Below, piece after piece: positions 1 through 64,000 of a stretch of 64,000 bases of DNA. This DNA comes from Paraspadella gotoi. Lineage: Eukaryota > Animalia > Chaetognatha. Numbering within the stretch: the stretch's first letter is position 1; each line of letters begins with the position of its first letter. Both the position numbers and the translations under genes were made by a program. The notes under the pieces were generated by a model. The model searched no databases, had not been told where the DNA came from, and worked only from the letters and a program-made list of their open reading frames with translations. The stretch spans positions 2,956,026-3,020,025 of the forward strand of contig CM119269.1 in assembly GCA_051294375.1 (NCBI GenBank), read 5' to 3'.

Positions 1-158
1 ATCGGGGGAGGGGGAGGATAATGGATAAAAAATGCATTATGAAGGAGAAATTAAAACAGTTAATCATATTTGCTGATGATGGGAAAGAATGTCAGACTTT
101 CTTTCTTTTTCTCTAAAGAAAAAAAGAAAACAGAAAAAAAAAGAAAAAAAAAGAAATA

Positions 159-209
<51 letters not shown>

Positions 210-593
210 CAAAAAGCAAAAGAAAAAACTCCAGAACTTCTGGCAGAAGGAAAGAATTCCCAAGAAACTAGAAACTAGAGATAATCATCAAGACAGATTT
301 CAAGCGTGGGATGAAGAAGTTATGGGGTCGGCTAAATCTCGCCCCGGCCGCCGGCCTTGGATCCTAAGATGGGGGAGTGAGATTTCGTCTTAATTTTTCC
401 CCGCATCATGGACAATCAGTAGAAAGATCACCAACGAGGATGCTTTCTCGCACGAAATGTGTGGTAGTTAATGAAGCAAAAGGGGGGGGGGGAAGAAGTT
501 TCTTCTCTCGCGATCGAAGAGCGGAAGAGAGGCCGGCCGTTCGCGGACGCCCACTACCCGCCCTTACGCCCCCCTCATTCGAAAGCTTCGCCG

Positions 594-600
594 TATAAAA
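594..600 (+). promoter_or_regulatory. TATA box of the actin gene
   Basis: TATAAAA preceded by a GC-rich stretch, 116 bp upstream of the actin ATG at 716. Confidence 0.55.
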
Positions 601-715
601 GGCGAGAAGTAAACGCCCCGGGTTCACACCCAGCGGACCCGCGACCGAAAAAGAATTCGCCGCCGAAATCTTATTTTCGTTTTGAGTTTTCACCGTCACA
701 GCGAAACCGAGAAAA

Positions 716-2386
<1,671 letters not shown>

Positions 2387-2901
2387 ACGCCCAAAGCAAC
2401 GAAAGAAAATTATGAAGCTTTGGTTTTGTTGAATGAAATAAAAATTACGACAAATCTACAGTACAGCAACCAACCGATCCACAAAACGTTGACACAATGT
2501 ATTTCCATTACGATAGCTTCAAAGCAACACTATCATTAGTTATGCTATAAAAATTGAAGTTTGATAGAAATAACGCAACTATGATCACCTTGTATTTTAA
2601 AAAAAATATAATCATTCATTCATTCATCCATTAATTTACTGCAACGCTAATATTGTTATGACATTCCTTGTACTGGTGCAACAAATCTGAGATTGGTAAA
2701 TAAATAATAAATTCTTTCAAGCAAATTAAACGTCATTTTTTATTCTGGTTCATAAAAGCCATCAAACTATGCACGAAAAGCTGAAAATTCTAATTAAATG
2801 ATAGATAAATAATAAATTCTAATTAAATACGTAATAAGAACATAAATATTCAAAAAAAATAGTAGACTTATTCTGAATTTTAAGAAGCATGAATAAATAG
2901 T

Positions 2902-5232
2902 TTACCTGAGTGAGTAAGGACTGACGTAAGGTTGATGCTGCATTGCGGCCTGCCAAGCGGGATGCAGCATCGGTGACACTAATTGCGGCGAGGTGATTTG
3001 CGGAAAGTTGGAGAAGGTGGGAACCAGAGCGTAACCGGGCGGAGGCTGATATCCTTCTAAGGAAGGCTGCTGCGCTTGCTGCGGAGGAAGATGATGATGC
3101 GATGTACGACGCGTCGGGGATTTCTCTTCCCTTGGTCTTCCGCGCGAGTTTCGAGATTCGAAGTTTCCGTCCGACGGCGAAGAAGGCGGCGAACCCGTTC
3201 TTCTTCTTCTCTCTTGATGATTGACAAAAGAAAAGAACTCGTTTATGTTTAAATTATAAGCGAAGGCACGCAATGCGCGATCACCTCTCTCTCTGTCGCT
3301 GTTCAACCTCATCGACGGAAATCGCTGGTCATCGTCGTCTTCCGCGCGACGCCGCAGCCGCTGCTCCGCAATCTGCCGCTCCAACTCTTTTCTAAAAAAC
3401 GGAAAAATAACTAATTTGATAAAATCACATGATAACCTTAAATTTTCCCAGTGACCAATTTGACCACTTTTTTTCCACTCTCACCGATACTCCTCTTTTT
3501 TCCGAAAGTCGGCGCTTCTCGTGTCTCGCTCGCCGATGAGGGGCAGACGAGACACAGAGACTTCTGGCTCGAAGAAGCCGTTGGGGGCGCTTTGGGATCG
3601 GAGCCGCTCTCTTTCGCGCCTGAAACAAAGTCAAAAGCGAAATTCAAATAATTCGAGTTGAAAAATTTGTGTCCAGAGGAAACGAAAAAAAAAACAAACC
3701 TGAGATGATCGATGTCGTCGTCGTCCCAAAGACGATCCTCTTTGGCGACTCTATGTCTGTCTTCCTCGCGACGATTCTGGTAAATAATTAAATATGAAAA
3801 TTAACCGAAAAAACGTAACGAAGATAGGGTCCTGAAATGGTGCTTCCCACTTACTTTCCATCGCCTTTTGCTCTCTTCCACAATGCCGTTGGCGTCTTTC
3901 CAGGCCGATTTCACGGCGGTTCCATCAACGACGTCGTCGTCTTCAATGTCAGCGTCGTTTCTCCGACTCTTGACTTGAGATCCGGGACTTCTGATCCAAT
4001 CGGGATAATATAATATTCATAAAATTTAGCTACTTGTATTTTGATGCAAGTGCGGAGAATAATATGAATATAGTATTCCCCGATCTAATGTTTAAGAGAG
4101 TGGTCTGTTCATAGAATTGAAACATTCTTTGAAATATTACACCACTTCATTGATGGGGAAGCCAGGTACCCTGGGAGTGAATAAACGAGACTGTGAGAGA
4201 GTCTTGAGTGAAAGGGACCTGCTGTGTCATTATCTTGTAAGAGTGATGGAGGCCTTAAACCACCAAAGCCTGCCCAAAGTCACGGGCAAGATAGCTTATT
4301 TATTAAATGAATGGTTTAAAAAAGAATTAAAAAAAATAAGTCTAAACAAAAGGTTGATATAGATTCGAACCTGTCGCGACGATGTCCGCCACTATTGTCG
4401 GGAAATCTTTTTTTACTCCTCCCCAGATTTCCACCATCATCTTCATTATCTTCTCTTCCTTCTCTTCCACTTCCCCGCTCGTTTCGCCCCAACATCAGAT
4501 TCAGTTTCTGACTATCGGTGACGTTGTTCTTCGGCGCCGATTTCGCCGCCATGATGTCGTTATACTCGCGGCGCCGCTGCTCCTGGAGCCGGCGTGAAAT
4601 CTCCGCGTGGGCGCCGAGTTTGGCGAAGAGGCCACCGCCTTCGAAGGCCGCGTCCGGGGTGTTCGGTCGCATCCGGCGAGACTTAAGAGGTTTAAATAAA
4701 TAAATAAAATATTGAAGAGACAGAAATAATTGTTACACGAGTTAATGACAGAATCGTTCATTATAAGTAGTCCCTGAGCTTCGGACCAGACTGCAACACC
4801 GTGTTACTGGCGTGGTAACGCCCCGTCCCTCTAAACTGTTAAGCGACCACCGGGGTAGAACCCATGACCTTTGGGTTGGTAGGCGAATGACATGCCTCCT
4901 GCGACAATGGCCGCTGATTAACGATTGTTGGATTTTTATAATATCTATGATACATATGAACGTATGATACATATATGATACATATATGATACATACGTAC
5001 ATATGAATATAAACTCGGCTTACGTTTGGTGACAGGTTTTTTCATTCATTCATTTTATCTCATTGAGTAATATCCACTAAACAAATGAACAACTCACCCG
5101 CAGAGGGAAGCGTTTCGGTCTCTCCGAAATGGACGGAAATTTATCCGTCGACGCGAAATCCAATGAAGGAGTGTCTGCCGAGGAGGAAGCGAAAAAAAAG
5201 AATAAACGAAAAAATGAGGAAAAAGGAAGAGA

Positions 5233-5284
<52 letters not shown>

Positions 5285-5798
5285 ATTTCCCCGAAGTGGA
5301 AACGAGATTTTGCAAAGCTCTAAAATATCGATTTGAAATCCCCAGTGGCGCAGAACCGGAGGTGGAGGAAAGGGATGGCAGAAAAAACGGCGGAAGAGCG
5401 AATGAGAAACTTGCGTGATAAATACCGCATTTAGTCGTCTTAACAACCAAGATCTTAACGGATAATTCTCATAAAATATGACCTTAGGCGAAGGCTGAGC
5501 CTTAGCGAAGGTATGATAATACAAAAATTAAAATTTTTTAAAGATCTTTTAAATTTTTTTAAAAAAATTTCAAATCAAAATTTCCCAGAAATTTGTTTAT
5601 AAAAAATGAACTACAAGACTTAGACAATAATCTAAAGTAATTCTAATTTATATATATAATACTAAATTAAATTAACTGACCTTCGATCCCCTTCCTTTCG
5701 TCGTCGATGAGACGCTTTTGCTCTTGAATAAAATCTTCTACTTCGACGCGAGATTCGCGACGCCGCTGGGACGGCGCCGCCGCCTCGCTCGAGGTCAT
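2902..5798 (-). CDS. CSPP1: CSPP1-like centrosome/cilium protein, about 423 aa as modelled; 3' end uncertain
   Basis: Exons 5798-5681, 5174-5098, 4681-4371, 3990-3855, 3776-3700, 3619-3485, 3391-3285, 3212-2902 have consistent phases. VEDFIQEQKRLIDDERK resembles the CSPP1 N-terminus (LDEFIEEQKARLAEDK); LGAHAEISRRLQEQRRREYN and RKKEEYRKELERQIAEQR resemble CSPP1 coiled-coil motifs (recalled). Confidence 0.75.
4034..4314 (+). repeat. Interspersed repeat family A, copy 1 (~280 bp)
   Basis: Aligns by eye in reverse complement to 11419-11698, and partly to 24711-24885. Confidence 0.85.
4725..4935 (-). mobile_element. tRNA-derived SINE family B, copy 1
   Basis: Diverged reverse complement of 29111-29330; lies in a CSPP1-like intron. 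Confidence 0.7.
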
Positions 5799-6159
5799 TA
5801 ACACAGGTTCGTCGATGTCGCGAACAGATTCTTGACAGTATCAACGCGTCCCTGAAGCCATTTGATTCGAAGGCACTTTCGGTTAGCGAACAATTCCGGA
5901 TCAGTCTTTCAAACGCAAATTTTTTTTCTTCTTTCCGTCCTACAACGTTACGCAAATGAAAACATGCTCTTTTCTGTAGAGATCACTCTTTATTTCTTAC
6001 AGACTCAGGAAACAATGAAAAGAAATACTACTACTGCATACATACACAGATTTCTAAAAACATTCCTACAACCAATATCGTTGAGTTTTTTAATGATGTG
6101 TATAAATAAAAGAGATGACTAGTTTTTTTCCTTTTTTTTTTCTTCTATACAATCGGGGA

Positions 6160-8631
6160 TCACAGGGTGAACTCTTCCAACTCTTCGTCCTGATCGAAGA
6201 AGAGGCCGACGTTTCCTTGACTCTTGAATTTGTTCATCGCCGGCTGCGGCTTAACGATCTCCGGTCTCCCGAACGCGTCTTCAAAGTCCCTGGCGGCGCC
6301 GAATCCCCTGTTCCGACGGCCAAAGACTTCCTCGGCGTCCTCGAAGGTCACGTTGGCGGTCAAAAAGTTCGGAGCGGCGGGACTGCCCGAGTTGGTCGGC
6401 GCATCATCATCCCAAGGAAATAGAGAGCGCTTCTTGTCGCCGCCCCCCGTCGTCGTAGTTGTCGTTGTAGCCGCCTGACGCCCGTATTCTTGGCGCCCCT
6501 GCGACGTCGGAAAGGACGTTTCCGTCTCCCAAGGAAAAGAGGCCTTGGGCGGCGTCGCTGGTCCGCTTTGATGTCGTCCCGGCGTCCCGAAATCCGATCC
6601 GGCGTTGATCTTGTTGGTCGAGGGCGCGTCCTCGAACCCGCCAAAAGACGGCGCGTATCCACCACCATCGCCGAAAAGATCGTTCAAAAGGTTCTTCTTC
6701 CGAGAGACCGAGTTGGGACTCCCTCTCTCGGTTTTCGAGGCCTCAGTCGTCCGAAAGGGTTTGGCGGGACCGAAGAGACCACCGTTGCCGAACTCCTCGC
6801 CCTCGTCGCTTCCCCGTCCGCCGTTGACGACCTCGTCACGGCCCCGGGATCCGCGGTCCTCCGCGAAGGGACCGCCCGAGAAGGGCCCGTCAAAGGCGGA
6901 AGGTCCGAAGGTGAGGCCGGCCACTGGTTGACTTCTCTCCGTCTCGCTTTTCTTTTTTTTCTCCAGATCCATTGAGAGGATGGACGACGGGATCTCAGGC
7001 TTTTCGCGAAGGACTCGCTCGTAGGTGGTATTACCGTCGTCTATGTCTCTCATCTTTCGCAGTAACTGGCGGCGTTTCTCCTCCATTGCTTCGTCCGTCA
7101 TCGACGCCTTCCTCTTCTCTTCATCCTCTTCCTCCGCTCGTTTTTTCGCCTCCTCTTCGGCCTGGCGACGGTGGGCTTCCTCCTCTTTTCTTCTTTTCTC
7201 TTCTTCTTCCTCTTTTCTCTTCTTCTCCTCCTCCTGCCTCTCCCTTTCCGCCCTCTCGCGCATCTCCAATTCGAAGGACATTTTCTTCTCTTTCTCCTCT
7301 TCAAACTTTTTCAGCAGGGCTTCCTCTTCTCTCTCTTTTTTATCCTCCTGTTCTTTTCTCTCCTTTTCCTCTCTCTCCCTCCTCTCTTCATCCTCCCTAC
7401 TTTTCTCCATCTCCTCCTCCTCCCTTCGCTTTCTCTCCTCGTCGTCTTTCTTTTCCTCTCCTTCTTCTCTTCTCCTCAGGGGACTCCGCTCCGACTTGAC
7501 CCTCCGCCGCTGTTCGACCTGCTTCTGCCTGGAGGCTGCCCTCGAAGCGGCTCTGGAGGCCAGAGAAGTCGAAGAGGCGCCGGCCGCGAGGCGATTGGCC
7601 GGCTTGCGGTTGCTGTAAATGTTGGTGATGTCCAAAATTCTTTCTTGCTCTTTGCACTGAATCTTCAACGCGTCTAACTCGGTGGTGACTCTGACCAAGT
7701 TCTTGGATGTTTCCAAATGCTTGGCCCTCTCAACGTTGACCTGTCGGTTGAGATTCTTCTGAAGGTTCTCCGCGTAGCGCTGGAGTGAGTTGGTCTTTTC
7801 CTGCGACTCCGCCAGCCTCTTCTCGACATCCTCCAGGCGTCGGCGGTAGACGTCCCTGTCGAGCAGCTGTTTGTCCGCGGAGAGACTCGTCAACTTTTTC
7901 AGTTGCGAATTCTTTTCGTTGGATTCTGTCTCCAAGTAGGCGGTTCTTCTCTCCGACCGGTCCAGCTGGTCCCTCAACTTCTTGATTTGATCCTTGAGGG
8001 AATTGACCTCCTTGGAGTGTTGGGTCACGAGACGCGGCAGCTCGCTCTCTTTATCTTCGAACTTTTCCAGCGCCTTCTCCTGTTTGACTTGGGTTCGCTT
8101 CAGGATCCTGTTCTCCTCCCTCAGTTCACGCAGCTGGACGATCATTTCCTCGTTCTCGTTCTTCAGGTCGTTCATCTTGAGGCGACGGGCGGAGAGGAGA
8201 CGTTGAATGGCGGCCTTCTCCGTCGCGTCGGGTCCTTTGGCGGCGGCCAGGGACGTCTTGTGCGAAGCCTGGGCCGCCTTCAGCCGCGTCATGGGGTGCG
8301 TGGGGCGGGTGGGGTTGTTGGCCTGCGGAGGAGCTCGAGATCGGCGGCTTCCGCCGCCCGCGCCGGTTGCACCCTCGCCGCCTTTCATCCTGGGCGTCTT
8401 CACTTTGTGGGGGACGGAGTCGGCTTGCTTTGGAGCTTCGTCTTCGCTGAAGTCGTCGGAATAGTCGGAATCGTCATCGTCGTAATCGTCGTCATCGGTT
8501 TCTTCCGAATTGTATTTGTTGAGCGACTTATTGCTTCCTTGGACAAAACTCTTTTTCATGCTAAGCGAGGAATCTTTAATCGTGTTCTTTGTGAAGGAAA
8601 ACTCGGCCTGTGACAGGACGGCGGTCGTCAT
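6160..8631 (-). CDS. LCA5: Lebercilin (LCA5/LCA5L family), 823 aa, single coding exon
   Basis: Uninterrupted ORF from ATG 8631 (MTTAVLSQ). Lebercilin domain QRLLSARRLKMNDLKNE...QEKALEKFEDKESELPRLVTQHSKEVNSLKDQ; IYSNR motif; acidic C-terminus DEELEEFTL. Confidence 0.92.
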   Translation of the reverse strand: MTTAVLSQAEFSFTKNTIKDSSLSMKKSFVQGSNKSLNKYNSEETDDDDYDDDDSDYSDDFSEDEAPKQADSVPHKVKTPRMKGGEGATGAGGGSRRSRAPPQANNPTRPTHPMTRLKAAQASHKTSLAAAKGPDATEKAAIQRLLSARRLKMNDLKNENEEMIVQLRELREENRILKRTQVKQEKALEKFEDKESELPRLVTQHSKEVNSLKDQIKKLRDQLDRSERRTAYLETESNEKNSQLKKLTSLSADKQLLDRDVYRRRLEDVEKRLAESQEKTNSLQRYAENLQKNLNRQVNVERAKHLETSKNLVRVTTELDALKIQCKEQERILDITNIYSNRKPANRLAAGASSTSLASRAASRAASRQKQVEQRRRVKSERSPLRRREEGEEKKDDEERKRREEEEMEKSREDEERREREEKERKEQEDKKEREEEALLKKFEEEKEKKMSFELEMRERAERERQEEEKKRKEEEEEKRRKEEEAHRRQAEEEAKKRAEEEDEEKRKASMTDEAMEEKRRQLLRKMRDIDDGNTTYERVLREKPEIPSSILSMDLEKKKKSETERSQPVAGLTFGPSAFDGPFSGGPFAEDRGSRGRDEVVNGGRGSDEGEEFGNGGLFGPAKPFRTTEASKTERGSPNSVSRKKNLLNDLFGDGGGYAPSFGGFEDAPSTNKINAGSDFGTPGRHQSGPATPPKASFPWETETSFPTSQGRQEYGRQAATTTTTTTGGGDKKRSLFPWDDDAPTNSGSPAAPNFLTANVTFEDAEEVFGRRNRGFGAARDFEDAFGRPEIVKPQPAMNKFKSQGNVGLFFDQDEELEEFTL

Positions 8632-8893
8632 GGCAAAGGAGGGAGAAGACAGTCGAATTTTTTTTTTTTTTTTATCCTCCGTGATCGATACAAGTTTTTT
8701 AAATTTTGAAAAACAATTTATCCGATATAAAAACAAAATAAGGAGGTTTGAATCTTTGGAGTCGGTTTGTTTTTCATAAAATCTAATAAAGACGCTCTGA
8801 CTCAGAGACTCTGAGGCAGATATAATGCGAAAAATTATTGTTTTTTGGATTGTCTTTATTGCATAGCCTTAAGAGTTGATGACAGTTGATGCG

Positions 8894-8907
8894 GTTGCTA
8901 TGGCGAT
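8894..8907 (-). promoter_or_regulatory. RFX X-box upstream of LCA5
   Basis: ATCGCCATAGCAAC on the minus strand matches the X-box consensus RTHNYY-WT-RRNRAC at all 14 positions, ~260 bp upstream of the ATG of a ciliary gene. Confidence 0.75.
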
Positions 8908-9213
8908 TAAAGTCGCCACAACACTAAGGCTTTTGTTCGGAAAAAAAAACTTTGGTTGGAGAAGAGCGACACGAGACTGGTGCGGTAAAACAAAATACTA
9001 ATTACAAGAAAAATATGGTTTTAAATATAAAATGTCGAAAATTATTTGTCGTCGCTTAATTTATAATTTATCATAAAAGTATAACAATAACAAATCATAC
9101 ATAACTTAACGGTCGATATTTGATTTTTCAATATTTGATATTTCAATAAATTACCTCCAAACAAGAAAGATGATTATTATCTAATTAGAAACATCGAGCA
9201 GAAAATATTTATA

Positions 9214-9345
9214 ATCTCGTATTGTGTAGATGTTTTATCGATTTCCAGAAGACAACACTAACATCCCTCTCCCCTTAACAATTACAATTTACAATTTTTC
9301 CCAAATTTAGTTTAATAGAGTAAAACAAGTAATTTTGCAATTTTT
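9214..9345 (+). repeat. Interspersed repeat family E fragment
   Basis: Shares TAGATG...ATTTCCAGAAGACAACACT and AAACAAGTAATTT with 38616-38823. Confidence 0.55.
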
Positions 9346-11124
9346 ATAAACAGAAGCAATGGTGCACATATTATTCTACAAACAAATCCGTGTTTTTTGA
9401 AGTTACGTGATTATTTTTAATATTAACGAACTATCTAGAAAAAATGGATTAGTTCCAGAACCGGCACGGAAGACTAAGTCTATCACAGTAAAAGAATGAA
9501 AGCTAAGTCCGAATACAAACTTTAATGTCGAATATAAAAATTTTAACTCAGAAAATCAGTTAGACCTGACCTAATAAAATCGTCCAGCAGAATGATTGCT
9601 ATGAGCAACAAAAAAAAAAAAAAAACTTTTTTGTCTCCTCTGGAAGAGCTTCTTCTTGACGCAGCCGAGTTATAAGGCGCGCCGAATCAAGGCTTAATTA
9701 CAGCTATTGTGACTAATTTAAAAACAATTTTTTAACATCGAAAACTTAGTATTTCGTTACTACAACCGGAACAAAATCGTGAATCGAAGTTCTTGGTAAG
9801 GAACCAGTGGGAGCAGCAAAACACCCGCGGCGGAGGCGACAGCAGCGGCTGCAGCGTTTTCACTTCGCCGGGCAGAAGTAACGACGCAGCTTCGTACTCC
9901 CTGTGGCGGCGGTGAAGTCGACCAGGACGACGACGACGAAATCGACGGAGAACTCGGCGATTCCCGACTTTTCCTTAAACATTTATAATCTCTTTTGAAT
10001 TGGAATGTGTTTAATGCGAAATAATTCCAATCTGTTTTTTTCATTTTCTCGGTCGTTTGTTTAACTTCTGTGAAGTTTTAAGGAAACTCAGAAAACAACT
10101 AAAAAAAATGAAAATCGTAAAAAAGATAATTCGTAAATTATATGCTTTTTTAAAGGCAGCTATCGTTTGTCGTTTTTAAAATTATGGCAATAATATCTGT
10201 AAAAATTTAACTTTCTAAGTAACGGTTAATCATAATTAAAACTAAATAATTCTTAGATAATAGAAGGTATATTTTGCGGTTGATTTTATTATTTTCACCG
10301 TAATGCGGGCTTAACCTAACGATTATATTTTAGATATGAATGCAGATTTTTCTCTCGGCACTTTGAACTGAAAATTTTATCGGTATCGCAATAAAATATT
10401 TTTTTGACAATCAACTCAACACTTGATAAAGCTCGGTTTATTCCGCTTCGAGAAATTAAAGTCGAATGTCAGGACGTTAATTAAATTTACTTCATTACAG
10501 GAAAAACGTCATCGGTCAACACCCTCCTTTCGTGGAATTCTAACTTTCGTGAGTAATGATTTGGAAAATATTTAGGATTATAATGGTTATACTTTTGTTT
10601 ACAGTATGTATGTGTAATGTTTATGATTATCGTATAGTTTTTCTAAGGTGATTAAACTTTTTTTTTCAATCTTCTGATGCGGTGAGAATAAAAAACCTAT
10701 AAAGAATTTTCTTTTTTTTGTTATAACGCTGACATTTCAGCTCACAGACGCACAACAACAACTTCAGCAAAAGTTCGTATGATGAAATTTATGCTTAGGA
10801 AAAACTTTTTTTTTTTAAATTTGATCGAATCAGCAATCAGCATGTGACTGTGTTACTAACTATCCTTTGCTATTAAGCATGCTTGTCTCTACATCATTTC
10901 TCCTCCGTACAAAGAAGTTGCGGAAAGGAGATCAAGCTAGCCATTTTTCGTTTTGTAATTTTTTCTACCCCTTTTTTAAAACTTTTTTTCTGTTTTTCTT
11001 GCGAGCCCCCCCCCCTTTCGGAAATGTGAGAAAATTTGACCATATCGATCGACGTCGGCGATTCGTCACTAAACCCGTCGTAATTTTTACATTTCTTCCT
11101 TCGCGCGAAGTGGGCGACGACGCG

Positions 11125-12451
11125 ATGGCGGACAAGCGAGCGGAAAAGAGTGGATTTGCGGCAGAGATGCAAGACAAAGTGTTGGCGAAATACTGCGAGG
11201 AAGACGCCGCCAGAGTGTTGGCGTGGATATCCAGCCACATTGGAGAGTCGTTCGACTGCTCCGGTTCGTTTTACAATTTTTTTTAAAATTTACATCAATG
11301 TTTACACCATGGCCAATGGCCATGCTCACGTTTCAGCCTCTGTAATTTTCAGTAAATCGCGGCGACTAGTTTTCTCATGTTTACTTTATGAAATTGGTAC
11401 AACCAATATAAAAATTATCCATTCATTTAATAAATAAGCTATCTTGCCCCTGACTTTGGACAGGCTTTGGTGGTTTAAGGCCTCCATCACTCTTACAAGA
11501 TAATTACATAGCAGGTCCCTGCAAGCTTTCAATCAAGACTCTCTCACAGTCCCGTTTATTCACTCCCAGAGTACCTGGCTTCTCTATCAATGAAGTGGAA
11601 AATATTTCAAAGAATGTTTCAATTGTATGAAAAGACCACTCCCTTAAGTATTAGATCGGGGAATACTTATTGTACTCCGCACTAGCATCAAAATACAATT
11701 ATGTAATTTAAGAAAGAAGTATTACATTGTTGCATGCATTCTTTCAATTTTTTATCAAATCCTTCATCAATTCATTCAATTAGGCTAGAATTTAATAAAG
11801 TATGAAAGGTTCCTTTTAAATTAACATCCACCTCAGGTTCCATGGACAACTTCCAAGCGCAGCTCCAAGACGGTCAGCGCCTCTGCAAACTCATGAACGC
11901 CCTCAAAGCGGGCGCCATAAAAAGGATCAACGGTGGGAAGCTCGTCTTCAAGTGGATGGAAAACATCAACAACTTCAACGTCGCCTGCAAGGAATTCGGG
12001 GTTCCCGAGATGGAGACCTTCCAAGCTGTCGATCTCATTGAAAGGGTGAGTGATGTGAAAGGCGAATGCTGAATTATTAAGGTTTCAAACGCAACTGTCC
12101 ATTTAAAGAAAAAGTTTCATCAATGACTGAACGTTTTCAGGTGAACCTCCACCAAGTCGTCTTGTGCTGCAATGCCTTGGCGCGAAAGGCGCAGGCAGCG
12201 GGTTTGAGAGGCTTCGGACCCAAAGAGGCCGTCCAGAACACCAGGGATTTCTCGGATGAACAGCGAAAGGTTTGATCGGAAAACAGCGATTCCTTGCTTT
12301 GCGGTTTAAAATTTTAAAGTAGAACACTAATTGATTTTCAAATGCAAACTTAAAACTACAGGCTGGTCAAAGCGTCATCGGGCTTCAGATGGGTTCGAAC
12401 CAGGGAGCCACGCAAAGCGGACAAAACTTTGGCAATTTCCGTCACATGTGA
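11125..12451 (+). CDS. Transgelin/myophilin/Mp20-like protein (calponin-homology domain plus calponin repeat)
   Basis: Exons 11125-11263, 11837-12045, 12141-12269, 12362-12451 give MADKRAEKSGFAAEMQDK...LQDGQRLCKLMN...FQAVDL...GPKE...IGLQMGSNQGATQSGQNFGNFRHM*. Candidate non-coding 5' exons at 10501-10548 and 10741-10777. Confidence 0.95.
11419..11698 (-). repeat. Interspersed repeat family A, copy 2
   Basis: Inverted copy of 4034-4314 in the first coding-region intron of the transgelin gene. Confidence 0.85.
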
Positions 12452-12830
12452 TCGACGACCGACTTGTCGGTGTCACTCGATATCTTTGTCGGCGTCATGG
12501 CGCTGTCGAAGAGACAACCATCTTCCCTTGAATCGCTTTTAAATGCCTTTTGGCTTTTTTTTTACTAGTCCGTCGTATTCGAAAAATTCAATCTATCACT
12601 TTCTGTAAATCGGAGGCGTTTATGAATATAACTTATATTTTGTTACTTTCACATCTTGTTTGGATTTATAAATACGTTGATGGGCTGTCGGAAAGTAGTA
12701 AGATAAAGTCGCCAAATTTACGATGAAAAAGAAAATGTATTAGAAAGAAGACGACATAAATACAAATATGAGACGATTGAAAGGTTTTATAACAGTAGTT
12801 ACAATAAAGATTAAGTTTAAAAAAAAACTA

Positions 12831-28293
<15,463 letters not shown>

Positions 28294-29110
28294 TACAGAG
28301 TTTTCTTTACTTCTGGTGGTGATTCTGAAAGTATTTGTGGCGGTGATTCTTGGTGTGATTGTGAGTACGGAGAGTAAACTTCGGTGAAAAACGATAAAAC
28401 ATTCGCCCGCTGTGATACGGGGACGGGGCCTTTCGGAGAAAAAAAATGGCGATGAAAAAATTCGCACGATGATTGTCGAATCTCGGAAGAAAAAATGTTG
28501 AGACCCTTTGGGTTACAAGACTTTCCGCTTTAAATCGAAGATCGATTTCTAATTACGAGCATCGTCGTCACCATCGTCGTCATAATCGTCGTCGTCGTAG
28601 TCAGGGTCATAAAAAAAAGTTCAGATTCCATTCGAAATTAAAAAGCGACTCCGTTTACGATCGTTTGATCGATTTTGACGAATCGAAACAAAAATTGGAT
28701 TCAATTAAATAATCCGTGGCGTGGAGCTTGCAAATAGCACCCTTGTTTGTGGTCAAATAGCGTATTTAGTATTTGAAGATTTCAATTTGATAAAAGTGAC
28801 AATTACCGAAACGGTTCCAGTTTCTCTCAACCGCGAACGCCTGTTCGGATTGTTTCCCATGCGACCACCTACCCGCAAGCTCCATTTCCGGGGGTTTAAA
28901 GATAAACTCCTTTCGAATGTTTGTTTGGTGAAAGCGAAAGAATGACTGTGATGGAGAATCACGGATCAACAAAAATAGAGTTTCTGAAGTGAAAATAATT
29001 GAGAAGCAGTAGTTTGTGAAGAAACAGTCTTGTATTGTTATCTTTTTTATAAAGCATTAACAATGAATACTTTTTTTATTAATTATGTATCTATACTATT
29101 GTGGTGGACT

Positions 29111-29330
29111 AAAATCCACCAACCGTTCATCAGCGGCCATTGGTGCCGGAGGCAAGTCATTCGCCTCCCAACCCAAAGGTCCGGGGTTCTAGCCCGATGG
29201 TCGTCTGGTAGTTAAGAGGGACGGGGCGCTTAACCCGCCTGTAACTCGGTGTTACAGCCTGATCCGAAGCTCAGGGACTGCTTATATTGAACGGTTCTGT
29301 CACTAACACAACAATTATCATTGTCTCTTC
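29111..29330 (+). mobile_element. tRNA-derived SINE family B, copy 2
   Basis: tRNA-like head: GCGGCCAT (29133) can pair with ATGGTCGT (29197-29204); B-box-like GGTTCTAGCCC at 29185-29195; CGCCTCCCA resembles the tRNA-Gly(CCC) anticodon region. A ~120-bp tail is shared with 4725-4935. Confidence 0.7.
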
Positions 29331-30566
29331 ACTATGAATTTTCAATGTTATACTCAGTATTTTAAGATTAATTTCATTTACGTTCTTTGAAAGTAGCAAA
29401 ACAATACAAATAAAAAAATGTAGCAATAAAAATAATAAATTTCTTAGCCAAAGTGTTAATCGATTAAAATGCTAAACGTCATTCAATCTGCGCTTTATCT
29501 TTTTTGCTTTTTCCATGCTTTATCTCTAAGCGAGTTTTTTGACATGTGTTATCTTACTTTTTGTGAAAGTTTTCAAATTTTTTTTAGACCGAACAAAATT
29601 TTTTTTGAAAGTTAATGGTCTTTAAAGTGAACATTTTTTATAATTTTAGAATTAGCTTTGTTTTCAATTTCAATTTAAAATTTTTGGTTAATCTTTAACT
29701 GATTTATATAAAAAATTAATTTTATTTTGATGTAACAGAAATATAACAAGAAAGATTAGAGGTAAAACAGCGATTATATGTTCTTGATATAGTATAAATG
29801 TTATTCAATTTTTCGCCGAAAATAAAGCCCAAACAAGCCTGTAATTTTTATGTCAATTATACAATCGTCGTATGTAAACAAAATCAAATGCTGATTTTCT
29901 GCTTATAACTCAAACCCAATGAAAGAAGTAATTGTCTATCAAAAAAAAAAATAGAAAATTTAAGTTCTTCCTTGATACATCGGACATTGGACCTTGTGTA
30001 TCATCATAGTGTCTGTTTGACTTTTTTTATTTGCTTCTGCCTTTCTTTTTTTCTTTCTTTCTGTGGAAAATAGAGCTGACTCTTTAAAGATTGGGGTAAT
30101 ATTCTGTTTTACTTTAACTTAAATTTAAATCATAGAATGATCATCGCACATTAGATTAATTTAATTTTGTGCGTACTGTATGGCCAAGAAAGAGACTGTA
30201 TATTGTTAATTGTTTGTTTCAAAGTAAGAAATTATTTGGAACGCCTGTGTGAGAAATTTATTTCCAGCTCAATCGCTTTTTTTCTATTCACTCTTTTTTT
30301 TTATCTTTAATTTCCGTTTTAAATTGTCTTTATCTTTCTCCTGAATAATCAATAATGTCATAAAAATATGAAAAGCTTCTCATATCGTTCTCGTTTATCT
30401 TTATCGTTTTCAAACAAATCCCCCCCCCCACCAGTCGATTGCCATTTGTTTTTATAAGATTTCTTGACTCTTTTTCTTGTTCTTGATAAGATAAAAACAA
30501 CACCCACTAAAGCCGCGCAATAGACAGACGACAATTCTAAATAAGGTCAGAGACGAATCAACCGAA

Positions 30567-30576
30567 NNNNNNNNNN
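30567..30576. other. Assembly gap (10 N)
   Basis: Run of N. Confidence 1.
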
Positions 30577-30605
30577 TTCTCGAAAAACGATCGAAGAACG
30601 ACACA

Positions 30606-33286
30606 ATGAACATCAAGGTCTTGTTCCCGCGAATTCAATTCACAAGGTCCATGTGGACTCTCATTGCCGTCGCCATTTTGCATTTTTTCGCCGCCTTCGC
30701 TCTCTTTTACATCAGCGCCATCGGTGAGAAATTAAATGTGAGGCTTTTTTTTTTTGGTGATTGGGCCTTAATTCAGTCAGACGTGTGTAACTTTTAAAAT
30801 ATGAAGATGTCTCGATCTTTGTCTTTGATCCGATTTCGGTTTTCTATTTAACTAAAAATACATTAACTTTATAACTATATGTTTAAAAGATGGATTCGGT
30901 TTCAGGAATCAACGCCAATCAGCGATACCGATATCTATCTGTCAACCTACACTACTCCATTCCCGCCTACTTGTTGATAATTACTGGTGAGATGATGATG
31001 ATGACGATGATGATGATGACGATGTTGATGATGATCACGATGATGATGATGACGATGATGATGACGATGATGATGATGATGACGATGATGATGAGGATGA
31101 CGATGATGATGATGATGATGATGATGATGACGATGATGATGACGATGATGATGATGACGATGATGATGACGATGATAAATGGAATGTTAAAGAAACCGTA
31201 GAAATAAGATAAAAAAAGAAAACGAAGGAAAGCAAGAATGCGACAGATCGAAATGAATATAATCTTCCCCCCCACCCAAACGCTTTGAAGGCGTCCTCAT
31301 GCTGTTGACGGGCTTGTTGGGGATTCTCTCCATGATGAGAGACTCGTCGATCCTCTTCGCGGTCACCACCATCCTCTACCTCCCGATCCTCCTCCTCCTC
31401 GCCAGCAGCGGGGCTCTGAGTCACTACTACAGACAGGTGAGTTGTGAAACCACCCAGTGAGGCTTTCGGGAAGGTGAGGCGACCCACAATGTTATATTTT
31501 GAAAAAAGGGACTCCAGATTAACGCCCTGCTCCTTCCTCTGTCCGCCTATCTCGTACGCAATGTTATATTTTGAAAAAGGGCATCCAGGTTAACGCCCTG
31601 CCCCTTCCTCTGTCCGCCTAGATCTGGGTGAGAAAACAGTATTACTGAAATTTAAAAGACCGAGTGAGCTAAAGAGAGAAGAGAAGTTAAATTTGAAAAA
31701 GATAACGACAGCGTGAAGTTAAAACGCAGTAGCAAGATCGTAGTTTGTATGATAAGGAGTTCCTGAAATCCTACCACCCCTTCTTTCAACAGGAAATGCC
31801 AGGAAAGTTCCGTACGGCGCTGGAATCCTCCATAACCTTCTATCAACCCGGTGACGTGGAGTCGCCGGTGCTGCCCCCGGGATGGAAACGTCCGTCGACG
31901 TCCGAGTTGAAGCGCATCACCGAGGAGCTCGACTATTTGCAGATCGAGATGCAATGCTGCGGAATCGACGGTTATAGGGATTGGCTCGAGTAAGGGAAAA
32001 GGGTCGGGATTGGAATGGAAGAAGGTAGGGAAAGGGAAGCAACTGATAATCGTTGATTAGAAAATTTTAAAACTTTCGATGCGTCGGATGTTCGGTGACA
32101 TTTAAAAAAACTTTTCCCCTTCAGATCGAACGAATATTTCAAGCAGAAGAACAGGGGACGGAATCCGTGGACGTCAAATGAAAATACGGTGAAAAAAAAT
32201 TTATTAAAAAAAAATTTAACGACTTTTAGTATTCGATCGAATGAAGTCAATTAAACCTTCACCTTCATTGCCACACAATTTTCTCTAAACGATCCTTACC
32301 CCCACCCACGATTAACCCTCAGGGATATTTGCCCGACTCGTGCTGTTGGGGGCGAGAGCAGTGCCAGACGGCGCCAGTGAAAGAACCAGAGAATAAGCAG
32401 GTGCCGTTGGTGCATGAGCCGTTAAAGCGGGAGCTCTTAGAGTCGTTATCTGTGTCGGCGCCGAAGCCTTTGCTGTTATCGTCACTGTCACTCTCTCCGC
32501 CATCGTCAATCACAAACCCTACGGCGTCATTAGAGTCATCGACGATGATCGAGGCGTCCTCGTCAGCGCTAATAGTTGCCACGTCAGATTTAATCTCGAC
32601 GGAGTCAATAGTTGCAACGTCAGTCGTGACGGCGTCGTCATTGCCATCGATAAATGCTACCGCCTCTGATGTGACGCCGTCGTCATTGCCATCGATAAAT
32701 GCCACCGCCTCTGATGTGACGGCGTCGTCATTGCCATCGATAAATGCCACCGCCTCTGATGTGACGCCATCGTCATTGCCATCGATAAATGCCACCGCCT
32801 CTGATGTGACGCCATCGTCATTGCCATCGATAAATGCTACTGCCTCTAACGAGACGGCGTCGTCATTGCCATCGATAAATGCTACCGCCTCTGACGTGAC
32901 GCCGTCATTGTCAATTCTCACGCCGTCGCCGTCGATGTCGCAATCGCCGACAACGACGCGGACAACGACGCGGACAACGACGCCAAAGAAGCCAGAGCCG
33001 ACGACGACGACCAGACCGTCTGCTTCGTCGGTGGAAGCTTTCGTTTTTAGGCGAGGATGTTACGAACCTGTCTCAACGAGGTTCCTCACTTACCTCGCCA
33101 ACATGTGCGCCTTGGTAAGGAGAGAGAGAGAGCTTCCCTTTTATATGAAATAATACGGTCCTGTCCTGCTCCTTTCAGGCGACAACTTATTTCTTCTCCC
33201 TTGGCATCATTCTCCTCGGCGTATCCATCCTAATGTGCAAAAATTTCAAACACAACTTTTATCTGCCGGTCAAATCCAGAGCCTAA
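30606..33286 (+). CDS. Tetraspanin with a mucin-like insertion in EC2, about 501 aa
   Basis: Exons 30606-30723, 30906-30986, 31291-31436, 31793-31989, 32125-32188, 32323-33114, 33179-33286. Four hydrophobic segments; LQIEMQCCGIDGYRDW, LPDSCC and RGC signatures; C-terminal YLPV (YxxPhi) motif. Confidence 0.9.
30991..31176. repeat. (GAT/GAC)n trinucleotide microsatellite in tetraspanin intron 2
   Basis: Starts immediately after the GTGA donor at 30987. Confidence 0.95.
31487..31620. repeat. Two-copy ~72-bp tandem duplication in tetraspanin intron 3
   Basis: CAATGTTATATTTTGAAAAA...TTAACGCCCTGC-CCTTCCTCTGTCCGCCTA occurs twice. Confidence 0.85.
32630..32910 (+). repeat. Coding 45-bp tandem repeat, 6 units of SSLPSINATASDVT(P/A)
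   Basis: TTGCCATCGATAAATGC recurs every 45 bp (e.g. 32641, 32731, 32821 at every second unit). Confidence 0.95.
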
Positions 33287-33927
33287 AACGCATCCCATGA
33301 GAAGACATCAAACTGTCATTTTACTCTTAAAATCGCTCCCTTTTTTTTTTTGTATTATTGTATCCATCACAACCTGGTGAGTTAATGAACATGTCCTACC
33401 TGATCCCTGGAAACAGGAGAATTTTTTTTTTTGGCTTGAGTTGACTTTTTTCAATCCATCCCTGTCGCGAATGCCAAGTCCCAAGTGTATTAGTTTTCCA
33501 GCTCTTCTCGAAACTGTCTCGCCGCGGCCTTCAAACCCGGCTTCGTCTTGTTTGTTCTTCCACTTCTTTTTCAAATTCCCGATGTGTACCCACTACTTAT
33601 TTTTTTCAGACGTTTTTTTTTTTACTGTTTACCGTGAGAGTTCTGTTCTTTTTTTCACGCCGAGAAAAAATTAAGAGGTTTATCTCGAAAAAAAAAAAAT
33701 TTAAAAAATAAATTTTCCGATTCGATTGTGAAATTAAGAATTTTATTTAAAAAAAAAAGTTTTAACCACACACAAAAAAAAGAGTTTCGACTTTTTGAAA
33801 GAACTCTGATCTTTGAATTAAATATTAATAAAGTAAAAAAAACCTTGTCACGAATTTTTGTAAAAAAAACTTCATTTTGATTTTACGAAACAAGAACGAC
33901 AGTAAATCTCTGAAACGGTTGACTGAG

Positions 33928-36251
33928 ATGGATTTATTTTCTGGCGCTGTCCTTCTTTGCTTGACGGCCGCCGCGCTGTCAATGCTGATTTACGAGCCAA
34001 ACATTCCATGGGACGCAGTTGACTACTGGACAATCTGGAGGTTTGAGCGTCTTCGTCGCCTTTTATATTTCACGAAGAAAATAACTGGGAAAAAGATGAT
34101 CCAGCCAGGGGCTTATCCAATACCAGAGGCGCGAGACGATCCAGACCTTGCTGTCACCAGGACGAAGCTTGGCGGCGTTAAAGTCACAGTCTATGATCCA
34201 GTTAGACGAAAAGAGACAGCGATAATGTCAGAGGGAAAGCAGGGAAGATCGCCCGCTTTGCTTTATCTGCATGGCGGAGGTTGGGCCTTGGGTTCGGTCG
34301 ATGCCTACGACGTTAATGTGTAAGTATTAAGAAATTTTGAATTGATTTTTAATTATTATTTAAAATTCTTCAAATCACACATCTTAAAATATTAATTTTT
34401 ATTAATCAATCTTTAAATTCCTTTAATTAATTTATCCAGGCGTTATTTAGCGAAATTACTAGGCAACTTCGTTGTCATTTCTGTTGATTATCGCCTGGCG
34501 CCGAGTCACGTGTACCCAGCGGCCATCGATGACGCCTTCTCGGCCTTCAAACATCTCGTCCAAGAGTCGGAGACGTTTCGTGTTGACAAAGAGAAAATCG
34601 TTGTCGCTGGAGACTCAGCCGGAGGTAATGTGCAGGTGTTTATAGTAGTGTTTGCAATACGTTCTCATTTGATTGATATTATATTTTTATTTACTTTATC
34701 CTTTGCTTATTCTTTCTCTATAATTACTTTTCATTAATTAATTAAATTTCTTATTGATTTATTTCAGCAGTTCCGATAATAAAGATGGCTTAAGAATTTT
34801 TGACGAAAATTTCACAGGCAATTTGGCCGCGGCTCTATGTCTCAAAGTCAGAGATTTGAACAATCTATTGGAAGACAAGAAGAAATTGACTCCACCCAAG
34901 CTTCAGGCGTTAATGTGAGCAGTCATTTTGACAAAATAGAATGATGGTCCTGTTTAGGTATGTCAAATTTTAAAATTAGAGCTATTTCATTTATATTTAG
35001 TATAAATATTTAAATCAATATTTGAAGAAATTTAATGATATTTTTATATCAAAGGCTGTGTAGTTTGTGATTTGCTTTTACTTAGAGTTAAAATAACCAA
35101 ATGACAAATCCACAAAGCAGCTCACTTCTCTCTTTTCAGCTACCCAGCCTTGCAAGCGGTCGACTTTAAAACTCCATCTTACATGTCTCCTGGACCAATA
35201 TTGGATCCAGACATGATGGCGGCCTTTTGGGCCAACTACTTGACAGGAAGCGAGGAAGGCTACGACAAGCTGCTGGACAACCAACATGTCTCTGCTGAGA
35301 TGGTAATTAGAAATATTTTATCAATTTGTATAAAAAAAACTGCTGACTTTTAACGATTTTCAGTATGAACGATACTCCGCCCCATATGTGAACCACAATT
35401 TGATACCGGCCCACTTTAAAGTTTCCACTTATCGTGAAGCCAAAAAATCTGAAAAAAGCTCATTCGACCCAGAATTGGGCATGAAATTTAAAAGAATGAT
35501 TACTGATCCCTACTTTGCGCCGTTGATGGCAGAAAACCTTGGGGATCTGCCACCAGCTTACATCATCGCTGGTCAATACGACGTGCTCAGGTAAAATGAC
35601 TATCATATGCTTACTTCATTTTTTAGTTGCGCCGCTGTAAGTCACTTTTTGGTTGGTCTGTCGGTCGGTCCATCGGTATGTTTATCCGTCGGTCTATCCC
35701 ACTTACGTTAAAAATACATATAATTTGCTTATAGCTGGTTATTCATTTGTTAAGACAGAAAAAAACCTCAAATCAAAGGGACTGCTAGCATCGCCTTCAA
35801 GAATTCCGAAAAACTATAAGGAATGAAAAATGGAATTTTGATGCAGTGCATATCATAAATACACGGACAAAATATTTTTTTTAGTCATGTTATGTCATAT
35901 CATGTGATCAAAGGGAAATACGCGTGAAAATAAAGTCGCGGCGCAACACATTGGAATTACGGTTCTTGTAAAATTGAATATGAAAACAGATTTAATTTAA
36001 TTTAAAATTTTAAATAATTTTTAAATACATAAGACTTTTTTTCTTCTTCACATTTTTAAAAAAAATTTGCCAGGGACGATGCCATCCTTTTTGCAAATAG
36101 ACTGAAAAAATCTGGTGTAGATACTACACTCAATGTGGTGAATGGAGCATGGCATGCTGTCATGTTCATGAACGACTACTTCACAATGCCTACCGGAATC
36201 AAAATGTGGGAGGAGACGGTCGACTTTATACTGTCGAAATGTAAAATGTAA
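33928..36251 (+). CDS. AADAC/NCEH1-like GDXG (HSL family) carboxylesterase, copy 1
   Basis: N-terminal hydrophobic anchor, LYLHGGGW, SVDYRLAP, GDSAGGNLAA, YPALQ, DPYFAPL, YDVLRDD and GAWHA; last exon 36074-36251. Confidence 0.93.
35619..35969 (+). mobile_element. Family D, DINE-1/HINE-like element, copy 3 (most complete)
   Basis: Subterminal inverted repeat GTTGCGCCGC (35626-35635) / GCGGCGCAAC (35938-35947), (GTCG/GTCC)-type microsatellite, T-rich 5' flank, ends in TTCTTGT. Confidence 0.7.
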
Positions 36252-36582
36252 AATGTAAAATGTAAAATTCTCCAAAAACATACAAGATGAACGACTGATG
36301 ATATTTGAAAAACTCAACGTTGATGACCCCTGCGCTGATTCGTGGAAAAATCAAGTAAAAACCACAACCAAGCTTACTCAAGCCCAAATGTTAAAAATAA
36401 TGTTCTCAACAGAAATTTAACTCACTGGAAAATGACTTAAAACAACTCTCACACTAAAAAAAAATTATTTGATATCTATCGACTAAACGGCTTTGATCTC
36501 TGCCAATAATTATTATAGAAAATTAAAACCATAAGTCATTTTGTCTTTTTTTTTAAATTTTTGATTAAGTCGCGGTGCACAG

Positions 36583-36592
36583 NNNNNNNNNN
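36583..36592. other. Assembly gap (10 N)
   Basis: Run of N. Confidence 1.
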
Positions 36593-36665
36593 ACTGTACA
36601 TCGCGTCTTAAATAAACAAGATTTTGTTTCGCCGCCAAAATTGATCAAAACGACAGCCTCCCGCG

Positions 36666-39072
36666 ATGGCCCTCTCTTCCCGCGCCGCTTTTCTCTGTTT
36701 GGCCACAGCGGCGCTGGCGGCGCTGATCTACGAGCCGAACGTTCCCTGGGACGCCGTCGAATACTGGACGATCTGGAAATTCGAGCGTCTACGTCGACTT
36801 CATTGTCTCATGGACGCAATCAGCGGCGAGAAGATCATTCAGCCAGGGACTTATCCGATTCCATCGCGGGCGGCGCCCAATGATCCGGAACTCGCCGTCA
36901 CGCGGACAAAGTTTGACGGCGTCGACGTCCAAGTCTACGATCCGTCGGGGCGAAGAGAGGCGGCGACGGAGGCGAAAGGGAAGAAGGGAAAATCGCCCGC
37001 TCTGCTTTATTTTCACGGCGGAGGATGGTGCTTGGGATCGACGGAGGTGTACGACGCCACCGTGTGAGTTCATCATAAATTTGAATATTTATTATTTACG
37101 TTATGGCAACGGGGAGACGTGTGTGATGCCCGGGGTGTGAGGCATCTGCCGACAGCTGGCGCTCAGGGCTTTGGACCTGCAGTGATCACCCCATGTCATT
37201 GGCGTGTTTATACCGACAACATCACACTTTATCCAGCGTGACGGTTGGTGAATGTGTACTTAGCTGTCCAAGCCAATGGGACGAGCTGAGTTTCACCAAG
37301 CTATACGGGAGGCGAAATTAGGATTCGCCACAACAAATTTATTTATAAAATTATTTCAGAAATTTCCTTCTCTTCAGGCGCCACCTGACCAAATCGCTTG
37401 TCAACTTTCTCGTCGTCTCCGTGGATTATCGCCTGGCGCCGAGTCACGTGTTTCCGGCCGCCGTTGACGACGTCTTCGCCGCCTTCAAACATCTCGTCAC
37501 GGAGGCGGAGGCGTTCGGGGTGGATGAGGAGAAAATCGTCGTTGCCGGAGACTCCGCCGGAGGTGTGGACTGTGGAGGCGATTAAAAAGACATTCATTTA
37601 ATATTGTAATATTTTAAAACTTTTATACTCATGATTTAATTACATACAGGCAATTTGGCGGCGGCCATCAGTCTGAAAATCCGAGACTTCATTAGAACAT
37701 CCAAGGAAGGGGCTAAAATTCCGCCACCAAAGATTCAGATTATGCTGTCAGTAACTTGTGATTGCGACGCAATGGGGCTTGTATATAACATAGTATATAT
37801 ATTCCGTAATACCGAAAAGGTTTTGTTTATTTTATGTTGTGTCATGTAATGAACTTGGTGATAGTGTGGCTTATTTAAATAGTAGATTTAGTGCTTGCCT
37901 TTTTGTTCATCCATCAGCTATCCGGCCTTGCAAGCAGTTGATTTCAAGACGCCGTCCTACACATCTCCGATGCCATTTTTGACGCCATATTGGATGACGG
38001 CCTTTTACGCCACTTATCTCACGGGAAGCGAAGATCACTATGACGAGCTGTTGGAGAATCAGCACGTTTCACCGGAGATGGTGAGAGAAGGTGTCACAGT
38101 GGATGACGTATTAATAAATTAACTATTATTTTTATTACTTTAAATTAAGTACGAAAAATATTCTGCCCGCTACGTGAACCACGACTTGATCCCGTCCGAC
38201 CTCCGAGCGGCGGCCGACTCCACCGCGCTCCAGTCCGTCCGCTCCTACGACCCGGCTCTAGGCGCCAAGTTCGAGCGGATGATAACGGATCCCTACTTCG
38301 CGCCGCTGATGGCCGAAGACTTGACGGATCTTCCGCCAGCCTACATCGTCGCCTGTCAGTACGACGTGCTGAGGTTGGTCAATGGTCAATGGTCAATGAA
38401 CAACAATTGGTTCTTTTGTTTTTGTCGTGATGAAGATTTGAAAACGGCGTTGAGAATAATTTGCTGTTTTCGTAAACCCCCCCCCCAAAAAAAATAAGCT
38501 CAATGATTTCGTGTTAAACTTTGTGATAAGCCTCGATCAGAAAAAATACAAGTAAATTTAGATCTACGTCAAAAGGAGGTATATAATAGTAATCTATAAA
38601 TAAAAGTAATCTAACCTTGTGTTGTATAGATGCTCCCTCTATTTCCAGAAGACAACACTGACTTCCCCTTCCCAAATTGAATTATTAGATAAATAAAACA
38701 TTTTTAAAAAAGAAAGCAATATATGTTTGATTAAATAATATAGATTAAATACTAAATCCTTCATAAAAATATTAAAATATTAAAATAGAAAAATAGAAAA
38801 TAGTGAAACAAGTAATTTGCAAATTTTCTTATATTAGTCATTGTAGTTAAGTAAAAATTTTGTTAAAATTACAAAAAAATGAAAAAAAAACTTTTTTTAG
38901 GGACGACGCCATCCTTTACGCCCACCGGCTGAAAGCGTCCGGCGTCTCCGCGACCCTCAACGTCGTCAAGGGGGCGTGGCACGGCGTCTTATTCAGAGGG
39001 GCGGGATTTCGGATTCCACTCGGGGACGAATTGTGGAAAGAGACGGTCAAGTTTATACGAGAGAGAATTTGA
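36666..39072 (+). CDS. AADAC/NCEH1-like GDXG carboxylesterase, copy 2
   Basis: Same motifs (YFHGGGW, GDSAGG, YDVLRDD, GAWHG) and the same intron positions as copy 1; ends FIRERI* at 39072. Confidence 0.93.
37106..37317 (-). mobile_element. SINE-like repeat family C, copy 1
   Basis: Shares CGGGGAGACG...CTGGCG..AGGG...GGAC...TGTCA-TGGC with 54890-55060; present in intron 1 of esterase copy 2 only. Confidence 0.45.
38616..38823 (+). repeat. Interspersed repeat family E fragment
   Basis: Similar to 9214-9345. Confidence 0.55.
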
Positions 39073-39087
39073 CGAAAAAAACAAACC

Positions 39088-39243
39088 AAATGAACAGCGT
39101 TCAATCGAAACATATCCTCGTTGTCTCGTTTTTACGGACAAATGAACAGCGTTAAAATCGAAACATATCCTCGTTGTCTCGTTTTTACGGACAAATGAAC
39201 AGCGTTAAAATCGAAACATATCCTCGTTGTCTCGTTTTTACGA
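39088..39243. repeat. Three-copy ~52-bp tandem repeat in the esterase 3' UTR
   Basis: AAATGAACAGCGTT(A)AAATCGAAACATATCCTCGTTGTCTCGTTTTTACG occurs three times. Confidence 0.95.
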
Positions 39244-39418
39244 AGAAACTTTTGACTTCATTTGAGATTATTCATTTTTAGTTATAAATACTGATTTTGT
39301 TTTCATTGTTGCTACTCTCAGATTCGAATTACACCGTTAAATCGAATTACACACGTTATGCTTTTAAATACATTTTTTTTTCGCAATCATTCGAATGATA
39401 ATCAAATCAAATATAATT

Positions 39419-42400
39419 TTATCCTGGAAAGACCATTGATAAATCATGTAACAATGGCGATTTTCAAAAGGTATACTGTTCCAGCTTCATGTCATTTGTT
39501 CCCGTCATTGCTAATCCATATCATAAACTGTCATCTCTCATCCCTGTCATTCCTCTGTCAAGTCTCATCCCTGTCATTCCTCTGTCAAGTCTCATCCCTG
39601 TCATTCCTCTGTCAAGTCTCATCCCTGTCATTCCTCTGTCATCTCTCATCCCTGTCATTCCTCTGTCATTTCTCATCCCTGTCATTCCTCTGTCATCTCT
39701 CATCCCTGTACTTCCTCTGTCAAGTCTCATCCCTGTCATTCCTCTGTCAAGTCTCATCCCTGTCATTCTGTCATCTCTCATCCCAGTCATTCCTCTATCA
39801 TCTCTCATCTCTGTCATTCCTCTGTCAAGTCTCATCCCTGTCATTCCTCTGTCATTAACCCTCCAACCTTCCACTCACTCTTCTTCTTCTTCGTCGCCGG
39901 AAACGACTTCAACTTCCTCAACGACGATTGCGACGCTGATCTTCGCAACTCAGATTGTGACAATTCCGAGGAAGTGTCCGACGAGGGACGCGTCGTCCCT
40001 TCCACCGGCGTCTTCCCGCCTCCCGGGCCTCCGGGGCCTCCTGGCCCGCCGGCCGCTCCCCCGGGGGCGGCCCCCGCCCGTCCTCCTGAAAATTCGAGGC
40101 GGTTACGTTGCTTCGAGAGCGGTTTTGGGTAAATTAATGACCTTTATATTAATATTTCAATATCACTACTCATTTTATCGATTAAATTAATTTAAATAAG
40201 ACCTTTTCTCACGGTGGGCGGAGTTCTCCTTTCTTCCGTCGTCTGCTTTTTAATTGCTTTGTCGCCATCTTCCAGCTGTAGAGGCATCTTACGAAGACAA
40301 AAGGACAGTTTGGTGAATTGGAAAAAAAGAGGAATGTGAAAGAAGAGGAGGGAGGGAGGGAGGGAGGGAGGGAGGGGAGGGAGAGAGAGAAGAAGAGAGA
40401 GAGACAGAGAGAGGAGAGAGACCCATGTTTTGTGGATCAGATCGAGTCACCGGGGTCCGGGGAGGGAGGGGTGACGAGAAAAAGATCTCTTTATAAAAGA
40501 GAGGAGAAGAGCGAGAGAGAAGACGAGAAAAAGAGAGGGAGAGGAGAAAAAGGAAAAAAAGAGAGAGAGGAGATAAAGAAGAGAGGAGAGATAGGAGAGA
40601 GAGAGAGAGAGCGCAGTGCAGAAGATAAGAAAAAAGAGATCACACCGGTTTAGTTTTTTTTGGGAAATATTTAGTTAAAAATTGTTCCGCAGATGTTTTG
40701 ATTTTTTTGTAGCACTTTCGAAATATTAATTAATTGACAATACTTCTAAAATGTAATCATTCATATTAAAAAAAAATATTCGCAATATCAATTAATCATT
40801 AGCCAATGTATCGTTTAAAAATGGGAAAATCCAAGAAAAAAAAAAACCTTAGTCCTTGAAAAAAGCTCTAACCGCTTCGAGCGGCGCCCATAACAACCAA
40901 ACAAACACCATATCGAGATTGGATTCGACAGGTTTTACGAGAAAAAAATAGTTGAATGCGATTTCGGCCAATCAGCTCCCGTTTCCAAACGGATTAGACC
41001 AATCAAAACCTTTTTTTTTTTGCTATCTTTGAATTCTGGAAAACGAGGAGAAAAAAGCGACTTCCCCCGTGCACCCTTGAATTAATTAGTTTGTTGTGGC
41101 AATGTTGCCACATCGTGTCTATGAGGCAGCATTCTGTAGAAATCAATTAGAAGAAAGACGAAGGATTTGAAAGAAAAATAATAAGTTTATAACGATTAAT
41201 CAAAATCAAGGAAAGAACAAAACAAAAGGTTTTTTCTCCCTCGTTCTTTTTTTTTTTTTTTTTTAAACGTGTATCCGTCTCGCCATCTCGTGCCACAAGT
41301 CATGGTGTTCGTTCGCTATGATCGTCAATTTGGTTTTTCGAACACGAATCGCGTGCTGAACGGACTATCGCTCTCTCGTGAGCATGAGAGAATTATTTCG
41401 GATATTATTCAAAAGGTAATTGATTTATTAGTTACTAGTACAATGAGTTAAGGTCCTCGCCGAATAAAAACTCCCGTTGAGCTCTCTCGAGTAGGTAGAA
41501 TAGTTTCTCTCAAAAGTTAGTTGTAATAATAAAAGTAGGTAACTTTATACAATCATACAATACTACTACAATTATTGGGCTTTAAACACAGCAATTGTGT
41601 GGATTCTTCGTTTTTTGGAAGTGAGAAAGTAGAACCCGATCAGAAAATTGAATCGCCACATTAGATATAAGTTCGTATTTAAAATAATGCTGTGTCGTTT
41701 TGAAAAAAAAAAACAAAAAAAAAACTAAAAAAACTCACTCTTTGACGTTCTGCTGTCAGGTTTGCTTTTGTCAGCCGCCGCCACTGTCGCCACCGTCGCG
41801 TCGGACGTGACTGGACTTTGTCTTCCACTGCTCGGATGCTCTTTTGTTTCCTTTGTTTCCTTTGTTTCCTTCGATGCCGAGGGGATCCGGCTTTGAGTCT
41901 GGCTCTTAGAACCTTTTAAAAAAAGAATAAAAGCGGAGAAAAGAAATAAAGAAACTGTAATTAAGTTGATGTAAAGTTAGAAAAAAGTTGGTTTTTTTTC
42001 GTGGTAAATGTCTAGATTATTCGAGAGGCTTTGTTTCGCAGCTTGGTCGTTTTTAAAATTTATCTCTACTTTAAAGAAGTTAATTTATTTATTTTTTTTT
42101 ACCTTCATTTTCAATAAAAGTTTGAATCTAAAAAGTCAAAACAAAGACAGGCAGGTGAAAGCGCGACGACCCGCTTTCTGATTAAATTTCACGCGAATCT
42201 GCTTTTTTTGTTTTCACTTAACTAACAAAAAAAGAGAGAAAAACTATTTGAAAATCTTAAAATTTAAACGACGCAAACGTCAATTTTAAAACATTCGTTC
42301 ACAATTTCATCGAATTTAATTTTATGAAAAAAAAACGAATACTAATCAATAACGATGTGAATTTTAAAAACGAGTTGCCTACCTTTAATCCCTTCCTCCT

Positions 42401-42428
42401 TCTTTGTCCTTTTTGGTTTTTCCGACAT
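39419..42428 (-). CDS. Orphan basic low-complexity protein, about 143 aa
   Basis: Exons 42428-42383, 41912-41739, 40085-39879, 39423-39419 are joined by phase-1 GT-AG introns: MSEKPKRTKKEEGIKGSKSQ...GGPGGPGGPGGG...RKLKSFPATKKKKR*. An alternative ATG exon at 40287-40203 also ends in phase 1. No recognised domain. Confidence 0.5.
39527..39857. repeat. 27-bp minisatellite, about 12 copies
   Basis: Unit TCTCATCCCTGTCATTCCTCTGTCA(AG/TC); lies in the last intron of the orphan model. Confidence 0.95.
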
Positions 42429-42660
42429 TTTCGTCTTCGTCGTCGTCGTCGTCGTCGTCGCTACTAATTTGATTGAGATGCAGACTTTTTTGCCGCCAAA
42501 CTTGGCGAGGAAATGCAATTTCCCGTCGTTAGCGGAGAAAGGCGATGAAAAGGCAATGGGGACGCTAATTGGTGCGACGATGGTGAATGAAAAGAAAAGA
42601 AGGGAGAGGGCGTCGAGGGTGTGACGATTCACGGGATGATAATCTGTGATTATTCTCGAG

Positions 42661-42668
42661 TGACGTCA
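42661..42668. promoter_or_regulatory. CRE palindrome upstream of the orphan gene
   Basis: TGACGTCA, ~230 bp upstream of ATG 42428, with further ACGTCA/TGACG half sites at ~42828-42905. Confidence 0.35.
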
Positions 42669-43210
42669 CTTCACTCACTGAATTCACTTTTCAGAGTTCA
42701 CTCAGCTCGGAATTTTTTGGGGGCGCCATCGTGCGTACCAATAAACAAAATGAAAATAATTTGTTTCTGCTTTTTTTTCCTTTTTCTTTTTTCTGGTCAG
42801 CGTCTCCACAGATAAGAGATTCCTCAAACGTCAGACGTCAAGTGTCACCCGTCACCCTCTAGAGGGCGTGACGTTTGTGTCACTTCACTTCATTTCTGAC
42901 GTGATCCTCGGAAGGGGGGGGGAAGAGGTTTGCTCCATTAACGGCGTCACTTTGTGCAACTAGGTTTTTTTTCTTCCTCGGCGCTATGGTTTTAACGACG
43001 ACGCCGGCGGAAGAGAGAACAGCGCCGAGGGCCGAGAGACGGCGCCGAAAGCGGAGAGGAGGAATACGACGCCGACGACGCCGAAGATTTACGAGTCTCA
43101 CGTTTTGATGTCGGGAAAACAGGAGACGATTTTTAATGACGTCGTAACTCAAAACACCTCGAAGAAAAAACTGAAAATAAATGGGAGACGAAAGGGGGAC
43201 AGAGAGAGAG

Positions 43211-43279
<69 letters not shown>

Positions 43280-43620
43280 AGAGAAAGAAAGAAAGAAAGA
43301 AGAAAGAAAGAAAGAAAGAAAGAAAGAAGAAATAAGAAAGAAAGAAAGAAAAGAAAGAAAGAAAGAAAGAAAGAAAGAGGAAGAAAGAAGAAAGAAAGAA
43401 AGAAGAAAAGAAGAAAGAAAGAAGGAGAGAGAGAGAGAGAGAATCTGACAATAATCTTTTCAATAAAAACGAAAGGATCAACTTACCCTAACGATGCTGC
43501 CGACTTTTCAAGAAGGAAATCTTTCGTTGAGAAGGAATCGAGGAAAAACCGAAATTACCTTCCGGGTGGCGACGACGTTTGGGTTCGTGTTCAGGGCGCG
43601 AGGTAAGTTCCCAGTGCGCC

Positions 43621-43659
<39 letters not shown>

Positions 43660-44022
43660 ATCTTTCGACCTTTCGTCGAAGGCCGACCCTACGAGGTGGC
43701 ACTAGTATTTTTACTTATGGGTTTAAAAAGAAAGAGCGTAGAATGAGCTACGATGCCACCAGGTCGCTGTCCGGTTTTTTGAGACTTTTCTCGAGGGAGG
43801 GGGTAACATTGTTTATTTCCAAGATCGTCGTCGTCGTCGTCGTCGTCGTCGTCATCTTTGTCGTCGCGTGACCCGAGTAACGACTCTTTTAAACTTTTAT
43901 TAGAAGGAAGGAAAACACACCGTGTTTTAAGAGTATGACCTTGCAAATATACTTGTATTCTCAGCATATTTTTAGAAAATATTTAACAGACAAAGAGTTA
44001 AAAAATTGAGAATTGAGAAAGA

Positions 44023-44113
<91 letters not shown>

Positions 44114-45472
44114 CTTACTCCAACCAAGCCGTGTCAGAATTTTATCTCCAGTTTCCATGACGGAGTCCGAATCAATTTACGGTTTAATTTCTCAAAAATT
44201 AAACGAATTTTGAATTGACTTTTCATTTTAAAGTCAAAGAGGTCGACCTCAGACACGCCATAGAATTTAAGATTCGTCTGAGTCAAGAAAAATCTAGATA
44301 TTTTTGAAATGAGAGCGTTTTAAATTAGAAGGTTCGATTGAGACGTTCTTCCGTGAGGATTCGGAAAGAGAATTTTCCGGGGTTAGTTATTACTATTATT
44401 AGTAGTTATTATTATTAGTTCGATTCCATCGACGATAAAAACGTCGGAATTCTTCCCAGATTAAAAGGCCCGCCGTAAATCAGGCACTGACTTTGATGTC
44501 AGCGAGATTCAGAAGTAGAAATAAGTCAAACGCCTTAAATTCCCTCCCTACGCTTCCTTCCTTCTCTTCTTCCTTCTTTCCCTTCTTCCTCTTCCTCTCT
44601 TTCTTCTCCATGAAATCTTAATAACTCTCTTATTGTCTTCACTCATTAACATATCTTTTCATCTTTTTTTATAATCTTCATTTTGACACATCGCTTCTTT
44701 GCTTCGATCTCACTTTCTAATTTCAACTAACTCCTTTTTTAAAATTTAGTTTTATATTTCCCTTTGATATATAATATATATTATCTTCTTACTTCTGGTC
44801 CTAACACTCTCCCTTCTTCTCCTTCTCCCCCCTTTCTCCAGCTACCACCTACCTCCACTCCACCATTTAAAGTTCATTGTTCAACGTTCATTCCATCTCC
44901 CTCTCCCACTTTAAAACCACAGTCCCTCTCTATTCGTGTCAAAGACTCATTTTAATCAGTGGGTTTTGACTAATACTCTGTACTACGCGGAGAGAAAAAC
45001 CCGCTCTCCTCCCATGAGAGATGCTTTCAAGGCCGCTTCTCCTTCGTAGACCTCATTCTATGTCGTTTCAATCCTCATTTATTCTTTTTTTTTCTTTTCT
45101 AGAAGAAAAACTGGGATTTAATTATTCTGATCTTCGATAAGAGAAAAGTATTTCGTTGCCAAGCTGCTCTAAAGAATATCTATTTGGAATGTATTTGTTT
45201 GTTAATTATTTATTCATAAATTCGTTGATTAATGAACAAAGGACTTAAATTCAACTGTCATTTATAAATTACTAAAACTTCTAGCACCTAACACGGAGAA
45301 AAAAATAGTTTTTTTTTTCATTTTTAAAAAATAGTTTGAGAGAGAACTCCTTTTCGTGTTGACAACGGACAAATAATCGTTAACGCTCTGTGTATACATC
45401 GCCTCGGGCGCCTGGCCCGAGCCTTGAGTCGAAGACAGGCGCCACCCTAGCGTCAGGCTTCAGGCGAAAAAG

Positions 45473-47930
45473 ATGGAAACTCCCAAAACATCGTCGTTTT
45501 TATCCCTGTTGAAAAAGGGAAAAGAGACTCTGGAACCTTCGGCCAATCATCAATCGAACAACGCCAAGTAAGTTTATTTCCGTTCAGCTTCTATAAAACT
45601 TCCGCCAATTACCTACTAATCTCATCTTTCGAAGGCTTTTCTCGATTTTCATCTCATTTCTCTTTCCTTTCATCCCTCTCTCCGCTTTTTTTTGGGTTTT
45701 TTTTTGGTCTGTCAAAAGCTGTCACCGCTAAGACTTTCTTAGGAGAAAAATCAGCGCCTCTGGCTCTTTACTCGGATTCTGATTCAAATTTAAAAAAAAA
45801 GAACAAAAATGGCAGAGTTTTCTCGAGTCCTAGGGAGAGATACTTTTCACTCTTTTGGTGCGAGATATAATTTTTTTTTTATCAAGACCCTTAAATTTGT
45901 TTTGGATTGATTAAAAAAGGACATCAAAATAATTTTTAATTGATTGCGCATCTGCAAAATACTAACTTACTCAAGTTTTTATCAGGCACATAGGCTGAAA
46001 TTTTAACATTATGAATAAACTTATTAAAAATTAAGAGAGATCCCGACCGACCGACCAAAAATTAAATCAAATTGTCATGGTACGAGACTTAAGTTTCTTA
46101 TGATAATCTGAGACGTAATCCCAGTTCGTGTTTCTCTCCCGAAGTTAATCATTCATGACGGTTATGATGTTCTTTTGAGGTTTTTTTTTTACTTTCCATT
46201 TTCTCCGGCAACAACCAGAAGGTTTTATAATTTTTTGAAGGCTTTGTTTGTAAAGCGAGAATTCAAGACGTATATCGTTATTTCGAGTAACGGTAAGTTT
46301 TATTCTTGTTCATTGTTCACTTCTCTAATTTCTCCTAGAAACAAACCACGCCTACTTCCTTCGTTGATATATTTAAAATTCTCTCCACGTGACCTGTAAA
46401 GTTTATTGTTTCATGTAACGATATTACCGAATCGCGTTTAAACATGACGTGTTATTCATTGTGGTTATTAAACGTTATTTCTTTCTCCTTGCGACTAAAG
46501 GAGACTTTTTCCTTCTTCCTTTCTCTGAGGTAAAATCTTTCACAGATTGTTTAAACTTTACATTTCACCTTTTTCACCTTTTCAGATCCCTGGTTCAGTT
46601 CCAATCTCACTCCGACTCGGCCACCTCCATCAAAGTGGACGAGGTGTTCGGGCTTGATCATCTTCACAGACTCATGAGAGACTTCGAGTCTCACATCCCC
46701 AAGACCCCCTCGCTGAACAGCATCCCGGTCAGGCAGAAGAAGAGAAGGTGAGTGGAAGAGAATTTTATAGTGTAAGTTATGACGACAAACCGTTGTGTTT
46801 CGATCTCATTCAATATAAGTTAAATATATATATAATAAGTTCAATTTTTTCATTGATATGGTTTTTTATCTTTTATCTGTCACATTATCAGTAAGGTATC
46901 TGATGACATGAAACAGTTTTTCCCTTTTCTTTCCCTTTCCTTTCTCTTTCCTTTCTCTCTTTTTTATCTTTCCTTTCTCTTTTCTTTCTCTTTCCTTTCC
47001 CTTTCTTTTCCTTTTCCTTTCATTTCTCTTTCCTTTCTCTTTCCTTTCCCTTTCTTTTCCTTTCCCTTTCATTTCTCTTTCCTTTCTCTTACTTTTCTTT
47101 TTCCTTTCCCTTTCTCTTTCCTTACTCTTTCCTTTCCCTTTCCTTTCTCTTTTCTTTCTCTTTCTTTTTTCTTTCCTTCACCCAATCTAAAATGATGCCA
47201 ACCGATCTTAATTTTAATTCCTTTCCCTCCCTTTCGCTCATCCTCTGCTTTTCCCTATCTTTCGGGTTCTCCCTTCATCTCTCTCTCCCTTCGATTCACC
47301 CTCTCCCTCTCCCTCTCGTCTCAGGAACAAATACATCTTCTACCCGGAAGAAGAAAAACCGGCCAAACCGCCCGAAGGCCACATGAGGCTGAAGGAATTC
47401 AAAGCGGCCATCGCGAAATTGCTCGGCACGAATCAGTTGGACGCACAGATGGACAAACTCTTTCAGAAAGTAAGTCACTTAGTTTCCGGTCAATACTCGA
47501 TTTTATTTTTTACATTTTTATGCACAAATATTATAGTTGTTTGTATATTTCTCAGATCGACTCCTCTTGCGACGGGGTCGTCAACTGGGACGAATTTTGC
47601 ACATTTACGCTGCTGCAGGTGTTAAAGATGGCGAAAAACTTTGAATATATATATATGTTTTTTAATTTGAGACATACTTTCGCAAAGAAGGACTGACCTG
47701 TTGCTAAATAAAGTTCTATGTCTGTATTGTGAAATTTCGCAACTGACGATTCACCTCCTCCTCCTCCTCAGCTCCGCGACAAGGAGCATCGAGTGGATCG
47801 TCGATCCTCGGGAGTCTTCGCCGGCGAACCTCGCATCCGCCACATCCTCCACAACAGACAGGAGATCACCGTCAAGATGGTGGTGATGGAGAACCCAACC
47901 AAGTTCCTCTCCATCAGCAGAGACGGTGAA

Positions 47931-48011
<81 letters not shown>

Positions 48012-49101
48012 CTCTCCTAAAAAAGTAAAAGCTCATAAGCTTGACTCAACTGATAGGCGAGATGGGCGTTTGGGACAACTGGCTTCGCCTGGAGAAGATC
48101 TACTCGATGGCGAATCGGCGCGAGGAAGATCCGCGCGGCGGAAGCCTCTCGCCCAAGAAGAGACTCAGGATGTGGGTCACCGATTGCGTCTTCATGGCCA
48201 ATTGTCACAAACTCGCCGTCGCCACCACTTGCAGGTGGGCCGGTGTGGATCCGGACAGGCGGCAGATTGAGTTGGTCTGGCCTTGCCAATTGTACATTTT
48301 ACGGAATTATAAAATCGGTATCTTTAATTAATTCTATTTTACGAATTCAAGGGACATTTGGTTCTACGACATTTCCACCAACTCTTTCATGGAACAATTC
48401 CATCTGTACGCCCTTCCTTACGTGCCGAGCTCTCTTTTTTACAGGTAACTGCGATTGTCTCTTCTATATTTGATAAAGATCCAAAGCTGGAATAGAGATG
48501 AGAAATTAAGATGAAAGTCGTGAGACTCTTCTGTGAACTTTCAGCGCCTCCGGAAGCGAGTCACACCTCATCGTTGGTGATGATGGAGGAAACGTTCACG
48601 TCTTCACTTTTCTGCAGCCGATCACTGGTGAGATGAATGTGAGGGGTTTTTGTGAAGACTGTACGAAGGAAAAGACAGTAAAAGCCTGAGACAGTTTACC
48701 AATTATAATAATTTAATTAACGATGATGGTTTTCACCTTAAATTCTCTCTTTCCACCTTGATTTTTTTCCACTCCACCACCTTCCACTTAACAACCACAG
48801 CGCTGTTCGAAGTGCCCTTCAAGGCGCAGGGCGAGGCTCTTCAAAAGGTCTACATGAAAGAGATTTCTGCCCACGCGCGTTTCGTGCGTCACTCGCACTA
48901 CGCCGACGTGCACCGTGACGCTGTTAGGGGCGTAGTCTTTGCGCGCGAAAGCCGGTCAATCATCTCGTGCTCTAACGATCCCCAGGTAAAAGACAGAAAG
49001 AAAGAAAGACAGAAAAAAAAACAAGAAAAGAAAGAAGAAGGAAAAATGAAAAGTAAATAAAAATTTAGAAAAATAGAAGAGAGAATAGAGAAGTAGAAAA
49101 T

Positions 49102-49132
<31 letters not shown>

Positions 49133-52100
49133 AANNNNNNNNNNNNNNNNNNNNGAAAGAAAGAAAGAAAGAAAGAAAGTCAGTCAGTCAGTCAATTTCT
49201 TCTCCAGCGTTCCGTCGTCATACAAGACATGGACGGGCGTCGACCGCCCTACGTGTTTCGCGTGCCGCGCGGGGTGGAATGCTTCGACTTCAGCAAAGAG
49301 GCCAACATCCTGGCGACGGGTTCGGCCGATCATCTCGTCCGTCTTTGGAATCCTTACTGCGTGGGGCGGCCGACAACCCTGCTGAGGGGCCACGCTACGG
49401 GCGTCTCGGCCGTACGGGTCGAGGCCAGGGAGAGGAGAGTTTACAGGTTAGATTTGATTGATTGATTGATTGAGGATTTTTATACTGCTTGACTCATTTA
49501 TTATTTCGCCGATTGACTGATAGATTGAATAAACGATTTATCGATTTCTTTTCCAGTTATTCCAAAGACGCCGTCCTCAAAGTCTGGGACGCCGTCGACG
49601 CCGTCTGCCTCCACACGGTGGCGCTCAAGTTCCCCTCGGCGATGCTGGGAAAATTGCCTGAGCAAGGGTGACGACTGACTCGGGGGATGCTTGAGGGAGC
49701 GGGGTTGGGTGATGTCGGCATGGCCCCTGGCTCGGTGCTGTGAATCAATTGATAGAGAGACGAGAAATGGATTTTGGAAAGATTTAAACTTAAGTTAGGA
49801 GAATTTGAAATCAAATTTAATGTTATTAATTGATTTATTTTGTTTCCTTCCCTCCCACCCGCGCAGATCTTTCCCTCTCTCCCTCCTCTCTTCTCCCAGC
49901 GATTGCCTCCTCGTCACGTGTTCCGATTACATCGCGAGGATCCAACTCGTCAACAACGACGACGACGGCGACGGACGACGCCACGGAACGAAAGCGGCGC
50001 CACGGCGCGGTTTCGTTACTCACTCGGCGCCCATCGCTTCCGCTGCCGTCGCCGCCGCCGCAGCCTCTTCGGGGAGGACGCCGCAATTGTTGGTGAGAAA
50101 ATGACAGAATCGACAAATGGAAGATTAAAAAATCATGTTGTTGCGGGCGACATTGTGCATTGTGCAATTAAGTAACTTAGTAACAACACAATAAAAAGTT
50201 GTCGTTACCGTTTGTATTATTTTTTTGTAGAAGGTAGAAAAAGGTGCAGGAAAATTCAATATATTTTTTAAAGCAATTTCTTCACCCATCGATTCCTCTC
50301 CCCACCCAAATTCTTACCCCACATCCCCTTCCCCATAGGGTATGTCAAAATCTAAAAGTTGTTCCGATATAAATAGGTTTGCACGAATCGCCATTCAAAT
50401 TATGGATGCTGTTGTGGAGCCGTAAGATGTAGTAGAGACTTGAAATTTTAATATAGTTAACTTTGCACATTTTTTCAAAGAATAAATTAAGGTGGACGTC
50501 AAAATCTCTCATAATTTAGACAAAGCGACTTATGATGTGAAAGGTGTGCTAAACTGTCAAGGGCAGACGTAAGGGTGTTAGACCAATTTGAATGGCGATT
50601 CGTGTAAACCCATTTGTTTTGGCCCTGCCACATCGTGTTAGATGTAAATTAAAATAAGAACAACTTTTAGATTTTGACACACCCTACCTTCCCCATATCC
50701 CCCCACCTCTTCTCTCCCCCCCCCCATCAACGCTTGACCTCTCGACACCCCGAAGTTGGTGACGGCGGCCGCGGACTCGTCCGTTTCCGTGTGGGACGCA
50801 TCCACGGGCGACGCCGTCAGCGCCGTCGTTTCCGCCCACGACGACGCCGAGGTCACGTGCGTGGCGTTCGACGCCGCGGGGCGCCGCGTCATTAGCGGCG
50901 CTCGAAACGGCGGCGTCAGGACATGGAACGCGCAGTCCGGACATCAGCTTCAGGTGCGACTCATTTGTAGAGGTCAAAATCCAAGACTTAAAATTTAAAC
51001 TCAAACTTCAAATTGCAATTTGACGAGATAATTTCATTACTGTTACTTTTAAACAAAATTTTCATTGTTAATCGTTGTATCCGTGTTTATAATCGAATGA
51101 GATGTAAATTACAAAATTACCAAATTTCTTCCTAACGAGAGAATTTCGTTTTCAGTCGCTCATAATTAGCGATGACAAACCTGGCGTAGAAATTTGCTAA
51201 TGAGATAACTTTAAATTTATGATAAAAAAAAACTCCAGAAACCAACAGAAGTGTTTTAAAAACGTAATAAAAATCTGGTTTACATAGTGTAGTGCAACGT
51301 GTTTTTTTGCCGGACACGTTTTGAACATATTGTTTTTAAATATTTATTCGTTTTATTTATTTATTTCGCAATAAGAAAAAACTCAAAAATAAACAAAGAG
51401 ATCGAGAAAAACACCCCGACCAAAGTCTTAACCAAAATATACATCTAAAACTAAACCTAAATCTAAATCAAAATCTAAATTAAAGTCTAAATCAAAATCT
51501 AAATCCAAACCAAAATCTAAACCAAAATCTAAATCAAAACCAAAAATACCCTAAACTTCCCACAGGAGTTGGAGGCGGTGGGCGAAGTGGACGTGACGGG
51601 AGTCTTGGCCGTCGACGACTCCAAGTCCATCGTCGCCGTCGGTTGGAGTCGGAAGATCGTCAAGTACGACGACGGGCATCCCGAGGATCACACCGTCAAG
51701 GCCGACCTCAAGTGGAAGGGCGGACAGGTAGAGTGAAATGAGTGTGGAATGTCAAGAGGTTTTCACTTGAACATTTTATTTCTCTCTCTCTCTCTCTCTC
51801 TCTACTATTTACGACGTGTTTCATGTAACGACAGCTTCATCGCGACGACATCGTGACCATCGTCCAGTGCACGCCCTCTATGATCGCGACTGCGAGTTTC
51901 GACGGGGAGATTATCCTTTGGCATCTCGACACCGAGAAGCCCTTCAAAAGGCTCAAGAGGCCGACCGCTTCGGGTGAGAAGTCCGAAGAGGAACGTCAAC
52001 GAAGATTCACGTGATTCACTTTTCTTTGTTTTTTTTTTCTCGCAGAATCGACGTCGAAAATCGATCCCAACGCGACGCCCTCCACCGTCGATGCGCTTTT

Positions 52101-55100
52101 GTTTTTGCCAGCCAGGTCAGACATTAACTTTGAAAATTTTAGCAATTAAAATCAATTCGCCATTTACGTGAAATTTTTCACTGATAATTCACCGGAAATC
52201 CATATTCTTGTAATATCTCTTTGATTTAAATAATGATATTAAAAATAAAATAGATAACGTTTCAATGAATAATCGACCACCATCTTCCCACCATTCCCTA
52301 CCACTTCCCACCTTCTTCCACCTTCCCCTACCACTTCCCACTCCTTCCCTCCTTCTCCTACCCCTTCCCACCTTCCCCCTTTCTTCATCAGGACCGGCAT
52401 CCCCTACAACTACGCCAGCCTCGTCTCCAGCGAATCCGGCGTCCTTCGATGGTGGAACGTCTTCGGCCTTTTCGCCGCCGCCGCCAAACCGGAAGTGGGG
52501 CGGTTCCGCGCCGCCGGCGGGGGAGGAGGAGGAGGAGAGGAAGAGGAGGCGGCGGTGCTGGCGATGGCGACCGACGACGCCGACAACGCCGTTTTGGTGA
52601 CCGGCGACACGAACGGCGTCGTCGTTCGATGGGATATCGCGCGATACGCGAGACCGGCGTCGGTGAGAAAAGGGGGAGGGTGAGGCGAGTGTGAAGATAA
52701 GTGTGAAACGATGTTAAAAATGGTCTCATTATAACAAAAATTAAGGTGTGAAAGTGGACTTAGTTTGAGATAACTGTAACATATAGTTTCTTACTCTTAG
52801 TATATTACCAAATGAGATCGAGTTCATAAATTTTCATTTTCATACCGGAATGCAATTTTGAAAAATCCATAGGTTTTATGTTCTGTTTAAATACGTGGCC
52901 TTATTTTTTGTTTTAAAGTGTTTATTTTTATTGTTTAGTAGTCTAAAATATTCATACATAATTTACATCTAATAACATATAAATCATAACCCCGACCCCG
53001 CCTCTATATTTAACCACAAATTAACCGGCGACTGCAAAGCTTTTCGATCGCTGACGTTTCCTATTTCCTTCCTCGTTTTGTTCTCTTCGTTGCTAACAAT
53101 TTTGTGTTTTCCTCTTAAACTCATTACAGTTCGACAATTATACAATTATACAATTATACTACTTTTGTGTCTCAAGTACCTTTGTATCTTTTGCCGTCAT
53201 AAATAATTTCGGTAAATGATGGGAAATTTTCAAATATTATAAATATGTTGTTACTATTTTTCAGACGACACAAACTTCCGTCAACAAATGGAAATCGGTG
53301 ACGATCGAAAAGACGGCGAAGGAAGAGACGCCGGCGCTGACGACGACGACGACGACGACGACGACAACCATGACGAATTCAGAGACCCCTCCGACGCTCT
53401 CCAGGTGGCGCGCCCATGACGGCGCCATCATCTCCGTGGCGCTGCTCCGCTACGGCGCCGTCCAGCTGCTCATCAGCTGCGGAGTCGACGGCTGCGCCAA
53501 ATTGTGGAACGCCGGTGACGGAAGCCTCGTCGGCGTCTTCGGACAGAAGAACAAGTGGATCGTGGATGACAGGACGACGTGGAAGACGAACGTGACGAAG
53601 GAGGAGGAAGAGGAGGAGGAGGAGGAAGAGGAAGAAGGCGAGGAAAAAGGTGAGAATAAAGAGAGACGAGCAGAAGGAGGAAGAAAAAAAAATGAAATGA
53701 TTGAATAATGATTAATGATTAATGATTATATCAAAGTCATGACAATGCAGATATGCAGATATCACATTTTGTCGAAGAAATGAGTAAAATTATATGGCAG
53801 AGAGACCAACGGAAATAAAGAAGGAAGAAAAAAAGAAAAAAAAAGAGAATAAAGCGGCAAATGAAGTTCAAAGAGGAGGAAGAGGAAGAGGAAAAGAAAA
53901 TAGAGACCGGCCTTCGCTATGATTAAGCTTCATCGAGTTTTGCGAAAAACGGATTTACTCAAAAACTTAATTTGCATAAAGGGGCTAAAGAAACGATAAA
54001 CCGCATGCTGTAGAAAGTGCACCATAAACCAAGATATTGGCGTGAAGATTTTTTTTTGTTTTCGTGATGCCGACTATTAAATCGTAGAGCTTCGTTTTAT
54101 TTCTTTCTGCTTATGCTTATGCTTAGGGTGTGAGAGCAGTATAAATTTTTAAAGATTTGTAATTTATCACGGTTGAAATCTAATGCGCTTAATGGAAGGC
54201 GCAACTTTTGAAGAGTAATGGCCTTAATTTCGTGCCATTTCGTGATTTTATGCGATTGCTTCCTCCTGATTTATTTAGAAGATTTTCTTATTCTCGAAAA
54301 ACCCATATTTTTTTATTAGTTTTCCTTATTTACTAAATTTTTTTCCCGCCGAAGTGAAAAAAGAGGCGGAAGACGACGACGGCGACGAATTAGATTTACG
54401 AACGGCGTGGAAGAAAAAAGCGACGCCGACGACGACGACGACAACGACGACCAAACTCGATATCACAAAGGTTGACCCGGAACTGGCCGTCAGAGTGGCC
54501 ACAAGGTGCTTTAACTTTAGAGTTTTCTCATCTGGTCTTTGCTCATATATGACCTATGACCTTTGCTAATCTAACTATGGGGATATCATGATCTTTTTCT
54601 AAATGTAAAAAGCTCTCAGCCAACATCTCCCCCACAACCCCGACCCGGCGGCCCGTGATCCGTTTGCAGGTGGGAGAGTCGAAGACGGAGCGCCCTCCAG
54701 AATCTTTGCGAACAAACAAAAGGCAACAATTCTTGCTTAGGATCCCGAATAGGTCAGTAAGTCGTTGTTCGTGGGCCGCTCAGTTCGCCAAAATGTTTGG
54801 CTTTCGATACTTTGATTTTCTTAGTTGAGAAGCCAAAAAAAAAAAACCCAAAAGAAAAAAATTATGTCAACGGGAGGAATGACTGATATACCGGGGAGAC
54901 GGGGTATCTCACCAACTGGCGTAGGGACTGCGGACTCTCAGCGACCGCCTCCTGTCACTGGCAGATCCGTCACATTTAAGCCAGAAGCGGGGTAACCCAG
55001 GGATAGAACCCGGGACGCATAGTTGAAATAAAATGATTTAGCCTGCTCAGACATTGAGAGGAGGATGAAGACAGACAGCAGTGAGGCAGCTTTAAGTCAT

Positions 55101-57458
55101 ACTGCCACAACATTACTATTTACTTGATAAGTTTTTGTCGATAACAATTTTGAACAAATTAGACATGGCGAAGCAGAACAATTTATCCTCTTTGGAAAAT
55201 CACCGACATGAAAGACATATTTGACAAATTAAACGTTATAATAAAATCTTTAATATATAATATAATATATAATATAATATAATAAAATATATTTAAGCTC
55301 TCTTCTTTTTCTTTTTAAATTTATACGATAAAAACTCGGCCACAGCCGTTTTTCCCGCTATCGGAATGGGCCTCCGATCCCTCAACGACTTCAAACGCCA
55401 TAAGGATCGAATAAAAACGTGATTTTTTTCCTTATCTTTTCCCCTAAAATTCCCGAGGCGAGAGCATGACGCGAAAGCAGAACAACCGGAAGGAACGAAG
55501 GAACAACTACGGGGAAATCGACGTTCAAAAGACGGCGAGATTCGGAAACAACTGCTCCCCCTTTCAGGCGAGAGAATTCGTCATTTCTATAATCTACAAT
55601 GTAGATTCTACAATCTACATAGTACATACATACTATCTAGGAAAAAAGTTAGAAACATTTTTAATTGAGGATATCTACTCGAAAACTTGCTCGATTTTTA
55701 AAAAATCAGGATGTTTCAGATTCTACACTAAATTTCCTTTCAGTTGCTTCCTTCCATTTTTTCGTAGATCCAACCGTATAGAAGTTAGAGGCAAAATAAG
55801 ATTGCTACCTCAAGTGAAAAATGGCGGAAAAAATCGCCTTTAGTTTTCCACAATTCTTGGTATTGAGTTATTTGTTTCTATTTCAAGCAGTGGCATGTCA
55901 ATCATCATATCAACTTATTCTCTGGTTGGCCGGGGAACTCCCCCGATCTCAATCCAATTGAATCGCTTTGGTCGCAGATGAAAAAGATGCAAAGTCGAGA
56001 ACGCGCAACATCAACATCGGGGCTGAAAAGAATTGCGCTAAAGGTGTGGAAAAACATTTCACCTTCGTACCTCAATTCACTTTACGAGAGCATGCCCAGA
56101 CGAATGCAGGCAGTGGTCGATGCCGAGGGAGGGCATACCAAATATTGAGAATGTTTTACCCATGTTTTGTATATTTTTTATTGAATAATGAACTTTTAAA
56201 AAAAAATGTTTCTAACTTTTTTCCTAGATAGTAGTTTGCCATCGGTCATTGTTATTAGTCAACACTAAACAGTTATTCAAGATCAGTCAAGTCGTTTTAT
56301 CGCAACATATCTTATTATTTTATTTTTAGCCGTATTTAAAAATAAATGATCACTCTTTCTGCTTCCCTTCGCAGGCCTTGATCATGAGAGATCTTCAAAA
56401 CGTTTCCTTACCTCAACAATTTTCGCGACCAAAAAGTTCCGCAAGTGAGTTTTTTCTTAATCAAAGAAAGATTCGATTTCTTCCTTACCGACCCTAACTT
56501 CCTTTCATCGACATGAAGAAGTATTTTGTATCTCTGTCCGACACTACGCGACCTTTTCTGTGTCTGACACTTCTAATGGCAACCGATGGCAATGAGATTG
56601 CAATAGGAACCGTTTCGATTTCAGACAGACGCAATTTCCGTTCCCAAAGCCAAAATTCCCTTCACCATTCGCCGCCCTACGGTCCAGCGGTTTTAAATCT
56701 ATCAAGTAACACGAAAACCATATGAGCTGACTCACCCATGACCTCACCCACGAAAACACCACAAACCATTCATTCTTTATTCTCCTCCTAAGCCTTGCAG
56801 TTATTTTTATTCCATCCAAGATTCTTCGCCCGACCAAGTTTGCTTATTCAATCATTTATACCGAAAATTTTTGTCCTCAACATTTTGGTTTTTTTTTTGT
56901 CCTCATCTTCTTCTTTCGCTCAATCGTCTCTCCAATTTAATGTATTTTCTTTGTCTTGTGTCGATCGTAATGGATAGAATAACAAGTCATGGAATAATGA
57001 AAAGTGATACAAGCTGTGTGATAAACGCTTAAATATAACAATGGCCTTTTTAAGCCGAGCTGGGTAAATGTCAACACGGAGTCTGAACACGACGATGTGG
57101 CCACTCAGACCAATGACCCCAATGACCCCTATTTGAGTTCGATCGCCTATCACGCGTCTCCAACACTCCCCAACTCTTCCCGATCACACCCCTTTCCATC
57201 GTTCTCTCCATAGACACGCCTCTTTTGTTGACGCCCAAAATCAATTTGGTTTTTCATTTGCCGTTTCTCCCTCCTCCTTCAGGCGGAGCCAACGCGGCCG
57301 GGCGAAGGGCGACCGCAGCCAATCAGGGTGAAAGTTCGGAGTCGCGGGCCAATCAGGGAACGAGCTCCGAGAGTCGAACCAATCTGGGATCGAGATCGGA
57401 AGCTGGGGGAGCCAACTCGAGCGCCGATTGGTTAAAAATCGGAGTGGAAAACGATTGA
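45473..57458 (+). CDS. EF-hand + WD40 protein of the WDR49/EFCAB8/WDY (cilia-associated) family, over 20 exons
   Basis: First exon 45473-45567 (METPK..., phase 2) joins 46586. EF-hand-like LFQK/IDSSCDGVVNWDEFCTF; RMWVTDCVFMANCHKLAVAT; LATGSADHLVRLWNPY...LRGHATGV; LVTAAADSSVSVWD; WRAHDGAIISV; GEIDVQKTARFGNNCSPFQAL; last exon 57283-57458. Exons around 54350-55460 are not fully resolved. Confidence 0.85.
49135..49154. other. Assembly gap (20 N) inside a (GAAA)n tract
   Basis: Run of N. Confidence 1.
50338..50684. mobile_element. MITE with TA flanks and two nested inverted-repeat pairs
   Basis: Outer IR GGGTATGTCAAAATCTAAAAGTTGTTC (50338-50364) / GAACAACTTTTAGATTTTGACACACCC (50658-50684), TA on both sides. 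Inner IR GGTTTGCACGAATCGCCATTCAAATT (50376-50401) / AATTTGAATGGCGATTCGTGTAAACC (50585-50610). Confidence 0.8.
54890..55060 (-). mobile_element. SINE-like repeat family C, copy 2
   Basis: Minus-strand B-box-like GGGTTCTATCCC at ~55000-55011; body similar to 37106-37317. Confidence 0.5.
55633..56231 (+). mobile_element. Internally deleted Tc1-family DNA transposon (599 bp)
   Basis: Perfect 30-bp TIRs CTATCTAGGAAAAAAGTTAGAAACATTTTT (55633-55662; 56202-56231) with a TA target duplication. 55927-56148 encodes the transposase C-terminus WPGNSPDLNPIESLWSQMK...ESMPRRMQAVVDAEGGHTKY*. Confidence 0.95.
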
Positions 57459-58029
57459 AAAAACATTTTTGACGATGTCACAAAACAAAAATGTTACTTT
57501 TGGAGTAAAATGTTTCAAAAAAGTGAGCTACTCTTTTGTTCGGTTTTTCCTTAACGCTTTTATTATTTAACGGGTATTCAGTAAAGTATTCATGAATCAC
57601 AGTATCCACTTATCCAACTATCCAGTTATTCAGTTCAATTCAGTATTCAGTTATAAGTTAACCATATTCACAATTTTATAATAGTGTTATGAGATTCGTT
57701 ACTTTGAATACCAAGGCTTTATATCTATGACAGGAAAAAACTAGTGATCACTTTTGCTTGTAAACAAGTTAGTCAGAAAAAATTAAAAACTTACCCCTCA
57801 TGTGCGTCGCTCGGTATTTCTGATTGGAGATGCTCGATTCGACGCGTCGCCCTCTGGGGGTGGCGTCCGTGTTGTCGGGGTGTTGGCGGCGTCTCGGCGA
57901 TCCAGAGAGATTATCCTTTAACTTCCAATGACCTTCTCTGCTGCCGCCCGGGCTCCACCCATCGTTTCTGTGTCGTGGGGTCCATCTGTGATTTTCGTTG
58001 TGAGATTGTGACGTCCAACGGCCGTTCAT
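57071..58029 (-). CDS. Putative two-exon orphan protein, about 127 aa, Trp/His/Arg-rich, antisense to the WD40 gene end
   Basis: Exon 58029-57795 (MNGRWTSQ...HMR) ends at a consensus G|GTAAGT donor. Exon 57219-57071 continues in frame to GHWGHWSEWPHRRVQTPC*. The acceptor is weak (AAG/GAG tandem). Confidence 0.4.
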
Positions 58030-58369
58030 ATTTTGGCGTCAGCCTAGTTAGTGGTGAGTGTAAAATCATAAGAAAGCAGTGAAATGGAAATTTTGAAAAA
58101 TAATTTTCTGTTATATATACGTAAATAGCCGAATTTTGAGAGTAGAAAGTTAATATTTTTTACCTTACTAATTAGCAATAGATGCGTCGTCGGAAATCGC
58201 GTGACTAGGAAGATGCGGTGAAGCTTGTGTTAGTGATGGGTAATTGCTATTCCGCGAATACGACAATAATTGATTCGCGTTAGAAGATAGAAAAAGATAG
58301 GAAAAAATGTTTTGATGCTCAAGTTTTAGCTAAGAAACTTGGTTTTTTCTATCTCTCAGATCACGTCAT

Positions 58370-58416
<47 letters not shown>

Positions 58417-59763
58417 TCTCTCTCTCAAAAGTTTGACTATGACTCATTTCGTTTAATCTATCTAGATTCTATCTTGTAATTGTCGATATATTTCTTTATG
58501 AGTCGAATTCAGAAAGCAAACGTTGCTTTTCGATTTGATGTATTTGAAGATAAATCTTTGAATATTTAAAAGATAAATCTTTTCGCCAAATGTCGACCAT
58601 AATTTAGAAAAAAGAGCATCGCGTTCGAAGCGTAAAAAATTCTCATTAAATACTCGAGCCGATTTTCAAAATATGCTCGTCATTCGCGCAGCAACGAAAA
58701 ACAAAGAAAAAAAAATAAAAGTTGAAATTCCAGAATGAAGGGATAATTTAATTTGTTTTAACAATTGTTGAGGAAGATATAAAATCACTTAATCAACGTT
58801 AATTAAAAAAAAAACTTTCTTTTTAAATAAGGTTCTTAGTTAAACAACAAGACCAAAAAGCAGAAAGGAAAAAAAAAGCCAATAAATTACATAGTATAAT
58901 GATTTATTTAAAAAAAAAAAGTAAAACCAAAATACAACACACGCACACGCAAGAAAAAAAAAAAGGGAAAAAAAAATAATGTAGGAGAAAATCAAAGTTT
59001 GGTACCACGACCTTGATTCGCTCTGGATGGAAACACGGTTTTCTTGTGTCTACCGGTAGACTCATTTGTTGGTTGGTTATATTTCGACTCATTCTGTTAT
59101 ATAAAGCGCTTTGTTAATCGTATGTGTTTTATTCTGTTTTGTTTCTTTCCTTTTGTATCATTTCTTTCTTCTTTTTTTTTTGACTCCAAAGTAGGCCGAC
59201 CGACTTTGATGCTTTCTTTTTAAAAAAAAAATTTCAGCGATGGTACGAGTTTTTTTTTTTTTCTTGGAAACATCAACAATAGTCAGAAATATCACTTTTT
59301 TTTGTTTTGGTTTCGAATGTAGAATAAATTATTCGTAATTGCGGAAATAATAATGAGAGAGATAAAACTGTAATTGTAAGCCCTGAACACACAAAAAACT
59401 AAAAGCGACCAAAAAAAAAAAAAAAAAAAATCAGAAGGTAGGAAAAAATATAAAATGATGATGAAAGTTCTGAGGAGCTGTGATCATATAGAACAAAGCG
59501 AGTAATTAACAATATTTATATCTATATTTATATATAGAATCATACATATCCTTAACACGCATTGAGCTAAAAAAAAACTCGAAAAAAAAAAATAAACTGC
59601 ACATATCAACATCGGGAAATAGGGAAGGGGAAATATTTAACGGAGGTGGGGGACTGGGGGGGGGCGAAGTAGGGGAGATACGGAGTAGAGCGGGTTCGAA
59701 GGAAAACTGAGGGTGGAGTGAGGGATTTCCGGTTGTCACTCGAGTGCCCCTTCATTTCCACGA

Positions 59764-59836
59764 TGACGTCATCGGAAAAAGAGAGAAGCTCTCGCGTGAC
59801 GTCAAAGGATTCGCGAGTAACCTCGACTGACGTTAT
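59764..59836. promoter_or_regulatory. Cluster of CRE motifs
   Basis: TGACGTCA at 59764-59771 and 59797-59804, plus TGACGTTA near 59828. Confidence 0.4.
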
Positions 59837-59887
59837 TCACTCGACGTCGATAACGGCAAAACTGAACCGGGAAGGGAGAACGCGAGA

Positions 59888-59932
<45 letters not shown>

Positions 59933-60243
59933 GAGAGAGAGACTGCACTGCTGGAAATGGCAATTTTTTTTTTTAATTATCTCTCTTTTTATTTAAAAAA
60001 AAAGGAAGAAAATATTTTTGTCTCTCGGAAAATGGAAAGAAGTTGAAAATTTTTATTTTTATTAATAGTTATTTTTGTAATTTTTAGCAAGGATCAATTT
60101 AACCGGCGACGAATCGAGAAAGAATCTTCAAGTGCAAAACTGATGGAATCGAAAGAGCGCCGTTGGTATTATTATTATCTCGGCGTCGAATCACAAGATG
60201 CAGACGTTGCCGCCGTTGTCGTTGACGCGGCGTCGTTGGGTCT

Positions 60244-61730
60244 TTAGGGGCCATCTTTGGCCTTTTGTCCACTGGCGATGGAGAAGAGGGCGCCGCTGAC
60301 TCCTTTGTCGCTCCCTTGAAGCGCCGCCAGCCGCGCCTGCGGTGTCATTAGAAAAAAAAAATAGAGTTGACAAAAGACCAAACGTTTATCTTGATCAACA
60401 TCTTGAACTTGTTTTTTTTTCTTTCGTTTTGTTTTATTTTTTCTATCATTCATATTGTTGTTATTATTACTTTGGGGAATTTCAAATATTGGACGAGACT
60501 TAATTTTTTAGTGTTTAATGGTATTAAGATCATCATTAAGATCAAATTTTCTCAATTTCTTTAATAAGTACGACGAGTGTTTATGTTTTAATCAGGCAAG
60601 ATGTCTAGGCAAATTAACGAAACATATGATAAGTTTGTTTATAAAAAATTATACGGTCAACTTCAGGTAAAATTATATTAACTCAGGTTAGATTAAACTA
60701 AAATAGGAAAAAAAGATTTTGAACATATATAAACATTTAACGATAACAATAAGTAAAGTAAGTAAAGATCCACAACCCTCGTTCGAAATAAAATGGTGAA
60801 AAAAGAAACGACAAAAGTCAAATACAAGGAAAGGTTAGGGACTCGTGGCACTTTTATTGTTACTATGTTTACCGCAAGAGGAAAAAAAACAAAAGGTTTT
60901 ATTTCTATTTTTAATCACATGCCTGCAGCTTGAATCTAGTCTTTTTCGCTCATTCTCGGCCCTCCTTCAAAGGTATCTTTCGCAACCTTCACAATTTACA
61001 AAAAAAAAAAAGGAAAAAAATACAAATTGAACTCGGAATTTGAAGCAATGAATTTTTTAAATTTTTTTATGTCTATGTTTCCTTTCACAATGACGATTAG
61101 ATGTATAAAGGAATTGACTTAGATTCAAGGCGATGTGTGAAATGCGCTGGCTACGCAAAGCTCATCAAAAAAAAAAAAGTTAAAAAAACTAAAAGACCAA
61201 GCAGTTCTATTCCTCCAGAACCCCTTCATTAAAAATCAAATTGCACGTACGAAAGCAATTTTTAAATCAAGCATATTAAGTCTCTAAGAGAGAGAGAGAG
61301 AGAGAGTTAAAGAAGGTTATAGAAAAGTCAAATTTAACCCGTTGAAGACTATATCTTTAAAACATTTTCTTGCTACTGAGACTCACCAAATACTCGCGGT
61401 CTTTTTTGGCCATGATCCTCCGTCGACTCGAAGCCTAAACAAAACAAAAAAAAAAACAAACAAACAAACAAACAAAAATCAAATTTTAATTTTAATTAAA
61501 TCTCATTTTAATTAAAATTGTTATGTTACGATCGACAATCCCGACTCTGTACTCACGAAGAGGTACATCCAGAGGATGAAGACCCCGTGGAAGGCGATGT
61601 AGAGCAGCACGGCGGCGACGAGGGCCACGTTGTCCCAGTACTTACGCGTCTCGGCCGGAAGCGCGGACACGAGGGCGTGCCAGGCGCAGACCAGGCAAAG
61701 CATTACCATCGAACCCAGCACGTACTTGTC
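60244..61730 (-). CDS. 3' exons (M3-M4 and tail) of a pentameric ligand-gated ion channel, probably the Cys-less/Pro-loop clade; 5' part lies outside the window
   Basis: Exons 61730-61557, 61434-61387, 60336-60244 give DKYVLGSMVMLCLVCAWHALV...WDNVALVAAVLLYIAFHGVFILWMYLF-ASSRRRIMAKKDREYL-...KDGP*. M3 starts with DKY and the M3-M4 loop is very short. Confidence 0.75.
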
Positions 61731-61869
61731 CTGGTGGGGGAGAAGTATATTTTTGGTTATTGATCGATAAATGCATGAGATTTATCATGGATTTATTTAA
61801 AGAGTGATTGATTAACTGTTTGACAAAATAACTTTCTTCTCCTAATCCCTGACTGGTAAATTTAGAATG

Positions 61870-61945
<76 letters not shown>

Positions 61946-62213
61946 TGTCTATCACCTTATATACTGTTATTATTATTGAAGTATCTAAGGTGATGTGATG
62001 TTTTCTATTTTGTTCAGCCGTCAATTCCAATTTGTTCTCAGCGTCATCGCGAATCAACCGTGCCGAGTGTTGAGCGAAAAAAAAAATCTTATTTGGATTT
62101 TGAAAAGCGCATCTCCTTATGTCGCACTCAATCCGCATTACAAGATTGAAACATGAAACACGTTTGAATGGAATATTCTGCGCATGTTTCGAAACGAGAG
62201 AGAGAGAGGAGAG

Positions 62214-62296
<83 letters not shown>

Positions 62297-62599
62297 AACA
62301 CCACCAACACGACGGCAGGCGAAGAGAAGATAAAAACACGAGAGACAATCTTATGCAGAACCCAAGCGGCGGATATAAAAAAACAAACAGGATTTCATTT
62401 TTTCCCTCTCTTGTTGATTCCGACCGGCGCCTTCACTACTCCTCGGCCCTCTTCCCACAACCAAGTTCTCCATATTTTAGCCATCCTTGCTTAAAAACTT
62501 GACATCTCCAAAGATTGCCGTCTAATTTTAGTAATCTCTTTAGCTTAAGTATCTGCATGTATTTGAACGGTTGACGCTACTGCATTTTCTAGCTAAATC

Positions 62600-63751
62600 A
62601 TGAGGCGAGATTCTTCGTCTTCAGTTGGACTGACTGGCGGTTTAAACAGTGACGGTGGCGTTGGCGGCGTCAGCAACGATGGCGCTGCCGCCAGGAGTCC
62701 AAGGTTCAATCCCTACGAATCTGAACTTCCGTCGAGCGGACGGCATTTCAGAATTCGATCTGGAGAGACTCTTCGGTCATCGGCCAACAACAGGTTGGTT
62801 TTATGTAGTTATTCTTGTGTGGGAGTTGGTTTAGTTATTAGTTATTAGTTTAATAGTAACATCGGGTGTAGTTATTGGTTGGTTCTCGTTCTGGTTGCCC
62901 TTTCTTTATTTCTCCTTAATAGTAACTAACTCACAAGCTAATTGAGACGTTTGCTCAGAAAAAAACGGGAATTGCGAGAGAAAACCTCAAATGGCATAAC
63001 ACGATTCGATTTCAGTGTGTTGTTCCACACAAGTTAATATGCAACAACTTGAGTCACTATTCACTTTCGCCCAAACTGGGTGATTTCATTTTTGTCGTAT
63101 TTTGTCATATGGTTTTCATTCCCGCCTCCGAAGCGTCAGTCACGAAATTGGTGATGGCGTGAGTTTAGGTTTTCGTGTCCCCTTTTTTTTTCTTCCTCAT
63201 TGATTTTAGGGAAAAAATTACTTTAGGATTTTTTTTTTTTTTTTTTTTTAACCCGAATTGCGTCGGTAATTTTTTTTTTCAGCGCCAAGAATCCTTTTCG
63301 CAGTCGACTCGCTATCCTCGACTTCACTGATGTGTCACGCTTTCTGAGCTTTAAACATTAGTTTTTTAAAAAAGTATTACCATCGAAATTTCTCGCTTTC
63401 AATGCATTTAATGGAGTTGTTTTTTTTTTGTTTTTTTGCATTGTGCGATTAATAAATGTTTGTTTAATATTAAAAAAAGCGTTCGTTTTCAGCGTGGACC
63501 TTTCTCGTCGCCGAGAATCTTCAATCAACGAACGTCAATCTCCGACGGACATTTTAGACGGCGTAAGTCTCATCGACTCCGACTTTACCGACGTTCGAAG
63601 CGAAAAGCTGCAGCAGCAGCAGCCGCAGCGAAGGCATCCGCTGCAGCAAAAGCTCAATATGTTTTCGGAGCAGCAGCTTTTCGGGGCCTTTCAGGTCAGC
63701 GCCGAAGCGTGAAGGCGGCGCGAAATATTGAAGATAAAATAAACAAATTCT

Positions 63752-63798
<47 letters not shown>

Positions 63799-64000
63799 GT
63801 CTATCTCTCTCTCTCTCTCTCTCTCTCCACACCCCAGAATGCAAATGCAGCGCCTCCAAACGGACGTGGTGGCTTTGGCGACGCAGCTGCGCGCGCGCGA
63901 CGGCGCCAACGCGGCGCTGTCGTCCAGCGTGGCTTCGCTCAAGTCGAAACGGCGGCGGCGCCGCCACGAATCGAACCGGCGGCGTGGAGGCGTTCGGGCG
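62600..64000 (+). CDS. Unknown gene, 5' part, nested antisense within the channel gene intron
   Basis: Exons 62600-62793 (phase 2), 63493-63694 (phase 0) and 63838 to window end join in one open frame: MRRDSSSSVG...SVDLSRRRESS...QLFGAFQ-NANAAPPNG... Confidence 0.55.

What the first reader, a model, noticed from the sequence alone, without database searches (positions are those of the whole stretch)
5798..8907. Candidate ciliary operon: one X-box, LCA5, then CSPP1 joined through an orphan splice acceptor
Seen: two ciliary genes on the same strand with only ~360 bp between the LCA5 stop (6160) and the CSPP1-like ATG (5798). That gap holds the LCA5 AATAAA (5994-5989), a branch-point-like GCTAAC (5887-5882) and a TTCAG acceptor (AG at 5854-5853) 55 nt before the ATG. 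There is little room for a separate promoter, and the only clear X-box lies upstream of LCA5. Known: operons in nematodes, tunicates and flatworms have short intercistronic gaps resolved by SL trans-splicing, and RFX drives ciliary genes. Inference: an RFX-driven polycistronic unit. An alternative is also visible: a GTAAGA donor at 6000-5995, directly before the AATAAA, could cis-splice to the same acceptor, skipping the poly(A) site and giving a bicistronic mRNA.
Basis: partly seen in the sequence, partly recalled or inferred. Interest (0 to 1): 0.78.

Follow-up and report, generated by a model that had tools for sequence, protein, structure and literature searches.

The report
Candidate LCA5–CSPP1 ciliary gene operon
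The cilia gene LCA5 and a likely CSPP1 gene lie head to tail with under 100 bases between their assembled RNAs and keep this order and an upstream RFX-like motif in a related animal, so they likely form a two-gene operon split by leader trans-splicing, a known mechanism that was not seen directly here.

Summary
The motifs are there (acceptor AG is 5853-5852, one base off). LCA5 is confirmed by Pfam; the CSPP1 name is not confirmed by any search. A same-class genome (B1) keeps LCA5, the CSPP1-like gene and an antisense actin in the same order and keeps the X-box block upstream of LCA5. Its gap is 2,473 bp, with no sequence similarity to the window's. Spliced contigs of run X1 cover LCA5 (6034-8966) and the downstream gene up to 5939, so the two transcribed regions lie at most 94 nt apart. 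No leader or bridging contig was listed, but contigs cannot show absence. Acceptor, branch point and donor are each no better than chance. Unchecked notes of this scan call the genome an arrow worm, where SL-resolved operons are common, and describe another operon elsewhere in it; none covers this pair. Verdict: plausible SL-resolved ciliary operon (0.5) versus a separate promoter in the LCA5 3' end (0.35); cis-spliced bicistron unlikely (0.06). A new member of a known kind, mechanism unproven; it may already sit in a published operon table that I could not read.

The parts
8894..8938 (-). Conserved block upstream of LCA5 ending in the X-box-like ATCGCCATAGCAAC (8907-8894), 263 nt before the ATG; inside the 5' part of the LCA5 RNA contig
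   Evidence: conserved at B1 L001:4219; contig reaches 8966
6160..8631 (-). LCA5/lebercilin coding sequence, 823 aa, intronless here (introns in B1)
   Evidence: Pfam PF15619 E 5e-38; collinear contig 6034-8966; B1 orthologue
5995..6000 (-).
5989..5994 (-). AATAAA, likely LCA5 poly(A) signal, followed by a CA at about 5976 and a U-rich stretch at 5964-5954
   Evidence: sequence; function inferred
5940..5942 (-). TAG directly before the first base (5939) of the X1 contig of the downstream gene; alternative acceptor candidate, weak score
5882..5887 (-). GCTAAC, branch-point-like word; chance-level
5841..5861 (-). Upstream ATG in strong context (6-codon ORF) that a splice at 5851 would remove
5852..5856 (-). 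TTCAG acceptor-like site (AG 5853-5852), best of 23 AGs in the gap; read through unspliced in the X1 contig
5681..5798 (-). First coding exon of the CSPP1-like gene, spliced to exon 2 at 5174
   Evidence: loose end; alignment with B1 L002:3233-3400
2906..5174 (-). Predicted exons 2-7 of the CSPP1-like gene (5174-5098, 4681-4371, 3990-3855, 3776-3700, 3619-3485, 3391-2906), open to a donor at 2905
   Evidence: boundaries of exons 3-7 are predicted
716..2386 (+). Actin gene, antisense and downstream of the CSPP1-like exons in both genomes

Best explanation
LCA5 and the CSPP1-like gene likely form a two-gene operon: a likely RFX-bound promoter upstream of LCA5 would drive one precursor, which would be cut at the LCA5 poly(A) site near 5976 while the downstream part would be capped by spliced-leader trans-splicing. 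Shown: the two genes, their order in two genomes, the conserved X-box block, splicing of intron 1, and transcribed regions at most 94 nt apart. Inferred: RFX binding, read-through, the leader and its site. The acceptor is most likely 5851 (best score; removes an upstream ATG), with 5939 and 5973 as alternatives. The 87 nt kept upstream of 5851 in the contig would then be unprocessed precursor.
For: Same strand; X1 contigs cover 6034-8966 and 5681-5939, so both RNAs come within 94 nt, and the downstream RNA reaches 49 nt from the AATAAA. Order LCA5, CSPP1-like, antisense actin is kept in B1, a different family of the same class. The X-box block is conserved upstream of LCA5; no X-box passed the filtered scan in either gap. 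In both genomes the best-scoring acceptor of the gap lies just before the ATG and after the last upstream ATG: 5851 here; L002:3112, 3100, 3062 in B1. Unchecked notes call this genome an arrow worm. In Paraspadella gotoi nearly half of genes are trans-spliced, 18% are in operons, and 1,470 of 2,151 gene sets under 250 bp apart carry a leader on at least one gene (PMC12460157, passages and section 10). Actin in both genomes has a TATA box, about 100 nt and a CAG just before the ATG with no good donor after the expected start, an outron-like layout (weak).
Against: The acceptor, branch point and donor are chance-level. B1's stop-to-ATG gap is 2,473 bp, shows no similarity to the window's gap in 18 of 18 comparisons (best 18 of 200 shuffles), has AG|GT donors upstream of its acceptors, so these may be ordinary cis acceptors, and has a GC box and CCAAT words near the ATG. 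Published arrow-worm operons lean to housekeeping genes and away from nervous-system and finely regulated genes. The lineage was not tested by me (one search was uninformative).
Confidence: 0.5

Rival explanations
1. Two separately transcribed neighbours in a compact genome. The CSPP1-like gene has its own promoter overlapping the LCA5 3' UTR and terminator and starts at or above 5939; 5939-5852 is 5' UTR or an ordinary outron that may still receive a leader at 5851. The order is old linkage.
For: The contig retains 5852-5939 joined to spliced exons. G+C and CpG rise toward the ATG (27% to 52%). B1's gap is 2.47 kb with promoter-like words. The gap's splice motifs are chance-level.
Against: Any such promoter must lie within the transcribed 3' end of an expressed LCA5. 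No X-box passed the scan in either gap although one is conserved before LCA5, and no promoter element is conserved across the gap.
Confidence: 0.35
2. Hybrid operon: read-through from the LCA5 promoter in ciliated cells plus an internal promoter for the CSPP1-like gene in other cells, such as dividing cells.
For: Fits both the retained 5852-5939 segment and the conserved order and X-box. Hybrid operons in nematodes and the mitotic role of CSPP1 are recalled, not checked.
Against: No direct evidence for either kind of start.
Confidence: 0.09
3. A cis splice removes the poly(A) signal (6000 donor to 5851, or a 95-nt GT...AG segment 6034-5940) and gives a mature bicistronic LCA5-CSPP1 mRNA.
For: GTAAGA directly precedes the AATAAA; a second GT...AG pair flanks the signal.
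Against: A GTRAG arises in 56% of shuffled gaps; both donors have poor context (TCT|GTAAGA, GCA|GTAGTA). The contig retains 5852-5939, which the first intron would remove. The second ORF of such an mRNA would be poorly translated (general knowledge).
Confidence: 0.06

Closest known systems
Chaetognath SL-resolved operons: Spadella cephaloptera RPS14-PCNA (PMC2481426, section 12 and passages) and Paraspadella gotoi operons (PMC12460157, section 10 and passages)
   Same: Same-strand pair under 250 bp apart at RNA level; poly(A) signal closely followed by acceptor-like sites; likely the same phylum according to unchecked notes.
   Different: No leader shown here. RPS14-PCNA has 3 nt between poly(A) site and acceptor; here about 125 nt to 5851, about 35 to 5939 and about 2 to 5973. 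Published operons lean to housekeeping genes; this pair is likely ciliary with a conserved X-box.
Nematode and tunicate operons (PMC7986045, passages)
   Same: Poly(A) signal, U-rich stretch, acceptor about 100 nt downstream resembles the Caenorhabditis spacing (median about 110 bp).
   Different: Ciona (median 1 bp) and Oikopleura (about 30 bp) are shorter; no SL2-type leader is reported in arrow worms.
RFX/X-box-regulated ciliary genes (consensus GTNRCC N0-3 RGYAAC; PMC10530576 and 10.1101/2020.08.21.260547, passages)
   Same: A near-palindromic X-box-like site close to the 5' end of a ciliary gene, conserved between two genomes.
   Different: The site departs from the strict consensus at its first base and binding is untested; control of a second gene by read-through is the open claim.

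Membership tests
SL-resolved eukaryotic operon | Same-strand genes with a short distance between transcribed regions (under 250 bp in PMC12460157) | tested here: met
   At most 94 nt between X1 contigs; 361 nt stop to ATG. B1: 2,473 nt stop to ATG, RNA ends unknown.
SL-resolved eukaryotic operon | The species performs spliced-leader trans-splicing | not tested
   Lineage rests on unchecked earlier notes; my actin search did not resolve it; no Rfam match in the window.
SL-resolved eukaryotic operon | Leader joined to the 5' end of the downstream mRNA | tested here: inconclusive
   Only simplified contigs were available; none with a leader was listed at 5851 or 5939, and 27 loose ends were not shown.
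SL-resolved eukaryotic operon | Unpaired splice acceptor upstream of the downstream ATG | tested here: inconclusive
   5851 scores above 22 of 36 cis acceptors but is matched by 25-50 of 82 control windows; the contig reads through it.
SL-resolved eukaryotic operon | Polycistronic precursor across the gap | tested here: inconclusive
   No listed contig joins the genes; contigs cannot show absence.
SL-resolved eukaryotic operon | No capped start of its own for the downstream gene | not testable with these tools
   Needs CAGE, 5' RACE or raw reads.
RFX target gene (LCA5) | X-box-like site near the 5' end, conserved | tested here: met
   8907-8894; block conserved in B1.
RFX target gene (LCA5) | RFX binding or dependence | not testable with these tools
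   Needs ChIP, reporter or knock-down.
Lebercilin (LCA5/LCA5L) | Pfam PF15619 above the curated cut-off | tested here: met
   131 bits against 34.3; LCA5 versus LCA5L not distinguished.
CSPP1 | Sequence match to a named CSPP1 or its C-terminal domain | tested here: inconclusive
   No Pfam hit; 19 profile hits, 10 looked up, none named; no C-terminal exons found in the window or in B1 up to 3 kb beyond the actin start. The name is recalled.

The most novel reading that the evidence does not exclude
A class-wide, RFX-switched operon that couples two ciliopathy genes (LCA5 and CSPP1) under one X-box, with trans-splicing at 5851 removing an inhibitory upstream ATG: a cell-type-regulated, functionally coherent operon in a lineage whose operons are described as housekeeping, and a direct test of whether animal operons group genes by function.
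Probability: 0.3. Interest if true: 0.55.

Novelty: new member of a known kind. Interest (0 to 1): 0.33.

Why it matters
If true, it is a compact case of an animal operon under a cell-type transcription factor, against the reported housekeeping bias of arrow-worm operons, and conserved co-transcription would hint that lebercilin and CSPP1 act together in cilia. The mechanism itself is known. If false, it is two ciliary genes packed closely in a compact genome.

Tried and rejected
No holder is on record as RNA; X1 is taken as RNA because its contig joins 5681 to 5174 exactly. In one search, 5940-6033 has no cover (bin depths equal the two contigs alone), and no leader, no 6001-to-5851 joint and no bridging contig were listed; 61 pieces and 27 loose ends were not shown. 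None of this counts as evidence: the contigs are simplified graphs (10.1101/2024.07.30.605881, passages). The downstream contig begins exactly after TAG (AG makes up 6% and YAG 1.6% of positions there) and the uncovered part is bounded by GT...AG; I note this but do not count it, since contigs cannot show starts, the site scores weakly (above 2 of 36 true acceptors) and the LCA5 contig has one unmatched last base. X2-X4 gave only short pieces. A search for further same-class genomes gave two 27-nt matches outside the phylum, so synteny rests on one genome. Two short words seemed shared between the two gaps; shuffles rejected this. Naming the downstream gene failed. Reading on in B1 found no further exons. 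The bacterial promoter scan does not apply. The acceptor matrix rests on 36 of 39 sites picked by eye; 3 were mislocated and dropped. Paper searches: LCA5+CSPP1+operon 0; operons/ciliary/cilia genes/co-transcribed/spliced leader, 4 of 5 terms, 0; X-box+DAF-19+'in an operon'+ciliary 0; some searches listed 6, 5 and 5 papers, none on this pair by title or abstract start. Three PDF supplements of PMC12460157 lack the gene names; its spreadsheet supplement, likely holding the operon table, was too large to read.

Full report
Observation. The upstream frame 8631-6160 is lebercilin (Pfam E 5e-38). The downstream gene can be modelled as seven exons with a 446-codon open frame ending at a donor at 2905. 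Five of its coding stretches match B1 by tblastn and exon 1 aligns at 31%.

Chance. A matrix from 36 cis acceptors of the window ranks 5851 first of 23 AGs in the gap, but 13.9% of 2,166 YAGs score as well. A site as good occurs in 50 of 82 (long matrix) or 25 of 82 (short matrix) antisense control windows and in 177 or 77 of 500 shuffled gaps. A GTRAG donor arises in 56% and a CTRAC-type branch word in 38% of shuffles. The X-box motif alone is at background frequency. What lifts it above chance is conservation: the block 8938-8894 aligns with the region upstream of LCA5 in B1, with 1, 14 and 1 of 200 shuffles reaching the score under three scorings. No X-box passed the filtered scan in either gap; one unfiltered 8.5 match lies about 1 kb before B1's ATG.

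RNA. One run, X1, holds 66% of the words of 2500-9500. Laid on 5300-10100 it gives two main contigs. One is collinear over 6034-8966, so LCA5 is intronless here and the X-box lies within its 5' part. The other, 3,111 nt long, covers 5681-5939 without a difference and continues into exon 2 at 5174, which shows splicing. The two transcribed regions are therefore at most 94 nt apart, and the downstream one reaches to 49 nt from the AATAAA. These are graph-simplified contigs (Logan preprint, passages); they show what is present, not starts, ends or absence, so they neither show nor exclude a leader.

Relatives. B1, a chromosome-level genome of the same class but another family, has LCA5, the CSPP1-like gene downstream on the same strand and the antisense actin beyond it. 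Its stop-to-ATG gap is 2,473 bp, includes a repeat of about 490 bp, and shows no similarity to the window's gap. Its three best acceptor-like sites lie 121-171 nt before the ATG, after the last upstream ATG. The window's 5851 likewise lies 10 nt after a strong-context upstream ATG. But B1 has possible donors upstream, and GC-box and CCAAT words near the ATG. No second same-class genome was found.

Lineage and literature. My own search did not place the organism. Two unchecked notes of this scan call the genome an arrow worm, one describing a nine-gene operon elsewhere in it. In Paraspadella gotoi about half of the genes are trans-spliced and 18% lie in operons; 1,470 of 2,151 gene sets under 250 bp apart have a leader on at least one gene; operons lean to housekeeping genes (PMC12460157, passages and section 10). 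Spadella's RPS14-PCNA operon has 3 nt between poly(A) site and acceptor (PMC2481426, passages and section 12). Spacings in nematodes and tunicates are from PMC7986045 (passages); the X-box consensus from PMC10530576 and 10.1101/2020.08.21.260547 (passages); PMC9948759 (passages) gave no sequence to test the CSPP1 name. I found no paper on this pair, but the spreadsheet supplement of PMC12460157 could not be read.

Mechanism. The most likely reading (0.5) is an operon. Transcription would start upstream of 8966 under RFX, the precursor would be cut about 13 nt after the AATAAA, and a leader would be added at 5851 (or 5939 or 5973). The genes, order, X-box conservation and close RNA ends are shown; read-through, leader and RFX control are inferred. 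A separate promoter inside the LCA5 3' end (0.35) explains the retained 5852-5939 and B1's long gap as well, but needs a promoter within a transcribed terminator and without a clear X-box. A hybrid (0.09) and a cis-spliced bicistron (0.06) are less likely.

Verdict. Observation partly confirmed, interpretation partly supported. At best a new member of a known kind, notable for being a ciliary, likely RFX-controlled pair conserved within a class. Interest 0.33.

Noticed in passing
window 716-2905; L002:9623-11545; L004:9061: The CSPP1-like frame is still open at a donor (2905) conserved in B1, and the X1 contig (3,111 nt) is about 1,600 nt longer than the modelled exons, so the gene likely continues past the antisense actin gene, which would then be nested in its intron in both genomes. 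No further exon was found.
   Followed up: partly
window 594-716; L004:9189-9061: Actin has TATA box, about 100 nt, and a CAG 6-14 nt before the ATG in both genomes, with no good donor after the expected start: an outron-like layout.
   Followed up: partly
window 6160-8631; L001:5389, about 6362: LCA5 is intronless in the window but has at least two introns in B1: intron loss or gain within the class.
   Followed up: partly
window 27646-27658 and 16200-25200: The best-scoring X-box of the window (GTTGCTAGGAAAC) lies upstream of a minus-strand MYCBPAP gene (Pfam E 2.5e-13); an EF-hand/WD40 gene lies at about 47-54 kb. The window may be rich in ciliary genes.
   Followed up: partly
window 9594-9609: A second X-box-like site 700 nt further upstream of LCA5, between it and the divergent calponin-homology gene at 11125.
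   Followed up: no
B1:C3:80337106-80337234: A second match to CSPP1-like exon 3 (74% over 43 aa), 33 Mb from the syntenic copy.
   Followed up: no
window 33928-39070: Two tandem alpha/beta-hydrolase genes about 410 bp apart with an assembly gap between them, preceded closely by another plus-strand gene (30.6-33.2 kb, tetraspanin-like by eye).
   Followed up: no
window 4030-4300, 11430-11700; 4740-4925, 29130-29320: Two short repeat families seen by eye; the second has a tRNA-like head and may be the element described in several earlier notes.
   Followed up: no
L003:9583-10094: B1's actin exon 2 segment is repeated about five times in tandem inside the following intron.
   Followed up: no
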